NCBI GenBank assembly: GCA_014728035.1
Contig: WJMJ01000071.1
Location: 96,001-160,000, forward strand
Direction of reading: 5' to 3'
Length of the DNA: 64,000 nt
From: Promethearchaeota archaeon
Lineage (GTDB): Archaea > Asgardarchaeota > Thorarchaeia > Thorarchaeales > Thorarchaeaceae
A program made the position numbers and the translations under genes. Shown here piece by piece: positions 1-64,000 of this stretch; within the stretch, counting starts at the first letter, position 1; every line of letters begins with the position of its first letter. The notes beneath the pieces were generated by a model, which saw nothing but the letters and a program-made list of their open reading frames with translations, had not been told where the DNA came from and did no database searches.

Positions 1-184
1 GTGAATATCTCCATAATGAGTTTATTTTTGATGGAAACATACCTGCTTGAATCTCATCAATGACACTCATCATATCATAAATTGCAAAGAGTGGTGAACC
101 ACATACGCAATAGCTTGCCTTTGCATCAGCTGAGTGTATTCTGTGACACTGTGGGCATTCTAAATGGGTGATGTATGAGAACAT
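1..184 (-). CDS. thrC: Threonine synthase, N-terminal part (runs off the left edge)
   Basis: Not in the ORF track. Manual translation from ATG at 184: MFSYITHLECPQCHRIHSADAKASYCVCGSPLFAIYD...INSLWRYS, the CxxC..CxCGxPL..Y..SLWRY N-terminus typical of archaeal/bacterial threonine synthases. Confidence 0.75.
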   Translation of the reverse strand, partial: MFSYITHLECPQCHRIHSADAKASYCVCGSPLFAIYDMMSVIDEIQAGMFPSKINSLWRYS

Positions 185-258
185 GTTTTTCTCAACGATA
201 CGTAAAGGGACAGCCTTATTTGAGTTTACCACTTTTCTTGCTTCGATGTGGGGTATCT

Positions 259-1464
259 ATGTCTGAATCAAAACGTTCTGTTCTTCCCTTTACAGCACTA
301 GTTGGTCTCGATCGTTTGAAACTTGCTCTAATTCTAAATGGGGTCAACCCGCGAATTGGTGGAGTCTTAGTTTCAGGTCCTAAAGGTACAGGTAAAACCA
401 CCGTAGTACGAGCTTTAGCAGACTTACTTCCTGAAGTTGATGTTATCGAAGACTGTAGGTTTGGTTGTAATCCTCGTGATATCGAATCTTTGTGTGTTGA
501 ATGTGTGGCTAGGATATCTTCTGGTGAAGAGTTAGTCCAAAAGAAACGACCTATGCGAGTAGTAAATCTTCCACTCTCAACGACAGAAGATCGTTTGATT
601 GGAGCTCTTGACATAGAGAGAGTTCTCCAAGAGGGGATACAAGCACTAAAACCAGGAATTCTAGCAGAAGCACATCAAAATGTACTATATGTTGATGAAG
701 TCAATCTGCTTCCGGATCATCTGGTTGATGACCTTCTAGATGCAGCTGCTACAAAGGTAAACGTAATTGAACGAGAGGGTATTTCGATATCGCATCCTTC
801 TAATTTCATCTTGATGGGTTCTATGAATCCAGAAGAAGGTGAACTTAGACCTCAATTATTGGATCGATTTCCATTACATGTTTCTGTTAGTTCAAATCAT
901 TCTATTGAAGATAGAATGGAGCTTGTTCGTAGGAATTTGGAATTTGAATCCGATCCCAATGCATTCAGAGAGGAATATCGTCCATATCAAAACGAACTTC
1001 GAGAACGGATATTGAAAGCCCAAGAATTACTTCCTGATGTTATGCTCTCTGATGGTAAATTACGTGCTATTGCAATGGCTTGTGATGCTCTTGAAGTTGA
1101 TGGTGTTAGACCAGATATCATCATTAGTAAAACCGCAATCACAAATGCAGCTCTTGATGGCAGAACAGAAGTCAATCTTGATGACATGCAATTAGCAGCA
1201 CAATTGACTCTTAGTCATAGAACACGAAGAGGTGGATTGCTTGAACCTCCTTCCTCTGAAGATATCAGCACAGCTATAGCTCGAGCTGCTGATGTCAGTG
1301 AAAAGAAGGATCGCCGCAAATCACCTACTCAGGTACCTCCAGAAGAGAAGTCATCTGACGAATCTGAAAAAGGAACGCGTTTTAGTGGAGGTAAATTTGG
1401 AAGGCAATCTCGGTATGCTGTAGGCGGAAAACAAGAAGGGAAAAAGAAACAGCCAAAAAAATAA
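259..1464 (+). CDS. ChlI/BchI-type (Mg/Co-chelatase subunit I-like) AAA+ ATPase; 0-frame product of a probable frameshifted chlD-like gene
   Basis: PFTALVG, GPKGTGKT (Walker A), LYVDEVNLL (Walker B), MNPEEGELRPQLLDRF. Probable start is ATG 259 (MSESK) rather than 175. Confidence 0.9.
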   Translation: MSESKRSVLPFTALVGLDRLKLALILNGVNPRIGGVLVSGPKGTGKTTVVRALADLLPEVDVIEDCRFGCNPRDIESLCVECVARISSGEELVQKKRPMRVVNLPLSTTEDRLIGALDIERVLQEGIQALKPGILAEAHQNVLYVDEVNLLPDHLVDDLLDAAATKVNVIEREGISISHPSNFILMGSMNPEEGELRPQLLDRFPLHVSVSSNHSIEDRMELVRRNLEFESDPNAFREEYRPYQNELRERILKAQELLPDVMLSDGKLRAIAMACDALEVDGVRPDIIISKTAITNAALDGRTEVNLDDMQLAAQLTLSHRTRRGGLLEPPSSEDISTAIARAADVSEKKDRRKSPTQVPPEEKSSDESEKGTRFSGGKFGRQSRYAVGGKQEGKKKQPKK

Positions 1465-1495
1465 GGAACCCCCGAGGTGACCCTATCAAGGGCAC
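1455..1495 (+). other. Putative -1 programmed ribosomal frameshift signal (A_AAA_AAA slippery heptamer plus downstream hairpin)
   Basis: cc-A AAA AAA TAA at 1455-1464 is in the correct phase. The -1 frame is open from there into ORF 1509. Hairpin gtg(a)ccct-atca-agggcac at 1477-1495. Confidence 0.65.
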
Positions 1496-1508
1496 GATTT
1501 GTGCTATA

Positions 1509-2939
1509 ATGGCTATGGTCGTGTTTGGTTATCTTGGGTGGCTATTGCTGAATCCCTTCCACTTCATACTTGGTATTCCAATTGGTTCCATTCTTCCAAT
1601 ACCTATCGTCATAGTTCTCACCGTAGTCTATATTCCGATGATATACTATATTGTTCGGTATTGGTTACGTACTATGACAAAAAGGAAAAGTGGTCCAGCT
1701 AGTGGTATTGATACAGTTGAAGCTGGGCCTGCAAAAGCTGAGGATGGCGACCAATGGGGACGTGCATCAATGCCCTACAAAGCTAAGCATAAATCAAAAG
1801 TGATTGGATCAAAATCCGAGATTCGCGACCCACCAGTTGATTTAGGCTCAGAGTTCTTCACGAAAACTCCTGATTTAGATACAGGTGAACCAATATTCGA
1901 TGTTGAGGAGCTTAAGGCTAAAGCAATGATTCGTTCAAAAATCACATCTGGCGGTTGGATCAACAAAAGAGTAAGTTCACGAGGTGTCGGTTCTCTTAAA
2001 GCCTCAGAAACTGCTCAATATGGAAGACCTATACGATCTCGTCAACCGACAGGCGACTTGGGTAGTATAGACTTGCCAGCGACAATTGTTAGAGCTATAG
2101 GTAGAACTGGAAAATTAGCACCAGGTCAGCAGTTGGAAATCAAATCGTCCGATATACGTGAAAAAGTGTTTACTGGGCATACACCCTTGACTATTCTTCT
2201 CGTAATAGATGTGAGCCTATCTATGAAATCTAGTAGAAAGCAGATTCGCAAACTACTTGAAAGAATTGAAAGAGAAACACGTGGTTCAAAAGATAGAACT
2301 GGAATTGTAGCTTTCAAAGAGAGTGGAGCTATTGAAGTTCAAGCTCCAACGACAAACTGGAACAAGATATACAGAGCTCTTTCCAAACTACGGATTTCTG
2401 GACTGACCCCTCTTGCAGAAGCGGTCATGAAATCTCTGGAGATTATCAAGCGAGAACGGATGCGAAATCGCGATATTGAGCCCCTAATTGTAATTATTTC
2501 TGATTTTGCTCCAAATATTCCACTTGCTCAATCTGTTGGACCTGGTCATCTCGAATATACTCCAGTTCGTGATATAGTGCGAGCTGCTAGAATAGCGAAG
2601 AAATCAGATGTTCGTATTGCTACTGTGAATGTAGACCCATCTCAAATGAACTGGATTCGCTTTCTAAAGAGACCCTATCACGAAGCACTTGAATTGGCTA
2701 CTATGCTTCGAATGAAGAAAGAAGGTTTTGACGACCCAATCGAAACTATTCTGTCTGTTCATGAGTTTCGCCAGACCTTTGGGGCATATCTGATTGCCAA
2801 AGTAGGCGGCGGAAAATGTTTCCTTTCAAAGGAGTTATTGAAGAAGGACTCGATTCTTAGTGAATTCATATCCGGTGCTCACAGTAAATCAACTATTCGC
2901 TCGGAAGACCTTAAGGCTGCAGAGTCGTATATCACTTGA
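1509..2939 (+). CDS. vWA-domain (ChlD C-terminal-like) protein with N-terminal transmembrane hairpin; probably the -1 frame continuation of the AAA+ ORF
   Basis: IDLPATIVRA and DIREKV linker motifs of ChlD, MIDAS VIDVSLSM, GLTPLA, ISD. Two hydrophobic segments at the N-terminus. Confidence 0.85.
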   Translation: MAMVVFGYLGWLLLNPFHFILGIPIGSILPIPIVIVLTVVYIPMIYYIVRYWLRTMTKRKSGPASGIDTVEAGPAKAEDGDQWGRASMPYKAKHKSKVIGSKSEIRDPPVDLGSEFFTKTPDLDTGEPIFDVEELKAKAMIRSKITSGGWINKRVSSRGVGSLKASETAQYGRPIRSRQPTGDLGSIDLPATIVRAIGRTGKLAPGQQLEIKSSDIREKVFTGHTPLTILLVIDVSLSMKSSRKQIRKLLERIERETRGSKDRTGIVAFKESGAIEVQAPTTNWNKIYRALSKLRISGLTPLAEAVMKSLEIIKRERMRNRDIEPLIVIISDFAPNIPLAQSVGPGHLEYTPVRDIVRAARIAKKSDVRIATVNVDPSQMNWIRFLKRPYHEALELATMLRMKKEGFDDPIETILSVHEFRQTFGAYLIAKVGGGKCFLSKELLKKDSILSEFISGAHSKSTIRSEDLKAAESYIT

Positions 2940-3120
2940 CCGGACTGATGCATTGCCAGCTCGATGGTGTTATTAATACAATATGACAAGAATGAATGCG
3001 CATCAAGTCTGATTTGCCCTGGTGTCATAGTGAGTGTGGAGAGCCCAGTCTGGGTTTCTATGATACTACTTTTCATACATCAGGTACAAGACTTATGCGC
3101 ACTAGATTGAATGAGGTCCA

Positions 3121-4140
3121 ATGATGCGTCCCGGAAAGATTCCACCTGACTTACTAGTCAAGTATGTATTTTCCCATTTAGGTAAAATGGATGAGTCTGT
3201 AATTCTAGGTCCGCATTTGGGGGAAGATGCATCATTAATAGAGATTGGAGACTATGTCATAGCGGCAGCAACTGATCCAATTACTGGTTCTATATCTGAT
3301 GTTGGTTGGTTAGCAGTACATGTAAACGCAAATGATATTGCCACCTTTGGTATTCCCCCATCTTGGTTTCTATCATCTATTCTTCTTCCTGAAACAATCG
3401 ATGAAACATCCATCGAACAAATAATGAATCAGATGGATAGTGCAGCAAAGTCATTGGGAGTTTCTATTGCTGGAGGCCATACTGAGGTAACTACAGGGAT
3501 TGATAGACCTATTGTTGCAGGATTCATGTTAGGAATTACTAAACGCGGATGTTACGTGACATCAAGTGGAGCAAATCCTGGTGATGAAATCTTACTAACA
3601 AAATATGCTGGCTTGGAGGGGACTTCCATTCTTGCAACTGAAGGAGAAAGATATCTTAGACAAGCAATCGATTCTTCCATACTTAAAGAAGCCCAGAAGC
3701 TTAAACAACAAATAAGCGTGGTTGAAGATGGAGTACAGGCATATCGAACTGGTCATGTTACTGCCATGCACGATCCTACAGAAGGTGGTGTTGCTAATGG
3801 TCTTCATGAGATGTGTGATGCAGGTAATTTGGGATGCCGTATCAATGGCAATTCTATCCCTGTGCATGAATCTACATTCGAAATCTGTAGGTTTCTTGAC
3901 ATCGATGTTCTTCAACTTATTAGTAGTGGAAGTATGCTGATTGCATGTGATGCTGGAAAATCTAAAAAGGTAGTTGATACATTATTTTCATTTGGTATAA
4001 ACACTGTGAAAATTGGTGAGTTTTTGGAAGATTCACAAACTCGAGTTATCAATCAGCATGAACAGGAGAAATCTTTGCCTAGACCTAATACTGATGCCCT
4101 TTGGAACGCACTTAGGTTAGTAAATCAAGAAAATCCTTGA
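3121..4140 (+). CDS. AIR synthase-related / HypE-like protein
   Basis: GEDA, TDPIT, VNANDIA, GGHTE, AMHDPTEGG motifs. Confidence 0.85.
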   Translation: MMRPGKIPPDLLVKYVFSHLGKMDESVILGPHLGEDASLIEIGDYVIAAATDPITGSISDVGWLAVHVNANDIATFGIPPSWFLSSILLPETIDETSIEQIMNQMDSAAKSLGVSIAGGHTEVTTGIDRPIVAGFMLGITKRGCYVTSSGANPGDEILLTKYAGLEGTSILATEGERYLRQAIDSSILKEAQKLKQQISVVEDGVQAYRTGHVTAMHDPTEGGVANGLHEMCDAGNLGCRINGNSIPVHESTFEICRFLDIDVLQLISSGSMLIACDAGKSKKVVDTLFSFGINTVKIGEFLEDSQTRVINQHEQEKSLPRPNTDALWNALRLVNQENP

Positions 4141-4897
4141 CTTTTTCTACTTCTTCTTGTTTTATAGTTTCGATGATGATAGGTGAAACGGAAACATTCT
4201 CTTCAACCAATACAACATGTGCATCAGTATCTTTTGGTGTTTCAAGAAACTCACCATCTATCCAATAATATGGTGACTGGTTAGGGTCGATTCGCTGGTC
4301 TAATGTATTCGCCATTCTGCATCGAACAGGGCGTGTGGCCTTTATTTCTGGATTTTTCCGCATATCCAAAGGGAAATTTATGTTTAAAGCATCAATGCCT
4401 TCTGGCAATCCATTCTTTATTACAGCTTTAATTATTTTTGTAGCGATTCTGCTCATCTCTGCATAATCTCTATCACTAGCATGATTGTTGAACCATTCAT
4501 TTGGGTTCACTGTCATAGAAACTGCAATTGCGGGATATCCAAGAATGGCTGCTTCCATTACAATTCCGACTGTTCCGCTTGTCATCATACTCTGATACCC
4601 TAAATTAGCTCCTGCATTGATTCCTGCAATGAAAATGTCGATATCATCAAAGAATGAGTTAGCTATCACTACAGAATCCGCTGGCATTCCAGAATGTTTC
4701 AACATCTTAATGTCTGTTTCAATTTCGGTTTCTATAATTCTGAGGGGATGATTCAAGGTCATGCTTTTTCCGGAACCACTTCTTTGTTGATCTGGCACAA
4801 TGACGATTACCTCTCCTAAGTCTGATAGATTTTTGGCAAAGACTCTCAGACTGCGACCATCTGGGCCATCATCATTTGCTAAACATATTTTTGTCAT
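4112..4897 (-). CDS. surE: 5'/3'-nucleotidase SurE
   Basis: NDDG, P..QRSGSG, GMPADSV, GINAGANLG, SGTV motifs. Confidence 0.92.
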   Translation of the reverse strand: MTKICLANDDGPDGRSLRVFAKNLSDLGEVIVIVPDQQRSGSGKSMTLNHPLRIIETEIETDIKMLKHSGMPADSVVIANSFFDDIDIFIAGINAGANLGYQSMMTSGTVGIVMEAAILGYPAIAVSMTVNPNEWFNNHASDRDYAEMSRIATKIIKAVIKNGLPEGIDALNINFPLDMRKNPEIKATRPVRCRMANTLDQRIDPNQSPYYWIDGEFLETPKDTDAHVVLVEENVSVSPIIIETIKQEEVEKVKDFLDLLT

Positions 4898-4963
4898 ACA
4901 TGAATCAATCCTTTTTGAGAGTACTTATCATATTTTGAATGGAATATGAATGTTCACCTGTAT

Positions 4964-6076
4964 CTAATTCTCAAGGATATCAACAATTCTTTTAGCTGCT
5001 TTTCCATCCCCATATGGGCTTATTCGTGATTCTTCTAGACCCTCTGATATAGCATCTTTAATTGTTGGAACAAATTTCGATGGGTTGACCCCTACTAGAG
5101 TTGCATGACCGGATTCGATAGCTTCAGGCCTCTCTGTTGAGGTTCTCAGTACGAATACTCTCTTATTGATAGACGGTGCAGTTGCTTCCTCTTGAATTCC
5201 ACCTGAGTCAGTAAGAATGAATTTGCTGTCCAATATCAATCGCAAAAAATCAAGATATGCTACAGGTTGAATTATTTTGATTTTTCCACATTTTTCAATT
5301 CTATCAACCAAATCGAATTGCTCCAACCTTGAAACCGTTCTTGGATGTGCTGGGAACAAAATCGGTTCATCTAATGTAATCAGTCCCTCTATCAACTTGG
5401 TCAGTATCTTCTGGTCATCAACATTTTCAGCTCTATGTAATGTTAGAAGTATGTACTCCTCTAAATCATATTTTTCGATTGGATTGCTTCTTTTCTTGAC
5501 TAGAGGAATTCTAGATTCCAATGCATCAATTACTGTGTTACCTGTGATGTGGATTGAACCCCAAACATTTTCTTTTCTGAGGATTTCTGCAGATTTCTCA
5601 GTAGGAGCAAAGAGATAGCTTGATGCATGGTCTGTAAGTCTTCGATTATGTTCCTCTGGCATTCTTTGATCATAGCTGCGCAATCCTGCTTCGACATGTC
5701 CTACTGGGATATTCAACTTCACAGCAGCTAGAGTAGCAGAAAGAACTGCATTTGTATCACCTTGCACCAAAACGATATCAGGTTTGTATTTCAATAACTC
5801 TTTTTCGATTCCCACTAATGCCTTGGCTGTCTGTTCAGAATGTGAACCTGACCCTATTTCCAAATTTACATTAGGTTCTCTTAGACCCATATCTTCAAAA
5901 AATGATTTACTCATGAATTTTGAGTAGTGCTGACCTGTATGTAACAAGACGAATGAAATTCCTCTTCTCTCATATTCATGGGCAATGGGTGCCATTTTAA
6001 CAATTTCAGGTCTGGTTCCTACAACAATGAATGGCTTCAAGGGATTCACGAATCGGCTCTCCTTTCTACTTCTCAT
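4964..6076 (-). CDS. wecB: UDP-N-acetylglucosamine 2-epimerase (non-hydrolysing)
   Basis: GTRPEIVKMAP, HTGQHY, VQGDT, HVEAGLRS, PEEHNR, TDSGGIQEEA, TERPE, YGDG. Confidence 0.95.
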   Translation of the reverse strand: MRSRKESRFVNPLKPFIVVGTRPEIVKMAPIAHEYERRGISFVLLHTGQHYSKFMSKSFFEDMGLREPNVNLEIGSGSHSEQTAKALVGIEKELLKYKPDIVLVQGDTNAVLSATLAAVKLNIPVGHVEAGLRSYDQRMPEEHNRRLTDHASSYLFAPTEKSAEILRKENVWGSIHITGNTVIDALESRIPLVKKRSNPIEKYDLEEYILLTLHRAENVDDQKILTKLIEGLITLDEPILFPAHPRTVSRLEQFDLVDRIEKCGKIKIIQPVAYLDFLRLILDSKFILTDSGGIQEEATAPSINKRVFVLRTSTERPEAIESGHATLVGVNPSKFVPTIKDAISEGLEESRISPYGDGKAAKRIVDILEN

Positions 6077-6182
6077 AAATATGTTGCTTCTATAAGGAGA
6101 AAAACCTATTTCACTCTCAAAACATCTTTAAACTAGATTTCCCATTGATTGTACGTCCAACAACATTGTAGGTGAACTGAAA

Positions 6183-6956
6183 ATGCGTTATGCTCTTGGT
6201 ATTCTTGTAGGATTCATTCTATCCGGTATAGTATTCATTGGATATGGATATCTTAAGTTACTTGGAATTGGTGTCACAGATTATATTGCATTACAAGGTC
6301 TTTGGGGATTGTTTTTATTGTGGACTGTAATCGCAATCGCAATTCTGGCAGCACCCTTACTTTTACTTCTTGTAATTCGTCGTTCATCGCTTCGTGAATT
6401 CTTCTTGTTTGAAGTTGGAGGTTTGGCTTTATTCAGTCCATTGTGGTTTCTTCTAATTTCAGAAGTAACAGGAACTAGTATCACAGAAGTCCTTATTGAT
6501 GGAGTTTCTAATGCTCTTCCTTCCGTTGGTGGTGATGGAACCATTGTTGCAGCTGATATGGGTGGTATTATACTTTCACCGATTCTTTTAGCCATGATGA
6601 TTTTTGGAATTATCATTCTAAGACCTTCCTTCATTCTGGAACATTCAATATCAACTCCTAGAGAAAAGAAGAAGCGTGAAAAATCAGAAGAACCAAAGTC
6701 AATTGAAGAAACTATGCCTGAGGTATCTCCCCCTAAAGCAGATGAGGAGAGTATTGCAGAATTGAAACAAACCCTTTCTGAGATTGGCATTGGCGATCAA
6801 TCTGTCGATGCATTACTTAATGCTGGTTTTTCATCTGTTACAGAAGTTATCGCAGCCAGTCCGAATAATCTAGCTCAAGCTTTGGGAACCGATAGAAAGT
6901 CGGCTGAAGAAATTCAATTGAAGGTTCAGAAAATTGCCTTCTTTGGGGGACTTTAA
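6183..6956 (+). CDS. Membrane protein (about 4 TM) with C-terminal helix-hairpin-helix domain
   Basis: Hydrophobic N-terminal two-thirds. C-terminal GIGDQSVDALLNAGFSSVTEVIAASPNNLAQALGTDRKSAEEI matches the HhH pattern. Confidence 0.7.
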   Translation: MRYALGILVGFILSGIVFIGYGYLKLLGIGVTDYIALQGLWGLFLLWTVIAIAILAAPLLLLLVIRRSSLREFFLFEVGGLALFSPLWFLLISEVTGTSITEVLIDGVSNALPSVGGDGTIVAADMGGIILSPILLAMMIFGIIILRPSFILEHSISTPREKKKREKSEEPKSIEETMPEVSPPKADEESIAELKQTLSEIGIGDQSVDALLNAGFSSVTEVIAASPNNLAQALGTDRKSAEEIQLKVQKIAFFGGL

Positions 6957-7702
6957 CCAACTTCATCAAGAGCAACAAATGCATCTAATGCTGTATGAAT
7001 CAAGGGGCCAAGATCTGGTTTTCCAGTAATTTTCGCCTCTTTCTCTATTGGTTCACCTACTATTACACAAATACTTCCTACGCGAACTTGTCTGAGCTGA
7101 CCAATAACAAATAGAGTAGAGGCTTCCATCTCTGTGGCAAGAACACCACTTTCTCTCATAATTTCCCAACGTTGTTCTAACCTATCTGAATCTGATACCT
7201 TTTCTGGAAACTCACTATAAAATGCATCTTTGCTGTGTCCGATTCCAAGATAATATCGGTCCGTATACTTCTTTGCAGATTCTTTCAATTTGGAAACGAC
7301 TAGAGGATCTGCTATTGCAGGAAATTCAATTGGAACATATTGTCTCGAGGTTCCTTCATCTCTAACGGAACCTGTAATGATTACCAAATCCCCCGCGCTC
7401 AACGAATTTTGGATAGCACCTGCTGTTCCTACTCGGATAAATGTGGTACAGCCAACATGGATTAACTCCTCAATCGCAATAGCTGCTGAAGGGCAACCAA
7501 TACCTGTTGAGCAGACTGCAACGGGCAATCCTTGGTACGTTCCTTTGTAACTCATATACTCCCTATTATCGGCTATTAATTTTGGTTGATCGAAGAACTG
7601 CTCAGCGATTGCTGTTGCACGTTTTGGATCTCCTGGAAGTAATACATACTTAGGAATTTCTCCTTTTGAAATTCCAATGTGATACTCAGATTCTATTGCC
7701 AT
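6953..7702 (-). CDS. udp: Uridine/nucleoside phosphorylase
   Basis: YHIG, LLPGDPKRA, NREY, STGIGCPSAAIAIEEL, IRVGTAG, RDEGTS, EMEAS. Confidence 0.92.
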   Translation of the reverse strand: MAIESEYHIGISKGEIPKYVLLPGDPKRATAIAEQFFDQPKLIADNREYMSYKGTYQGLPVAVCSTGIGCPSAAIAIEELIHVGCTTFIRVGTAGAIQNSLSAGDLVIITGSVRDEGTSRQYVPIEFPAIADPLVVSKLKESAKKYTDRYYLGIGHSKDAFYSEFPEKVSDSDRLEQRWEIMRESGVLATEMEASTLFVIGQLRQVRVGSICVIVGEPIEKEAKITGKPDLGPLIHTALDAFVALDEVG

Positions 7703-7832
7703 AAAATAGACCGAATCAACCGTGTCAGTGTTTTGTAAAAAGGTTTCGAAACAACTTTGTAGAAATCAGCTGATTGATATTATAGAGATAATCTTAAAAG
7801 ATTCCTCTGAACGCCTCCAAGGAGTGCATACT

Positions 7833-8057
7833 ATGAGTGAGGATATTACCGAACTTGAGATGGAGATTCTTCGAGTCATACTCAATGATAGTCATAGACC
7901 TGCTGCCATAACTCGCATTCTAAAAAAGAATCATGTTGAATGTGATCAAAATGCAGTAGTTCAAGCTCTGCAATCTCTTGAAGCTCGCGATCTCGTCGAG
8001 CGATACACTACAAAAACTTGGATTGGCAAGTCCAGTGCTGAAAAATACTTCAGCTAA
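7833..8057 (+). CDS. Small winged-helix protein
   Basis: ITELEMEILRVI...AITRIL...VVQALQSLEARDLVER is wHTH-like. ATG 7833 is preceded by AGGAG. Confidence 0.55.
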   Translation: MSEDITELEMEILRVILNDSHRPAAITRILKKNHVECDQNAVVQALQSLEARDLVERYTTKTWIGKSSAEKYFS

Positions 8058-8080
8058 TGGACTTGTCCATTACTTTTCCT

Positions 8081-9067
8081 TCATAAATAATTGATAAGTG
8101 TATCAACTATATTGTATGTCAGCTGGGGATTCTTCTCACAAAAAATTCGTGTCTTTACAGTATTTGAAGTGACTATTCTACCTTTGCTTTTCTTCACTAG
8201 CGCTTCGAGCTTTTCTTCTCCCTTCTCAACAAGAGGAAGTACGTGAGCTACTGCCATCCCTACATTTTCTGCACCTTGTTCCATTAGTCTTTCAGATGCA
8301 CTCAACAGAGTACTACCACTTTTTGTAAGGTCATCTACCACAATAATATCTTTACAGTCCATCTCAACATCTCCATGAACCTGCACACAGTATGAGTTGT
8401 CACGACTTTTTCCAAATCCTGCTATGTCGTATCTCATTTGAGCTCCCTCGTCTGGTGTTATTACTCCATACTCATCAAAACCAAATTGCTTGGCAGCAAA
8501 CTTGATTAAATCAGGCACAATGTCAATTTCTTCGTAAAGGCCTCTTTTCCTGAGCTTCTCTACCCATGGCATCGTTGCAGTTGCATGTGGATTAACCACC
8601 CAAATTTTGTTACACAGCTTTGCCATGGTTTCCATTGCCCATCTTCCAGAAACAGCTTCTCCCGTTTTGAATGATTTATCTTGCAGCGCAAATGGCTGAA
8701 ATGTTAGGACGACCTCTACATTTCTTGGAGGTTCAATAGGAGTTTCCTTGTATTCTTTGTGACCAACCTTTTCGACTTCTACAGGTCTATTTAATAGATC
8801 CAAAATAAGCATTAGTTCAACCACACGGTCCGATGTGGTATATCTTTCAGATTCAGCAGGTCCAGCACCTGTGCAGCTCTGAATAACTACTACACGTCTC
8901 CTTGATAATTCAGCTACATTTTCAATCCTTGTATAGATATCTGCATTAGGAAATATCCGTCTATCATCATAATTGAGCTCACAGGTGAAAACTCTATAGC
9001 CAAAACTCTCAAAACGAGCTTTCATATGTTCTGCTCCAGTTGCTAGAATGACATCGTATTCTTTCAT
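8081..9067 (-). CDS. Divergent ribose-phosphate pyrophosphokinase (PRPP synthetase)-family protein
   Basis: FPNADIYTRI, QDKSFKTGEAVS, VNPH, TPDEGA and the PRT motif IVVDDLTKSGSTL. Confidence 0.75.
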   Translation of the reverse strand: MKEYDVILATGAEHMKARFESFGYRVFTCELNYDDRRIFPNADIYTRIENVAELSRRRVVVIQSCTGAGPAESERYTTSDRVVELMLILDLLNRPVEVEKVGHKEYKETPIEPPRNVEVVLTFQPFALQDKSFKTGEAVSGRWAMETMAKLCNKIWVVNPHATATMPWVEKLRKRGLYEEIDIVPDLIKFAAKQFGFDEYGVITPDEGAQMRYDIAGFGKSRDNSYCVQVHGDVEMDCKDIIVVDDLTKSGSTLLSASERLMEQGAENVGMAVAHVLPLVEKGEEKLEALVKKSKGRIVTSNTVKTRIFCEKNPQLTYNIVDTLINYL

Positions 9068-9118
9068 TTACGACCGCCGTGTTCTCGCCAGAGCAATCCC
9101 CTAAATAGTCTTACCATT

Positions 9119-9664
9119 CTATCTAACATCAGGTCGTTGTTGACCCACATATCTACTCTGTTTCCGTTTGTCGTATACAGTCTTAGCAGGGCTACTGAGT
9201 GGCATGAACATAATCTGGACAATCCTCATTCCAGGATAAAGAAGAACTGGACTAAGGTTCTCACAAAAAACCTCTAATGTCAGTCGACTAGGCTTCTCAA
9301 TTCCGGTACCAGGATTAACTAGACCTGCTGCATGAACAATGATTCCAAGTCTAGCTACACTCGACCGGCCTTCTAACAGTGCAGCATACTTTGGAGATAT
9401 TGAGATGTTCTCTATGGTCTGGGCTAAAATAAACTGCCCTGGTAGAATCATAAATGGCTCTGTTTCTGTATCCACTACCTTGGTGTCTCTATCAACAGGT
9501 TTGTCAGATTTAATATCAACAGGAGCCCCTGGACTATATATACGAAAAACGGAGTCAAGCGTTAAATCGATGCTACAAGGACCTAACATATCCTGTTCAA
9601 ATGGGTCGATCTTTATGTCTCCTTTATCTATTGCCTTCTCAATATCTGTGTCTGAGAGCATCAT
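9119..9664 (-). CDS. dcd: dCTP deaminase
   Basis: MLSDTDI, PCSIDLTL, EGRSSVARLG, LTLE, PGMRIVQ, Y..Q. Confidence 0.9.
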   Translation of the reverse strand: MMLSDTDIEKAIDKGDIKIDPFEQDMLGPCSIDLTLDSVFRIYSPGAPVDIKSDKPVDRDTKVVDTETEPFMILPGQFILAQTIENISISPKYAALLEGRSSVARLGIIVHAAGLVNPGTGIEKPSRLTLEVFCENLSPVLLYPGMRIVQIMFMPLSSPAKTVYDKRKQSRYVGQQRPDVR

Positions 9665-9838
9665 TTCGTTTAGCACCTTTATTGAATGACACTTGAACAA
9701 TTTCCTAAAGATATTGTTGGTTGATATGAATCAGTAACTGGATGTTAAATTGGTACTGTGATGTTTTTATGACCGTATACGACAATCTAAAATGCACTTA
9801 ATCTGTATTATTAATGCCACCAGGAGTATGAATTCCTG

Positions 9839-10549
9839 TTGAGTTTAACAGCCCGAGACCTTCTGCATAAGCTTGCTAAGGACACTGGAATTGATTACAG
9901 TATCCTTGCTAAAAGAGTGAACAGTGACATTAAGAAAGGAAAATCATTTCTCGACTCTATCAGAATTATCGCATCAGACAAGGGACTGAATCCGGATCGT
10001 TACTTGCTGGATTCACGAAAGATTGCGATAGAAGTTAAGGCAATTCTTCAAGATGATTACTCTCAGACTTTGATGATATCTGCAGTACTTGCACAGATGG
10101 TTGAAGCACGAGGAAAGCAACATTATCCTGTACCAGCTTTTCTTGCGTATCTTGAGATTCTTTATTCCATTTCTGAAAATGATTTCACCATACAATCTGA
10201 TCCACCAGAGGATATTGATGGGACAACAACAAGAATAATCGAGCTAACAACATCGCTAGTATCATTAGTATGCAGATGGAATGATGATGGCATCGTCGGG
10301 ATAGCAAAAAGTTGTCCTGATGAGCTAAGAGAATTGGCAAAAGCTGTATATAGAAAAACGCGGATGCTTCAGAATGGTCTTTGGACATGTATCTCATGTG
10401 GTAAAATAGTAATGGTTTCTGATACAAGAGCTCTCATGTGTCTAGAGTGTGATGGACAGTTTTCAGATGATTCCTCCTTGACGACTTTTCATCGAGAACG
10501 TGAACGTGTTGGCTACGGGAGAACAGAACGCGGTGACTCAATTGAATAA
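9839..10549 (+). CDS. Hypothetical protein with C-terminal CxxC...CxxC zinc ribbon
   Basis: WTCISCGK...MCLECD. Long ORF preceded by AGGAG. Confidence 0.6.
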   Translation: MSLTARDLLHKLAKDTGIDYSILAKRVNSDIKKGKSFLDSIRIIASDKGLNPDRYLLDSRKIAIEVKAILQDDYSQTLMISAVLAQMVEARGKQHYPVPAFLAYLEILYSISENDFTIQSDPPEDIDGTTTRIIELTTSLVSLVCRWNDDGIVGIAKSCPDELRELAKAVYRKTRMLQNGLWTCISCGKIVMVSDTRALMCLECDGQFSDDSSLTTFHRERERVGYGRTERGDSIE

Positions 10550-10552
10550 ATG

Positions 10553-11197
10553 TTAGACTCTTGAGAGCTGGAGGTCGAATCCTCGATTGATAAGGTCTTC
10601 AGCAGTATCAATTTCTCCTTGAGTGACAATTATATCGTTTATTTGAATCACTTGCTCGGTATCCAATCGATCCTCAACATATAAAATCACGGGGTCGAGA
10701 TCTGCTACCGTTGCAACACTGATCAGTGGTGCTGTTAGGCCATCATAGAAATCAGAATGACCTCTTGGAATATCCAATCGCTCTAATAACCGTTCTCCTT
10801 TCTTTGAAAGAACTTGCCCACAAGTTGGACCTGAATGAGCTACTATTGCAACCAGAAATCTAGTAGGGATATTTCCGCGGATATAGAACAATGCATCGGT
10901 AAGCCACTCATAGTCTTTGATACTGACATCACCCCATATCATCATAAGGTCATCTCTTATCATGCCATGGACAGGAATTACTGGAGGCTTAATTCCAGCT
11001 GGATACCTGTTCCATGAAGAAAAGGAAGGAGAATTGAACAATAGTACTGTTCGAAAAAAGTTCTTTTCGTATATTTTTCTGCAAAGGGTCTGACCTAATG
11101 GATTGAGACCTAGAAGTACAGTATAATTGTCTGTAATCTTCTCTCTTAGGTATACTTCGAGTATGGGAGAGATCCATTCTTGTTCAAATACGGGCAT
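10553..11197 (-). CDS. Hypothetical protein, possibly a divergent PAC2 (proteasome assembly chaperone) fold
   Basis: VLLGLNPLGQ...FNSPSF...MIWGD...DGLTAPLISVA...VILYVE follows the PAC2 motif order weakly. Confidence 0.45.
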   Translation of the reverse strand: MPVFEQEWISPILEVYLREKITDNYTVLLGLNPLGQTLCRKIYEKNFFRTVLLFNSPSFSSWNRYPAGIKPPVIPVHGMIRDDLMMIWGDVSIKDYEWLTDALFYIRGNIPTRFLVAIVAHSGPTCGQVLSKKGERLLERLDIPRGHSDFYDGLTAPLISVATVADLDPVILYVEDRLDTEQVIQINDIIVTQGEIDTAEDLINRGFDLQLSRV

Positions 11198-11347
11198 CTA
11201 AGCTGTCTCACTGTTTGTGATATATCTACTATTTTGTAAAGCAATATTTAATTGTGCATCTACGCCATCTATTACTCTTACTTCAAGTCCCAATCCGATT
11301 CATTTATGTGTAAGCAACTTTGCGATTCAATTGCCTAATACAGCATA

Positions 11348-12706
11348 TTGGTGATATCAGTGGATAAGTACATCGAGCATGTATATAATGCCCTAGTTGA
11401 AAAGGACCCCGAGCAGAAGGTGTTTCACCAGGCAGCTCTTGAGGTTCTAGAATCACTGGAGCCCGCAACAAAGAAGTACCCCAAGTACCAAGAGAAATCA
11501 ATTCTTGAACGTATTACCGTTCCAGAACGAATTATCAAATTCCGAGTACCATGGGTTAACAAAGAAGGAAAGATTGAGGTCAACCGTGGCTATAGAATCC
11601 AATTCAATTCAGCCATCGGACCCTATAAGGGCGGTCTCCGATTCCACCCCACCGTGAATGAGGGTGTTCTGAAGTTCCTCGGTTTTGAGCAGATCTTCAA
11701 GAATAGTCTCACAGGCCTACCAATGGGCGGGGGCAAAGGTGGATCTGATTTCGACCCTAAGGGTAAGACTGATGAAGAAGTACGTAATTTCTGTTACAGC
11801 TTCATGTCCGAGCTTTACAGACATATTGGTCAATTTACTGATGTGCCTGCTGGTGACATTGGTGTTGGCGGTCGTGAAATCGGGTACTTGTATGGTGCTT
11901 ACAGAAATATTACAAACCATCATGGCACTTGTGTGTTAACTGGTAAGGGACTCCCTTACGGTGGTTCATTAATTCGACCTGAAGCTACCGGATATGGTTG
12001 TGTTTATTTTGTGCAAGAGATGCTGAAAACCAAGAACGAAGAAATGAAAGGAAAGGTTGCATGTATCTCTGGTTCAGGTAATGTAGCACAGTTTGCAGCA
12101 GAGAAATGTCTTGACCTTGGTGTCAAAGTTGTTGCAATGAGTGATTCTAGTGGATGGATTCATGATCCTGACGGTATCGACCGTGATAAGCTTGCATGGA
12201 TTATGGAGCTCAAGAATGTTCGTCGTGGTAGAATCAGAGAATATGCTGATGAATACGATGTTGAATATTCTTCAAAAGGTAGTCCTTGGAGTGTTAAGTG
12301 TGATATCGCTCTCCCAAGTGCAACCCAAAATGAAGTTGATGCTAAAGAGGCACAAGCACTTGTTGACAATGGCGTAATGGCTGTTGGTGAAGGTGCTAAC
12401 ATGCCTTGTGTACCCCAGGCAGTGGAAATCTTCCAGAAAGCTGGAGTGCTCTTTGGCCCTGGAAAAGCAGCCAATGCTGGTGGAGTATCAGTTTCAGGTC
12501 TTGAAATGGCACAAAACAGTCAGAGATTCTTCTGGACTCGTGAAGAAGTTGACAAACGCCTACATGGTATTATGGTCAATATTCATGAGAATGCCTACAA
12601 GACAGCTGAAGTATTTGGCAAGAAAGGCGATTACGTCCTTGGTGCTAACATTGCTGGCTTCCTAAAAGTTGCCGAAGCGATGCTTGCAATGGGCTTCTAC
12701 GCATAA
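11348..12706 (+). CDS. gdhA: NADP-specific glutamate dehydrogenase
   Basis: GPYKGGLRFHP, KFLGFEQIFKNSLT, GGGKGGSDFDPK, DVPAGDIGVG, RPEATGYG, GSGNVA, KAANAGGV. Confidence 0.97.
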   Translation: MVISVDKYIEHVYNALVEKDPEQKVFHQAALEVLESLEPATKKYPKYQEKSILERITVPERIIKFRVPWVNKEGKIEVNRGYRIQFNSAIGPYKGGLRFHPTVNEGVLKFLGFEQIFKNSLTGLPMGGGKGGSDFDPKGKTDEEVRNFCYSFMSELYRHIGQFTDVPAGDIGVGGREIGYLYGAYRNITNHHGTCVLTGKGLPYGGSLIRPEATGYGCVYFVQEMLKTKNEEMKGKVACISGSGNVAQFAAEKCLDLGVKVVAMSDSSGWIHDPDGIDRDKLAWIMELKNVRRGRIREYADEYDVEYSSKGSPWSVKCDIALPSATQNEVDAKEAQALVDNGVMAVGEGANMPCVPQAVEIFQKAGVLFGPGKAANAGGVSVSGLEMAQNSQRFFWTREEVDKRLHGIMVNIHENAYKTAEVFGKKGDYVLGANIAGFLKVAEAMLAMGFYA

Positions 12707-12714
12707 TACAGGTT

Positions 12715-12750
12715 AGCAGAACCTCTTTGGTTCTGCTTTCTTTTGTTTTT
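12715..12750 (+). terminator. Intrinsic terminator-like hairpin after gdhA
   Basis: agcagaacc-tcttt-ggttctgct (9-bp stem) followed by ttcttttgttttt. Confidence 0.8.
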
Positions 12751-13360
12751 ATTTCTTAATGATTTCAAGTAATTCTGATAGTCTTCGTTTTACATCAGAC
12801 TCTACTGTACTCAACTCAGTTAGCTTGCGAAGATGTTTGATATGCTCTTCTCTATATTCCTCATCCGAGACCTTTCCCTTTCGGCGTTTGAGTTCTAAAG
12901 CATCCATCTCTTGATTGATTACTTTCCGTTTTTTTGATACAAGCTCAAACCCTTCTCGAAGAGACATCCATTCAATCATCGCATGAGCTTTTTCTTCCTT
13001 TATCTTCTCTTGTTTTCGTTTTTCTTTCTCTTGGAGTCTTAATCGCTTGTTGACTTCACGAATCTCTTTCTGTATTTCTCCGAGTCGTGCCTCGACATCT
13101 CTCTTCACATGGATGATTTGAGTAGATGCCTGCCATTTTTCTTGATATAGTTTGATATGTTCTGCTTCAGACATCTCTTTTCTTTTCAATTTTCTATCTA
13201 GCTCAATGAGTTCTTCTTGAATCTCTCGAAGTTGTCTTTTAACTTCTTGATACGATTTTTTCAAGGAAATCCATTCAACAGTGTACTCTCCCAAAATTTC
13301 CTTTTGATCTATTTCAAAAGGATCAATTTCCTCATCATCAAATCCTTCGAGATGGCTCAT
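12749..13360 (-). CDS. Coiled-coil protein with two internal repeats, CdvA-like helical region
   Basis: Two copies of EWxSL...LxxKxxKxxxSxxEx...DVxxRLxE. Confidence 0.65.
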   Translation of the reverse strand: MSHLEGFDDEEIDPFEIDQKEILGEYTVEWISLKKSYQEVKRQLREIQEELIELDRKLKRKEMSEAEHIKLYQEKWQASTQIIHVKRDVEARLGEIQKEIREVNKRLRLQEKEKRKQEKIKEEKAHAMIEWMSLREGFELVSKKRKVINQEMDALELKRRKGKVSDEEYREEHIKHLRKLTELSTVESDVKRRLSELLEIIKK

Positions 13361-13472
13361 GGTGATTCAAACTCCTATTGCATATTATGCCTATAGTCCT
13401 TTTGAGTGTAATCGTTGAATACTACCAGAATATTACAGAAGAACTAAGAGGGGGTTTTATCGGAAATGTCTT

Positions 13473-14543
13473 GTGATAGATATGACTCTTGAGGTTGAGC
13501 TCGTTCCTCATGAACAACGAAAGGCAAAACCTGCCGATATCTTGCAAGTTCCTTTTGGTACTGTTTTTACTGACCATATGCTCTCTATGGAGTATTCTGA
13601 TGGAAAATGGCATCCTGCAAGAATTCATCCTTACAAAAAACTTGAATTGGATCCATCTGCATTAGTATTGCATTATGGACAAGGCATATTTGAAGGAATG
13701 AAAGCATACCGGCGATTTGACAAATGCTTTCTATTTCGGCCAGAAAAGAACTTCGAACGATTCAACGCTTCAGCAACAAGAATGGTTATGGCTAACATTG
13801 ATGAACAGCAAGCTCTAGAAAATTTGAAACATCTACTCAAAATCGAAAAAGATTGGATTCCACAAGCTCGTGGGACTTCATTGTATATTCGTCCTACAAT
13901 GATTGCTACTGAATCAAAACTTGGAGTACGTCCATCTCTCGAGTACCTATACTATGTGATCCTATCTCCGGTAGGTCCGTACTTCAAATCCTTCGAACCA
14001 GTGAAAATCATGGTTGCAGACAAGTATGTTCGAGCAGCAAAAGGTGGAGTTGGTTCTGCAAAAACAATGGGTAATTACGCTGCTAGTCTTATGGCAGCGA
14101 AGAAGGCAAAGGAACTTGGGTATTCTCAAGTTCTGTGGTTGGATGCTCATGATAACAGGTATATAGAAGAAGTAGGAACAATGAATCTCTTTATTCGATT
14201 TGATGACGAATTAGCAACCGCTCCCCTTCAAGGGACCATTCTCCCGGGTATCACACGTGATTCGGTAATTCACATGACAAAAGACTGGGGTTACACGGTA
14301 AACGAACGGAAAATACCTATCGATGAGGTTCTTGAAGGTATTCAGTCTGGAAAAGTTCTTGAAATATTTGGGGCTGGAACTGCTGCTGTTATAGCGCCAG
14401 TTGGAAATCTTTGGTACAAAGGTGATGATTATAGCGTTGCTGACGGTGGAATTGGCCAGCTGACACAAAAACTCTTTGACACATTAACAGGTATGCAATG
14501 TGGTCAAGTAGAAGACAAATATGACTGGGTTTCAGTCATCTAA
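13473..14543 (+). CDS. ilvE: Branched-chain amino acid aminotransferase
   Basis: FTDHM, LHYGQGIFEGMKAY, LYIRP, AKTMGNYA (PLP Lys), EEVGTMN, ILPGITRDS, GTAAVIAP. Confidence 0.96.
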   Translation: MIDMTLEVELVPHEQRKAKPADILQVPFGTVFTDHMLSMEYSDGKWHPARIHPYKKLELDPSALVLHYGQGIFEGMKAYRRFDKCFLFRPEKNFERFNASATRMVMANIDEQQALENLKHLLKIEKDWIPQARGTSLYIRPTMIATESKLGVRPSLEYLYYVILSPVGPYFKSFEPVKIMVADKYVRAAKGGVGSAKTMGNYAASLMAAKKAKELGYSQVLWLDAHDNRYIEEVGTMNLFIRFDDELATAPLQGTILPGITRDSVIHMTKDWGYTVNERKIPIDEVLEGIQSGKVLEIFGAGTAAVIAPVGNLWYKGDDYSVADGGIGQLTQKLFDTLTGMQCGQVEDKYDWVSVI

Positions 14544-14751
14544 TGAAAACTTGGGCATTGTTGGACTCGATCTGATAGGAAGCTGCATTGGCTGGGATGA
14601 AGGTCTGGTTGCATGACATAGCATCGCTGACCACGACAGAGTTTCACCCAGTGCATTTTCCTGTGAGGCCAACGTTCTGATTTCTAAGGTTGTCCAACTA
14701 AAAATGAACGGTTGTCGGATCAATTAATGAAGATGCCCAAACTGGCATCTC

Positions 14752-15213
14752 TTATTCATTAATTTCTTTATTTTCACGAGCTCGTTTTTCAGCTTCAGAT
14801 TCTGGTGGAGATGTATGATCCAATTCTTCCCAAGATGGAACTCGTCTTGTTTCTGGGGGTCGGGGAGTGTCATCGACATACCTTTCATAGTGTGCAGTTT
14901 TATCGTCTGGTCCTGGAGGTTCCAATTCTTCATCAATCTCTGGAAGGTCTACTTCGTCCTGATCGTAGTCTTCCTCCTCATATTCCTCCTCGTCATATTC
15001 GACTTCATAATCCTCCTCGTAGCTTTCTTCTTCAAATTCGGACATATCTGGAAGAGTTACTGGAATTCCTCCGACCTCTATTTTATGCAGAAGATGTCTA
15101 AACATTCTTTCAACTACTTCTGGCTTACCTTTTGCCTCGAATTCTAAGTCTCCTATCTCAAATTCGATTTCGATTATCCCATTATGCTCCTTTTTAATAG
15201 TCTTGGGCATCAA
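14752..15213 (-). CDS. Acidic hypothetical protein
   Basis: Compact N-terminus (IEIEFEIGDLEFEAKG) plus a long E/D/Y-rich tail. GGTGA upstream. Confidence 0.6.
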   Translation of the reverse strand: MMPKTIKKEHNGIIEIEFEIGDLEFEAKGKPEVVERMFRHLLHKIEVGGIPVTLPDMSEFEEESYEEDYEVEYDEEEYEEEDYDQDEVDLPEIDEELEPPGPDDKTAHYERYVDDTPRPPETRRVPSWEELDHTSPPESEAEKRARENKEINE

Positions 15214-15319
15214 TATTCACCTAGTACGATAGATTATCAAATCCTAATAAGCGTACATGTCAATGGGCGAATCCTTTTAGCATGGTAATGTAGTATTGTG
15301 GTATTGCGAGGTAATCGCT

Positions 15320-15820
15320 TTGACATCACAACTGGTCGTTGATTATACAAAATGCACAGGATGTAGAATATGTGAGCTAGCATGTTCCGCTAAGCACGAA
15401 GGAAGATTTCAACCAAGTCTTGCGCGTCTCAAAATTGTTCGCTACGATGATTTAGGTATCGATGTGCCAAATGTATGCGCTCCGTGTGAAGAAGCTCCAT
15501 GTGTCGAAGTATGTCCTGTCTATGCTATGCGTAGGGATCCGATAACAAAGATGACTTTCTTGGATAATGACAAATGCATTCTCTGCAAATCCTGCGTTGG
15601 TGCATGCGTGAATGGTGTAATTTTACTTGATACCGCAAAGATGCAAATTATCAAATGTGACCATTGTGGAGGCGATCCTGAATGTGCAAAAGCTTGTCCT
15701 ACTGGTGCAATAACATATGGACCCATACAAAGTGTTTCTGTTTCTAGTCGCCATGAAAAAATATCTGAATATCTCAGAGAGATAGGACGAACTGCTAGTA
15801 AAGCCCGTGGTGATGCTTGA
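15320..15820 (+). CDS. 4Fe-4S dicluster electron-transfer subunit (DmsB/HydN-like), AOR partner
   Basis: CTGCRICELAC, CAPCEEAPCVEVCP, CILCKSCVGAC, KCDHC..PECAKACP. TTG start after GAGGT; overlaps the AOR gene. Confidence 0.9.
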   Translation: MTSQLVVDYTKCTGCRICELACSAKHEGRFQPSLARLKIVRYDDLGIDVPNVCAPCEEAPCVEVCPVYAMRRDPITKMTFLDNDKCILCKSCVGACVNGVILLDTAKMQIIKCDHCGGDPECAKACPTGAITYGPIQSVSVSSRHEKISEYLREIGRTASKARGDA

Positions 15821-17714
15821 TATGAAGTATGGTGGATACGCTGGAAAAATCCTCCGCGTGCAATTGGATAATAATGACTTTATGATTGAATCCGTTCCAT
15901 CAGACTGGATTAGAGACTATATTGGTGGAGATGGATTTGCAGCTCGTTTAATGTTTGCAGAAGTTCCTGCAAGATGCGAACCTTTAGGTCCAAAAAATAA
16001 ATTGATTATCGGTACTGGACCTATAACAGGTACCCTCTGGCCAATGAGCGGGAGAACTGTATTCGTATCAAAGTCACCTCAGACGGGAATCTGGGGAGAA
16101 AGCCATGTGGGAGGTTTCCTCGGTGCAGAACTCAAATATGCTGGTTATGATATGCTGGTTATTGAAGGTCGTTCAGAGAAACCAGTCTACATATTCATCA
16201 ATGACTCTGATTTACATCTAATAGAGGCCAAAGATAAATGGGGTATGAAAACAAATGAGGTATCAGCAGCGATTCGTCGAGATCATCGAGACCCAGATAT
16301 CCAAGTAGGTGCGATAGGACCTGCTGGTGAAAAGCTCGTGAAATTTTCGTCTGTCATTATCAATAATGCTCGAGCAGCTGGAAGAACCGGAATGGGTGCT
16401 GTTCTTGGTTCAAAGAACGTCAAAGCGATAGCTATTCGTGGTCATGGTGGGATTGATGTACATGATCATGACGGATTTGTGGAGTTTGCTAAGGAAGCCC
16501 ATCAGCGAGTTAGAACTAACCCACAAGCTCAGGAAATGGGTAAGTGGGGTACATGGAGTCTCACAGCGGTAAAGCAAGAAATTGGTGAGCTTCCAACAAG
16601 AAATCATCAGACTGGTGTTTTTGAAGGTTGGGAGAAACTTTCTGGTGAATATATCCGTCCACGATTTACAATATCTGATCGTGCTTGTTTCGGATGTAGC
16701 CTTGGGTGCAAAAAAGTCAATCTCATTTCTGATGGTCCATTTAGAGGTACTCTTGAAGAAGGACCTGAATATGAAGGTCTTATGTCCTTTGGGAGCCTAC
16801 TTGGTATTGATGACTATCCAACTACCTTGAAAGCAAATCAGATTTGCAATAGATATGGAATGGATATCATATCAGCTGGAGCGACAATCGCTTTTGCAAT
16901 GGAACTATTCGAAAAAGGTATAATTGACACCGAGGATACTGATGGCATCGATTTGAGCTGGGGAAATCGTGAGAGTACAATCAAGATACTTGAGAACATT
17001 GGAGCTCGAATTGGGTTCGGTGATTTACTCGCAGAGGGAACAAGGATTGCAGCCAAGAAAATTGGTAATGGTGCTGATGAATTTGCTATCCATGTTAAGG
17101 GACTAGAAGTTTCAGGACAAGATGGCCGTACACACCGTAGCATTGGATTATCTCATGCAACTGGAGCGAGAGGTGCAGATCATCTTAGAAGCTTAGTTGT
17201 CGTCGATCAATTGGGATACGAGGATGTTGCTGTAGATCGTTGGGGTGAACATACCCTGCCTGAGATTCTCAATCCTTATGTAGAAAAATACAAAGCAAAT
17301 GCAGTTGTTGAGACTGAGAATGCATACTGCATTCGTGACACATTGATTGTTTGTTGGTATTCTGTGTCATGGCCCCCTATTTTCTGGATGAAGGACTTTG
17401 CAAAAATGTTACCACTTGCAACTGGAATAAAATATCTTGGTGATGAGAAAAACCTGACACTGATTGCTGAACGCCAAGTTGCTTTGAAACGATTATTCAA
17501 TGCGCGAGAAGGCATAACACGGAAAGATGACAAACTACCAAAACGATTCACACATGAAGCTATGCCGGAAGGGCCAGGAAAGGGCCAGACTGTGGATCTG
17601 GAACCAATGTTAGATGACTACTATCGTCTCAGAGGTTGGAACCGTGAAAGTGGGCTACCAACAGATGAAACACTGCGTCGCTTATCACTGAACTGGACAA
17701 GATTAAACGAATAA
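15807..17714 (+). CDS. aor: Tungsten-dependent aldehyde:ferredoxin oxidoreductase family protein
   Basis: GYAGKILRV, KSPQTG, IGPAGE, GRTGMGAVLGSKNVKAI, CFGCSLGC, GPEYE, GMDIIS, VKGLE, RGADH, YYRLRGW. The true start may be ATG 15822. Confidence 0.93.
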   Translation: MVMLDMKYGGYAGKILRVQLDNNDFMIESVPSDWIRDYIGGDGFAARLMFAEVPARCEPLGPKNKLIIGTGPITGTLWPMSGRTVFVSKSPQTGIWGESHVGGFLGAELKYAGYDMLVIEGRSEKPVYIFINDSDLHLIEAKDKWGMKTNEVSAAIRRDHRDPDIQVGAIGPAGEKLVKFSSVIINNARAAGRTGMGAVLGSKNVKAIAIRGHGGIDVHDHDGFVEFAKEAHQRVRTNPQAQEMGKWGTWSLTAVKQEIGELPTRNHQTGVFEGWEKLSGEYIRPRFTISDRACFGCSLGCKKVNLISDGPFRGTLEEGPEYEGLMSFGSLLGIDDYPTTLKANQICNRYGMDIISAGATIAFAMELFEKGIIDTEDTDGIDLSWGNRESTIKILENIGARIGFGDLLAEGTRIAAKKIGNGADEFAIHVKGLEVSGQDGRTHRSIGLSHATGARGADHLRSLVVVDQLGYEDVAVDRWGEHTLPEILNPYVEKYKANAVVETENAYCIRDTLIVCWYSVSWPPIFWMKDFAKMLPLATGIKYLGDEKNLTLIAERQVALKRLFNAREGITRKDDKLPKRFTHEAMPEGPGKGQTVDLEPMLDDYYRLRGWNRESGLPTDETLRRLSLNWTRLNE

Positions 17715-17728
17715 TGTTAGAATTATCC

Positions 17729-18706
17729 CTACATTCTAACATAGTCTACTCTATGAGTTGCACCACAGCTTGGACATTGATATTGATCTGGGCCAACCCA
17801 ATCAATTTGTTCCCATGAGAGTGGTGCATTGCAGTTTGTGCATCTATCTTTGATAACTGGTTTGACAAATACTGTATGATCTCCTTTACTTCCGGAAGCT
17901 ACTTCCATATCTTCTCTTGTTTCAGTAGCAACAAATTGTCGGTCTATTGATGCAGTGTCACTCACAGAATATTGAGATAGTGGATGTCGTGCCTGAATGA
18001 ATTGAAAGGGTCTTATTAGCCAATCAAGATGTTCTTCAGGAAGTGTATCCCATGCTCTCATCTGCCAAACTCTAAGCATATGATCTTGTCTAGGTACTTT
18101 TCCTTTGATTTCGAATTTTCCAGTAGAAGCTTTAATTTTGATTTTGTTCCCCTTTGCTTCAAAGGTTTGGACCATATGTAGAGGAAAAATGTAGAGTTTC
18201 TTTCTTTTACTATCCTTCTGATAAAGGCGGTAATTGGTTAGAATAAATGAGCCTGGAAAGTAAGTGAAAATCTCCTCCCCTCGAATCCAAGCATAATTAT
18301 CATAGAAATGCTTTGAAAAAGGTCGATGATATCCTATTGTTGACCAATTACCATACGGATAATTTGGATGAACGAATGACAGCCCTGACATCTCACAAAG
18401 TTTCCTCTGGTCTCCAACACGCAACCTTTCAAATTCTCTTAGTCCTAAAGCACCTCTCAGAGCTTCTTTGGGTGGCATTGCGCCAATCACATTGATTATT
18501 CCATTTACAATTTTGAACATACCCGAACGAGAAGTAAGCTTGTATTCTCTAATAGCATATAGTGGGATTCCGACAGATGATTCTGACCCACGATCTCTCT
18601 GGAGAAATCTGTAATTGGTAATTATATGTTCATCTCTTTCTAAGAGAATACGTTCTCCTTGTATTGGAATTAAGACTAAGTTGCTCACTGTAGGTACCTC
18701 TTTCAC
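17729..18706 (-). CDS. Tandem PH/GRAM(GLUE)-like domain protein with C-terminal zinc ribbon
   Basis: Two repeats of (I/L)TNYR(F/L)xQ(R/K)D...(I/F)PL..(I/V). C-terminal CTNC...CPSC. Confidence 0.6.
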   Translation of the reverse strand: MKEVPTVSNLVLIPIQGERILLERDEHIITNYRFLQRDRGSESSVGIPLYAIREYKLTSRSGMFKIVNGIINVIGAMPPKEALRGALGLREFERLRVGDQRKLCEMSGLSFVHPNYPYGNWSTIGYHRPFSKHFYDNYAWIRGEEIFTYFPGSFILTNYRLYQKDSKRKKLYIFPLHMVQTFEAKGNKIKIKASTGKFEIKGKVPRQDHMLRVWQMRAWDTLPEEHLDWLIRPFQFIQARHPLSQYSVSDTASIDRQFVATETREDMEVASGSKGDHTVFVKPVIKDRCTNCNAPLSWEQIDWVGPDQYQCPSCGATHRVDYVRM

Positions 18707-18771
18707 ACAGCATTCTATTAATCTTCAGATTTCTAAGGTATTAAATTTGCTCTTACAATCTCTTTGTCTTA

Positions 18772-18984
18772 TCATCTCTTAGGAATTGACAGGTATAGAA
18801 TGTCATCATAGCTTAGGATACCAAATCCTGACTCATTCTCGAGTTTTACATGGTCCTGAAAAATTTCAGAAACTCTCACATCGCGAATCTTTGCTAGAGT
18901 ATCTTTCTGCATATATCTTAGATATATGGTAAAAACTTGTCCGGATTGTTTAAGTTCGGATAAAATTTGGTTCCAGTTTGTCAT
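18772..18984 (-). CDS. Small hypothetical protein (helix plus beta strands, possibly Sm/SH3-like barrel)
   Basis: 70 aa, GGGG-type SD upstream, VSEIFQDHVKL...ILSYDDILYL pattern. Confidence 0.55.
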   Translation of the reverse strand: MTNWNQILSELKQSGQVFTIYLRYMQKDTLAKIRDVRVSEIFQDHVKLENESGFGILSYDDILYLSIPKR

Positions 18985-19051
18985 TGAATATTTCCCCTAG
19001 TTGTTGCTGAATGAAAAGATTAGACGCATTTAATATTTCCTTAGTCTGTAT

Positions 19052-19516
19052 CTATTGCTCTACTTGAACCACTTTCCCATCGGTAGAAAGATTGCCTTGT
19101 AGTCCTGGAAGCATTTTTGAAATATCTGAAACCGTATCTGAATTTCCTATGTGTTTGTAGAGGTGCGCATAACATCCACTTTTACAGTCAGAAGAACCGA
19201 ATCCCTTTATTGCTCTCTCAAATTTATTAGATTTATCCATTTCTTGAGCTAGTTCACACTCCCTCCTGTTAGATGATTCTGCATACCATGCTTTGACTGA
19301 TTTGGCCATCGCAACAAGATAGTCTATATGCCAGTGTATTGTTTTACTCTCAGAAAAATGTCGTTTGAGTCTATTTTCCAGACTGGTAGAACCCTGCCCC
19401 ATGGCAGAACCTGAATATACATAGATTCCTGGTGTAAAACAGACTTTTCCAAGTCTTCCAATCGTTAATTCCAACTTTTTTTCTATTTTTATGATAATGG
19501 CATATACTCCCTTCAT
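19052..19516 (-). CDS. DUF123 / GIY-YIG (Uri superfamily) nuclease-like protein
   Basis: KGVYAIII, GIYVYSGSA, RLKRH, HWHIDYL, EC, GFGSSDC..C.AHL. Confidence 0.88.
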   Translation of the reverse strand: MKGVYAIIIKIEKKLELTIGRLGKVCFTPGIYVYSGSAMGQGSTSLENRLKRHFSESKTIHWHIDYLVAMAKSVKAWYAESSNRRECELAQEMDKSNKFERAIKGFGSSDCKSGCYAHLYKHIGNSDTVSDISKMLPGLQGNLSTDGKVVQVEQ

Positions 19517-19565
19517 ACTAGCGAACTCCTTTGAAAAATTCGCAAGTCCTAGTCCTCACATCTCA

Positions 19566-20585
19566 TCATGAACTTTCTCTTAATATTTTATTGATAAACG
19601 CCAGTGCTTGCCCAGTGGATAGAATCCCAGCTTGAAGTTCACGCAATACTCTAAAGATTGAAGCTTCAACCATTCCGAATCGTTTTTGGTGTGCACTTTT
19701 CACAACGTGACATCCGAAGCCCTTTGATCCAATGAAATCATATGGACTGCATATTTGTCTGGTGTCATGTTTGGTTAACGATAAAGCTGCTGGTAGATTA
19801 ATAATCAGAATTTCTTGGTCAATTATGATAGATTGTCTTCCTGTGGGCAACATTTCACCAGTTATCAACGTAGAAAGCCCATTTTCCTTCGCTGTTTCTC
19901 TTGCTTTTTTCATTATGATTTCATGGCAGTGATTACATGGATGCATCTGACCAGTTGCAGCTTTTTCTAATATAGTATCCATTAGATTTGACGAGTCCAC
20001 ATATTTCAACGGGATTCCCATCTCATCGCACCATTTTATTATCCATTCTTTGATATGGGGCGCTAAAAATCGAACACCTGGGTCTACTGTTATTGCAGTA
20101 GGCTTCAACCAAATTCGTTGGGCTAATATCAAACTTGCTCCACTATCTACTCCTCCTGAGAAAGATACACCGACATTCACAGAGGATTCTGGTACAAATA
20201 TTTCTTTATCGAAATTATTTAACTCGTTTTGTAAATATCTGAGCAATGTTTTCAATACTTGATATTGGTTCCCTTGAACAAGATGAAGCAGTTCCTCAAT
20301 TCGCTCTTTTGTTAGCTCTAGTCTATGGTTTCTGAGAAGTATTTCATCTTGTCCGTAAATTGAAATATGTCTGTCAAGTCGTTTTGCGAATTCAGCAACA
20401 ATTCTTCCTCGTGGCCCCACGAAGAGACTTTTTTCAGATCTATCCGATGTTACTATATGCAAGTTTCCTTCTATATCATCATGGACATCGATGATTTTTG
20501 GCGTAACTCCTCTTGTCAGATTCAACTCTTTTCTGACTTGTTTCAGCATTTCAAGGACTGCATTAGCATCCAATTCTTTCACCAT
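19566..20585 (-). CDS. KH-domain plus PP-loop ATPase (archaeal COG1365-like)
   Basis: DRSEKSLFVGPRGRIV (KH), SFSGGVDS (PP-loop), HPCNHCH, RVLRELQAG. Confidence 0.8.
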   Translation of the reverse strand: MVKELDANAVLEMLKQVRKELNLTRGVTPKIIDVHDDIEGNLHIVTSDRSEKSLFVGPRGRIVAEFAKRLDRHISIYGQDEILLRNHRLELTKERIEELLHLVQGNQYQVLKTLLRYLQNELNNFDKEIFVPESSVNVGVSFSGGVDSGASLILAQRIWLKPTAITVDPGVRFLAPHIKEWIIKWCDEMGIPLKYVDSSNLMDTILEKAATGQMHPCNHCHEIIMKKARETAKENGLSTLITGEMLPTGRQSIIIDQEILIINLPAALSLTKHDTRQICSPYDFIGSKGFGCHVVKSAHQKRFGMVEASIFRVLRELQAGILSTGQALAFINKILRESS

Positions 20586-20640
20586 TCATCTGTTTGTAGT
20601 GTAGGCGATATTGTCATAAGTATTGAGTTAAATCCATTAG

Positions 20641-21591
20641 ATGCATATGTCAATGTCAGAAATTCATCCGGGGTTAGTTAGAGTTCGTGGAAAGTATGTA
20701 GAAGACTTTGGATATTTGACAAGTTACATTATTTATTCCAATGATGAAGCGGTTATCATTGATCCTGGAACTGCTGGAGACCCTGGAGATGAAATTATCG
20801 AAGCTCTCAAAAAGTTGGGATTGAACCCGAAAAGCGATGTTATTGCAATTCTTTGTACACATGGACATCCTGACCATGTTGGTGGGGTAGGGGTGCTTCA
20901 AAGGAAAACGAGTGCATCTATTATGATTCATGAGGGAGATGCAATGCTTCTTCGTGAACCAAGCCTGTTTGTTAAGGAACGTCTACGTCTTGATTTTGCA
21001 GGGCGGTTTTCGATGAAATTGGAAAAGGGTCCTTTAAGGGTAAATTACAAATCTATAGAACCCGATCATATTCTTCGTGATGATGAAGTGATATCGGTAG
21101 GAGATACAAGGCTCAGAGTAATCCATACAGGAGGTCACTCTGCTGGACATTGTGTGTTCTACGAACCACAAAACAAGGTATTATTTTCTGGAGATTGTGT
21201 GAACAATTTTCCCAATGATCCTAGGAAATTCTATCTTGATTTGAGTGGTGATATCGCAGATCGTGCTAGAGCTTTGGATATGATATCTCAGATGGATGTT
21301 GAATACCTTCTACCTGCTCATGACATCCCTCATTTATTTGGTGATATTTCTTTACAAGTTAGAGAAGCCAGAATTGGTATTAACCACTTTCAAGATACTG
21401 TTCTGAGATTACTCAAAGCGAGGGGTGACTCAGATATTCAACAGTTAGTTTACGACATTGAAGTTTCAAAAAGCATTCCTATCCCAGAAGCTCTTGATGC
21501 ACTATTACCTACTACACTTGAGGTAACTCTATCCAGTTTGGAAAAAGCAGGACTCGTAAGGCAGAAAGATGGTATATGGTATTCCATTTAG
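20641..21591 (+). CDS. MBL-fold metallo-hydrolase
   Basis: IIDPG, THGHPDHVGG, TGGHSAGH, LFSGD, PAH. Confidence 0.9.
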   Translation: MHMSMSEIHPGLVRVRGKYVEDFGYLTSYIIYSNDEAVIIDPGTAGDPGDEIIEALKKLGLNPKSDVIAILCTHGHPDHVGGVGVLQRKTSASIMIHEGDAMLLREPSLFVKERLRLDFAGRFSMKLEKGPLRVNYKSIEPDHILRDDEVISVGDTRLRVIHTGGHSAGHCVFYEPQNKVLFSGDCVNNFPNDPRKFYLDLSGDIADRARALDMISQMDVEYLLPAHDIPHLFGDISLQVREARIGINHFQDTVLRLLKARGDSDIQQLVYDIEVSKSIPIPEALDALLPTTLEVTLSSLEKAGLVRQKDGIWYSI

Positions 21592-21719
21592 TGGAAAACT
21601 CGCGTTCGACCCAGCTAAGTTCAAAAGACAGGCTTCCAATATGTTTCTGGGACCAATTGATGTGGAATTGGAAATTCCCAAATTAAATAACTAATATTCC
21701 TCAAATTGGAGGTTTGAAT

Positions 21720-24473
21720 ATGGCACGAGCTGAAAAAAGTAAAATTCAGACTCCAAGTACAGTTGAAGCAATTCGAATGGCATCAGCTTCAGTACTGGGT
21801 TCTACAACAAGTCAAGGATTTCCTCTGGGCAGCGCTATTGGATCAGGCAGTATGATGCAGCAAAATTCCGATAGTGTCGCATTGAATATCACTCCGCTAA
21901 TCTTTCTAATTCGTGATGGTGTTCTAAATTCAGAAGGATTAGAATTACTATCAGTCGAGTGGGATTTAGACCATGTGCCAGGGCCTGATGTTCTACCAGA
22001 ACAGCTTATAATTTCTGGAGGGCAATCTGAAGGGGTTGGGTCACATGTCTGTGTGCTTAGTTGGGAGAAAGGTGTAGTTGACCCATTCAAAATTGATGAC
22101 CATATGAAAAGGCTAGCTAAGAAGATTTCAGATATTGAACAAGCAATAGTTGAAAATGATGTGAGTTATGATACAGATGGTCTAACCGTGTTACGTCGAT
22201 TCAATGACAGACTAAATAATGTCATTTATGTTCAAATGATGGACAGGCAATTTCAAGGCTCGTGGGACTCGTTAATTCTGAAACCTGAACATGTTGATAA
22301 TGAGGCCATAATCAAACTAAGCTATATTGACGATTTTACAATGCTTCCCCCTGGTCCTAAAATTGTGAAGCGTCTGTCTCATGAACTTCTACTCCCTACT
22401 GGTTCTGAAGAAGAGATTATTGAACACTTTAGACACCGAATCCTTACTCCTACTGCAATTCACACTTTAGCACAGAAAGTTCCAGAAATTGGAAGAGCAA
22501 TCTTGAGTGAAGTCAACACTTATGCTTATAGTGCTGAGGAAGTTGATATCGCACGAGTAGCAATCGAATCCCTTAGTGATTTCATAGGCACTAGTGTAGT
22601 CACAGTTGATGCCCTCCAGGATTTACGAACAAAGGCATCAGATTTTGTGAACCATCTAGTGAATGCAGTCGATGTTTTTTCAGAACTAGTAGAAGCTCAT
22701 ATCACCTCAGGAAAACAGCTTACTTTAGATGAACACAAAGAGACTTTATTGGAAGACATTCGTCTTAGTGGACATCGCCTTGAGGGCATTGAGAAGAATT
22801 TGGCAAATGGTTTGGCTGAGGAAATTGTCGAGTCTGCAAAACGTGAGATGCCAATCATTGGTAAGATTCGAGCTTGGCAATTAAAGAGTATCTTCCGATA
22901 CTTCTTGGCATATTGTAAAAGAATATCTCAGTACTTTGCAGAAGAATTATCTCAATATATTGTTGTAACTGCAGCTCGAAAGGTATTCTTGGCTGCAATG
23001 CAAGAGTTCCGTTCTGAAAACACTGATGAAAAAACCGATGAAATGAGTGCTATGCTCTTTGAGAAATTCTACGGTGAACTTTTCCTTCAGCTAAATGCAG
23101 TGTTTGATAGGAAGGCATTCGAAGGATCCCGCGAGAGTGATTTTGCTGTCTTAATGCAGATTATTGCGAAAGATATGTCGGAAGCATTCAAGGATATTGA
23201 TATCTGGTCATTGATAAAATTCTCAGATATTGCAAAAATAACTCGTGCGGAAATAGTTCTAACCCATGCAGAAAACCCTGAATCTGAGGAAATTGTTCTT
23301 TCGGATTGGGGCCAAAAACTTGAAGCCCTCTTGACAAAGTTTGAAACACTGGTAGCTGACGTCATACCGGATATTGCAGATACCCTTCTTTCTAAACCTC
23401 TGATTCGAAGAATCATCTTGAAGATAAGAAATGAAGATGCGACTCTTGTACAAGAGTTAATGGCGATACTTGATGATCAAAAGGAGAAACCTGAGGAATG
23501 GATCGAAGAAGCATGGATGTGGATTGAAACGCTCAACTCTCAATTCGATGATGAAACTCCGCTTTCCAAACAACTGATGGATTTCCAGCGATTTGTACAT
23601 AATAAAGTTGGTGAAGGTGTTACTGCAAGAGCAATAGCTGGTAAGGTTGAACATGAGGCGAATGTTCGGGAACAGGCATATCAGGCTGAAGTTGATGCTT
23701 GGCAAGCAGAATGTGATCGAATTGAGGAGATTAACAAACCGATTCGAGAACACAATGCTAGAAGAGCAGAGCTTCTCTCAGATACACGTGCAAGATACAG
23801 TGCTGAAAAGAAAACCTACCAGGAACAACTGGAAAAGTATGAAAAAGACAAGTCTGCCTATGATAAAGCATATGAAGAGTACAGATGGAAACTTGCTCAA
23901 CATCAAGACGTAAAACGAAAATATGAAGAATTACTTGAATTATCCAAGACGGACCCTACTACTGAAGTTCCACCACCACCACCACCACCACCAAAAGAAC
24001 CTACTGAACTACCAAGAAAACCCGTGGAACCCCCTCCATTAGAACCTCGTCTCAGAGCAATAGAGGAGGATTATCCTTTGAAACAGGAACAACCACTACC
24101 TGAAAAACCTGAACCCTCTGAAGAAATGTTGCTCTATGTAGATCTTAGAGATTTACTAAACGAAAAACTTCTCAAAATGGACTCGCATCAAGATAAAATG
24201 GAATCACTTTTTGCTGAACGGTTGGATAAATTGGCAGCTGAGGGTACCAGCGCTACAAAGGGAATCAATATCAGCATTGGCGAGGAATTTTTGGAATTCA
24301 TGATGAACTCTGTAATGCGTGGTTTGGGACGTCTGTTACCAAGGCCCACAAGAGCATATTTGCGCGACCCCAAAGTTCCTGGATTGATCTACTTGGTGAC
24401 TTATGAGATTGAAGACTGTGAATTGACTGTGACGATTGGAAATAACTATCTGAAGATGGATGGAGGCAACTAA
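21720..24473 (+). CDS. Large helical hypothetical protein with Tyr-heptad coiled coil and polyproline segment
   Basis: About 917 aa; GGAGG SD at about 21708; (CCA)8 encodes P8 at 23970-23993. Confidence 0.85.
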   Translation: MARAEKSKIQTPSTVEAIRMASASVLGSTTSQGFPLGSAIGSGSMMQQNSDSVALNITPLIFLIRDGVLNSEGLELLSVEWDLDHVPGPDVLPEQLIISGGQSEGVGSHVCVLSWEKGVVDPFKIDDHMKRLAKKISDIEQAIVENDVSYDTDGLTVLRRFNDRLNNVIYVQMMDRQFQGSWDSLILKPEHVDNEAIIKLSYIDDFTMLPPGPKIVKRLSHELLLPTGSEEEIIEHFRHRILTPTAIHTLAQKVPEIGRAILSEVNTYAYSAEEVDIARVAIESLSDFIGTSVVTVDALQDLRTKASDFVNHLVNAVDVFSELVEAHITSGKQLTLDEHKETLLEDIRLSGHRLEGIEKNLANGLAEEIVESAKREMPIIGKIRAWQLKSIFRYFLAYCKRISQYFAEELSQYIVVTAARKVFLAAMQEFRSENTDEKTDEMSAMLFEKFYGELFLQLNAVFDRKAFEGSRESDFAVLMQIIAKDMSEAFKDIDIWSLIKFSDIAKITRAEIVLTHAENPESEEIVLSDWGQKLEALLTKFETLVADVIPDIADTLLSKPLIRRIILKIRNEDATLVQELMAILDDQKEKPEEWIEEAWMWIETLNSQFDDETPLSKQLMDFQRFVHNKVGEGVTARAIAGKVEHEANVREQAYQAEVDAWQAECDRIEEINKPIREHNARRAELLSDTRARYSAEKKTYQEQLEKYEKDKSAYDKAYEEYRWKLAQHQDVKRKYEELLELSKTDPTTEVPPPPPPPPKEPTELPRKPVEPPPLEPRLRAIEEDYPLKQEQPLPEKPEPSEEMLLYVDLRDLLNEKLLKMDSHQDKMESLFAERLDKLAAEGTSATKGINISIGEEFLEFMMNSVMRGLGRLLPRPTRAYLRDPKVPGLIYLVTYEIEDCELTVTIGNNYLKMDGGN
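23970..23993 (+). repeat. (CCA)8 trinucleotide repeat encoding polyproline
   Basis: ccaccaccaccaccaccaccacca read directly from the sequence. Confidence 0.95.
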
Positions 24474-26940
24474 AGTGTCTAGTAACTGGTTGGTTAAAAC
24501 ACGTCAGATGAGCGAAGCTGGAAAAGAGATATTCTTAGGTGAAGCTCTGGTAACTCACATGAGGAGTTCTCGAGACCGTCAATTGTTCAGACGGCGTATT
24601 GATGGGGAAGTTCCATTGGAGGATTTGATTCGTGAGTTTGCAGCTTTTTACCTTCACACATATCAAGGGACAATAGTAATTAGCTATGAAGATACTGGGA
24701 GCGTTCCTGCAGAAGAAAAAGAAAAGGTAGCAAAAGATGAGCAGAGTCTCTTACGAGAAGAAATCAAGCTAATCCTTGATCGCCGGTTTAATGAAGGGCT
24801 TTTCACATTAAAAACCATCAGTGAATTTGTTGTGCGTTTTTGTAATGAATGTACAACTGCTGCGACAGACGAAACTGTTAGAACACAAGCTTCTGAGCTC
24901 ATCAAGGAATATCTCACAAAAATTCCAAGTGAATTTTCTCCCAATTGTAGGATAGATTTTCTAAATGAGATCACTGGTTGGGCTAATGAGTGGAGAGAAG
25001 AACTCTATATTAAAGCATCAGGATTGAAGGAGAGTTCGTTATCACTTATTGATGAACTGACTCGTCCACACGACCAAGAGATTGTTGAAATTTCAGTCCT
25101 GAAACGAGGTATCAATCAAGTGATTGGAGAAACTGTATATCTTAGAAGTCAGATAACTCCTACTTCACTAGACCCGGAAATTTGGGAGAAGATTGTCGAT
25201 ACGGTTATCAAAAACCTTTGCAAAGGCAGTATTGAAACTATTGTAGCAAAGACTGTTCATGCTTTAAAACGAGAAATCTTAGAATTCATTGAAGATAAAC
25301 TGAAAACGCCGTATACAATTGAGAAATTAGAAACTGAATTGGGTACTTTTGTTGCAGAGCGTTTTTCAGAAGTCATTATGGAAAACCAGCAAATTGCATT
25401 TGATATTCTTGATTTTTTCACCCAAACTCCTGCTGGAACCTCACAATCTACTTTGAGTAGAAACGGAGTGAGGTCTGCCGAATCTTTAGCTGAAGGCCTA
25501 TTAAAAGCATCAACGGATATTGGTGCTGAAACAGAAGTAAAACCTGAAGACCAACCAGATGCACCAGCTTTCACTAAAGAAGAATTGGAACGGTTAGAAC
25601 GCTCGATAAAACGAATTGATAAACTGGAACGGACTCTTGAGAAACCTGTTAAGGGAATGTTAAAAGCCAGAGGTTTACGAGCATCAGAGTTAGATAAAAT
25701 TGATATCACCCTCTTGACAAAAGACCCTACAAGCTTACTTGGAATGGAAATTCAAGTACTAGAGGCACTCAAAAAGAAGATGCGTGTTCCTTCACCAGAT
25801 GAGGTCAAGAAATTATTAGAAGCACGCGAGCTTGTGAAGAGTGGTGCATTGAAATCTATGGGTGTTAGTTCTGCTTCTGATATGAGTCAGCAAAGAATTG
25901 CTGGTGAAACAATGATTGCATTACGAAACGACCTTGCATGGTATTCATTTATACCAACTTTGCATCCTGTTGTTCGTGTTGTTGAAACCTATCATCGTTC
26001 CAAACAAGACCTTCTAAGAACGAAAGCACTTCTGAAAAGTATCTATGAGGATGCGGATACTCATCTACAGAACCTTCGAGAAGAAATTCTCATTGATCTT
26101 ATGCAAGAGAGAATCTATGAAATGAAGACAGTTCATCCCCATCTTCAAACAGCATCAATATCCGCTTGGTTCCATGCTCGATTGTCTAATCGTGATATAG
26201 ATCATGCAGATAATCTATTACGCACTACACCAAGCCCCCTATTTACTGGAGTCTTAGAAAAACCATTGAATGTAGATAAACTTGAATTCAATAATTACAC
26301 TATTGCATTTGATGTTATGCAACGTTTCTTGAAGCGAGAACGAGTGAAGAAGATGGAGAAAGAAGAGGCTGCAGTACAGGCAAAAATAGAAGAAGAACTA
26401 ATAGCAGAACGAAAACGTGCATCGCTCAGCCCTCTTATCTGGATTTACACAAAAAGCCATACAGTATTTCGAGCAATTGGACGAGTTGGTACAAAAGGTC
26501 TTGAATGGACCGCGACGGATGATGCAAAGTGTGCGAATCTCCTTGCATACTATGTCAAAATGCATAGAGATAGACCATTTTGTCGTGTCTGTGGGAGCAC
26601 TCCAAAAGAGGGTGATTGTGAAACTCATGGGAAAGGGCACATGGTTAATGCAGATGATATTGATAATCTGTCTGTTTTTGTCCAGCGTGCAATCTCAGAC
26701 ATCAAGGATGGTCTCATTGGTCCAACTGCAACACCTATGACTCTTGAAGAAGCAAGAAGAATAGTAAGACGAGAAATAAACGGATTACGTAGAAAAGGGA
26801 AACTCTCTTCAAAGACAAATATTTCTAGTATGATGCCAGGAGATATCAATTATATTGTCGGTCCAGTTATTGCAAAGCTAATTGGAAAATACTTCAATGA
26901 ATCACTCGTATATGCAGCACGCAGAGTAGATTTTGCATAA
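24460..26940 (+). CDS. Large helical hypothetical protein with CxxC...CxxH zinc-finger-like motif
   Basis: 826 aa, overlapping the previous gene by 14 nt; FCRVCGSTPKEGDCETHG. Confidence 0.85.
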   Translation: MEATKVSSNWLVKTRQMSEAGKEIFLGEALVTHMRSSRDRQLFRRRIDGEVPLEDLIREFAAFYLHTYQGTIVISYEDTGSVPAEEKEKVAKDEQSLLREEIKLILDRRFNEGLFTLKTISEFVVRFCNECTTAATDETVRTQASELIKEYLTKIPSEFSPNCRIDFLNEITGWANEWREELYIKASGLKESSLSLIDELTRPHDQEIVEISVLKRGINQVIGETVYLRSQITPTSLDPEIWEKIVDTVIKNLCKGSIETIVAKTVHALKREILEFIEDKLKTPYTIEKLETELGTFVAERFSEVIMENQQIAFDILDFFTQTPAGTSQSTLSRNGVRSAESLAEGLLKASTDIGAETEVKPEDQPDAPAFTKEELERLERSIKRIDKLERTLEKPVKGMLKARGLRASELDKIDITLLTKDPTSLLGMEIQVLEALKKKMRVPSPDEVKKLLEARELVKSGALKSMGVSSASDMSQQRIAGETMIALRNDLAWYSFIPTLHPVVRVVETYHRSKQDLLRTKALLKSIYEDADTHLQNLREEILIDLMQERIYEMKTVHPHLQTASISAWFHARLSNRDIDHADNLLRTTPSPLFTGVLEKPLNVDKLEFNNYTIAFDVMQRFLKRERVKKMEKEEAAVQAKIEEELIAERKRASLSPLIWIYTKSHTVFRAIGRVGTKGLEWTATDDAKCANLLAYYVKMHRDRPFCRVCGSTPKEGDCETHGKGHMVNADDIDNLSVFVQRAISDIKDGLIGPTATPMTLEEARRIVRREINGLRRKGKLSSKTNISSMMPGDINYIVGPVIAKLIGKYFNESLVYAARRVDFA

Positions 26941-26961
26941 TCACAGTGAAGATGGTTCATT

Positions 26962-27288
26962 CTAATCCGAATCATCTCTCACTGACTCTGATATCCAACT
27001 CAAATATGTATCAGAACCACCCAATATTGGTATGATAACAAACTCAGGAACATCATAAGAGTGATTAATTTTGATGACCTCCCATAATTTGTCAGTTAAT
27101 GCTTTTTCAGTTTTCATCAGTAACAATGATTCTTTTCCTTTTTCGATTTCACCTTTCCAATGGTAAATACTCTGAACTTTTGGAAGGATATTCACACATG
27201 CACATTTCTTTGATGCAACCAAAATCTGAGCTAATGTATCCGCTTCATTTTCGGGACAGGTTGTTAGTACAAGAACGTAATCTTTCAT
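26962..27288 (-). CDS. cutA: Divalent-cation tolerance protein CutA
   Basis: MKDYVLVLTTCP, ACVNILP, SIYHWKG, E.LLLMKT, HSYDVPE, YLSWI. True start ATG 27288; the track's extension is antisense to the next gene. Confidence 0.93.
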   Translation of the reverse strand: MKDYVLVLTTCPENEADTLAQILVASKKCACVNILPKVQSIYHWKGEIEKGKESLLLMKTEKALTDKLWEVIKINHSYDVPEFVIIPILGGSDTYLSWISESVRDDSD

Positions 27289-27357
27289 ACTGAAACTGTA
27301 TACTGGGCTGGATTTATATGTGAAATGTTTGCTCGAAAGTATTGCTGGCTGATTCCC

Positions 27358-28758
27358 ATGTCTAAGAAATTCATTCCAAATGGAGTGATGCCCGCATTGG
27401 TGACTCCATTCACCAAAGACGGCGACATCATGGAAGAAGGTTTCAGAGAAGTAATTGATTATACAATTGAAAATGGAGCTACTGGTGTTGTTCCGGCAGG
27501 TACAACTGGTGAATTTGTTTACATGCGTACTGAGGAACGAAAGAAAATACTCAAACTTACTGTTGAGTATGTTAACGAACGAGTTCCAATAGTTGCTGGG
27601 ACTGGTCAAAATAGCACCAAAGCTACCATTGAATTGACAAAATATGCTGCAGATATCGGTTGTGATGCAGCATTGGTTATTTCTCCCTTCTATTTGCGTC
27701 CCTCTGACAAAGGCTACTATGAACATTATGCGACCGTAGCTAGAAAGAGTGATCTTCCTATTATTCTCTACAATATTCCACAATGTACTCTAGGTGTGCT
27801 CAATAGCTCTCTAGTTGAGGATTTAGCTGAAATTGACAATATTGTTGGAATTAAGGATAGTAGTGGAAATATCCCACACACTTTAGATTTGATTGAGAAA
27901 GTTAAGGATAAGATACCTGTACTTATTGGACACGATGAGTGTTTTCTGTCAGCTACTGCTGCAGGAGCAAGTGCAGCCATTTTAGCCTCAGCTAATGTTA
28001 TTCCTCATATCTGGTTGGACGTTATGAAAAAAATACAGACTGGAAAATACGAAGAAGCAAAACAGCTTCAATACTCTGTTCAAACTCTTTCTAGAATTAT
28101 AACACGAAATGGAGGAGCTCCTCCTGCTAAAGCAGCTCTTCGAATAATGGGTATAAATGCAGGTCATGCAAGATTACCTTTGAATACTGGTGGCACATTA
28201 ACCCGCGAACTTCGAGAAGAAATAAGAATAGAGCTTGAAAAACTCGAGTTGATTAAGCCATTGCAACACCCTGAATTAGTCAAGGAAGTTGACATGAAGG
28301 AGCTTGTAATGGAATATGGTCTAAATGAAGAATTCCTCTCCGACTTGAAAATCGGGAATGGCAGAAGCAATATAGTTTCAGCAAGTGTAATTTCAGGACA
28401 AGCGAATGGACCTCTTGGTGAAGTTTTTGTAAAACTACTTACCACTCCTAAAATCGGCTATGAAGCCCTTTCAATAATACTCGAACCGAATCTTCGCGTA
28501 CGTCCTAGTAGCTTAATGCTACCAATGCGTCAAATACGTTCTATGAGACAAGCTTCACTCTTTTATGGCCCTGTTCAATCAGGTGCTGCAAAAGCTGTTT
28601 CAGAGAGTCTGAAAACTAGGATGATTCCAAAAGAGCAAGTAGAATCCAATGTAATGATTATGGCAATGGATGTAGACCTTAACTCAAGAGATCGTAGAGC
28701 AATAACAAGAGCTGCGGAAGAAGCCGTTTCAGCAGCACTAGAGGAGATTTGGAGGTAG
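27358..28758 (+). CDS. DapA/NAL-family class I aldolase fused to a degenerate formaldehyde-activating enzyme (Fae) domain
   Basis: PALVTPF, GTTGE, YNIPQ, GIKDSSG. C-terminus GPLGEVFVKLLTTPKIGYEALSIILEPNLRVRPSSLMLP...QASLFYGPVQSGAAKAV is Fae-like but lacks the GEAL..G.EVAH segment. Confidence 0.85.
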   Translation: MSKKFIPNGVMPALVTPFTKDGDIMEEGFREVIDYTIENGATGVVPAGTTGEFVYMRTEERKKILKLTVEYVNERVPIVAGTGQNSTKATIELTKYAADIGCDAALVISPFYLRPSDKGYYEHYATVARKSDLPIILYNIPQCTLGVLNSSLVEDLAEIDNIVGIKDSSGNIPHTLDLIEKVKDKIPVLIGHDECFLSATAAGASAAILASANVIPHIWLDVMKKIQTGKYEEAKQLQYSVQTLSRIITRNGGAPPAKAALRIMGINAGHARLPLNTGGTLTRELREEIRIELEKLELIKPLQHPELVKEVDMKELVMEYGLNEEFLSDLKIGNGRSNIVSASVISGQANGPLGEVFVKLLTTPKIGYEALSIILEPNLRVRPSSLMLPMRQIRSMRQASLFYGPVQSGAAKAVSESLKTRMIPKEQVESNVMIMAMDVDLNSRDRRAITRAAEEAVSAALEEIWR

Positions 28759-28763
28759 ATATA

Positions 28764-30239
28764 ATGGTGAAAGATTTCAAATTCGAAGGTGTATTTCCCG
28801 CACTTGTTACACCTTTTGATGAAAACGGAGTAAATGAAGAACAGTATCGAGCTCTTATTGACTATGTGATTAAAGCTGGTGCAACCGGAATTGTCCCATG
28901 TGGTACAACAGGTGAATTTACCAGCATGAAATTTGAAGAAAAAGTTGAAGCCATTAAGATTGCTTGTGATGCTACAAAAGGACGTGTACCTGTTCTTGCT
29001 GGAACTGGTGCTGCTTATACAAATGATGCAATCAAGATTACACATCGAGCTGCTGAATTTGGTGCGGATGCTGCTTTGGTTGTTTCTCCTTATTTCTTGA
29101 AACCCACAAACAAAGAAATCTTTGAACATTATGAGAAGATAGCTAGAGCATGTGAACTACCACTTTTCCTCTATAATATTCCTCAAGTCACAGGTGTGAT
29201 GCTTGATTGGAAACTCATTGATGGACTTCGAGAGGTTGAAGGTGTTATTGGAATGAAAGATTCTAGTGGGAATCTTGTAAACCTTACTACCATTCTTGTT
29301 AGAAGGCCTGACGACTTCCAAGTTGTAATTGGACATGATGAAGTAGCCCTACCTGCATTTGCTACTGGCTGTGATGGAGCAATCCTTGCTAGTGCAAATA
29401 TATTCCCAGATCGCTATATCAAAATGCAAGCACAACTAGCTCAAGGTGACCTGAATGAAGCTCTCATTATTCAAAGGAGCATCCAAAAGACAGTTCGATT
29501 AATAGTGAATCGTGGTGGTGGTGCTATTGTTAAAGCTGCTCTTAACATGATGGGTATCCAAGTTGGAGATCCACGTCAACCGTTACTACTTGGAGATGTT
29601 CCATCCTATGATGACTTGGATGAAATCCGTACATGTCTGGAAGATCTTCTCCTCATTAAACGTGGACCTGTTAAGTTCAAGAAGGGTGATAATGTCGTCG
29701 TTGCTGAGAGCTATCCTATTGCCGTTGGTATGGTTCCTGAAATCATTACCGACTTAGAATTTATGCATGGTGAAGCACTCTGTGGTGAGGGCCAAGAAGT
29801 AGCTCATGTTGACTTGATAATGGGCCTTCGAGATGGGCCAATGCACGTGGCTGTAGAGAATGCTGGAAAAAGAGTGGAGGGATATCATTCTTCCAATGTA
29901 ATAAGCGGACTCGAACCTACTACAATATTTGCTCCAACTGTAACAATTACCCACGAAAAGCACAAAGATATGGTATACAATGTAGCACAACAAGCAGTAG
30001 TAGATGCCGTAAACCGAACAGTTACTGACCATGTACTTCCTGAAGAATTACTGAAGGATTTGGTCATTGCAGCAAATGTTTTCGTACATCCAAATGCTGT
30101 TAATCCAAAAAGAGTACATATCAATAATTTCCGAGCAGTTCGATTTGCAATCCGTAGAGCTATCGAGAAACGAGAGAGTGTTTCAGAAGTACAACTCCGC
30201 AAGGAGTCAGCTCGTCATCCCTTTGCATATCGTCCATAA
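28764..30239 (+). CDS. DapA/NAL-family class I aldolase fused to a formaldehyde-activating enzyme (Fae) domain
   Basis: GTTGE, YNIPQ, GMKDSSG. C-terminus GEALCGEGQEVAHVDLIMG..DGP, PTVTI, AQQAVVDAV, VFVHPNA, NNFRAVRFAIRRA, ARHPF is a canonical Fae pattern. GGAGGT SD at 28751. Confidence 0.88.
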   Translation: MVKDFKFEGVFPALVTPFDENGVNEEQYRALIDYVIKAGATGIVPCGTTGEFTSMKFEEKVEAIKIACDATKGRVPVLAGTGAAYTNDAIKITHRAAEFGADAALVVSPYFLKPTNKEIFEHYEKIARACELPLFLYNIPQVTGVMLDWKLIDGLREVEGVIGMKDSSGNLVNLTTILVRRPDDFQVVIGHDEVALPAFATGCDGAILASANIFPDRYIKMQAQLAQGDLNEALIIQRSIQKTVRLIVNRGGGAIVKAALNMMGIQVGDPRQPLLLGDVPSYDDLDEIRTCLEDLLLIKRGPVKFKKGDNVVVAESYPIAVGMVPEIITDLEFMHGEALCGEGQEVAHVDLIMGLRDGPMHVAVENAGKRVEGYHSSNVISGLEPTTIFAPTVTITHEKHKDMVYNVAQQAVVDAVNRTVTDHVLPEELLKDLVIAANVFVHPNAVNPKRVHINNFRAVRFAIRRAIEKRESVSEVQLRKESARHPFAYRP

Positions 30240-30354
30240 AAACTAGCATAGAAAAGTTCATGTATGGTGTGGTGAAATAACATAATATCAGCATCTCTGA
30301 AATCGTTTATCACCACACGATACAGTCTTTAAATAATACAATGCCGTGAATATC

Positions 30355-30561
30355 ATGCCAAGAAAATACAGTGATCAAATTAAGGATATTCTCAACAATA
30401 TGACCAGGGCCGAGATTGAAAATTTCGTACAAGAAGGGGAAGAAATCGTATTGGAAATAAATTCTGAATCTATTGTCCTAAGTCGAAGAAAAGAGATTAT
30501 TTCTGCAAAAGCTCTATCTTCATCTGAGAGAGGATTTCAGTATCGCCTCCCAAAAGAATGA
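30355..30561 (+). CDS. Small hypothetical protein
   Basis: 68-aa ORF with protein-like composition; AT-rich TATA-like tttaaata upstream. Confidence 0.5.
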   Translation: MPRKYSDQIKDILNNMTRAEIENFVQEGEEIVLEINSESIVLSRRKEIISAKALSSSERGFQYRLPKE

Positions 30562-31223
30562 CCATTTGTTTAGTAGCTTTCTTCTTTTTCAACAGTTAAA
30601 TCATCCGGATTTCGAGATTTTTGATATTTCGAAATACACCTTGTCAAAATGCGTCACAGTTGCATTCTATGGTACTTTGGAATTCAAAATCTACTACCGT
30701 TCGTATAAATAACCCAGTGTGAATATGAAAATAAAACGCAATCTCTCTCAAATCGCGTCACTACCAAACTTTGGAGAATTAGTCCATGGCCGAGGTCCAT
30801 AAATATAGTACATTAAACGCCTTAAAAAACCCGAGAGAGAAAGCTACACTCAACACAAAAGACGGGGATATTGATGTTGTTTCATACTATCTATTTCTCA
30901 ACTATCCCTTACCCGGACTAATCGAAGCTAGCATTTTGCAAACTTCAATGAATGAGATGACATTATTCCATTGCTAATGTGTTGATGGGACCATTATGGA
31001 CCCGGCCACCTTTTCTAAAAGAGAGCAGGCCTCAGACTGCTCTTGAGCAATCATTCCATTTCAGGTCAAACAGGGGTAATTTCATCATTGGCCTGCATTT
31101 CTAATAGTATCGAATAGCTACAAAAACATAGGGGAATGTAACCACAGGTGAAAACTTTGTCCAAGTTTTGCACAACGGGAATGTTCTTAGACAAGTACTC
31201 TTCTAGTAATCTATGTGGTTTTC

Positions 31224-32357
31224 ATGGTCGATGAAAAAAGAATGATAAAACTCCTTAGAGATTTGATTCAAACCAACTCTGAGAGTCCACCTGGTCGAGA
31301 AGTTGACGTTGCTAATGTACTAAAACAACATATGGCAGATTTTGGAATTGGGTGCAAGTCTGTTGGCCCCTCAGATAGACCGAATCTGATTTTTTTCACT
31401 CATGAGAACACATTAGGCCCTCTGGTAATTCATGGCCACATGGATACTGTCCCAGCTGGACCTTTAGAAAATTGGTCTCATGATCCTTTTGCTGGAAAGA
31501 TAGTTGGAAACAAGCTTTATGGGCGAGGTGCATGTGATATGAAAGGCCCTGTCACAGCCTTAGTAGAAACAATGATACTTTATGCTCAAGAAAAGCACGA
31601 AACACCTCTTGTGATGTTAGCAACTTCAGATGAAGAGAGTGGTTGTTCTGGTGCAGAAGAGGTAGCTGCGAGTGGAATATTATCTGGAGTGAAATATGGG
31701 ATATGTGCAGAACCTACAAGTCTAGATGTACTTGTTGGTGAAAAAGGGATGTTTTGGTCCAAAATTGTTGCTAGTGGTAAATCTGCACATGGATCTCGTC
31801 CTGAAGAAGGCATCAACGCAATTGCATTAGCTGTCAAAGGGCTTGAATGTATAACTCAGAAGGCATTTCCATACACAACTGATGAATTACTAGGCACTCC
31901 TACATTGAATGTTGGTATGATAAATGGGGGTATTAAAATCAATGTTGTTCCAGATTCTTGTGAGATTCACCTGGATATGAGAATTGTAAAAGGTCAGACA
32001 ACCGAAGATGTTATGGAACAAATTCGAGAACGGTTTAATGACGCAGGTCTTTCTGAGCGAGTTAAAATTGAATATATTCATGGTAAACCCGCAGTTTCAA
32101 CACCTATAGACAGTCCGATTGTTGATGCAAGTCTTGCTGCAGTGGAGAAGGTTACAGGGTCGAGACCAACACCATATGCTGCCACATATGGAACTGATTG
32201 TTCAGTCCTTCAACCAAAGATTGGAATAACCAATGTAATCTGTGGACCAGGATCAATAGAGCAGGCACATCAACCTGACGAGTTCATAAATCTTGAACAG
32301 ATGTATCAATCTGTGGATGTGTATCTTGAAATTGCAAGTCAAATCCTCAAACCATAG
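31224..32357 (+). CDS. M20 family deacylase (ArgE/DapE-like)
   Basis: HGHMDTVP, YGRGACDMKG, DEE, AEPT, GKSAHGSRP, NVVPD, GTD, GPG...AHQPDE. Confidence 0.92.
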   Translation: MVDEKRMIKLLRDLIQTNSESPPGREVDVANVLKQHMADFGIGCKSVGPSDRPNLIFFTHENTLGPLVIHGHMDTVPAGPLENWSHDPFAGKIVGNKLYGRGACDMKGPVTALVETMILYAQEKHETPLVMLATSDEESGCSGAEEVAASGILSGVKYGICAEPTSLDVLVGEKGMFWSKIVASGKSAHGSRPEEGINAIALAVKGLECITQKAFPYTTDELLGTPTLNVGMINGGIKINVVPDSCEIHLDMRIVKGQTTEDVMEQIRERFNDAGLSERVKIEYIHGKPAVSTPIDSPIVDASLAAVEKVTGSRPTPYAATYGTDCSVLQPKIGITNVICGPGSIEQAHQPDEFINLEQMYQSVDVYLEIASQILKP

Positions 32358-32364
32358 AATAAGC

Positions 32365-33147
32365 TTACTTTACACATTTTCTAGCGATAAGCGCAGCAAA
32401 TGAACCCGCCCCTAATCCATTTCCAATATTTACTACTGCTAATCCTGGAGCACAGGATTGTAACATTGAAGCAAGTGCAGTTTCTCCTTTACCTCCATGG
32501 CCATAACCTGTTGGAATTGGCACACCGATGACAGGGGCATTTACAAGTGAAGCAACAACAGTAGGTAGAGCGCCTTCCATTCCCGCCAACACCACGACTG
32601 CTGAAACATCTTCCTGTACTATTTTCTTAATGGGCTCAACTAATCGATGGATACCCGCAACACCCACATCAAAAAATGAAATTGTATCGACCCCCATAAC
32701 TTTCGCAACGAGAATTGCCTCCCATGCATAAGGGATATCAGAAGTACCTGCAGTCATTACGGCAATTTTTCCCTTAATTTCTGGTGGGACCCATTTTTCA
32801 GAGCTTGCTAATACAGTATAATGCTGACCTGCTCCTTTTGCATCAATTGTATACTCTTCTAAATTCTCTTGAAGTGTTTGCAATTTTTCAGGACTGACCC
32901 GAGTCATTAAAGCATATCCAGAATTCTCAATCATTGATTTAGCAATCGCAACCAAATCTTCTCCATTTTTCGATTCTGAAAAAACCACTTCAGGAATTCC
33001 ACTTCTCTCTTCTCGAGCACCATCGATTCGAGCTAAATCCCCAATTACTCCGATTGACAATTCTTTTAATTGTTTTTCTGCTTCTGCTTGCGATATCTTT
33101 CCCTCTACTAAATCTCGTAGAATTGTCTTTGTGGATTTCATTTTCAC
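32365..33147 (-). CDS. larB: Nickel-pincer cofactor biosynthesis protein LarB
   Basis: ARID..R..RSGIPEVVF...K, TAGTSDIP, DVGVAGIHRL, AGMEGALP, VPIPTGYG, SCAPGLAVVNI.NG.GA. Confidence 0.92.
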   Translation of the reverse strand: MKMKSTKTILRDLVEGKISQAEAEKQLKELSIGVIGDLARIDGAREERSGIPEVVFSESKNGEDLVAIAKSMIENSGYALMTRVSPEKLQTLQENLEEYTIDAKGAGQHYTVLASSEKWVPPEIKGKIAVMTAGTSDIPYAWEAILVAKVMGVDTISFFDVGVAGIHRLVEPIKKIVQEDVSAVVVLAGMEGALPTVVASLVNAPVIGVPIPTGYGHGGKGETALASMLQSCAPGLAVVNIGNGLGAGSFAALIARKCVK

Positions 33148-33237
33148 TTCAACTGCTACTTTAACGCAAGAGAGAAACCTTAAAGTTAGTGTTCTAAGTC
33201 AATCTTGGTATACCCATATGAATAGAGGGGTCAAAAT

Positions 33238-33759
33238 ATGCAACTTGAAGGAATTTTTAATCTCTTGCTCAATCCGCTGGTGTTAATTTTACTAGTGGGT
33301 ATTATTGTCATTTTGATTGTTGCTGTATCTCGTCGTGGTCCAAAGGTTCCACTGGGTCCACCTATTCTTAAAATACTAGTTAAAATGAAATCTGCTGTTG
33401 AAAAAGGAAGCAAAGTGGATGTACCAATTGCCAAAACCCGTCAGCAACTAATTACTGAAACATTTGAGCCCAAATTGCAAGAAGCTGGCATTGAGCTTCC
33501 AAAGAAAGGGGGTTACATTCCTCTTGTAGCTAGTAGTGATTTGTCTCAGAAGCTTGTGGAATACAAAGAACAAACTGGAAAGTTTGATGATGATGAAATC
33601 GAAGCAACGATTGAAGGCATTCATGCAGCGGAAACTGAAAAGGAAGTAGACGATATTGCTGAAACTGTTTCTGATCATCTTGGATTAAGCGATAGTCAGA
33701 AACAAGAACTTGGACATTTAGCTCGTGAAGAATGGAATCGTCACAAGGATTCCGAGTAA
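33238..33759 (+). CDS. Membrane-anchored hypothetical protein
   Basis: N-terminal hydrophobic segment followed by a soluble helical acidic domain. Confidence 0.7.
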   Translation: MQLEGIFNLLLNPLVLILLVGIIVILIVAVSRRGPKVPLGPPILKILVKMKSAVEKGSKVDVPIAKTRQQLITETFEPKLQEAGIELPKKGGYIPLVASSDLSQKLVEYKEQTGKFDDDEIEATIEGIHAAETEKEVDDIAETVSDHLGLSDSQKQELGHLAREEWNRHKDSE

Positions 33760-33777
33760 CTTGATTGAAGTGATATT

Positions 33778-34509
33778 TTGACCCAACCCCTCTACATGAA
33801 AGATAATTATCTTCAAGAGTTTGATGCAGTCATTACTGCAATTACTGAAAAAGGAGTAATTCTTGATAGATCCGCATTCTATCCTGAAAGCGGAGGACAA
33901 AGCGGAGACAAGGGGAAATTATTGACCACCTCAAAGGAGTATGAGGTAAAAACAACCAAGAAACGAAATGGGATGGTAGAACATAGAGTCGACACTCTTG
34001 AGGACCTAGAAGTTGGTGCCAAAATACACGGAATTCTTGATTGGAGTTGGCGATATGAATGTATGAGGTTTCATACCTGTCAACATATACTCTCTCGATA
34101 TTTGCAGTTGAATTATGACCTGGTCACCGTTGGTAATATGATTAAGCCTGGTGAAAGCCGAGCTGATTACTCTCCTCTCAATGATTTTCCTGATGATATG
34201 AAAGCAAAGGTCGAGGCTGGAGTGAATGAGATTCTTTCTCATGATTTGGATGTGGTAACCAAGTTCATGCCTCGCGAAACCGCAATCTCTTATCTTAGAG
34301 AGAAGGGGTATCAGACTAGGTATTTGGAGATGGTTCCCAAACACGTCAAGGAATTTAGAGTTCTTTTGATTGGGGATTATGATGCTGCATCTTGTGCTGG
34401 CACACACGTTAAAAATACCAGTGAGATTGGTCATATCAAACTGAACAAGAACAAGAATGTTGGTGCTAATAAGCAAAGAATCTATTTTAGCCTCTTAGAA
34501 TCTATGTGA
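33778..34509 (+). CDS. alaX: Alanyl-tRNA editing protein AlaX-M
   Basis: LY.KD.YL.EFDA, FYPESGGQ.GD.G, MRFHTCQHIL (HxxxH), CAGTHVKNTSEIG (CxxxH). Confidence 0.92.
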   Translation: MTQPLYMKDNYLQEFDAVITAITEKGVILDRSAFYPESGGQSGDKGKLLTTSKEYEVKTTKKRNGMVEHRVDTLEDLEVGAKIHGILDWSWRYECMRFHTCQHILSRYLQLNYDLVTVGNMIKPGESRADYSPLNDFPDDMKAKVEAGVNEILSHDLDVVTKFMPRETAISYLREKGYQTRYLEMVPKHVKEFRVLLIGDYDAASCAGTHVKNTSEIGHIKLNKNKNVGANKQRIYFSLLESM

Positions 34510-34574
34510 GTACAGTGTTGAGTATTTGCCAACAGTTTTATCAAGAATATTACACAGAATGAATTGACTGCATA

Positions 34575-35870
34575 ATGAAAGCTCTAGTACTTACTGCCGG
34601 CAAAGGTCGTCGCCTTATGCCTCTTACCTCAAATAGGTCAAAATCTATGTTGATGATTGCTGGTCATCCCGTGCTGCAATATATAATTGAGAGTTTAAAG
34701 GAAAACAATATTCACGAACTCGTTGTCGTTGTGGGTCATGGTCGTGAAGAAATCATCGATTATTTTGAAATGGGGGCTGACCACGATATCAGCATCCGTT
34801 ATGTTATCCAACATGAGCAAAAAGGTGTCGAACACGCGATTCTATCTGCGTATAATGATTTGGAAAATGAAGAGGAGTTCCTTCTAGTAAATGGTGACGT
34901 TTTGGTTGAGCCTGATATGGTTACTAGAACACTAAACAATCATAGGACAATGAACTCTGATGTAACGATGTTAGTCACTCTTGTTTCCAATCCACAGCAA
35001 TTTGGAACCGTCAAAATTGGACGTAATGGAATTGTTGAACGACTCGTTGAAAAAGGAGGGTCCGATAGATATGTCAGTAATTATGCAGTTGCTGGTGTTT
35101 CTGTTTTTAACATTGAAATTCTTGAGTTACTAGAGAAATACAAAACTATGGAACATGCAATCGAGAATATGATAGAATCCAAGAAGACTGTAGCAGCTGC
35201 AGTCTGGGAGAAGGAATGGGCTGAATTCACGTGGCCATGGGATATTTTGAAAGCCAATCAGATTGTTTTAGACCGCCAACTAAGAGGATATGGGAGTTTC
35301 ATTGCAGAATCTGCAGAAATACACAAGAATGTTGTTCTTGAAGGTCCCGTTTTCATTGATGAGGGTAGCATAATTCGTCCTGGTACCACCATAAGAGGTC
35401 CTGTTCATATCGGAAAACGTGTATATGTTGGAAACAACTCATTGGTCCGAGAGTATACAAGTCTGTCTGATGGCGTGCACATTGGCTATTCTGTAGAACT
35501 ACGGAATAGTATGGTGTTTGAACGAGTAAATATTGGCAGAATGACTTATCTTGCGGACTCAATAGTAGGTTCTGATACATGTATCGAGGCTGGTGTTCAA
35601 CTTTGGAATTGGCGTCCATCTGGTGCTCCTTTGTTCCTCGAAAATGGCGAGGAAAAAATTCGTGTTCCACTTACTAAGATGGGAGCAATGATTGGAGACC
35701 AAGTTGTAATAGGAGTTAACACATCTATTTATCCAGCGACTAGAATCGGAGAAGGAACTATTATCGACCCAAGTTGTGTGATCGATAAAGATATTCCTCC
35801 AAGAAGTAAGGTATCTGTGACCCAGACAATGATTGTTGAACCTCTTGATAATGAAGAAAATTTGGTATAA
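34575..35870 (+). CDS. Bifunctional sugar-1-phosphate nucleotidyltransferase/acetyltransferase (GlmU-like)
   Basis: LTAGKGRRLMPLT, VNGD, EK, PWDIL, then left-handed beta-helix hexapeptide repeats. Confidence 0.9.
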   Translation: MKALVLTAGKGRRLMPLTSNRSKSMLMIAGHPVLQYIIESLKENNIHELVVVVGHGREEIIDYFEMGADHDISIRYVIQHEQKGVEHAILSAYNDLENEEEFLLVNGDVLVEPDMVTRTLNNHRTMNSDVTMLVTLVSNPQQFGTVKIGRNGIVERLVEKGGSDRYVSNYAVAGVSVFNIEILELLEKYKTMEHAIENMIESKKTVAAAVWEKEWAEFTWPWDILKANQIVLDRQLRGYGSFIAESAEIHKNVVLEGPVFIDEGSIIRPGTTIRGPVHIGKRVYVGNNSLVREYTSLSDGVHIGYSVELRNSMVFERVNIGRMTYLADSIVGSDTCIEAGVQLWNWRPSGAPLFLENGEEKIRVPLTKMGAMIGDQVVIGVNTSIYPATRIGEGTIIDPSCVIDKDIPPRSKVSVTQTMIVEPLDNEENLV

Positions 35871-36036
35871 GGTATTAATTCTAATGTCCACCGAAACAAC
35901 TATTCGGATTATTATATTGTTAGATTGATGTATTGTTCAAAAATTACTAATTAGAAGTAGTGCAATGATTATGTTTTTAAGTTGAACTCAGAGAGTTGCG
36001 TTGACTTCAATCAAATACCTAGGAGACATAATACGA

Positions 36037-36897
36037 ATGTCACGAAAGAAATGGGGAAGATCCACAGCAAAGACTGAAAGAGTCATTCGAGATGCTGTTC
36101 CCAAAGAAACAGTATTGAAAGAGATTGATGATTATCTTGTAGGAGCATCTTCTGTTACACCATATGATTTAGCGAAGAAATTCAATGTTCGAATCAGTGT
36201 AGCACGCAAAATCTTGCGTGAAAAAGAAGAAGAAGGAATTATCGTTCCATATATTCGAGAGAGTGGTTTCGTTATCTATACTACCCCTTCTGAAATGGAA
36301 AAGCGCGAGAAGGGAAAGCCAATAATGATAGCTGATGTTCTGGAAGAAGTTGCATCTTCCGTACCGGCCGAGTCAATTGCGACTGAAGAAATGGATGCCG
36401 CGCTCGCTGCAGCTGCAGCACCGACAAGCGTTAAACCAAGTAAGCTAAAACGAAAACGTCGAGAAGCTGGAGAGAGGAAGGAACGAAAGGACTCCAGACC
36501 TGAAGTAGTAGTAGAACCTTTGGAAGAAGAGGAGGAAGCGGAACCGAAAAAGCCTCCCAAAAAGGAGAAGCCAAAGAAAGCTCCTAAGAAAGAAGAACCA
36601 AAGAAAGAGCAACCAAAGAAAAAACCCGAAAAGAAAAAACCAGAAAAGGAAGAGAAACCCGAAAAAGAAGAGAAGCCAAAACCTAAGCCAAAGAAAAAGA
36701 AGAAAAAGAAACCAAAATTATCCGATATCTCTGGTATTGGCCCAGCAATGAAAGAAAAATTAATTGAGGCTGGAATTAAAACTGTTCTAAATCTTTCAAG
36801 AGAAGATCCGAGTAAATTGTCGGAGAAAGTGGATGGGGTTGGCTTGAAGACTGCTGAAAAATACATTGCAGCAGCCATTAAAGCACTAGAGGAATAA
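36037..36897 (+). CDS. rps25e: Ribosomal protein eS25 fused to a K/E/P-rich linker and a C-terminal HhH domain
   Basis: RKKWGR...VTPYDLAKKFNVRISVARKILRE.EEEGII......GFVIYT is eS25-like. C-terminal LSDISGIGPAMKEKLIEAGIKT...VDGVGLKTAEK is HhH. AGGAG SD. Confidence 0.8.
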   Translation: MSRKKWGRSTAKTERVIRDAVPKETVLKEIDDYLVGASSVTPYDLAKKFNVRISVARKILREKEEEGIIVPYIRESGFVIYTTPSEMEKREKGKPIMIADVLEEVASSVPAESIATEEMDAALAAAAAPTSVKPSKLKRKRREAGERKERKDSRPEVVVEPLEEEEEAEPKKPPKKEKPKKAPKKEEPKKEQPKKKPEKKKPEKEEKPEKEEKPKPKPKKKKKKKPKLSDISGIGPAMKEKLIEAGIKTVLNLSREDPSKLSEKVDGVGLKTAEKYIAAAIKALEE

Positions 36898-36930
36898 CTC
36901 ATTTTCCTAGGTATCTTGATTATCTCTATG

Positions 36931-36997
36931 GTGGGGCTTCTGCTCCACTAATAGCTCTTTTTTAAAAAAGAAAGATGGACTGGGAGCATAGCTCCCA
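36931..36997. terminator. Pair of hairpins with T/A tracts between convergent genes
   Basis: gtgggg-cttctg-ctccac followed by a T-tract (plus strand); tgggagc-ata-gctccca preceded by A-tracts (minus strand). Confidence 0.55.
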
Positions 36998-37016
36998 ATT
37001 ATCCCATGTATACTAA

Positions 37017-37661
37017 TTATAATGTACTGAGGCGTTTTTCTAGTTCTGCTAATTCCGAATCAAGTTCAGATTCTTTTGCTTTGTATTCTTCTTCAGGAAT
37101 ATATCCTCTCATGTAATCAAAGCGTAAATCTGTAAGTTGAGCCTTCAGTTTGTCTCTTTGTTGCTCAAGGAATTGTTTTTGAGCATCTCCTTCTGGTTCA
37201 GGTTCTTTCGGAATTGGCTCAGGTTCTTTTGGAGTTGACTCAGGCTCTTTCTCTGGAACTTTTTCGGGCTCTTCTGGCTCAGGTTCTTTTGGAGTTGGCT
37301 CAGGCTCTTTCTCTGGAACTTTTTCGGGCTCTTTTGGAACTGGCTCGGATTCTACTTTCGGAGTGATTTCCGGCTTTTTCTTGGGTTCAGAAACCGAAGT
37401 GGTGTCTCCAGTATCAGGTGCAACTTGCACTGATTCCATCTGTTCCATGTTTTTTCTAAGCTCCTCAATTTGATCCGCGATTTCTGCAAATGATTTATTG
37501 ATAGTCTGAGTTATTTCAGACTTCATTCTTGCAAAGTTCTCGGCTAATGTGTCAGCTAATCGTTTTGTTTCTGCCACTTTTTCTGCAAAAGCTTTTATCG
37601 CCTGGAGTTTACCATTGAGTTCCTCCATCTGTCGCTGTATCTCTGAAAAATCAAAAGACAT
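37017..37661 (-). CDS. Coiled-coil protein with PEPK repeat linker and C-terminal SHOCT/CdvA-like helical hairpin
   Basis: N-terminal heptads, KEPEPTPKEPEPEEPEKVPE repeats, LRFDYMRGYIPEEEYKAKESEL. Confidence 0.8.
   Translation of the reverse strand: MSFDFSEIQRQMEELNGKLQAIKAFAEKVAETKRLADTLAENFARMKSEITQTINKSFAEIADQIEELRKNMEQMESVQVAPDTGDTTSVSEPKKKPEITPKVESEPVPKEPEKVPEKEPEPTPKEPEPEEPEKVPEKEPESTPKEPEPIPKEPEPEGDAQKQFLEQQRDKLKAQLTDLRFDYMRGYIPEEEYKAKESELDSELAELEKRLSTL
37215..37333. repeat. 60-bp near-perfect tandem duplication inside a CDS
   Basis: tggctcaggttcttttggagttg(a/g)ctcaggctctttctctggaactttttcgggctctt at 37215 and 37275. Confidence 0.9.
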
Positions 37662-37950
37662 GAATTGTCACCTAATATTATCTTAGCCCTGTATACTAGA
37701 TACATTATGCTGCAAGTTCTTAACCTTTGTCCTGTTATTGTATTTTTGCATACAGTGCTGCATTGTATTTCTTTGAATATTTCTCATACAATATGATTTG
37801 AATGTAGCTCTTTCATTATCATACTGCTGTGCAGAAATTGGATAAAGTTGAACAAGAGTTCAATCCGTTGTCTGCTTCCTGCGCCATCGAAATTGCAGCA
37901 CTGTTCATAGAGGACCTCTCATTCAGATAATTGACTAGCAAAACCACTTA

Positions 37951-38793
37951 TCATTTTTCAGAAGTTTTTCCTTCGAGGATTGCTTTTCGAATTAGCTGAA
38001 CAAGGCGTTCTCGATACGAAATATCAATTGCAACAAGCTCGTAGGTTGGCACTCCTAATATTTGACCAACTCTCTCTGGAGTCAAGGCAGTAGGAAGGTC
38101 TTGTTTGTTTGCAATTCCAATCACTTGTGCATTTGGTACTTCTTCTTTTACAAGTGAAACCAACTTCTTGCTCCGTAATACATTCTCCAATGTGCTATCT
38201 GTGACTAATATCACGACTTGCGCATTGGCAATCATTTTAGACCAGAGAATACTAAATCTTGCTTGACCTGCAAGATCCCAAAGTACTATGTTTGCAGATT
38301 GTACTTCCTCTGGTAGTTTTTTAATTGAAACACCAATTGTAGGATCATGAACCAGTGGAAGGGTTTCCCCTCGAAGCAAGTGCAATGTTGTTGTTTTTCC
38401 AACTCCTGCAAATCCCAAGATTGCAACTTTAACCATGGTAACAGCAATTTGGTCAACAGTTTCACCAAAATCATCGAGTGGCTGTCCAGCCATAGCCAGA
38501 TTTGCGAAATCCTTCATGAATATGTCTATTAATTGATCTGTTTTTTCTTCGATCTGTGCGGGTTCATCAGCTTTATCTGCCAGGGATATAAATGTAAAAC
38601 TTCCTCGTTTAGCATAGAACACTCTTGATACTGATAAGTTCATGTACTCGGTCTTCTCAAGATCTACTGATTTCAGAAACTGGGTTAGATTGACTAGGAA
38701 TTCAATTAGATTAGCTCTGGAATCACTCTTTGCGTATTCTTTTGAAAAGAGAATGTTATTTTGTTCTCCGAGTATATAGATACCTCGAATCAT
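37951..38793 (-). CDS. Longin-domain / small GTPase (Ras superfamily, Arf/Rab-like) fusion
   Basis: N-terminal IRGIYIL...ILFSKEY...FTFISLAD (longin). G1 GFAGVGKT, G2 DPTIG, G3 WDLAGQ, G4 NKQD. Confidence 0.9.
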   Translation of the reverse strand: MIRGIYILGEQNNILFSKEYAKSDSRANLIEFLVNLTQFLKSVDLEKTEYMNLSVSRVFYAKRGSFTFISLADKADEPAQIEEKTDQLIDIFMKDFANLAMAGQPLDDFGETVDQIAVTMVKVAILGFAGVGKTTTLHLLRGETLPLVHDPTIGVSIKKLPEEVQSANIVLWDLAGQARFSILWSKMIANAQVVILVTDSTLENVLRSKKLVSLVKEEVPNAQVIGIANKQDLPTALTPERVGQILGVPTYELVAIDISYRERLVQLIRKAILEGKTSEK

Positions 38794-39896
38794 GATTTTG
38801 TTCTCCAGCTATTGATAAGGTGTTCAAGGTATGACACTACAACTTTAGCATCAAGATTTTCTTCATTCCATTTATTCGCTATTATGGGAGCGACATATTC
38901 TGGCATGAAGCAATCAAAGATAGGATTCGTCAATAGTGCCCATATTGTTTCATCATCAAAAGATGTAACTATACTATTTGACTGTAATGCCCACAAAGCT
39001 TTGGTTACAATTGATTTTGGAAATGCAGTTTCAATCACAATTTCCTCGATGGAAAGTGGACCTTTTCGTAGTACAGAAATGATATTATAATGAATTGTAT
39101 TAGCAACATTTTCTGCTATCTTCTCTCGGTCTTCAATTATGGGTTGAGATTCTTCCCCGCTGACTATTGTCGGATTGTATCCTCTTCCCGATTCATCAGG
39201 ACTGAAGAAACTATCTACACGAGAAACATACTCCTTGTGAATTTCAGGATAAGTCATTTCAGTCAACTTCATACTTTGTGTAGGTGGAGCCCGATATCCG
39301 AATAAATCTTTAACCAGAAACACATATTGTTTTGTTCTTGTGATCATTTCAATTTCGAGTATACCAGCACTAGTTAGGGGTGTGATGGCCTCCACGATAT
39401 CAATACCGTCATCACCCACTTCGTTTTTTAGCCACATTGACAATTCAACAGCGCCTGTCACTATTCGTTTTTGCATTCTTTCCAATATAAGAGGGGCTGA
39501 TGGAGTAAGAAAGACTCTAGCATATTTCTGCTCTTGACTTTCTTGTGACAAGCTGCTCCCGGATTTCATTATATCTTCGAGATTTATATCCTCAACTGAT
39601 GTTTCAGCTAACTCCAAAAGTAGTCTTGCAGTTCCCTCTAGATGGGTACTTTCATAGCTGATATCATCATCTGTTTCCATTTCGAAACAAATTACCCATT
39701 CTGGCATCTTCTTCTTAGAATATGATAATATTTTCCTCCCATCTAGATTGATAACATGAAGTCCAAATTTATCCGCATGGGGGACGTAAATGTTATTGAG
39801 GTCTGCCTCTGTTACTTTCAATGATGTGGGATATCTCTTCTTTAGGATAAACCCGTGATTTTCATCCAACTGAATTAGAAAGACTGCACTCGGCAT
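38790..39896 (-). CDS. Longin/uDENN-like N-terminal domain plus winged-helix protein
   Basis: AVFLIQLDENHGFILKKRYP resembles the uDENN/NPRL first hairpin. Two wHTH-like segments (AVELSMWL..AITPLTSAGIL; PLSIEEIVIETAFPKSIVTKALWALQSNSIV). ATGA overlap with the GTPase gene. Confidence 0.6.
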   Translation of the reverse strand: MPSAVFLIQLDENHGFILKKRYPTSLKVTEADLNNIYVPHADKFGLHVINLDGRKILSYSKKKMPEWVICFEMETDDDISYESTHLEGTARLLLELAETSVEDINLEDIMKSGSSLSQESQEQKYARVFLTPSAPLILERMQKRIVTGAVELSMWLKNEVGDDGIDIVEAITPLTSAGILEIEMITRTKQYVFLVKDLFGYRAPPTQSMKLTEMTYPEIHKEYVSRVDSFFSPDESGRGYNPTIVSGEESQPIIEDREKIAENVANTIHYNIISVLRKGPLSIEEIVIETAFPKSIVTKALWALQSNSIVTSFDDETIWALLTNPIFDCFMPEYVAPIIANKWNEENLDAKVVVSYLEHLINSWRTKS

Positions 39897-40026
39897 TGAA
39901 AAGCCCCTGTGGTTCGATTAACATCGTTGCATAAATGTTTGACTCTTATCTACCTATTGACATACCAAAGAAAAAGATAATGTTTCTTATACGAAAAGTC
40001 ATCAAATTAATGCACTCCTAGAAAAT

Positions 40027-42372
40027 ATGAAAAGCGTTCCTCTATATCTCATGATAGGCATTCATATGGAATCTAAAACAATCGACTCAATTGTTCCCGC
40101 ATCTGCTGCAAAAGGCTTACAGCTGGCAGGTGGTTCTATGATGGAACAAGCAATCCCAGAAGACTATGTGATGGCATCGATTCTCTTGAATGCTCTAGAA
40201 GAAAGAAATGGCATGGATCTGGAATTCTTTCTCAAAGCGTATCTGCCTATCCACGTCATTAAGTCACCTACTACTAACTGGTTTGCGTTAATTGAACGAC
40301 TTGGACTTGCGTCATCAACAATTCCTACATATTCTGATATCGATTTCAAGTCATTCAAAACAGCTCTGAATAGTGCGCTAACAATCGAATCTCTTGGAAC
40401 TGTCACTAGTGATTTAGACTCCGAATTAAACAAGATAATAGAAAGCAACTCTTTGGAAGTTCCTGGTTTAATGTCAGGAGCAATAGCTGATGCGGTTTCA
40501 ATTCAACTTGATTGGCCCTATCATACCAATCTCGAAAGCTATGCATTTTCATTCCCCTCTATGATCGAAGACAGCGAACTTGCAGAACACTCTGAGAAAA
40601 TTAAAAGAACCCTCTCATTGTTAGACTCTGCAAGTACCCATATACGAGATATATTGCAAACACTTGAAGAACGTTCTCATATCTTACTAACTCGGATGGA
40701 ACAAGGGCATCTACCAAAAATTGAGCGTCTGGACCAGCGAATTCGTGTTCTTGAAGTAGAAATCGAAAATATTGAGCATAAGATTAGTTCTGGTATCGGT
40801 CTAAAGGAGGAATTAAAACAGATCTCTACTGCACGAAAAAAGGCTTTGAAACGAGATATATCTCGTCGGAAGGCACTGATTGCAGAGATGACAGAGAAAT
40901 CCAGTAAGATTTCGTCAGACATTGATAGTCTTACAAATAAAGCACAGACTGTTCTCACTTCTATCAATTCTGCACGTGAAAGCCTTGATTCTTTGTTGGT
41001 TGGTGTACGTAGTGCTAACATTCCTAAAGAAGGAGTTTGTCTTCTTTTTCCGTTCTTCGTTGTAGGATATTCAAAAAAGGGTCAATTGCGATTGAATTAC
41101 TATCCCCCTTCAAGACTAAAGGACAATGATGAGAGAGTTGGAATTCGGCGTGACTTTGTGTATCCATTCTTTTTCGCTTCAGAATCTTATTCTGAATTAA
41201 TATCTTTGTTAGAGAAGCGTATTTCTAGTGATATTTCATTGAGAAAATCTATCCGTTCTCATGCCAAAGATAATAATCTTCTCGCTTTGGCACATACGAG
41301 GAAAATGATTATTGAGGGAACAAAATCTCTTCTTGCGGATGGGCTTGTTAAAGAATCGAAGATTGAAGATATTGTGAATCTTCTGGATGTTTTCCCTGAG
41401 AAATCACCGGTAGAACGCTTTCTTACTGATGGGGCGTTTGTGGCTGATTCTGAAGAGTTATGCTCAGTAAAATTCCATATCTGTGATGAATCTGGTAGGG
41501 CCATTGAAAATGCTACCTTAGAATTAGGAGTACTCTCAATGGAATCTGACGAACGTGGAGGAATAAGAATTTCATTGCCCATGAGCCATTATGATGGCAT
41601 TGTTAGTGCTGCAGGATTTCATGAGAAAACTCTGGAATTCAGTATAAAGTCAACAAACGATATCGTCATTCCAGTAGTATTAGCTGAACTCAGTCGAGAA
41701 GACCGTCTTGATCGGTCACTCGATAGCCTTGTTGCAAAAGCAGAGCGAATTGAAGGAATTAGGCGAAAATTACTGGAGATTTTTGAAAAACAAGGTGAGA
41801 TGCTTTTATCAGTGCCTGCTTATCGAAGTGCTTTGGTTGAGTTATTGTCAGAACTTGGTTATGACCCAGAATCTTGGATTTCTGAAGCATTGAGTAAGAA
41901 GGGTATGGTCCAGAGACTCCTGAAACGAAATGATCGGATTGATGGGATGCAACGTGATATTTTACGACTTGCAAGCGAGTCCAGAAACTTTGGGGGGATT
42001 ATGCTTTTTTCCGAATTGCTGATTAGCCTTGATGAATTAGGTTGGAACACAAACCCTGATGAAGTGGAGGACATTCTTTCTTCCATGATTAAGGAGGGGC
42101 TTGTTGATGGATTAACCACACTCAAGGACGGCATAAGAGTTGTCCAATTTATCCCAGTTGCGCTTACTCACGACCCTCGTGATTTGCTTGGACTAGCTGC
42201 AAAGAAGGATGGTAAACTAACCATTGAGGATGTTGTTGTCAATCTTGAGTGGACCGAGGAACGAGCTCGTAACGCATTCGATTTGCTTGTTTCAAAAGGT
42301 GTAGCAAAGCTACAAAAGAGCTATGCAAGGTCAACAATCTATTGGTTTCCAGGCCTTCGGGGAAAGAAATAA
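40027..42372 (+). CDS. Multidomain protein: coiled coil, Ig/transthyretin-like domain, C-terminal ESCRT-II EAP30 (Vps22/Vps36) domain
   Basis: PAYRSALVELLSELGYDP, GGIMLFSEL, VQFIPVALTHD, GKLTIEDVVVNLEWTEERARNAFDLLVSKG, YWFPGL parallel Vps22/SNF8 motifs. The start may be ATG 40051 or 40066. Confidence 0.85.
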   Translation: MKSVPLYLMIGIHMESKTIDSIVPASAAKGLQLAGGSMMEQAIPEDYVMASILLNALEERNGMDLEFFLKAYLPIHVIKSPTTNWFALIERLGLASSTIPTYSDIDFKSFKTALNSALTIESLGTVTSDLDSELNKIIESNSLEVPGLMSGAIADAVSIQLDWPYHTNLESYAFSFPSMIEDSELAEHSEKIKRTLSLLDSASTHIRDILQTLEERSHILLTRMEQGHLPKIERLDQRIRVLEVEIENIEHKISSGIGLKEELKQISTARKKALKRDISRRKALIAEMTEKSSKISSDIDSLTNKAQTVLTSINSARESLDSLLVGVRSANIPKEGVCLLFPFFVVGYSKKGQLRLNYYPPSRLKDNDERVGIRRDFVYPFFFASESYSELISLLEKRISSDISLRKSIRSHAKDNNLLALAHTRKMIIEGTKSLLADGLVKESKIEDIVNLLDVFPEKSPVERFLTDGAFVADSEELCSVKFHICDESGRAIENATLELGVLSMESDERGGIRISLPMSHYDGIVSAAGFHEKTLEFSIKSTNDIVIPVVLAELSREDRLDRSLDSLVAKAERIEGIRRKLLEIFEKQGEMLLSVPAYRSALVELLSELGYDPESWISEALSKKGMVQRLLKRNDRIDGMQRDILRLASESRNFGGIMLFSELLISLDELGWNTNPDEVEDILSSMIKEGLVDGLTTLKDGIRVVQFIPVALTHDPRDLLGLAAKKDGKLTIEDVVVNLEWTEERARNAFDLLVSKGVAKLQKSYARSTIYWFPGLRGKK

Positions 42373-42431
42373 AGTGAAGCTTTACAAGTACTCGTATAGT
42401 TTGATACAATACAGCATCGGAGATTGATACC

Positions 42432-43211
42432 ATGAACAAGCTCTCTCACATGTTATTTGCATTCTCGTTATTTTTCGCAATTTATTCACTAATCTATGCA
42501 TTCAGTGTTTGGCAATCTGACCTTGGAACACTGATGGATATGCTTTCCTATTTCTTAGTTGGTGGTATTGCAGCCACTTTTCTGGTACCAGTTCTCTATT
42601 ACAAAGCCCCTCACAAAGGTATGCGTTCTCGAACAACCAGTAATCGGGGAGCTGTTGGCGCAATGACCTTCATTGCATTTTGTTTCGGCTCTTTAGGTGG
42701 TACAATTGTTTATCAATGGATTTCAGGTGTTCCAATTGTAGGTAACATTTCCATCTTTATGGGTGCTTTGATGACTGTGGTTGGAGCTCTCATGCCAGAT
42801 TGGGACATTCCCTTGATGGGTATATCTCGTCACAGAAATGTGATATTTCACTCCTTTTTACTGCCTTTCGTGGTAGTGATGGGTACTTTATTCAACACTG
42901 CTGCTAAAATTGCATCCTCTGCGACATTTAGTGTAGGTGTTCACATTGAGTACTATATCACTGCTCTTTTCCTAATTGGATATGCCTCTCATCTGTATCT
43001 TGATATATTTCCAAGTGATGCAAGTCCACTGGAAATCATCTGGCGAGCTGCTAATCCAACGGATCAAGCACCAACAGGACTAAAACGCCTTGGACCAATC
43101 TATATCTCAAAGAAAAGAGCTAGAGGTTGGCTAGTATCTAATGCCACAATATTAGTAATAATAGCTTTAGCTCTACTTGGTTTGTATTTCTATAATTTGC
43201 CGACCTCGTAA
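42432..43211 (+). CDS. Membrane-bound metal-dependent hydrolase (YdjM-like)
   Basis: N-terminal H, GALMPDWD, HRNVIFHS, GYASHLYLD; multiple TM segments. Confidence 0.75.
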   Translation: MNKLSHMLFAFSLFFAIYSLIYAFSVWQSDLGTLMDMLSYFLVGGIAATFLVPVLYYKAPHKGMRSRTTSNRGAVGAMTFIAFCFGSLGGTIVYQWISGVPIVGNISIFMGALMTVVGALMPDWDIPLMGISRHRNVIFHSFLLPFVVVMGTLFNTAAKIASSATFSVGVHIEYYITALFLIGYASHLYLDIFPSDASPLEIIWRAANPTDQAPTGLKRLGPIYISKKRARGWLVSNATILVIIALALLGLYFYNLPTS

Positions 43212-43290
43212 TTTGGAGTGGTTCTAATAACGCAGAGATTTGTATCATGATTACACATCTCTGCTGGAACTTCAACAGGTATGAATGAGT

Positions 43291-43593
43291 TTACCAGTCT
43301 TCATCATCTAATTCGAAGATATCATCTTCTTCGTCCTCTTCATCATCAAAGAAGTCCTCTTCTTCCTCATCTAAATCATCATCTTCAAAAAGAAAGGTAT
43401 CAGGATCTACTTCTTCCTCGAACTCAAACTCATCGTCCTCTTCAGAGCTTTCAACTTTCTTGACCTTCTTCCGGTGAACTGCAAGGCACGTTCTATCGAT
43501 TGGGTCAAAATATTGACATTCTATACAACATTCGCCTTTATGATTACAGGTCTGATATGCACCACATTTTTTACAACATTTTAGCTCTGACAT
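43291..43593 (-). CDS. Small Cys-rich protein with long acidic tail ending in DDEDW
   Basis: MSELKCCKKCGAYQTCNHKGECCIECQYFDPIDRTC followed by a D/E/F tail. Start ATG 43593, AGGTG upstream. Confidence 0.75.
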   Translation of the reverse strand: MSELKCCKKCGAYQTCNHKGECCIECQYFDPIDRTCLAVHRKKVKKVESSEEDDEFEFEEEVDPDTFLFEDDDLDEEEEDFFDDEEDEEDDIFELDDEDW

Positions 43594-43747
43594 GCTTCTA
43601 CACCTTTCTTTAGTGATAGCTTCGAGGCGTTTGTTAACGGTAAATAAGCGTCTCCCTACCGTAAAATATCTTTGTACTTCGAATATATGCACATCTAGCA
43701 ATTGTTATATTCTCTCCCTAAGTTACTCCTTTGGAGCTGAAGTCAGA

Positions 43748-45487
43748 TTGAGTGATCTCGAATTTGAAATTAGAAAAGTAGTTCTAGAGAACGCTTTCAA
43801 ATATGAAGGCAAACCCTCAGTTAAGTCAGTTATGGCCGCACTACTGGGAGCTAGAGCAGACCTACGCCCTCGTGCTAAAGAGGTAAAAGATATTGTCCAA
43901 CGGCTTGTTGTAGAGATAGAAAAAATGGGTCTAGAAGCTCAAATACGTGAACTAAAGGAGATTGCTCCGGAACTTCTTGAAGTGGAAGATGACTCAGAAC
44001 CGAAAGAGAAAGAGATGCCTCCTTTACCCAATGCTGATAAATGGGATAAGATAGTCATGCGATTAGCTCCATTTCCCTCAGGGCCTCTACATGTGGGAAA
44101 TGCTCGAATGGTTGTATTGAATGACTATTATGTCAAAAGATATGATGGTGAACTTATTCTTGTTTTTGACGATACTATTGGGTCTGCGGAAAAACAAGTA
44201 GAACCTGAAGCTTTTGATTTGATTCCTGAGGGTCTTGACTACCTTGGTGTGAAATATCATAAGACAGTTTACAAATCCGATAGATTAGACTTATTCTATA
44301 AATATGCGGTTGACCTCATTAATCGTGAAGAAGCTTATGTATGTGATTGCGACGCAGCTCTTTGGAGAAATGAACACAAGATCAAAATGATTCCTTGTTC
44401 TTGTCGTACTCTGAAAGTTGAAGAGAATCTTGCTAGATGGGAAAAGATGCTTGATGGAACATACGAAGAGAAAGAAGCGGCTGTTCGATTGAAAACTGGA
44501 ATGGACGACCCTGATCCAGCTATGCGCGATCATGTTATTCTTAGAATATCTGAAACCGACCATCCACGAGTAGGTTCAAAATATCGTGTTTGGCCACTTC
44601 TTGAATATTCCTGGGGTATTGATGATCATGAATTAGGTATTAGTCATATTATTCGGGGAAAGGATTTGGTCAAGGAGGGCAAGATTGAACAACATATCTG
44701 GAATATATATGGCTGGCATCATCCTGAACTGATTTACTATGGGCGTCTAAAATTCCAAGATGCAACCCTGAGCAAAAGCAAATCTCGAAAAGAAGTCCAA
44801 GAAGGCACATATACTGGATGGAACGACCCACGTACTTGGAGTCTGCAATCTCTTGAAAGAAGAGGAATCCATCCTGATGCAGTGAGAAAGGCCATGCTTG
44901 ACCTAGGTCTCAGTCTGGTGGACATTGCAATTTCTATGAAAGCAGTTTATTCAGAGAATCGAAGTCTAAGAGATGCTGATGCACCTCGTTTATTTTTCGT
45001 ACAAAATCCAGTTTGGGCTACTTTGGAAAAACTCCCCGCTGATATCACTTATGGAGAAGCTCCAGTACATCCTGACTTTCCTAAACGTGGAGTACGAAAA
45101 ATTCAGCTTGTCCCTAATCCGGCAAATAATCTCATCGAGGTAGGTATTGCTCAAAAAGATTATGAGAAGAGCGAAAATCAAGAACTTCTTCGATTGAAAG
45201 ACCTTGCTAACTTTGCAATTAATAAAGGTAAGAATCCAGTATTGGAATTTAGAAGCAAATCTGTAGATGATGTTCGGGATGTAGGTGGAAGAATGATCCA
45301 CTGGATACCAAAGTATGATAGTGTTCCTGTGGAGATGACCATGATTGATGGTGATGTAGTGACTGGTCTTGCTGAAGTCGGAATTAAAAAAATGAAACCA
45401 GGTACTTTTCTTCAATTTGAACGGGTAGGTTTTGCAAAAATCTATGATACTGAAGATGTTATTAAACTAGCATTTTCACACAAGTGA
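43748..45487 (+). CDS. gltX: Glutamyl-tRNA synthetase (archaeal type)
   Basis: RLAPFPSGPLHVGNAR (HIGH), FDDT, YKSDRL, HIIRGKDL, LSKSK (KMSKS), WNDPR, QFERVGF. Probable TTG start at 43748. Confidence 0.96.
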   Translation: MSDLEFEIRKVVLENAFKYEGKPSVKSVMAALLGARADLRPRAKEVKDIVQRLVVEIEKMGLEAQIRELKEIAPELLEVEDDSEPKEKEMPPLPNADKWDKIVMRLAPFPSGPLHVGNARMVVLNDYYVKRYDGELILVFDDTIGSAEKQVEPEAFDLIPEGLDYLGVKYHKTVYKSDRLDLFYKYAVDLINREEAYVCDCDAALWRNEHKIKMIPCSCRTLKVEENLARWEKMLDGTYEEKEAAVRLKTGMDDPDPAMRDHVILRISETDHPRVGSKYRVWPLLEYSWGIDDHELGISHIIRGKDLVKEGKIEQHIWNIYGWHHPELIYYGRLKFQDATLSKSKSRKEVQEGTYTGWNDPRTWSLQSLERRGIHPDAVRKAMLDLGLSLVDIAISMKAVYSENRSLRDADAPRLFFVQNPVWATLEKLPADITYGEAPVHPDFPKRGVRKIQLVPNPANNLIEVGIAQKDYEKSENQELLRLKDLANFAINKGKNPVLEFRSKSVDDVRDVGGRMIHWIPKYDSVPVEMTMIDGDVVTGLAEVGIKKMKPGTFLQFERVGFAKIYDTEDVIKLAFSHK

Positions 45488-45559
45488 GATTCTTGAAGCA
45501 ATATCTAAGGAAATAGAACATATAAGGAAAAAATTCAGAGGATTTTATGGTGTGCCAAA

Positions 45560-46306
45560 ATGGCAAGAAAGTCCAAGAAAAAAACTCTTACTGCTTCGTC
45601 GTTCAAAACAACTGGCGGACACGCTAAATTGGAAGTAGATGATAAGAAGCAGAAGATGTATTACTTTAAGGAAAAAGTAAAACTTGAAGAAGCAAGAGAA
45701 ATTGCTGAAAAAGAAGGTGCTGACATATTCGGTGTATCCAAGGATGACCTAAGTGTAAGCAAACCTAAAATCAAGTACGAATTCTATTGCATCTATGAGG
45801 CTAAATTGGAAATCAAGTATCTCAGTATTAAAAAAGAGGAGATAAGTGTCAACGACCAGGTAAAGGCAGCTCTTGTAGGTGGTGAGGTTCTAAAACCGAA
45901 AACGGGGAAAACAGTACCTGGAAAAGCTCTCAAGTTTCCTATCGTTGAATTGTATGAGATCGATCGTTCAGATAGTATGATTGTTGATGGCCGAACTGGT
46001 GGCCTTGCTAATCAGATGGAAGATTTACTTACAGGTCCTGGAAAGAAAAAAGCTACGACTGCATGGGTTAAGAAAGCAAGAGTCGCATCTGGAAAAGCGA
46101 AATCCATTGATAAAGTGATACGGCTAGTTTCAAAAACTGCTAAAAAGAGACCTACTGGAGCTAAACGTGTTCTTGAACACAGACTAATTTTCAAAAAGCT
46201 AATTGGATACTATGTCCCTGTTTGGTATGTTCGAATTGCAGTTGGAGATGATACTAAGACTCTACGAATTAACGCAATTAATGAAGAAGTTGGTCTTGAT
46301 ATTTAA
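45560..46306 (+). CDS. Basic (Lys-rich) hypothetical protein
   Basis: 248-aa ORF; YYVPVWYVRI...LRINAINEEV C-terminal motif. Confidence 0.75.
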   Translation: MARKSKKKTLTASSFKTTGGHAKLEVDDKKQKMYYFKEKVKLEEAREIAEKEGADIFGVSKDDLSVSKPKIKYEFYCIYEAKLEIKYLSIKKEEISVNDQVKAALVGGEVLKPKTGKTVPGKALKFPIVELYEIDRSDSMIVDGRTGGLANQMEDLLTGPGKKKATTAWVKKARVASGKAKSIDKVIRLVSKTAKKRPTGAKRVLEHRLIFKKLIGYYVPVWYVRIAVGDDTKTLRINAINEEVGLDI

Positions 46307-46307
46307 T

Positions 46308-47888
46308 TTAATACTTGGATGGGGTTCCCCATCCCCCCCCTCCTGGGGTTTCGATTCTTATTTTTGTTCCTTTTAACGTTTTTATGCTTGTTTTTGCTTC
46401 TAATCGAAAGTGCTTTTCATCAAGACTCATTTGGTTGATTCCCGATTGTCCAGACATTCCTCCTTGCAATCCCCAAGGTTCTGAATGTCGTCTTTCTGAT
46501 TGGATTGATACTTCACAATCATTTGCAAGAATCTCAATCTCTCTGATTACTCCATCACCGCCTCTCCAACGTCCATCTCCTCCACTATTTTGTCGAATTT
46601 TGTATGTTATTACTCGTAATGGATATGCAATCTCTAAAGCTTCTATTGGAGTATTTAGCGTATTCGTCATATGAACTTGAATTCCATTGGCCCCATGAGA
46701 CCCTTTACACGCTCCTGAACCGCCCCCAATTGTTTCATAAAATGAAAAGGACCTACCAGTTCGATGGTCTATCCCACCGATTGTTAGATTATTCATTGTG
46801 CCCTGACTGGCAGCTGGTATCCTGTCTGGCATAATACTCGATAATGCTCCAAGGGTTACATCTGCTATTCGTTGGGATGTTTCTACATTTCCTGCTGATA
46901 CTGGGGCTGGATAACGAGGATTAAGTAGACAACCTTCAGGAACTCTGATGTCAAGTACACTCCAGCATCCTTCATTTGTGGGAATGTCTTTTCCTAAGAT
47001 TGAGATGAACACGTAGTAAACTGAAGACAAAGTGGAAGCGAGAGGGCAGTTGATATTTCCAATAACCTGTTTCGAGGTGCCAGCAAAATCAATTACAGCT
47101 GCTTGTTTTTCAAATTGTATTCCAATTTTTATTGGAATGTGCCAATGTCCTGTTCCATCACTGTCCATGAAATCAATGAATTGTGAAGTTTGCCCTTCAA
47201 AATTCGAGATTGCAATTTGCATCTTTTGTGTGGAATAATCTCTCAGTTCAGTGAATGTTCTTGTTATGGTTTCCCACTTGTGCCTTTGAGATATCTCATT
47301 AAGACGTCGAATTCCTACGTTGTTTGCTGCTACTTGCGCTGACAAGTCGCCCAATCTTTCATTTGGAGTCCGTGTAGCAGATAGTAGGTCTTCAATCGCT
47401 GACTGTCTTAGTTCTCCATTTTGAACAACAATCCTGGGTCTTATCAAAACACCTTCTTCTTCTATAGATATTGCCATACCAGGCATTGATCCCGGGCTTA
47501 CTCCTCCAACATCCGCGTGATGGGCTCTATTAGCTGTAAAAGCAACTCTTTCGCCTTTGTGAAATACAGGAGCTACCAGTGTTAAATCTGGCAAATGTGA
47601 CCCTCCACTATAGGGGTCATTAAGAAGGGCCATTGAATTCTCCTGCATCTCGTCCTCGATCTGCTCAATGCATGATTTCACAGACATGGGCATAGCTCCA
47701 AGATGAACTGGGATATCTTTTGATTGAGCAACAAGCCTTCCTTGTGAATCAAAAAGCGCACAGCTACAATCTCGCCTCTCCTTGATGTTTGGGCTAAAGG
47801 CAGTTCGCCTGAGAGCTTGACTCATCTCTCTGGAACAAGAAATCAACGAATTCTTAATCACTTCAAAAAGGATAGGGTCTTCTATCAT
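46308..47888 (-). CDS. hyuB: Hydantoinase B / 5-oxoprolinase beta subunit
   Basis: RTAFSPNIKERRDCSCA, IPVHLG, NDPYSGGSHLPD, HHADVGG..PGS, SQGTMNN, HMTNT, TPGGGGWG. Confidence 0.93.
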   Translation of the reverse strand: MIEDPILFEVIKNSLISCSREMSQALRRTAFSPNIKERRDCSCALFDSQGRLVAQSKDIPVHLGAMPMSVKSCIEQIEDEMQENSMALLNDPYSGGSHLPDLTLVAPVFHKGERVAFTANRAHHADVGGVSPGSMPGMAISIEEEGVLIRPRIVVQNGELRQSAIEDLLSATRTPNERLGDLSAQVAANNVGIRRLNEISQRHKWETITRTFTELRDYSTQKMQIAISNFEGQTSQFIDFMDSDGTGHWHIPIKIGIQFEKQAAVIDFAGTSKQVIGNINCPLASTLSSVYYVFISILGKDIPTNEGCWSVLDIRVPEGCLLNPRYPAPVSAGNVETSQRIADVTLGALSSIMPDRIPAASQGTMNNLTIGGIDHRTGRSFSFYETIGGGSGACKGSHGANGIQVHMTNTLNTPIEALEIAYPLRVITYKIRQNSGGDGRWRGGDGVIREIEILANDCEVSIQSERRHSEPWGLQGGMSGQSGINQMSLDEKHFRLEAKTSIKTLKGTKIRIETPGGGGWGTPSKY

Positions 47889-49924
47889 TTGGTTACCCTC
47901 CTAAGAAGTAGGATGTCATTTTCTTTTTGTATACCTTGCCAATCTGGTGGTATTGTAATTGTTGTGTCTAATTGCTCTATGATCGATGGTCCATGTACTA
48001 TCTGGTCTAATCCCAAATTGTTCCTGAGATATATCTTAGTTATATGCTTCTGCCCATCTGGCATAATCACAGGTCTTTCAGAAACATGTTCAGATATTTG
48101 TTTCTGCCTTTTGATTATTTTGTGCAAATCTGATTGCGGTGCATGTCCTACAACTCTTGCAGTAACCCACTCAACATCTCGGTTGGGCATCGTATATCCA
48201 AATTCAGCTTTGTGGAGATTCTCGAATGCAATCCGTGATTTCTTGATTAAATCAATACGTTTCTTTTGAACTTCAATAGAAAGTTCATGGGATTGACCAG
48301 CATATCTCATATCAATGCTAAATTCATATACTATAGTCTCAGGTGGGACGCCCTGTTGTACTAGTCGTTTCCTCGTTTCCTCTTGTAGGGCATCAAGTGT
48401 TTTCTGAAGTATTTTTTCACTATCTTGATTTCCAGTCAGCACTATTGATTTCATTGTATCAACACGAAAATCTGCAACTATCAAACCATATGCTGATGTG
48501 ATTCCCGGATGTGGCGGTATGAGAATTTGATTGATTCCTAGTGATTCTGCAATCTCACAAGCCTGTGTGGGGCCGGCGCCCCCGAAAGGGATGAGTATAA
48601 ATTTTCTGGGATCATGTCCTCTTTCAACTGTTACTTCTCGAATTGCCTGAACCATATTTGAAGTTGAAATCTTGATGATTCCCAAGGCTGTTTCTTCTAG
48701 ACTCATTGATAATGAATTGGCCAATTTTTCAATAGCTCTTCTGGAAGCTGCAACATCTAATGGAAATGTTCCTCCTAGAAAGTTATCTGGATTGAGTCTT
48801 CCTAAAATTAGATTGGCATCGGTTACAGTTGCATTTTGCCCTCCATATCCATATGCTGCTGGACCTGGCTCTGCACCCGCACTTTGTGGTCCTACATGAA
48901 GTACACCAACCTCATCAATCCATGCAATACTTCCACCTCCTGCACCAATTGTTTTGACATCTACTGCTGGCACTCGTATTGGAAGTCCGTCTACATCATT
49001 ATCGGGACGAACGATTATTTTTTCCACAACTGCACTAATGTCACAGGATGTCCCTCCCATGTCTAAAGTGATTGCTTTTGATAATTCTCTCTCTCTTGCT
49101 ATTTCCCAACCCCCTATCACTCCTCCAGCAAGACCTGAAATTGCCAGACCTATTGTTCTACCTTCAGTTTCAGAACATAATATTGTTCCTCCATTAGACT
49201 GCATGAGAGTTAATTTTGCATTTGGACAAAGTTGCTTTATCGATTTGTCTAGTCTTTGTAAGTATGTTAAAACAAGTGGACCTAGATATGCTTCAAGTAC
49301 TGTTGTAGAGCTTCTTTCATACTCTCGAAATTCTGGCAAGACCTTGGAAGATGCAACGGTATATTTGCCTGTTCGCTTAGAAATTGCTTCAAAAAGTCGG
49401 TTTTCATGGTCTGCATTCTTATATGAGAAGAGTAAAGAAATTGCAATAGAGTCTGAATCGATATGTTGAATTTTAGAAATTGTTTTGTCTATCTCTTCAT
49501 CAGTTAGAACTTCTATTGGATTTCCTTCAGCATCAATTCGTTCGCTAATCCCAATTCTCCAGTTTCTTTTTACAAGTGGTGTTGGTCGACTTGCCGTGAT
49601 ATCATAGATGTCTTGTCGATTTTGACGTCCGATTTCTAATACATCTTCTAATCCCTTTGTAGTAACAAGACACACTTTTGCTCCATTTCTCTCAAGCATT
49701 GCGTTAGTAGCTACTGTGGTTCCATGTACAACAAGATCCACATTTTCTGGCTTGATATCTTGCTGTTTCAATATCTCCTTAATTCCCTCGATAACAGCAA
49801 TGTCTTGAGAATCTGGTGTTGATGGTGTTTTGTGTACTGTAATTATTTTGTTTTCAGAGTCAAAGAGGATGATATCTGTGAAAGTTCCACCTACGTCTAC
49901 ACCAATTGTTATCATAGCTACCAA
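47885..49924 (-). CDS. hyuA: Hydantoinase A / 5-oxoprolinase alpha subunit
   Basis: GVDVGGTFTD, HGTTVATN, PEFREYER, DMGGTSCD, IGAGGGSI, GPQSAGAEPGP, FGGAGP. 4-nt overlap with hyuB. Confidence 0.93.
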   Translation of the reverse strand: MVAMITIGVDVGGTFTDIILFDSENKIITVHKTPSTPDSQDIAVIEGIKEILKQQDIKPENVDLVVHGTTVATNAMLERNGAKVCLVTTKGLEDVLEIGRQNRQDIYDITASRPTPLVKRNWRIGISERIDAEGNPIEVLTDEEIDKTISKIQHIDSDSIAISLLFSYKNADHENRLFEAISKRTGKYTVASSKVLPEFREYERSSTTVLEAYLGPLVLTYLQRLDKSIKQLCPNAKLTLMQSNGGTILCSETEGRTIGLAISGLAGGVIGGWEIARERELSKAITLDMGGTSCDISAVVEKIIVRPDNDVDGLPIRVPAVDVKTIGAGGGSIAWIDEVGVLHVGPQSAGAEPGPAAYGYGGQNATVTDANLILGRLNPDNFLGGTFPLDVAASRRAIEKLANSLSMSLEETALGIIKISTSNMVQAIREVTVERGHDPRKFILIPFGGAGPTQACEIAESLGINQILIPPHPGITSAYGLIVADFRVDTMKSIVLTGNQDSEKILQKTLDALQEETRKRLVQQGVPPETIVYEFSIDMRYAGQSHELSIEVQKKRIDLIKKSRIAFENLHKAEFGYTMPNRDVEWVTARVVGHAPQSDLHKIIKRQKQISEHVSERPVIMPDGQKHITKIYLRNNLGLDQIVHGPSIIEQLDTTITIPPDWQGIQKENDILLLRRVTK

Positions 49925-49965
49925 TTCTAAGATTTGATAGTGCCATATGAAAACTTTCTCTTATA

Positions 49966-50865
49966 TTAGACAGAAAATTCAAGTTTTGTTCCCACACGTA
50001 CTTGTTCGTATTCTTCACTGAAACGATTTAGAAGTAAACATTTTCCTTTTATCCCAGTGCAATGAGCCGGAGCAATGGTTTTAATTTTCGCTTCTTTGAG
50101 TCTATAGCAGGTCTTATCCAGACGCTCTTGAGAAGCCCCTCTAAGATGTAATCCTCCAACAACTGCTCTAATATCCGAAATACCAGTCAATTGAACTGTG
50201 TGATTTATTGTATTAACCAGTCCTGCATGACAACATCCTGTGAGTAGTACTAATGAATCATCACTCATTCGGAATACAAGGGATAAATCATCAAGGATTT
50301 CATCCACTACCTCTTCTCCATCAACTATAGTTATTGCCTTTTTTAGTTTGCCAACTTTCTTCTCGAATGATGTTTGAAGGGGGATCTCGCCAGTTGTGGA
50401 AACCGCATTGGATATCTTGAATGGATCCTTTGTTGTAATAACTGAATACAAACTCTCAATCATTTCAGTTGAAAAATAAGATTGAATGCCTATATCTTGG
50501 GTTCTTTTCTTTGTTCTAAGCAACTTTGGTGCTAGTGCATGTGGATGGCATATCAATGGCACTTTTCTCTCGATTTGTTCAGCAACATAAGGTAATCCTG
50601 CAACATGGTCCCAGTGACCATGACTAATGACAACATAATCAACATCATCAAGATCGACTTTTAGAGCTTCAATGTTATTTGCAAGTCCTTCTGGGTCACT
50701 GGAGCAGTCAAACAGAATTTGTATTTCCTCATCGCTGGAATGAAGAGCTTTCACAAAAACAGAAAAACCTGGTAGACCAACTAACCTATCACTGTCTACG
50801 ACATTATCTGATAGGATTCTGAACTCAAGTTCTTTTACTGCATTCATTTTCTTCACATTTCCCAA
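49966..50865 (-). CDS. MBL-fold protein, COG1237 / MJ0301-like (family linked to methanopterin biosynthesis)
   Basis: ILSDN, ILFD, ISHGHWDHVAGL, HP.A, TGEIP, TGCCHAG, GGLHL, PAHCTG. Confidence 0.85.
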   Translation of the reverse strand: MGNVKKMNAVKELEFRILSDNVVDSDRLVGLPGFSVFVKALHSSDEEIQILFDCSSDPEGLANNIEALKVDLDDVDYVVISHGHWDHVAGLPYVAEQIERKVPLICHPHALAPKLLRTKKRTQDIGIQSYFSTEMIESLYSVITTKDPFKISNAVSTTGEIPLQTSFEKKVGKLKKAITIVDGEEVVDEILDDLSLVFRMSDDSLVLLTGCCHAGLVNTINHTVQLTGISDIRAVVGGLHLRGASQERLDKTCYRLKEAKIKTIAPAHCTGIKGKCLLLNRFSEEYEQVRVGTKLEFSV

Positions 50866-51836
50866 CTTTCGTTAGTTTTCCAGTAGTAATAGAGTTGAGG
50901 GTTTTGTAACAAGAAACCTACTTTTTCATAGAGATTTCTTGCCATTGTGTTATCTCGATCTAACTCAAGAGAAACTTTGTAGATTTCTTCTTTAGACAAT
51001 GCTTGGAGTGTTTGTAAGAGAAGTAATTTTCCTAATCCTCTGCCTTGTTCTTTGGGAGCAATTCCAAAAGGACCAATTTCAGCTTGACCATCTTCCATAC
51101 GTACGACAGAATATCCAATTATTTCGTTATCTTTTGTCATAATTAGAGATGCTTCTTCAATGAAATCTCTCTCTTTACTTATCCAATAATTGATACATGT
51201 TTTCTGCTGTTTGTCGCTAAGACTAAGAAATAGTCGATCTGGACTAGTTTGGAATGAGATTTCTACACATTTTCTAATCTTATCTTCTGATACATCTGTA
51301 TACTTTTGAATATCTATTTCATCAGGGAGATTTATTTTTTCAAGAGAAATCTTTTTGATATCAAGCATCATTTTAATCTCCTCAGATGCCAATTTGAAGC
51401 CAGAATTTGAATAGATACCTATTAACTCCTCAAGAAGTGGTTTTTTTTCTTCAGTGATACCTGAGAACATGACTTCTAATCTTTCAATATTTCTCTTTCT
51501 TGCCAATTCCTTTGCATTCTCAATCAAGCTCATTGCAATCTCTAACTTATCATCTGTATCTTTTACGATAGGATGCCAGGGAGAGATAAAAGCCATTGAT
51601 TCAAAACCTGTAAACATTGACATGAATCCCACCACGTTTCCATCTTTTCCACGTGCGATTATTTGTACATATTCTTCATTTTCTACAGAGGCTCTTAGTT
51701 GTTCCACTATATCCTTGTAGTCAATTTCCGACTCATAGTACCCCCTTTGATATTTCACAATAAAATTGGCTATTTTTGGTATCTCTTCTTCCAAGATACT
51801 TCCTGTTTGAAAGTATACATGTTGGGGGCCTAACAT
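50853..51836 (-). CDS. Tandem GNAT acetyltransferase
   Basis: GIAPKEQGRGLGKLLL, N..ARNLYEKVGF; a degenerate N-terminal GNAT copy is present. Confidence 0.85.
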   Translation of the reverse strand: MLGPQHVYFQTGSILEEEIPKIANFIVKYQRGYYESEIDYKDIVEQLRASVENEEYVQIIARGKDGNVVGFMSMFTGFESMAFISPWHPIVKDTDDKLEIAMSLIENAKELARKRNIERLEVMFSGITEEKKPLLEELIGIYSNSGFKLASEEIKMMLDIKKISLEKINLPDEIDIQKYTDVSEDKIRKCVEISFQTSPDRLFLSLSDKQQKTCINYWISKERDFIEEASLIMTKDNEIIGYSVVRMEDGQAEIGPFGIAPKEQGRGLGKLLLLQTLQALSKEEIYKVSLELDRDNTMARNLYEKVGFLLQNPQLYYYWKTNESWEM

Positions 51837-51968
51837 TCTTGATTTCTCCCAGATAATACGAAACATGTTCTTTGAAAAGTATATTGTCGAAAGTAACATA
51901 TTGGCAATAACTAGTGCAATGAATTGCCTTATTACTCCTATATCTACGTTTCAGTGAGATGTTTCATC

Positions 51969-53162
51969 ATGAAACCTGGATATTCAGCTGTATTGGTTCG
52001 CTACGGTGAGATTGGAATCAAATCAAAACAGACTCGCAAACGAATGACGGCTCTTCTTGCTCGGAATATTTCTTCTGCTATCAATGAACAGAAATTACCT
52101 CTTGAAAAAGTAAGACGAACATGGGGTAGAATCTTTATTGAAACATCTGAACCAGAAAAAGTAGCTGAGTTGGTTTCTAGAGTATTTGGTGTGGTTTCAT
52201 GTTCTCCAGTGGTAGTGGTTACCTCCGAATTAGAAACTATGATTAAAACAGGATTCGAGCTGGCGAAACACGAATTCGATAAAGGCAAGTCATTCGCCGT
52301 TGGTGCACGTCGAGTAGGTGAACATACATTCTCAAGCCAAGATATTCGAGAACAACTTGGAGCGAAAATTCTGCATGAACTTCCTGAGCTTGATTTGAAT
52401 GTAAATCTATCAGAACCAGAACAGTCTGTATACGTTGAAGTTCGAAATGACACTGCATATATATTCTTGAGAACTATTGATGGTGTTGGTGGAATGCCCA
52501 CTGGCACACAGGGAAAGGTTGTCTGTACTGTTTCTACTGGACTCGATTCTCCCATAGCGGCGTTTAAAGTTATGAAACGTGGTTGTGTACCTGTATTCGT
52601 ATATTTTGATAACACTCCCTATGCTCAGGATGGATGTACTGCTTTAGCGATAAGACAAGCACAGTTACTTGCAGACTATATCTATGGATTTGAAGTGAAA
52701 TTGTATATAATTCCCCACGGTCCAGATCTTGATATGATTAAGAGCTGTGGTATTGAGAGGGCAACATGTATCCATTGTAAAAGAAACATGTTACGATTAG
52801 CCCGTGAAGTTGCGATTCTTGAAAATGCAGATGCTATTGTTACTGGAGAAATCCTTGGTGAGCAAGCATCTCAGACATCACAAAACCTTAGAGTGATAAG
52901 CTCCGTGGTCTGTGATTTTCCTATACTACGTCCTTGTGTTGGTGATGATAAGGTAGAAATACAAGAGATGGCGATAAAGATAGGAACCTATCAGTTTGCA
53001 AAAGAAGGACTCTCGTGTTGTTCTCTAGCACCAAGTTACCCTCTGCTGCATGCACAACAAAATAAGATTGAATCATCGGAAAAAGAAATGGATTTCTCAG
53101 TGATTGAAGAAGAAGTTAAAGCTGCACGTGTCGAGGTACTCAGACGGGGTCGTATTATATGA
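51969..53162 (+). CDS. thiI: tRNA 4-thiouridine synthase ThiI (THUMP + PP-loop, CxxC type)
   Basis: VRYGEIGIKS, WGRIF, VFGV, VNLSEP, GVGGMPTGTQGK, STGLDSP, CIHCKR, TGE.LGEQASQT, PILRP. Confidence 0.93.
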   Translation: MKPGYSAVLVRYGEIGIKSKQTRKRMTALLARNISSAINEQKLPLEKVRRTWGRIFIETSEPEKVAELVSRVFGVVSCSPVVVVTSELETMIKTGFELAKHEFDKGKSFAVGARRVGEHTFSSQDIREQLGAKILHELPELDLNVNLSEPEQSVYVEVRNDTAYIFLRTIDGVGGMPTGTQGKVVCTVSTGLDSPIAAFKVMKRGCVPVFVYFDNTPYAQDGCTALAIRQAQLLADYIYGFEVKLYIIPHGPDLDMIKSCGIERATCIHCKRNMLRLAREVAILENADAIVTGEILGEQASQTSQNLRVISSVVCDFPILRPCVGDDKVEIQEMAIKIGTYQFAKEGLSCCSLAPSYPLLHAQQNKIESSEKEMDFSVIEEEVKAARVEVLRRGRII

Positions 53163-53301
53163 CTTGTATTTCACTATTATGGGTTTTGACTAGTACTCAT
53201 TGGTTAAAAATGATATTTATTGATTTACAAGCCTTTAAATAGAAGAACTATAAAAATAAGGCTTATACGTACTCTAATAGATTAACGAGGAGAAATGCAT
53301 T

Positions 53302-53538
53302 ATGCCACGTTCAAGAAAAGACAGAATTCTTCCTGTTGCCCCAGTAGACCGTTTAATTAGAAGTGCTGGTGCAGGACGAGTTAGCGATAAAGGTGCAGAA
53401 CGACTAGCACAGATTTTGGAAGAGGTTGGACAATATTTAGCAAAGCGGGCCTATGAGCTTACAACACACGCTGATAGAAAAACCATAACCGATAAGGATA
53501 TTGAGCTTGCATATAAACAGTGGAGTAAATCCCTCTAA
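53302..53538 (+). CDS. Archaeal histone (HMf-like)
   Basis: LPVAPVDRLIRSAGAGRVS..A..L...LEE...LAKRA.EL..HADRKTI...DIELA. GAGGAG SD. Confidence 0.95.
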   Translation: MPRSRKDRILPVAPVDRLIRSAGAGRVSDKGAERLAQILEEVGQYLAKRAYELTTHADRKTITDKDIELAYKQWSKSL

Positions 53539-53605
53539 TCAAACATGGCGGCTGTACTCATCTTCCTAAGATGCGTATATATACCTCATCAGGTGTTGGA
53601 AGAAT

Positions 53606-54295
53606 ATGGTTAAGACAGTGAATAGTGTATCCAATTATAATATTCTGCTGTCTATCCATGACGTTTCTCCAATCTATGAGGATGCGATTATATCACTATA
53701 TGATAGCTTATCAGATATTGGGATTTCCAGCTTTACTCTGTTGATCCCTCCATTCTATCAGCTAAAAGGCTCTAATGTATTTGAAGAAAAGGACATCTTT
53801 GTAGATTATTTACGATCACTTGACTTGGAAATCTCTTTACATGGATATTCTCACACAACAAAGTCTGGTGGATTAGATGAGTTCAAGAAGCTCACTGCTA
53901 AAAGGTCTGCTTCTCGTCTGAAATCTGGCATCGCCATGATTCGGAGAGCTTTTGGCATTAGACCCTTCGGATTCATACCTCCAGCTTGGCAAGCAACTAA
54001 AACCGTATTGAACCAAGTAAAAGATGTTGGACTCAAATATTGTGTTATTGGAAACAATATCCATGATTTTAAAAGTATGAAGGTCTTCTCAACAGCAGAC
54101 TATGTCATAAGCCAAGGTGATGGGAATACATCCTTTTCAGATATTATGCTAGAATTAGAGCTTGGAGGGCCTCTTCAGATATCAATTCACCCTCTTGACT
54201 TCAAGTCTAGCTATATTTTTGTAGCTCTCAGAGATGCGCTTGATAGATTAGATTACACTATTTGTGGATATCGCGACTATTTGCGAAAAATATAA
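53606..54295 (+). CDS. DUF2334 / polysaccharide deacetylase-family protein
   Basis: SIHDVSP, SLHGYSH, EF, GFIPPAW, SIHP.D. Confidence 0.8.
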   Translation: MVKTVNSVSNYNILLSIHDVSPIYEDAIISLYDSLSDIGISSFTLLIPPFYQLKGSNVFEEKDIFVDYLRSLDLEISLHGYSHTTKSGGLDEFKKLTAKRSASRLKSGIAMIRRAFGIRPFGFIPPAWQATKTVLNQVKDVGLKYCVIGNNIHDFKSMKVFSTADYVISQGDGNTSFSDIMLELELGGPLQISIHPLDFKSSYIFVALRDALDRLDYTICGYRDYLRKI

Positions 54296-54640
54296 CCTTT
54301 TTTCCTCTCTAGTAGATTCATTCGCTTATTCATCCAACGTAAGTATATGAATAAGTTTGTAAGCACATTATGACAGCAAACATAGAGACAATTTGATACT
54401 CTGAAAGACCTATCAATCCGGCTTGAGGGGATTGTTGGAAATTGAATGGATGTGAATGATGTAGTTATTCATAATAACCTTCGTGCGAAAAATCGAAATG
54501 ATTGACTAGCTATCGAATCGATTCATCAGCCAATCATTGTTATGGGTCGGGAGAATTGTTCTCACAGAATAGATGAAATGAATTTAGGTTCATTCTATTC
54601 CTTGACGAGTATCAATCTTAGATTCGGAGGAAAACGAAAC

Positions 54641-57600
54641 ATGAGGAGAGCAAGTCTTGTTGGACTTCTTATTATGCTGATATTTGTAATTCCAGTTCCT
54701 AGTATTACTACTCCAGCTGGCACTAATTATTCCGAGTCAAAAACCATTCAAGGTACTGACTCATGGTCTGTTGCAGATACAACCTTTACAACTGGCACAG
54801 GTATGCCACTTTCATATTCAATGATTGGGACCGCTACAAACACGTATGACGGTTCTATGATCATTGATTCTACAAGTCCTAGTACTACCACCGTATCATT
54901 GGATGATGGCTGGACTGGTTCTGGTCTTGAAACAACCGTTGATACTATGGTGATTACAGATAGTGATCAGCTCCTCAATGGTGATATGAATTCCTACCAC
55001 ACCGAGAAATTCCTTGGTACCAGCTTTAATTCTGAAGATGTTCTCATCCCCGATAATTGGGCACTCACTAAAACAGATAATTCAGGAACTGGTCATCCTC
55101 ATCATGGTGTATTTGAGTTCAATAGCTTTTCTAGTTCAGGATATGAAAGCACTCAAGGATTCCGGTTCGATGCGAATTGGGGTGCAAGTACAAGTCTCTC
55201 CTCGACTGATAGTATCTACATCGGTCAGATGATATCTGCACCTTATCGTGAACTTGTTTCTGCTGAAGTTCAATTCTACTATAGAGTTGACTCCGTTTCT
55301 GACTTGAATGACCAAGTTTACCTTGTCCTACGTTTTGGTAATTATGAATATGAGCTTCATGCTTTTGCTTCAGGTTCAACAACCGATACTTGGTTATCAG
55401 CTACAGTACCAATTCCAATTTCAACAATAGATGCAATTTCTCTCCCTGATTCTATTCTATTGGAAATTGGACTTGCGACAGATCTTTCAGGCTCTCAAGC
55501 ATCTGCTCGAGATGCTTATGTATATGTTGATAGTATCTCCGTTGATTTGGATGTTCGTCCGTTCCCAGAACAAGTAGGTCTTACTGTAAATGGCACTGAT
55601 GTTGTTGGTTCCGAGATGTATAGTATCTCACCTTTCTTACCAGACGGTGAGAATCGTGATGGTTACGATCCTGATGGTTCAGGATTCGATTTAGACGGTT
55701 ATAACAATGATGCAGTCTTATCTGTTGGAACTTGGGGAACCTCATGGAGCGACACTAGTCCGTACCAGATTGGCTTACAGTTTCCATTGAATATACCTTC
55801 AGGTGCAGCAATTACCCAAGCCTATATTGAAGTGGAATCTGCTGGAGTTGGTACAATGAGCGATATGCGGCTTTATCTTGCAAGTCGTGATAGTTCATTA
55901 AATGATATATCCGCTTTTACGAATGGTGGTGCCCAACTTGAGGATAGGCTGACCTTTATCGATACTAGCGTAGACTGGTCTCCTTCAGCTTGGAGTTATG
56001 GAGAAAGGTATTACTCTCCTGATTTTTCTGCTCTTCTTCAAAAGGGTATCAATGAGAATGGTTGGAATGCTGGAGACCATGTCGCAATTATGCTAGATTT
56101 CATGTATGCATCATCATATCAGTCATACAACGACATCAAGGGCTCATATGGATCATTCTTTGATGCTCATGAACTGGCAAGGATATACGTAGAGTATATC
56201 ATTCCAAATGCTGAGGATACCGTTGCAAATCTTGCTTACAAAAAAGACATTACAATTAATTCAGCTCGAGTAGCTGCGACTCTAACTGACTTCCCAGTCC
56301 TAGTTGATATTTACGACTCGGACCTGAAAACCGATGCACAGAAGGATGGCGATGATATTGCCTTCGTTCAAAATGGTGTTCAACTAGCTCACGAAATCGA
56401 ATATTATGATCACTACTACAATTCAACCCATGCTCATCTTATCGCTTGGGTTAATGTTCCAACTCTATCTGGCTCATCTGATACTATTATTGAGATGCAT
56501 TATGGAGACTCCGAGGTTGGAAATCTTCAGAATGCTGCAGGGGTTTGGAATACAGGATACGAGTCCGTCTGGCATATGAACAATAACTTGACTGCTGGAC
56601 AACTTATCGATAGTACTGAGAACAACTATGATGGTGTATCATTTGACATGGCTGCAAGAAACGTGACAGATGGGCAGATTGATGGTGCTTACGAATTTGC
56701 TGGTAGCAGTGAACGTGCAATCGTTGGTCAAATGGATACTGATTCATGGGGTGCGATTACCCTGGAGAGTTGGTTTTATCTTGATACGGATGGCGATTAC
56801 AGAATTATATCAAAAGAGGTTGGCACAGGTGGAGGACCTCACATCTTTATGATTGGTGTGGATAACACTCAAACACTTAAAGTCAGAATCTATACGGATG
56901 GAGGCAATACCGACTGGAACTCGCCTGATGATGCTATTAGTCTGAGCACATGGCATCATTTGGTAGTAACATTTGACCAATCCCTTTCTTCAAATGAAGT
57001 TCGAGTCTATCTTGATGGTTCTTACTACTACGGGGAAGGAAACAGCGGTTCAACTTTTGATGACTCAAATACAGAAGTAACAATTGGGGACAATAGTGAG
57101 GGTACTCGGAGTTTTGATGGAATAATTGACGAAGTAAGGATATCAAATACCGCAAGGTCATCCAATTGGATTCTCACCCAATTCCGAAATCAAGACAGCC
57201 CTAATTCATTTCTCTCTGTTGGCTCGGAACAGACCAACAAGGATAGCTATGGAAGTACTGAGACTGCATCTCTGGAATTTGCTACATCTTCTACAGACCC
57301 GGTTTCACTGGAAACTACTGCTTCTCTAACTATTTCTGGGAGCGGACAGAGTCTAGATGAAAATATGAACACCGGAACCACTTTTGTTGTGGACAATGGT
57401 ACAGAATATGTGAATTGGACTGCTAATGTCCTGATTTCTCCCCCACCAAATGCAGCTTCTATGAACGCCTACATAGACTATCCTCAGACTGAATGGAAAC
57501 CTACTTCGGTCACTAACCCCGTAGGGCAATCCAAGACGTACGGAACCGATTGGACTTATACTGGTGGCAAACTTACGATATTTGCTGATGCAGTGGATAT

Positions 57601-60600
57601 ATGGGGAGTTTGGGTGATTGAATTCGAAAGTATGAATTATATTCTCGATGCAAAAATTGGGCATCAAAGTCAGACGCTTGGCAATACTGATATCTTCGAT
57701 ATCAATGATGTTTTCGAGATGCAAGCAACCACTCCTTGGATAACTGACTCACGAGTTGGTCTAGTGTTGACAGATCCAACTGGTTCTCAGTGGCATACTG
57801 ATTATGCAACTACTACTGGCACTCCCACTCATCAGATTCCCTCATTCCAGTACCGTAAATCAATTACAGTTTCTTCATCCGAAGTAGATGCTGACCTTAC
57901 TAATTACCCAATGCTTGTAGATATACTCGACTCAGATTTGTACGACACTTCAAAAGTCCAATCAGATGGTGATGATATTGTTTTTGTATCTGCAAATGGT
58001 GATATCCTTCCTCATGAGATTGAATTTTGGAATCAAGATGTTGGAGGTAGTCAAGCCCAACTTGTAGCATGGGTTAAGACCAATCTATCCAGTACCTCGG
58101 ACACGACGATATACATGTACTATGGCAATCCATTTGTTGGGCCGCAAGAACAACCTGATGATGTATGGACTGAAGGTCACGCTGCTGTTTGGCATTTAGG
58201 TGAGAATACGATAGATGAGGAAACAACGGCAATTCATTACGACTCTACTACTGGAGGTTATGACGGTAATCAAATTGGTAACGTAAGAGCAGATGGTATA
58301 TCTGGTTACTCTCAGTCATTTGCCACAGATGATTGGATTGAGATCAATGATACTGAAAACTTAGACCCATCTGATGATGTGACAATCTCTGGTTGGTTCT
58401 ATTTGAGTAGTTCTTTCAGCTCTACTTCACCAACGACTCAGGTAATTATGGAGAAGTACATCTCTAATGATGACGATATGCTAATTGCACTTGTGGGAAC
58501 CGATTATGGCAATAGTGTGCCTGATGGTAGTCTTGTATTCAAAGTAGAAAATTCTGATGGCGGCTATATGTACAAATACAGTCAGAGAACTGCTTGGTCT
58601 CCAGGTTGGTATCATTTTGCTTGTATTTTGGACTCTGATAATCCTGTAAACAATAAGATTTTCGTCAATGGTGCTGATAACACAAATGCCGGATATCTTG
58701 GTAGTAGCTCATATAATTCTCTCTCATTCTCAGGACACTGGGGTATTGGTGGGAGATATTCCGACACCCAGATTCCAGGTGGAGAGGGTTTCTTCAATGG
58801 ACGAATTGACCAAGTTGAAGTTTCAAATGGTATTCGTTCAGATGCTTGGATTGCTGCTCAGTATAGTAATCTCTATACATCCAGTACTTTTCGAACTATT
58901 GGAAGTGAACAGAGTAGGACTTCTCCCGATTTGACCCTTACAAAAACTATAGACTCTACTGCTCCTGCTGGTGTATGGACAGCTTCTGTTTACTACAATG
59001 ATACTGGTGTGTCTGTGACTAATGCTACCGGTTTAATAGAGAGAGAATTCATCGTCCAGCATGATACAACTCTCACTATAGTTGACCCATACGATGCTGT
59101 ATCAGATAGAACTTCACTACGATTAGCTGGGGATTTACTTGAAGTAGAGCTCAATCTCACTGATGATATTACTTCGGGGAGTGTCACTGGAGCTACAGTC
59201 ACTATGAATTGGACTCAGAGTAGCTCTCCTATTGAGATTACTCTTGACGATTATGGCGATGGTTCATACGGAGTTGTCCTGAATACATCCGATTTAGGAA
59301 CTGCTCAACGTTGGAGGATTAATATTGCTTCATACCATCCCTATTACAATAATGCGACAGAATACTTTGATTTAGATTTATACCATGAGACGAAATTGAC
59401 TTATCTAAATGTGACATCAACACCAATTGGTTTTGATTCAACAGCTACCCTTGTCTATTGGGATGTCTATGATGATGCACCTATCACAGGAGCGACAATT
59501 GCCTTTGAAAACGGAACTACAATCACAACAGATGCAGAAGGGAATGGATACTATAACATCTCTCTCGATTTGAATTATCTCGGACTTGGCAATCACTGGT
59601 TCGTATTTGACGCTTCTAAATCTGATTCTTTTATGGCTGATGCTGATACAAATGTCACATTTACTGTCAGGAAACACTATACTTCTGTTTCAGTACAGGG
59701 TGATTTTGTTACTCCGTTTGGGTTCAATACGAACGTGACTGTTGTCTTGATTGATATGGACACTGGAACCTCTTTATCAACAAGTGATGTTGCATCACTC
59801 AGTTTTAATTCAGTAAGTTATTCAGCACAAATTATTAATTTACCCGGATCTTTCGACCAGACCCTCACTACAAACACATGGGGTTTGGGCGATGAAACGG
59901 TTACCTTGTCGGTTTCTCTAGTAGATTCGATTTACTTCACTCCAGATGATTATGCTTTTACAGTAACCATACGCAAGCACTACACAACCGTGTCTGTTGT
60001 GGGAGATTTTCTTTCACCTTATGGATTCAATACATCAGTAACTATCATCCTAACTGATAGTGATACTGGGACTGCTGTAGCTTCCACAAACGTAAATTCC
60101 TTCACATTTACTCCTGCAGCAAATGACCCAGAAAGCGAATCAAATCCCTCTGATTACATATATGAGATGGATACAGACGGATGGGTTGTGGGTATAGATA
60201 CAGTCACTCTTACCGTAGATATGACTGGGTCAGACTACTTTGATCCAAATTCATTTGATTTTGATATTGAGATTCGGAAGCATTACACTTCTGTTACAAT
60301 TAGTGGTGATTTATCAACACCTTGGGGTCAAAATACAACTCTAACAATTTCATTGATTGATACTGATCTGGGTACTTCTGTTACTGTTGGAAATGTGGCA
60401 TCGTTTACATTCGATTCTGCTATCCCTTCATCTGAGGGTGAATCAAATCCATCAGACTATATCTATGAGTTGGATACAGATGGTTGGTCAGTAGGTATAG
60501 AAACTGTAACACTTACTGTCGATATGACAGGTTCAGATTACTTTGATCCTGATTCTTACAACTTCGATATCCAGATTAGAAACCATTACACTGCTGTGAC

Positions 60601-63600
60601 TGTAAAAGGTAACATGACTACACCAGCTGGAATGGATACAGACCTTATTGTTGAAGTTGTAGACCTTGATACTGGTACGGTTGTTTCCGTTCTGGATGTT
60701 AATTCATTCTCCATGTCTTGGACTGGAGACTCTCAGAACTTTGATGGTACAAGTTATAGTGTAACTTTACTCACTAACACATGGGCATTAGGCACTGAAA
60801 CTGTAACAATCACAGTAGATATGACAGGTTCGGATTACTTTGATCCCGATACATATGATTTTGATATCACCATTAGAAAACACTTTACGTCAGTAAGTGT
60901 TTCTGGAGATTATATTACTCCCTATGGTGAAACAACTGATGTCACCATAATCATCTATGATTCTGATACTGGCACTCAGCTTGCTGCAGGGGCTGCTTCT
61001 TGGTTCAATTTCACATGGACTGGTGGATTCTACGAACAGAATCCTGCATCGTCATTAACTGATACATTGCCAACCGATTCATGGTCGGTGAGTACTGTTA
61101 CTGTTACATTGGAGGTCTCAATGAGCGGATCCAACTATATGGACCCTGATTTCTTCTCATTTGATGTGACCATTAGAAAACACTATACTTCAGTAACTGT
61201 CACTGGTGATTTGACTTCTCCCTACGGGAATACAACTGACCTCACTGTCAAGATTACCGACTTGGATACTGGTACCCTTGTAACATACAATAATGTTGAT
61301 TGGCTCAATTTCACTTGGGCTACAAGTTTCCATGAAATAACAACAGTAAGTACTTTTGATATTACAATCGCTACAGATTCTTGGGTTGTAGGAGCTACTT
61401 CAGTAACGCTGAGTGTATCAATGGGTTCTTCGGATTATTTCAATCCAACTGATTATACATTTGACATTACAATACACAGTATTGAAACTGATTTATCAAA
61501 CGAATTCAATGATATGATTTTTCCAAATGGTGATGATTTCAATATCATTCTCCGTTTGAATATTACTGAACAAGGACAATACTATGGGAATCCCCTTACA
61601 GGACTAACTGCAACCAATTTCACAGTTAAGAATTCCACTGGGTCTTATGTATTCACATTGGAGCATCTCAATGATGGTAGATATAATTTGACCATAGCAG
61701 GAGGGTATTTCCCCGAGGGCCAGTACACGATTTATGTCGCTTTTGTATCAACTGATTCAAGATATAGATCTTCAAGTATCACCATCGTTTTCGAATATCG
61801 TCCTGCAAGAAGTGAGCTTTCATCTGGAGACCGCACTGTTACAACTCCTTATCAAACTGACTACACTGTCACACTCACATTCACAGATATTGATCGTGAT
61901 GAAGGTATCCTGGATGCTACAATTACCGCTGAAGGTGTAGAAATATACGGCCAGCAAAATCTTGGAAATGGACTTTATAGAATCACGGTGAACATCACTA
62001 GTCTAAGCAAAGGGACACACTACTATAATTTGACTGCTGATGCTGATGGTTATGAAAATCAGACTCTCAGCTTCACTGTCGTTATTAGAATTGCATATAC
62101 CTACGCAATTCCATCTACTGGAGCATTAGATATTCCTGTGGGCAATTCTCCAGTTTTCTATGTTGAATACTGGGATATAGACCGTGACATGGCAATTACA
62201 GGAGCAACAGTTGACCATAATTGGACAGAAACAATATCTGTCACTATGGTTGGTGAAGAGTATAAAATAACATTTACAACCTCTGACTCAGTAGATCTTG
62301 GTACTTATCTTGTGATGTTCAATTTCTCAAAAGGAGAGAACTACCAATTCGGGCTATTCAATCTTACAGTTGTTGTCCGAACTCACAATACAGACTTTCG
62401 TTTGGTTAGCGCCGTGGAGCCAACCGCATATAATGGGGAGATTGAAATCTCAGTATTTTATGGGGACTTGGATACTGCTGGTGCTGGAATTGTATCCAAT
62501 CTGATTAGTTACGAAGTTTGGAATGCTAGCATGCAGGTATCTGCAACGATGGTTAACGATACAACATTGGGTGCGGGGTATTACTTGATTACCATATCCG
62601 CATCACAATTTAATGGATTAGGCATTCAAGACTTCACAGTATATTTCAATTGGACTGGATCTGTGTATAAATTCCAAAATAAGACAGTAGGAGCTTCTGC
62701 AAATATCGTAGGAGAAGATTCACGGTACACATTGATTCTCTCATCAGAACCTACACCTTATCTCACTAATATGAGCTACACATTCTTCTATTCAAGGAGT
62801 AATGGTGATGGAATCATTAATGATACAGGTGATGTTCATATCAATGTAGTATTTACAGGGGAGTCAGTAGACCTATCCAAAGTTGATATCTGGGAAGTTG
62901 ACCAAACAAATAGCCCTGGAAATTACTCTGTTCGATTTAATACATCAATTTTCTCTCATACTGGACTAATCTACATGCGAGTATACATCAATTGGTCATA
63001 TGGAGTTGCACCATTCTATACTAATCGAACTGACACAATTTCTGTAAGAGTATTAGCACGAGATACATTGGTATCATTAGTACCAGCTTCAGCAACTCCA
63101 TACTCTGAAATTGCTTCATTTACATTCAATTATGAGGATGCACTGATTGACGAATCGATAGAAAACTCGACATCATTGAACATCTCTCTAAGTCTAAGTG
63201 AATACACTTTATCATATGAATTGACAACTCGAACCTTTACTGTTGAGTTCAATACAACTCAATTTGGAGGTCTCGGTCAGCAATCTTTCACACTTGATAT
63301 TGTGTGGTATGGCTCTCCATTCTATCAGAATAAAACTGGTAGAACCGTATTCGTAACCGTCACGACACGTGACACGGTGTTGGATTATCAATCTCCTGCA
63401 CCTACACCTTACATGGACAATGTAACATTTACTGTTACTTGGACTGATGTAACGGGTAGTTCTACAAGTGGTATCACTGGAGCTAATGTAACCCTGTATT
63501 ATCTTGGAGCTGAGATTTCAAGTAGTTATTACAAGGTGACGGAGGGAACTAATGGCGAATATACTATTGAACTAAATACAACATATTTCCTCACACCTGG

Positions 63601-64000
63601 CTCATATGTAATTACAGCTAACATGACATCATTAGAAATATACTATGATTCAGAAGATGCTGATAGAAGTTTGACGATAACAAAAAGAGTTACATCTCTG
63701 ACTTCAGATCCGTTCGACGCAGTCCCCTACAACTCATCTTTCACGGTTATCCTCTACTATCAAGACACACTTACCCTATCAGATATTGCAAACAATTCTG
63801 ATGTCTTCTTTACTATCGAAACTGCAGGATCTTGGCTCTACACAATCAACTGGATTGAAAGTAAAGGGTACTATGAACTTATTATCGAAACATATAATCA
63901 ACCTTCATTGGAGATTGGTGTTGAATATTCACTTCAATTAAATATGAGCTTCTCTTACGAGAGCCCATTCTATAATTGGGATGATACGACCATCACCTTT
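54641..64000 (+). CDS. Giant secreted/surface glycoprotein (>3,120 aa, truncated at right edge): 2x DUF2341 + LamG/ConA modules followed by Ig-like repeats
   Basis: Not in the ORF track, consistent with no stop inside the window; frame spot-checked at several points and at the end. GGAGG SD, signal peptide MRRASLVGLLIMLIFVIPV. DUF2341 motifs YKKDITI..LTDFPVLV..DGDDIAF (about 56237) and YRKSITV..LTNYPMLV..DGDDIVF (about 57851). LamG motifs WHHLVVTFD/FDGIIDEVRISNTARS. Many NxT/S sequons. Confidence 0.9.
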   Translation, partial: MRRASLVGLLIMLIFVIPVPSITTPAGTNYSESKTIQGTDSWSVADTTFTTGTGMPLSYSMIGTATNTYDGSMIIDSTSPSTTTVSLDDGWTGSGLETTVDTMVITDSDQLLNGDMNSYHTEKFLGTSFNSEDVLIPDNWALTKTDNSGTGHPHHGVFEFNSFSSSGYESTQGFRFDANWGASTSLSSTDSIYIGQMISAPYRELVSAEVQFYYRVDSVSDLNDQVYLVLRFGNYEYELHAFASGSTTDTWLSATVPIPISTIDAISLPDSILLEIGLATDLSGSQASARDAYVYVDSISVDLDVRPFPEQVGLTVNGTDVVGSEMYSISPFLPDGENRDGYDPDGSGFDLDGYNNDAVLSVGTWGTSWSDTSPYQIGLQFPLNIPSGAAITQAYIEVESAGVGTMSDMRLYLASRDSSLNDISAFTNGGAQLEDRLTFIDTSVDWSPSAWSYGERYYSPDFSALLQKGINENGWNAGDHVAIMLDFMYASSYQSYNDIKGSYGSFFDAHELARIYVEYIIPNAEDTVANLAYKKDITINSARVAATLTDFPVLVDIYDSDLKTDAQKDGDDIAFVQNGVQLAHEIEYYDHYYNSTHAHLIAWVNVPTLSGSSDTIIEMHYGDSEVGNLQNAAGVWNTGYESVWHMNNNLTAGQLIDSTENNYDGVSFDMAARNVTDGQIDGAYEFAGSSERAIVGQMDTDSWGAITLESWFYLDTDGDYRIISKEVGTGGGPHIFMIGVDNTQTLKVRIYTDGGNTDWNSPDDAISLSTWHHLVVTFDQSLSSNEVRVYLDGSYYYGEGNSGSTFDDSNTEVTIGDNSEGTRSFDGIIDEVRISNTARSSNWILTQFRNQDSPNSFLSVGSEQTNKDSYGSTETASLEFATSSTDPVSLETTASLTISGSGQSLDENMNTGTTFVVDNGTEYVNWTANVLISPPPNAASMNAYIDYPQTEWKPTSVTNPVGQSKTYGTDWTYTGGKLTIFADAVDIWGVWVIEFESMNYILDAKIGHQSQTLGNTDIFDINDVFEMQATTPWITDSRVGLVLTDPTGSQWHTDYATTTGTPTHQIPSFQYRKSITVSSSEVDADLTNYPMLVDILDSDLYDTSKVQSDGDDIVFVSANGDILPHEIEFWNQDVGGSQAQLVAWVKTNLSSTSDTTIYMYYGNPFVGPQEQPDDVWTEGHAAVWHLGENTIDEETTAIHYDSTTGGYDGNQIGNVRADGISGYSQSFATDDWIEINDTENLDPSDDVTISGWFYLSSSFSSTSPTTQVIMEKYISNDDDMLIALVGTDYGNSVPDGSLVFKVENSDGGYMYKYSQRTAWSPGWYHFACILDSDNPVNNKIFVNGADNTNAGYLGSSSYNSLSFSGHWGIGGRYSDTQIPGGEGFFNGRIDQVEVSNGIRSDAWIAAQYSNLYTSSTFRTIGSEQSRTSPDLTLTKTIDSTAPAGVWTASVYYNDTGVSVTNATGLIEREFIVQHDTTLTIVDPYDAVSDRTSLRLAGDLLEVELNLTDDITSGSVTGATVTMNWTQSSSPIEITLDDYGDGSYGVVLNTSDLGTAQRWRINIASYHPYYNNATEYFDLDLYHETKLTYLNVTSTPIGFDSTATLVYWDVYDDAPITGATIAFENGTTITTDAEGNGYYNISLDLNYLGLGNHWFVFDASKSDSFMADADTNVTFTVRKHYTSVSVQGDFVTPFGFNTNVTVVLIDMDTGTSLSTSDVASLSFNSVSYSAQIINLPGSFDQTLTTNTWGLGDETVTLSVSLVDSIYFTPDDYAFTVTIRKHYTTVSVVGDFLSPYGFNTSVTIILTDSDTGTAVASTNVNSFTFTPAANDPESESNPSDYIYEMDTDGWVVGIDTVTLTVDMTGSDYFDPNSFDFDIEIRKHYTSVTISGDLSTPWGQNTTLTISLIDTDLGTSVTVGNVASFTFDSAIPSSEGESNPSDYIYELDTDGWSVGIETVTLTVDMTGSDYFDPDSYNFDIQIRNHYTAVTVKGNMTTPAGMDTDLIVEVVDLDTGTVVSVLDVNSFSMSWTGDSQNFDGTSYSVTLLTNTWALGTETVTITVDMTGSDYFDPDTYDFDITIRKHFTSVSVSGDYITPYGETTDVTIIIYDSDTGTQLAAGAASWFNFTWTGGFYEQNPASSLTDTLPTDSWSVSTVTVTLEVSMSGSNYMDPDFFSFDVTIRKHYTSVTVTGDLTSPYGNTTDLTVKITDLDTGTLVTYNNVDWLNFTWATSFHEITTVSTFDITIATDSWVVGATSVTLSVSMGSSDYFNPTDYTFDITIHSIETDLSNEFNDMIFPNGDDFNIILRLNITEQGQYYGNPLTGLTATNFTVKNSTGSYVFTLEHLNDGRYNLTIAGGYFPEGQYTIYVAFVSTDSRYRSSSITIVFEYRPARSELSSGDRTVTTPYQTDYTVTLTFTDIDRDEGILDATITAEGVEIYGQQNLGNGLYRITVNITSLSKGTHYYNLTADADGYENQTLSFTVVIRIAYTYAIPSTGALDIPVGNSPVFYVEYWDIDRDMAITGATVDHNWTETISVTMVGEEYKITFTTSDSVDLGTYLVMFNFSKGENYQFGLFNLTVVVRTHNTDFRLVSAVEPTAYNGEIEISVFYGDLDTAGAGIVSNLISYEVWNASMQVSATMVNDTTLGAGYYLITISASQFNGLGIQDFTVYFNWTGSVYKFQNKTVGASANIVGEDSRYTLILSSEPTPYLTNMSYTFFYSRSNGDGIINDTGDVHINVVFTGESVDLSKVDIWEVDQTNSPGNYSVRFNTSIFSHTGLIYMRVYINWSYGVAPFYTNRTDTISVRVLARDTLVSLVPASATPYSEIASFTFNYEDALIDESIENSTSLNISLSLSEYTLSYELTTRTFTVEFNTTQFGGLGQQSFTLDIVWYGSPFYQNKTGRTVFVTVTTRDTVLDYQSPAPTPYMDNVTFTVTWTDVTGSSTSGITGANVTLYYLGAEISSSYYKVTEGTNGEYTIELNTTYFLTPGSYVITANMTSLEIYYDSEDADRSLTITKRVTSLTSDPFDAVPYNSSFTVILYYQDTLTLSDIANNSDVFFTIETAGSWLYTINWIESKGYYELIIETYNQPSLEIGVEYSLQLNMSFSYESPFYNWDDTTITF
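59669..61474 (+). repeat. Six tandem ~100-aa Ig-like repeats beginning R(K/N)H(Y/F)T
   Basis: Units start at 59669, 59972, 60275, 60578, 60875 and 61175 (spacings 303, 303, 303, 297, 300 nt); consensus RKHYTSVxVxGDxxTPxG..T..T..IxDxDTG...W.VG..TVTL.V.M.GSDYFDP..Y.FDI.I. Confidence 0.9.

Follow-up and report, generated by a model that had tools for sequence, protein, structure and literature searches.

Two adjoining genes of a Thorarchaeota (Asgard archaeon) genome, A and B, each encode a DHDPS-family aldolase fused to a C-terminal Fae domain, and the two copies have decayed in complementary ways. This is the main new point beyond the original prediction, which had described each gene as a complete aldolase joined to a Fae-fold domain; rather than two complete enzymes, they are half-degenerate partners that complement one another, probably within a single heteromer. 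Both lie in the window analysed here, a stretch of 64,000 nucleotides of contig WJMJ01000071.1, and both carry the database label of the lysine enzyme DapA. We lean, slightly, towards the view that A and B constitute one obligate hetero-oligomeric aldolase::Fae enzyme that interconverts pyruvate plus methylene-H4MPT and 4-hydroxy-2-oxobutanoate (HOB). A literature search found no description of a DHDPS::Fae fusion, in agreement with the earlier belief that it was undescribed.

Gene pair and domain architecture

Gene A (27358..28758, forward strand; 466 aa) and gene B (28764..30239, forward strand; 491 aa) were defined from their ORFs, translations and Pfam matches as the A-type and B-type partners of the fusion. 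For gene A an alternative, longer ORF starts at 27325, but the start at 27358 was taken because most orthologues are 466 aa long. About 40 nt before this ATG is the motif TTTATAT (27313..27319, forward strand), read from the sequence as a possible archaeal TATA box of gene A, in which case the transcript would start downstream of the alternative ATG. Only 5 nt separate the stop codon of gene A (TAG, 28756-28758) from the ATG of gene B (28764), and a GGAGG ribosome-binding site for gene B (28751..28755, forward strand; also read from the sequence) is embedded in the final codons of gene A, which bears out the predicted layout of two adjoining genes with a Shine–Dalgarno sequence inside the end of the first. 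The two genes adjoin in every case, with the 5-nt spacing and internal SD; CP070761.1 shows the same spacing as the window.

The Pfam DHDPS profile matched both proteins, at residues 8-288 of A (E=2.7e-76; 27379..28221, forward strand) and 6-275 of B (E=2.2e-72; 28779..29588, forward strand), with alignment to E. coli DapA in support. The motifs GTTGE, YNIPQCT (A) or YNIPQVT (B) and KDSSG are present in the two proteins as had been claimed. Active-site residues were scored on an alignment of E. coli DapA with 120 A-type and 110 B-type sequences. The A protein retains Thr49/Thr50, Tyr112 (Tyr107 in E. coli), Tyr138 (Tyr133) and the Schiff-base Lys166 (Lys161), and B retains Thr48/Thr49, Tyr137 and Lys165. 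Across the alignment, K161 is found in 100% of A-type and 96% of B-type sequences, Y133 in 100% of both, and T44 in 100% and 95%, respectively. Two other positions depart from DapA. Arg138, which in E. coli DapA binds the carboxylate of aspartate semialdehyde, is missing from both copies, as predicted; Cys143 occupies its position in A (Cys in 95% of A-type sequences) and Val142 in B (Val in 93% of B-type). The Tyr107 position is Tyr in 88% of A-type sequences and Phe in 99% of B-type sequences (Phe111 in B). In E. coli DapA this tyrosine is contributed in trans across the tight dimer, and within an A:B dimer only the active site of B would receive it. Since A retains the lysine, Tyr133 and Thr44, its own aldolase site may still work alone.

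The Pfam check gave Fae matches in both proteins too (PF08714, 88.7 bits for A and 104.4 for B against a cut-off of 27). In A the match spans residues 338-462 (E=5.2e-25; 28369..28743, forward strand) and profile positions 11-135 of 159, and in B it covers the full profile at residues 336-487 (E=7.7e-30; 29769..30224, forward strand). Against TIGR03126, with its cut-off of 118.05, B scored 119.4, barely above, and A 83.8, below. An AF2 model of the A domain (pLDDT 83.8) was matched by Foldseek to 1y5y and 1y60, both solved structures of Fae, at a TM of 0.83-0.85 and an rmsd of 2.0-2.8 Å (E~1e-12), and the following match had a TM of only 0.41; the B domain aligns along the full length of 1y5y. 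The predicted C-terminal Fae fold is thus confirmed. The claimed fusion of an aldolase with a Fae-fold domain stands, with the correction that each Fae domain by itself is incomplete and lacks motifs. The A domain retains the central EPNL (residues 376-379) and YGPVQ (403-407), and is without the His/Asp motif, FxHP and the C-terminal HPF, its C-terminal 25 or so residues being missing. The B domain retains GEAL (336-339), His348/Asp350, F440-V441-H442-P443 and H485-P486-F487; its central EPNL loop has gone through a 5-residue deletion and its GPAQ motif is also gone.

The losses were quantified on 45 columns that do not vary among 12 complete Fae domains, a column being counted as kept at a conservation of at least 80%. 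Seventeen columns are kept only in B, six only in A, five in both and four in neither, so that A retains 11/45 and B 22/45, and the full motif set is held only jointly. The retained motifs are 97-100% conserved among more than 100 orthologues, and because the complementary losses hold across more than 100 orthologues of each gene, the pattern points to an obligate A:B heteromer. B would supply the Fae His/Asp motif, FxHP and the C-terminal HPF, and A the EPNL and GPVQ loops, so that one composite Fae site would form at the B/A interface. In addition, the A tyrosine equivalent to Tyr107 would cross the tight dimer into the active site of B, which has Phe there. A complex model of the two Fae domains gave an ipSAE of 0.88 (best control 0.68), passing a mark attained by 58/80 solved complexes and 2/110 mismatched pairs, although a Fae homopentamer has already been solved and the pass may therefore reflect likeness. 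Contact agreement was at least 61% and partner pLDDT at least 84, and in the modelled interface His348/Asp350 and GEAL of B face Glu369..Pro377-Asn378 of A.

Relatives and origin of the pair

Orthologues are numerous, with 119 clusters for gene A (62-87% identity) and 109 for gene B (65-92%). Fae matches occur in 71 of the 76 sampled genomes of the same family, usually two in each, a tally that overstates the number of independent events because kin genomes are not independent. Conservation of the tandem pair on this scale, in over 100 sequence clusters per gene, speaks against a chance arrangement. The same A-then-B split pair, with the same complementary pattern, is found in Bathyarchaeia (loci L037-L041), and in a phylogenetic tree the A clade has support of 93/93 and the B clade 96/92. 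In this tree the duplication is older than the Thor and Bathyarchaeia versions of the pair.

Loki-type Asgard families carry a single-gene, complete DHDPS::Fae fusion (F-type; loci L024-L029), also labelled DapA. Its architecture is like that of A and B, at about 46% identity, with Tyr107 kept and Cys at position 138. However, it is one gene with all Fae motifs intact (about 195 bits in Pfam, compared with about 100 in the Thor pair), and it is often preceded by a 430-aa TIM-barrel gene, whereas the Thor/Bathyarchaeia form is a duplicated pair in which the original functions are divided between the copies. Presumably the F-type catalyses the same reaction as the pair. An old duplication of such a complete single-gene fusion, followed by complementary losses in the two copies, could account for A and B. 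Whatever the substrate, this would be an unusually clean case of duplication and then complementary decay of an inter-subunit active site, forcing a heteromer.

Proposed reaction and genomic context

In the proposed scheme each subunit joins a Fae domain to a DHDPS-family aldolase of class I, which forms a Schiff base and is of the pyruvate type. At the Fae site methylene-H4MPT would be interconverted with H4MPT and formaldehyde, and the aldolase would add formaldehyde to, or free it from, the enamine of pyruvate on the Schiff-base lysine, with formaldehyde presumably channelled between the two sites. The net reaction would be pyruvate + methylene-H4MPT + H2O <-> HOB + H4MPT, an activity that could be named pyruvate hydroxymethyltransferase, a functional analogue of PanB. 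The resemblance to PanB is one of analogy and not of membership: the hydroxymethyl group would likewise be donated by a methylene-pterin and accepted at C3 of a 2-oxo acid, but PanB has an unrelated fold and mechanism, being a metal-dependent, single-domain enzyme that uses methylene-tetrahydrofolate and 2-oxoisovalerate. A closer parallel in architecture is Fae-Hps, the 5,6,7,8-tetrahydromethanopterin hydro-lyase / 3-hexulose-6-phosphate synthase of methanogens and many archaea, where Fae is also fused to an aldolase with formaldehyde as aldehyde partner, presumably handing it between sites. In A and B, however, the partner is a class I DHDPS-family pyruvate aldolase and not an Hps of the OMP-decarboxylase fold, the domain order is reversed, with Fae C-terminal, and the enzyme is split over two complementary half-degenerate subunits. 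The Fae-Hps profile NF009833 matched only the Fae part (63 and 95 bits against a cut-off of 274), and elsewhere in the phylum other Asgard families have canonical Fae-Hps genes.

The genome was 97.9% complete, and profile matches in it were judged against cut-offs. Mch (415 bits), Ftr (178 bits) and Mtd (330 bits) were found, so the pterin C1 pathway on which the original prediction relied is present. The search for a separate, true dapA gave none, there being no DHDPS or Fae gene in the genome other than A and B; Hps was likewise absent above cut-off, which leaves the fused aldolase as the only plausible formaldehyde partner. Aspartate kinase, Asd, Hom and ThrB were not found, nor was any homoserine kinase identified in the genome, and two ThrC proteins scored above cut-off. 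DapB (as DapB_C), DAP epimerase (DapF) and LysW were missing as well, so that no lysine route was detected in this genome; it may just be that the organism depends on an outside supply of several amino acids, and the case for the anabolic direction is weaker for it.

Gene neighbourhoods support a tie between the fusion family and the homoserine/HOB node. The 430-aa TIM-barrel gene is 64-88% identical across the phylum and its product has generic TIM-barrel matches only. It is the gene immediately upstream of the complete fusion in two families (f9, f27) and is found just upstream of the A/B pair in one Bathyarchaeia contig, upstream of an aminotransferase - homoserine dehydrogenase - AOR cluster in two Fae-less families (f5, f22), and divergently beside a ThrC-PadR gene in at least 20 Thor genomes. 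A transaminase is present in the Hom context and none in the aldolase context, as would be expected were the two contexts to share HOB, a 2-oxo acid, as intermediate. In lineages without Asd one of two modules is found, the fusion in f1, f12, f13 and f27 and the AOR-Hom cluster in f5 and f22. Both the fusion and the 430-aa gene are absent from those with canonical Asd and Hom (f3, f4, f7, f19, f14). Two families (f17, f20) have ThrC-like genes and neither module. In f9, many genomes combine the complete fusion with canonical Asd and a Hom-ThrC cluster; given this co-occurrence and the imperfect anticorrelation between fusion and Hom, the fusion is not simply the replacement for Hom.

The anabolic direction, in which HOB would be converted by a transaminase to homoserine and on to threonine and methionine, appears somewhat likelier, with about an even chance of being correct. 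More tentatively, and with some doubt, it could be speculated that Thorarchaeia and Bathyarchaeia (and, with the single-gene form, Loki-type Asgard archaea) build homoserine, threonine and methionine on a C4 skeleton made from pyruvate and Wood-Ljungdahl-derived methylene-H4MPT rather than from aspartate, the heteromeric aldolase::Fae replacing aspartate kinase, Asd and Hom alongside the 430-aa enzyme. If the proposed reaction is right, amino-acid and C1 metabolism would have to be revised for Thorarchaeia, Bathyarchaeia and Lokiarchaeia, which include some of the most abundant archaea of sediments, and A and B would be the first enzyme from nature dedicated to making HOB from pyruvate and a carrier-bound C1 unit. 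To date only promiscuous enzymes, working in engineered pathways of methanol assimilation, are known to carry out this conversion. In the engineered homoserine cycle, pyruvate and HCHO are converted in vivo by promiscuous enzymes to HOB and then homoserine, and HOB is called non-native (PMC8879981). The HOB aldolase of that cycle, the promiscuous E. coli RhmA, resembles the proposed enzyme in its route from pyruvate and formaldehyde through HOB to homoserine (PMC8879981) but is a class II metal aldolase acting on free formaldehyde in a synthetic pathway, whereas A/B would be a dedicated natural class I aldolase coupled to H4MPT and a candidate part for synthetic C1 assimilation. Renaming would also mend a widespread database error, hundreds of proteins being called DapA, a point of consequence when the metabolism of the archaea most closely related to eukaryotes is reconstructed.

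Other readings of the gene pair

Cleavage of HOB or homoserine carbon to pyruvate and the C1 pool is rather unlikely as the physiological direction. Spelled out, the same heteromer would process HOB, derived from homoserine or from an imported compound handled by the 430-aa enzyme, to pyruvate and formaldehyde, the latter being trapped at the composite Fae site as methylene-H4MPT for the Wood-Ljungdahl/C1 pathway. This full scheme is unlikely, yet it has several points in its favour. The 430-aa gene clusters with AOR, typically an aldehyde-oxidising enzyme, and with an MFS transporter gene in f5 and an ECF S-component gene in Thor genomes, neighbours that would fit a catabolic or salvage role; in f9 genomes the fusion operon coexists with a canonical Asd/Hom/ThrC route; with DapB, DapF and LysW all missing, the organism may be unable to make several amino acids; and the role of Fae in Fae-Hps is the trapping of released formaldehyde. 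Unlike typical niche catabolic modules, however, the pair is near-universal and highly conserved in its family, and Asd-lacking lineages with ThrC would lack any other source of homoserine.

It is improbable that Fae handles the C1 unit for another substrate pair. Candidates would be a 2-oxo acid donor other than pyruvate or a bulkier 4-hydroxy-2-oxo acid; the enzyme might also transfer a hydroxymethyl group while a cofactor is being made (PanB-like ketopantoate synthesis or vitamin salvage). The DHDPS family takes many 4-hydroxy-2-oxo acids, there were sub-threshold NCBIfam matches to NAL, KDG aldolase and HpaI-like proteins, pocket specificity is not readable from sequence, and the ECF S-component, which is of vitamin type, and a NUDIX gene adjoin the associated 430-aa gene. 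Against this, the fused Fae implies a formaldehyde partner, with which a pyruvate donor must give HOB, where the 430-aa gene has other neighbours these encode enzymes at the level of homoserine, and the genome has a canonical PanB (384 bits), so that a ketopantoate role is not needed.

That the Fae-like domains serve oligomerisation or regulation and have no catalytic role, with A and B being independent paralogous aldolases and no composite site, is very improbable. Each domain by itself is missing canonical motifs and that of A is below the TIGR03126 cut-off, but the losses are complementary and not random, with just 4/45 invariant positions lost from both; moreover, the retained motifs are strongly conserved, Bathyarchaeia show the same pattern, A and B are invariably inherited together and coupled in translation, and the complex model sets the retained B and A motifs face to face.

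Finally, true DapA (4-hydroxy-tetrahydrodipicolinate synthase) acting in lysine synthesis with an accessory Fae-like domain can be set aside as extremely improbable: A and B share the DHDPS fold and the conserved Lys161, Tyr133 and Thr44/45, score above the TIGR00674 equivalog cut-off of 206.15 (231.8 and 230.8 bits) and have true DHDPS as their closest solved structures (E~1e-48; E. coli DapA 1dhp, B. anthracis 3hij/1xky), but they differ in the C-terminal Fae, in the loss of Tyr107 from B and in having Cys or Val at the Arg138 position in at least 93% of orthologues, and their genome lacks dapB and dapF, any lysine-pathway context, and an Asd to provide the second substrate.

Two adjacent aldolase–Fae fusion genes

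The tandem aldolase–Fae fusions proposed in the original prediction were borne out by open reading frames and domain searches. Gene A (27358–28758, + strand, 466 aa) and gene B (28764–30239, + strand, 491 aa) are separated by 5 nt, with a GGAGG motif (28751–28755, + strand) within the last codons of gene A, and Pfam places a DHDPS domain followed by a Fae domain in both proteins (DHDPS E values of 1e-76 and 1e-72, Fae E values of 5e-25 and 8e-30, for A and B, respectively). The motifs quoted in the prediction were also found in the two sequences. The window spans C37:96001–160000 of a genome bin (G000) that is 4.33 Mb, 97.9% complete and 8.5% contaminated, the closest records to the window's proteins are from Candidatus Thorarchaeota (Asgard), and the complete Thor genome CP070761.1 shows the same A–5 nt–B layout with the same neighbouring genes. 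Around the pair, the window has genes for CutA1, two large ORF products, a metallo-beta-lactamase-fold protein, an M20 deacylase, an AIRC-like protein and AlaX. All of them keep their synteny in another Thor genome, and those immediately around A and B give no metabolic hint.

The two large ORFs (21714–24473, 919 aa, and 24460–26940, 826 aa; both + strand) overlap, lack a Pfam family, and keep their synteny in CP070761.1, where they specify 867 and 814 aa. The M20 gene (31215–32357, + strand), of the ArgE/DapE family, lies about 1 kb 3' of gene B; similar gene pairs of Bathyarchaeia have M20-family peptidase genes divergent upstream (L040:14–1501 and L041:2–1399, minus strand), and since the subfamilies differ, this shared neighbour may be a coincidence. 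A 260-aa protein (32365–33147, − strand) has an AIR-carboxylase (PurE-like) domain in its C-terminal half only, and from its size and layout we presume that it could be LarB-like.

Both proteins attract the database name DapA because they exceed the NCBIfam dapA cut-off and their nearest solved structures are true DHDPS enzymes. Judged by their sequences and by the genome, A and B are not DapA. When they were aligned, together with their orthologues (120 A-type, 110 B-type), to E. coli DapA (L023), both were seen to retain Lys161, Tyr133 and Thr44/45 (E. coli numbering), and in place of Arg138, which in DHDPS binds aspartate semialdehyde, 95% of A-type proteins have Cys and 93% of B-type proteins have Val. 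Searches of the source genome found no DapB, DAP epimerase, Asd, homoserine dehydrogenase (Hom) or aspartate kinase, and no DHDPS-family gene besides A and B. As LysW was also looked for there and not found, lysine may not be made by this organism and lysine auxotrophy is possible; the organism may need several amino acids from outside.

The Fae domains of A and B are the only ones in the genome, and no hexulose-phosphate synthase scored above cut-off there, which leaves the fused aldolase as the one evident partner for formaldehyde. Ftr and Mch are encoded adjacently on contig C9 and Mtd is also present, therefore methylene-tetrahydromethanopterin (methylene-H4MPT) should be a native metabolite. 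The Mtd gene (G000:C69:35672–36499, 330 bits) was not found in a genome of the same genus (G128, 97% complete), and, the bin being 8.5% contaminated, contig C69 could be of other origin.

Complementary motif loss in A and B

The Fae domains were compared with those of M. extorquens Fae (1y5y), six Asgard Fae-Hps proteins and six F-type proteins (L024–L029), the latter being complete single-gene DHDPS–Fae fusions of Loki-type Asgard families. B-type proteins keep the N-terminal GEAL...AH-x-D motif (His348 and Asp350 of B), VF-x-HP, and the C-terminal A-x-HPF (in at least 97% of orthologues), all of which are lost from A-type proteins: His is changed to Ser or Thr and Asp to Gly or Ser in the first, F-x-H to D-x-D in the second, and the protein ends about 25 residues early at the third. 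Conversely, the central E-PNL loop and YGPVQ-x-G-A-A-K are kept by 98–100% of A-type proteins and lost from B-type proteins, the former by deletion of five residues. The 12 complete Fae domains share 45 invariant columns; 17 of these are matched by B only, 6 by A only, 5 by both and 4 by neither.

The aldolase part appears to follow the same logic. Tyr107 of DHDPS extends into the active site of the neighbouring subunit, and this position is Tyr in 88% of A-type proteins, and in F-type proteins, and Phe in 99% of B-type proteins. Since Tyr107 is kept in A and is Phe in B, the complete aldolase site of an A:B dimer would be that of B alone. Taken together, these patterns suggest that A and B form one split enzyme.

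The Fae active site lies between subunits, which the Fae–Fae complex model also supports. An AF2 model of the truncated A domain (pLDDT 83.8) matches 1y5y/1y60 with TM scores of 0.83–0.85, the next match being 0.41, so it is predicted still to fold as Fae. Complex prediction, covering the two Fae domains, gave a score of 0.88 against 0.68 for the best control, reaching a support mark that 58 of 80 solved complexes attain, as do 2 of 110 mismatched pairs, with contact agreement of at least 61% and partner pLDDT of at least 84 across runs. In the model, GEAL, His348 and Asp350 of B would face Glu369...Pro377-Asn378 of A. Because a Fae homopentamer has already been solved, this pass may reflect mere likeness and is not proof of binding, and we give greater weight to the complementary sequence pattern.

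The homoserine node and a proposed reaction

F-type genes are usually preceded by a conserved gene for a protein of about 430 aa, directly so in families f9 and f27, and one Bathyarchaeia contig has this 430-aa gene shortly 5' of the split pair. Genomes of families f5 and f22 are devoid of Fae, and in them the 430-aa gene heads a cluster that continues with genes for a class I/II aminotransferase, Hom and an aldehyde:ferredoxin oxidoreductase (AOR) (L034:4304–9759 in f5; L033:4580–9926 in f22); Asd occurs in only 1 of 21 and 1 of 28 of their genomes, respectively, and the AOR may connect aspartate with aspartate semialdehyde in both directions, bypassing aspartate kinase and Asd. The 430-aa gene is divergent from an adjoining ThrC-PadR gene in at least 20 Thor genomes, from several genera. 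The homologue in the source genome (C103:172742–174007, equivalent to L031:6737–8029, minus strand) is 67% identical, others are at L025:3057–4352, L029:3010–4290 and L037:2521–3786, and identity is 64–88% across Asgard families and 72% in Bathyarchaeia. The protein belongs to no Pfam or NCBIfam family and has no usable Atlas feature match. Its AF2 model (pLDDT 88.6) has a TIM barrel and an N-terminal helical domain, and the matches (DAHP synthase and class II aldolase in Foldseek, TM about 0.3; glutamate mutase E in the VIA-wide search, Z 12.6, level with many other TIM barrels; U32-like in Atlas, TM 0.55/0.70) point to a generic TIM barrel only. It is a strong candidate for a missing enzyme at the homoserine/4-hydroxy-2-oxobutanoate (HOB) node.

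ThrC-PadR (L031:8845–10341, on G000:C103) joins a threonine-synthase-like PLP domain to a C-terminal PadR DNA-binding domain and could be a regulator that senses a metabolite, instead of or in addition to being an enzyme. Its divergent neighbours in Thor genomes are genes for an ECF S-component and the 430-aa protein, and ThrC frames of about 500 aa occur in many Asgard genomes. At the left edge of the window, where it covers positions 1–13, ends a third ThrC-like gene (G000:C37:95051–96013, minus strand), whose 145 bits fall short of the thrC cut-off.

An aldol reaction of pyruvate with formaldehyde gives HOB, which is also the keto acid corresponding to homoserine and is the simplest common denominator of the aldolase–Fae and transaminase–Hom contexts; as a shared intermediate it would explain why a transaminase stands beside Hom and none beside the aldolase. 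We lean slightly towards the A:B heteromer carrying out the reaction pyruvate + methylene-H4MPT + H2O <-> HOB + H4MPT. The family tallies, drawn from related genomes and not independent observations, fit this reading. Families f1, f12, f13 and f27 have the fusion, lack Hom and mostly lack Asd, and of these four only f1 and f27 have the 430-aa gene; f5 and f22 have Hom and the AOR-Hom cluster, and no Asd or fusion; and f3, f4, f7, f14 and f19 have Asd and Hom, and neither the fusion nor the 430-aa gene and AOR-Hom cluster. As caveats, many f9 genomes carry the fusion operon plus Asd and a Hom-ThrC cluster, and f17 and f20 have ThrC-like genes and neither module. ThrC distribution was dropped as a discriminator, such genes being near-ubiquitous even in families without either module. 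Homoserine kinase was not identified in the source genome, where there were only sub-threshold ApgM-like and weak GHMP kinase matches.

Whether the reaction runs anabolically seems to us about evenly poised. That it runs catabolically, by HOB cleavage, is less likely; AOR and transporter genes as neighbours would suit a catabolic or salvage role. A ketopantoate (PanB-like) role is unneeded, as a canonical PanB is present in the genome. The literature searched gave no description of a DHDPS–Fae fusion (including DapA with Fae in Asgard), and nothing relevant on a homoserine and tetrahydromethanopterin aldolase in archaea or on homoserine in Thorarchaeota. The pair shares the bifunctional Fae–aldolase principle with Fae-Hps, is a variant absent from the publications searched, and may underlie a new natural pathway. 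A review describes HOB as a non-native metabolite, which promiscuous RhmA forms in the engineered homoserine cycle (PMC8879981).

Distribution and origin of the pair

Among 300 sampled genomes of the phylum, Fae matches occur in 71 of the 76 belonging to the window's family, nearly always as two low-scoring matches, the pair. In other families Fae-Hps occurs (reading frame of about 400–430 aa), either by itself or alongside a complete F-type fusion (about 500 aa). More distant B-like proteins (46% identity) are found in Bathyarchaeia, where an intact A-like gene lies directly 5' of the B-like gene and its product shows the same motif losses as Thor A, less advanced. In a maximum-likelihood tree of the aldolase domain, the Bathyarchaeia and Thor A proteins group together (93/93), as do the B proteins (96/92), with Thor B on a long branch. 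The duplication therefore predates the sharing of the pair, which is common to both phyla either by descent or by transfer. On the Bathyarchaeota contig CAVZKK010000012.1 (L037:4581–6022) the A-like and 430-aa genes are frameshifted, probably by assembly error; both are intact in three other Bathyarchaeia genomes.

Follow-up and report, generated by a model that had tools for sequence, protein, structure and literature searches.

The divergent gene cluster described here probably combines a small-GTPase switch, served by a longin regulator of its own, with an accessory ESCRT-II-like adaptor to which the switch is functionally linked (we put the probability of this reading at roughly 0.6). The cluster lies in a window of 64,000 nucleotides (the whole stretch of DNA analysed, from Promethearchaeota archaeon, GCA_014728035.1 WJMJ01000071.1:96001-160000), which belongs to a Thorarchaeota genome; through it, the pairing of a GTPase switch with ESCRT-like machinery could be put to the test in the archaea most closely related to eukaryotes. 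The names LWH (longin + winged helices), BIG (the large gene) and X (the N-terminal module of BIG) are coined here. The features of the locus are as follows:

37017-37661, minus strand: coiled-coil protein gene (214 aa), lying downstream of the GTPase and probably accessory
37951-38793, minus strand: longin-fused Arf/Rag-like GTPase gene (280 aa)
37954-38457, minus strand: G domain of the GTPase, residues 113-280 (Pfam Arf)
38458-38793, minus strand: longin domain of the GTPase, residues 1-112 (by homology to an Odin-like protein passing Fuz_longin_1)
38790-38793, minus strand: ATGA stop/start overlap of LWH and GTPase, read directly from the sequence
38790-39896, minus strand: LWH gene (368 aa), candidate NPRL2-like regulator
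38901-39149, minus strand: acidic C-terminal winged helix-turn-helix (wHTH) of LWH, residues 250-332 (AlphaFold model)
39201-39539, minus strand: winged-helix-like middle domain of LWH, residues 120-232 (AlphaFold model)
39546-39896, minus strand: longin domain of LWH, residues 1-117 (AlphaFold model)
39897-40026, no strand: divergent intergenic region between LWH and BIG (130 bp)
40027-42372, plus strand: BIG gene (781 aa), an ESCRT-II (Vps22) paralogue
40081-41412, plus strand: module X of BIG, residues 19-462 (X family from an exhaustive search)
40570-40989, plus strand: coiled-coil hairpin inside module X, residues 182-321 (model)
41455-41694, plus strand: transthyretin-like Ig domain of BIG, residues 477-556 (model, Z 13.6)
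41695-42369, plus strand: helix and tandem winged-helix (WH) EAP30 region of BIG, residues 557-781 (SNF8 profile match, Vps22 fold)
42432-43211, plus strand: YdjM-like polytopic membrane protein gene (259 aa), starting 60 bp downstream of BIG

The open reading frames, the head-to-head layout and the ATGA overlap described in an earlier sequence-only reading of this DNA are all confirmed in the sequence, and the domain assignments it gave to the three proteins (longin/WH, longin-GTPase and EAP30) hold. On the minus strand the LWH/GTPase junction reads ...AAA TCA TGA / ATG ATT..., with the ATGA at 38793-38790 and a GGAG 11 nt upstream, and the orthologues of the two genes within the family either overlap or are separated by a gap of a few bases (start assignments being our own). 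Judged by these sequence features, LWH and the GTPase are translationally coupled. The head-to-head gap between LWH and BIG is 130 bp, or 169 bp if BIG begins at Met14 (40066), the start position in most BIG orthologues. Two back-to-back TATA-like elements, recognised by eye within the intergenic region, are putative promoters.

The GTPase scores 68.9 bits against Pfam Arf (cut-off 22.3), and the top PDB match of its family profile is Arf1 (E 8e-23). The G1-G5 motifs are intact (GVGKTT, T152, WDLAGQ and NKQD); orthologues across the family share 69-94% identity, and GFAGVGKTT, WDLAGQ and NKQD are invariant in an alignment of 29 sequences, as is Q177. The N-terminus is assigned indirectly: its ~112 residues align over their full length with an Odin-like homologue, and as that protein scores above the Pfam Fuz_longin_1 cut-off (27.8 against 26.1 bits), a longin domain is indicated by homology. 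Since this domain takes the place of the amphipathic (myristoylated) N-terminal helix of Arf, which is absent from the protein, the GTPase is Arf/Rag-like rather than a canonical Arf. Its architecture class is that of the Asgard Rag/Arf-like GTPases fused to a longin or roadblock domain (Liu et al. 2020/2021; Tran et al. 2024). In strain MK-D1, GTPase genes are generally not found in operons with longin or roadblock genes (Tran et al. 2024), whereas the gene studied here is in translational coupling with that of a longin regulator, a pairing seen again in several families (of 14 Asgard families sampled, 5 have LWH and GTPase side by side).

In the AlphaFold model of LWH (pLDDT 87.9), a longin domain (residues 1-117) with the beta-beta-alpha-beta-beta-beta-alpha fold is followed by a middle domain resembling a winged helix and then by a wHTH at the C-terminus. 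Its best Foldseek matches are GATOR1 NPRL3/NPRL2, and the top nine are all chains of NPRL2/NPRL3 or of yeast Npr2/Npr3, aligned over 315-493 columns; compared as a fold, the longin scores Z 11.3 with a longin domain from Lokiarchaeota and Z 11.2 with NPRL2. The sequence-only reading had proposed an 'NPRL/DENN-like regulator'. The NPRL part agrees with these structural matches, but the DENN-like identity is rejected, as LWH has no cDENN/dDENN, the domains that follow the longin are winged helices, and matches to DENND1 are limited to the longin (residues 1-114). LWH matches an 'NPRL2-like' longin family that has been named before and is present in most Thorarchaeota MAGs (Liu et al. 2020/2021).

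As in NPRL2-NPRL3 of GATOR1 and the related C9orf72-SMCR8 and FLCN-FNIP complexes, LWH has an N-terminal longin followed by winged-helix-type domains, and it is likewise paired with an Arf/Rag-like GTPase, for which it is a candidate GAP. It differs in that its profile retrieves no NPRL, FLCN, SMCR8 or C9orf72 chain from the PDB at E values up to 10, and in that no arginine finger is identified; the locus differs in having neither a DEPDC5 nor a DENN partner, and in a client GTPase that carries its own longin. The arginine finger of NPRL2, which we take to be R78, served as the reference position, and no conserved Arg was found in the strand 4-strand 5 loop of LWH, a loop tentatively equated with the finger position. 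The invariant residues of LWH are D11 and G15 in the longin and D197 and R202-APP in the middle domain. The longin motif, an invariant D-x3-G (WDxxxG in paralogues), lies at the strand 1-strand 2 loop, where strand 2 starts, and C9orf72 has W33-D34 and G38-P39 at the same position and spacing (PMC12290439). In LWH, however, the residue after G15 is F, L, A or T and not the proline of the GP motif.

The C-terminus of BIG is a true Vps22/EAP30 homologue. The single sequence scores 19.8 bits against Pfam EAP30, under the cut-off of 26.8; the 21-sequence family profile matches human SNF8/Vps22 (E 3e-18 over residues 561-772, ~22% identity) and yeast Vps22 (E 4e-9). In the model (pLDDT 81.7) a helix (557-594) precedes WH1 and WH2; the C-terminus matches 3cuq_A in Foldseek (2.4e-7), and comparison with the Vps22 fold gives Z 11.2 over residues 634-779 and Z 10.6 over 556-781. 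A canonical cluster with Snf7, Vps4, Vps25 and a 250-aa EAP30 protein is found on another contig of the genome, C44, and the EAP30 part of BIG is 33% identical to the canonical EAP30 protein of its own genome. BIG is an extra ESCRT-II paralogue, additional to that cluster. The module had been proposed to be distinct from the canonical ESCRT operon, and it is, that operon being on C44; in keeping with the earlier remark that no ESCRT-I/III or Vps4 gene is recognisable here, no homologue of Vps25, Vps4, Snf7, Vps28 or UEV occurs in the 64-kb window. Residues 557-781 resemble eukaryotic ESCRT-II (Vps22/SNF8, Vps36 and Vps25) in their helix and tandem winged helices, and the gene sits outside any ESCRT, Vps4 or ubiquitin cluster. 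BIG also resembles Vps36 in having a large N-terminal region ahead of the tandem-WH core, but this region consists of module X, with its coiled-coil hairpin, and the transthyretin-like Ig domain rather than a GLUE/PH domain.

Module X (~450 residues) has no match in Pfam or the PDB. An exhaustive search finds it also as stand-alone archaeal proteins of ~540 aa, three of six of which are adjoined by type-IV-pilus genes. In addition, X is fused to a longin domain in four representative Asgard protein clusters (~696 aa), and the longin of these fusions is of the GTPase type (HMM E 1e-14 to 1e-18). The longin-X fusions give an independent link between the GTPase-type longin and the N-terminal module of BIG. 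Asgard multidomain proteins that join ESCRT-I Vps28-C, an adaptin appendage and a longin have been described, which their authors take to suggest that small GTPases are linked to ESCRT (Makarova et al. 2024, PMC10936438). There the connection is to ESCRT-I Vps28-C and by fusion, whereas here it is to an ESCRT-II Vps22 paralogue, through gene neighbourhood and the longin-X fusions.

The sequence-only reading had depended on the adjacency being conserved in relatives, and the divergent arrangement is indeed kept in 45 of 46 Thorarchaeota species. This family-level synteny is weak evidence, however, because a ~20-kb block of unrelated housekeeping genes (AlaX-like, NTP-transferase, eS25, GluRS and hydantoinases) is equally syntenic, in the same order across the family, and the adjacency of the LWH-GTPase pair and BIG within the family may be inherited rather than selected. 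The locus could on that account consist of two unrelated units, an explanation that we consider rather unlikely: LWH and the GTPase (together with the coiled-coil protein) would form a self-contained switch, BIG would be an alternative ESCRT-II subunit for the canonical cluster, the adjacency would be inherited synteny, and other co-occurrences would be due to chance in GTPase-rich genomes. No BIG was detected in 11 of the 85 genomes of the family, and the pair is intact in the four of these that were examined (three of them 97-98% complete), so the pair works without BIG. The pair also occurs without BIG in other Asgard families, none outside Thorarchaeia and Asgardarchaeia having BIG near it, and outside Thorarchaeia BIG has conserved partners of its own (a ~200-aa gene, a GCS2-like ~1140-aa gene and a VWA gene). 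Asgard genomes hold tens of small-GTPase genes, so some proximity between a GTPase and BIG is expected by chance; in Asgardarchaeum only a plain 221-aa Arf-like GTPase lies near BIG. Against two unrelated units stands an Asgardarchaeia MAG in which one divergent cluster contains BIG together with LWH (HMM E 6e-72) and a longin-GTPase (E 4e-77), although this GTPase is of a paralogous subfamily, outside the orthologue group of the window's protein. Here the gene order is changed, two further genes lie in between, and BIG is only ~23% identical, and yet all three families, not the GTPase alone, recur together in two distant lineages. The Asgardarchaeia cluster is stronger evidence for a link than the Thorarchaeota synteny. 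A link is also favoured by a second Thorarchaeota family (G025), in which two longin-GTPases lie less than 10 kb from BIG. The independent longin-X fusions argue in the same direction, as do the divergent spacers, which are always short (57-145 bp) across species.

It is also conceivable, but highly improbable, that LWH is a GTPase-responsive transcription factor, whose wHTH would bind the divergent intergenic region and control both BIG and its own operon while the longin senses the state of the GTPase. The C-terminal domain of LWH does find its closest resemblance in ArsR/SmtB repressors (Z 9.4), with a profile match to PagR at E 2e-4; relatives are publicly annotated as MarR-type or biotin-operon repressors, and prokaryotic regulators are classically encoded divergently from their targets. 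However, the wHTH is acidic in 28 of 28 members (median pI 4.9, net charge -4), with no conserved basic residues in the 'recognition' helix, and the most conserved motifs of LWH sit in the longin and middle domains. Moreover, a Zn-finger gene (~120 aa) parts LWH from BIG in most Thorarchaeota (26 species other than the present one, with spacers to BIG of 57-115 bp), and the winged helices of NPRL2/3 and ESCRT-II are protein-binding modules.

If the locus is a GTPase switch tied to BIG, LWH and the GTPase would pair through their longin domains, as in the NPRL2-NPRL3, C9orf72-SMCR8 or MglB platforms. This pairing would determine which nucleotide the fused G domain carries, with LWH as candidate GAP or GEF; candidate active surfaces of LWH are the loop with the invariant D11/G15 and the hairpin with D197/R202-APP. 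In MglA-MglB, and in SRbeta with the SRX domain of SRalpha, a small GTPase of Ras or Arf type is similarly bound and controlled by a roadblock or longin platform, and SRX is among the structural matches of the LWH longin (Z 8.3); those systems, however, use homodimeric roadblock or single-longin effectors without winged helices or an ESCRT-related neighbour. The GTP-bound GTPase, or the longin platform, would then engage module X of BIG, whose Vps22-like winged helices would recruit the Vps25 and ESCRT-III encoded on C44, placing ESCRT activity under a GTPase switch. BIG would fill the place of a Vps36-type subunit, its N-terminal region, ahead of the tandem-WH core, serving for targeting.

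A more specific proposal, which we offer tentatively, is that Thorarchaeia and Asgardarchaeia possess a GTPase-controlled variant of ESCRT-II, in which an NPRL2-like partner tunes a longin-Arf/Rag-like GTPase and the GTPase recruits a Vps22 paralogue via X, a module whose stand-alone archaeal homologues often have type-IV-pilus genes as neighbours, so that membrane scission is directed to GTPase-marked sites. If true, prokaryotes would have had a forerunner of the endolysosomal sorting that GTPases govern, and some of its parts would be pilus-associated.

Both flanking genes had been suggested as possible members of the module, and the suggestion survives for one of them. The membrane protein narrowly passes Pfam YdjM (29.9 bits, cut-off 29) and its gene follows BIG in nearly all family genomes; it stays where BIG is missing and is absent beside BIG outside the family, and its membership is doubtful. 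The coiled-coil protein has a central Pro/Glu/Lys-rich linker and only sub-threshold coiled-coil matches in Pfam. Its gene travels with the GTPase, adjoining the orthologue in most family loci that reach that far and also in G025.

The locus lies in the window (C37:96001-160000) of a 4.3 Mb Thorarchaeota MAG, G000. All five genes that the sequence-only reading had described here are borne out by open reading frames (ORFs):

37017-37661, minus strand: ORF, coiled-coil protein
37951-38793, minus strand: ORF, longin-fused Arf/Rag-like small GTPase (280 aa; 'the GTPase')
38790-39896, minus strand: ORF, NPRL2-like longin and winged-helix protein (368 aa; 'LWH')
40027-42372, plus strand: ORF, protein ending in an EAP30 domain (781 aa; 'BIG')
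42432-43211, plus strand: ORF, YdjM-like membrane protein

The ATGA at 38793-38790 on the minus strand is made up of the overlapping LWH stop codon and GTPase start codon, with a GGAG 11 nt upstream, and LWH and BIG stand head-to-head with a gap of 130 bp. The true start of BIG is probably 40066 (Met14) rather than 40027: in most orthologues the first residue aligns with Met14, and the model leaves residues 1-18 disordered (pLDDT below 50). Nearby, at 36001-36897 on the plus strand, is a gene for ribosomal protein eS25 (Pfam S25, residues 14-94) fused through a long linker to a C-terminal helix-hairpin-helix (HhH) domain; this fusion gene keeps the same position across the family of the window.

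Sequence searches of LWH return a weak C-terminal winged helix-turn-helix (wHTH) and nothing else. Its AlphaFold model (28 sequences; pLDDT 87.9, pTM 0.86) has three domains:

residues 1-117: longin domain
residues ~120-232: winged-helix-like middle domain
residues 250-332: ArsR-like wHTH, followed by two helices

The best nine Foldseek matches of LWH are NPRL3/NPRL2 chains of GATOR1 or SEACIT, at E 3e-4 and weaker; a different orientation of the domains keeps the TM-scores low. Structural alignment gives Z 11.3 with a Lokiarchaeota longin domain, 11.2 with NPRL2 and about 9.5 with Lst4, DENND1 and Ykt6. The DENN-like label first attached to LWH does not hold, as the model has no DENN core; the protein agrees instead with the 'NPRL2-like' longin family of Thorarchaeota described by Liu et al. 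Two residues conserved in the loop between strands 1 and 2, D11 and G15, form a WDxxxG motif in the paralogues and two orthologues, and correspond in position and spacing to W33-D34 and G38-P39 of C9orf72 (PMC12290439). D197 and R202-A-P-P, on a middle-domain hairpin, are also conserved. Public records name the relatives of LWH hypothetical proteins or transcriptional regulators. Every member has an acidic wHTH (median pI 4.9), which counts against DNA binding, and a role as a transcription factor is disfavoured.

The GTPase matches Pfam Arf at 68.9 bits, with matches to Roc and Ras too, and its profile (29 sequences) matches Arf1 structures at E 8e-23. The enzyme looks active from its motifs, since GFAGVGKTT, T152, WDLAGQ (Q177) and NKQD are invariant. 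It is by far the best conserved of the three proteins, with family orthologues 69-94% identical. Its N-terminus is not the Arf amphipathic helix but a domain of about 112 aa that aligns over its full length to Odin-like homologues passing Pfam Fuz_longin_1 (27.8 bits versus 26.1); an Atlas feature search with this domain gave a weak lead (0.76). The protein belongs to the class of longin-fused Rag/Arf-like GTPases already known from Asgard archaea.

The model of BIG (pLDDT 81.7) can be divided as follows:

residues 20-175: alpha/beta region 1
residues 182-321: antiparallel coiled-coil hairpin of 140 residues, between the two alpha/beta regions
residues 324-460: alpha/beta region 2, then a linker
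residues 477-556: transthyretin-like Ig domain (Z 13.6 to a carboxypeptidase D domain)
residues 557-781: long helix and two winged helices

Residues 557-781 are a true Vps22 homologue, matching human SNF8 by profile (E 3e-18), by Foldseek (2.4e-7) and by structural alignment (Z 11.2). The canonical ESCRT cluster of the genome (Snf7, Vps4, Vps25, a 250-aa EAP30 protein and a Zn-ribbon/PH protein) is on another contig, C44, and the 64-kb window holds no ESCRT-I, ESCRT-III or Vps4 genes. BIG is thus an additional ESCRT-II paralogue, and the initial view of the locus as distinct from the canonical operon stands. A second EAP30-like gene elsewhere (240 aa; L058, G036:C1:88,670-90,580) is followed by a gene for a 134-aa protein with weak similarity to the GTPase-type longin profile and, after that, by one for a small ArsR-like wHTH protein.

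Profile-profile comparison among the domains of the GTPase, LWH and BIG finds no similarity, and by this means the N-terminal domain of BIG is not detectable as a longin. An 'AVPEDY' motif had been considered a mark of an NPRL2-type longin in BIG; this idea was dropped because Atlas structure matches to region 15-180 are archaeal hypothetical proteins only and an exhaustive search places the region in the family of the N-terminal module of about 450 aa (module X). PDB searches with the complete BIG model sampled no part of module X.

The exhaustive profile search with BIG residues 19-462 finds 293 representative proteins in three architectures, and G000 itself has a single X module. About 22 representatives are of the BIG type (X, Ig and EAP30), and those looked up carry the public names Thorarchaeota, 'Asgardarchaeia' and Asgardarchaeum. 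About 135 are stand-alone X proteins (median length 542 aa), which adjoin type-IV-filament genes (T2SSE, T2SSF, KaiC-like ATPases, prepilin peptidase) in three of the six contigs examined and unrelated genes in the other three. At L062, L065 and L074, X proteins of ~540-570 aa are divergent beside T2SSE/T2SSF or adjoin KaiC-like ATPases, HTH_45 proteins and prepilin peptidase, a context that points to an origin of X within type-IV-filament loci, as one of their components. In the third architecture a longin precedes X. It comprises four clusters (~696 aa) whose source MAGs are Asgard genomes with the label Promethearchaeota; their N-terminal ~125 residues score E 1e-14 to 1e-18 against the GTPase-type longin profile and lie just above the Pfam Clat_adaptor_s cut-off. 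This fusion is a Rosetta-stone-type link between X and the longin type of the GTPase; the genes around the fusion genes offer no further clue.

The adjacency on which the sequence-only reading depended is conserved among relatives: the arrangement of the LWH-GTPase pair divergent from BIG is kept in 19-20 of the 24 sampled family genomes and, in a survey of 55 Thorarchaeota species, at 45 of the 46 loci whose upstream sequence is long enough. Conservation at the family level is nevertheless weak evidence for a functional link, since the housekeeping genes on its flanks (M20 peptidase, AlaX-like, NTP-transferase, eS25-HhH, GluRS, hydantoinases) are just as syntenic over about 20 kb. Of 85 family genomes, 11 yielded no BIG; in four of these the loss is clean, and YdjM, LWH and the GTPase stay, as does the coiled-coil gene where the contig reaches it. 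Most other Thorarchaeota have a gene for a Cys-rich B-box-like Zn-finger protein of ~120 aa (~111-146) between LWH and BIG, on the strand of LWH (upstream of LWH in 26-30 of 45 species; loci L076-L129). Its distance is 24-98 bp to LWH and 57-115 bp to BIG, so that the divergent spacer is consistently short. The protein has the motif C..CG.YKG[IV]G and a sub-threshold match to the Pfam ANCHR-like B-box; its gene was not found in G000 and is missing at window positions 39897-40026. A 515-aa protein of the canonical ESCRT cluster has the same weak B-box match. In G025, a genome from another family within the order, the GTPase orthologue and the coiled-coil gene lie 3 kb from BIG, and two more GTPases, one longin-fused and one plain Arf-like, are within 10 kb; a 256-aa B-box protein is divergent from BIG, and LWH is elsewhere in the genome.

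Outside Thorarchaeota, an Asgardarchaeia MAG (GCA_054384735) has, divergent from BIG and in this order, genes for a 780-aa protein, a 1258-aa protein, a longin-GTPase (299 aa) and LWH (366 aa; full-length profile match at E 6e-72, WDxxxG present), while BIG is followed by genes for 220-aa and GCS2-like 1139-aa proteins. This BIG is ~23% identical to that of G025, and the GTPase is of a paralogous longin-GTPase subfamily, whose G000 member is on C44 near a second LWH. These two paralogues, an LWH of 395 aa and a longin-GTPase in a ~498-aa ORF, are about 3 kb apart (L046; C44:91465-96265), 80 kb from the canonical ESCRT cluster. In Asgardarchaeum the sole GTPase near BIG is a 221-aa Arf-like protein, and four further families have LWH-GTPase pairs without BIG. 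A longin-GTPase beside the canonical ESCRT operon was rejected as a general pattern, being confined to an Odin-like genus among the families checked. There (L037, L038), a UEV-Vps28-EAP30-Vps25-Vps4-Snf7-Snf7 operon and an SSB-like gene are followed by a 298-aa longin-Arf-like GTPase, which is a reciprocal best hit of the window GTPase in a near tie.

LWH and the GTPase form a robust unit. Its functional link to BIG is favoured, with a probability of roughly 0.6, by the co-occurrence of the three families in two distant lineages with different gene orders, by the compact divergent layout in nearly all BIG-bearing Thorarchaeota and by the longin-X fusions, which are independent of gene neighbourhood. 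Three points weigh against the link: BIG is dispensable, the Asgardarchaeia GTPase is paralogous and GTPase genes are dense in Asgard genomes, which contain dozens of small GTPases and longin/roadblock proteins. Tran et al. (2024) stressed that gene layout seldom reveals which regulators or effectors go with these proteins. Under a functional link, LWH and the GTPase would pair through their longins and LWH would regulate the GTPase; X may act as a docking module and Vps25 may be recruited.

NPRL2-like longin proteins, longin-GTPases and Vps22 paralogues are known kinds already, and an ESCRT-longin connection has been proposed for other Asgard proteins (Makarova et al., PMC10936438). The literature searched yielded no mention of the X-Ig-Vps22 architecture, of the X family and its longin fusion, of the coupled LWH-GTPase operon or of its recurrent co-location with the X-Ig-Vps22 gene, and all homologues looked up are annotated as hypothetical, transcriptional regulator or, in one case, PEGA domain protein. 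The locus offers a concrete matched set, a coupled regulator-GTPase pair and a candidate effector of the ESCRT-II family, whose association is seen in two distant lineages and is supported by a domain fusion. Apart from the 781-aa BIG, which is divisible into domains, the proteins are small enough for in vitro tests. If the link is true, the coupling of a GTPase switch to ESCRT machinery would be older than eukaryotes, and the uncharacterised archaeal X family (about 290 representative sequences) would gain a role.

Outside the family of the window (L134, L067, L044, L032), two genes come after BIG: one of ~200 aa, and one for a ~1140-aa protein that combines a GCS2-like carboxylate-amine ligase domain at its N-terminus with Ig-like repeats. 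In lineages outside Thorarchaeia these are followed in turn by genes for a CDC48_N/VWA protein and an amidohydrolase. The G000 homologue of this ligase-like gene, with one in-frame TGA, is at C37:71211-74624, about 25 kb before the window start and 61 kb from BIG.
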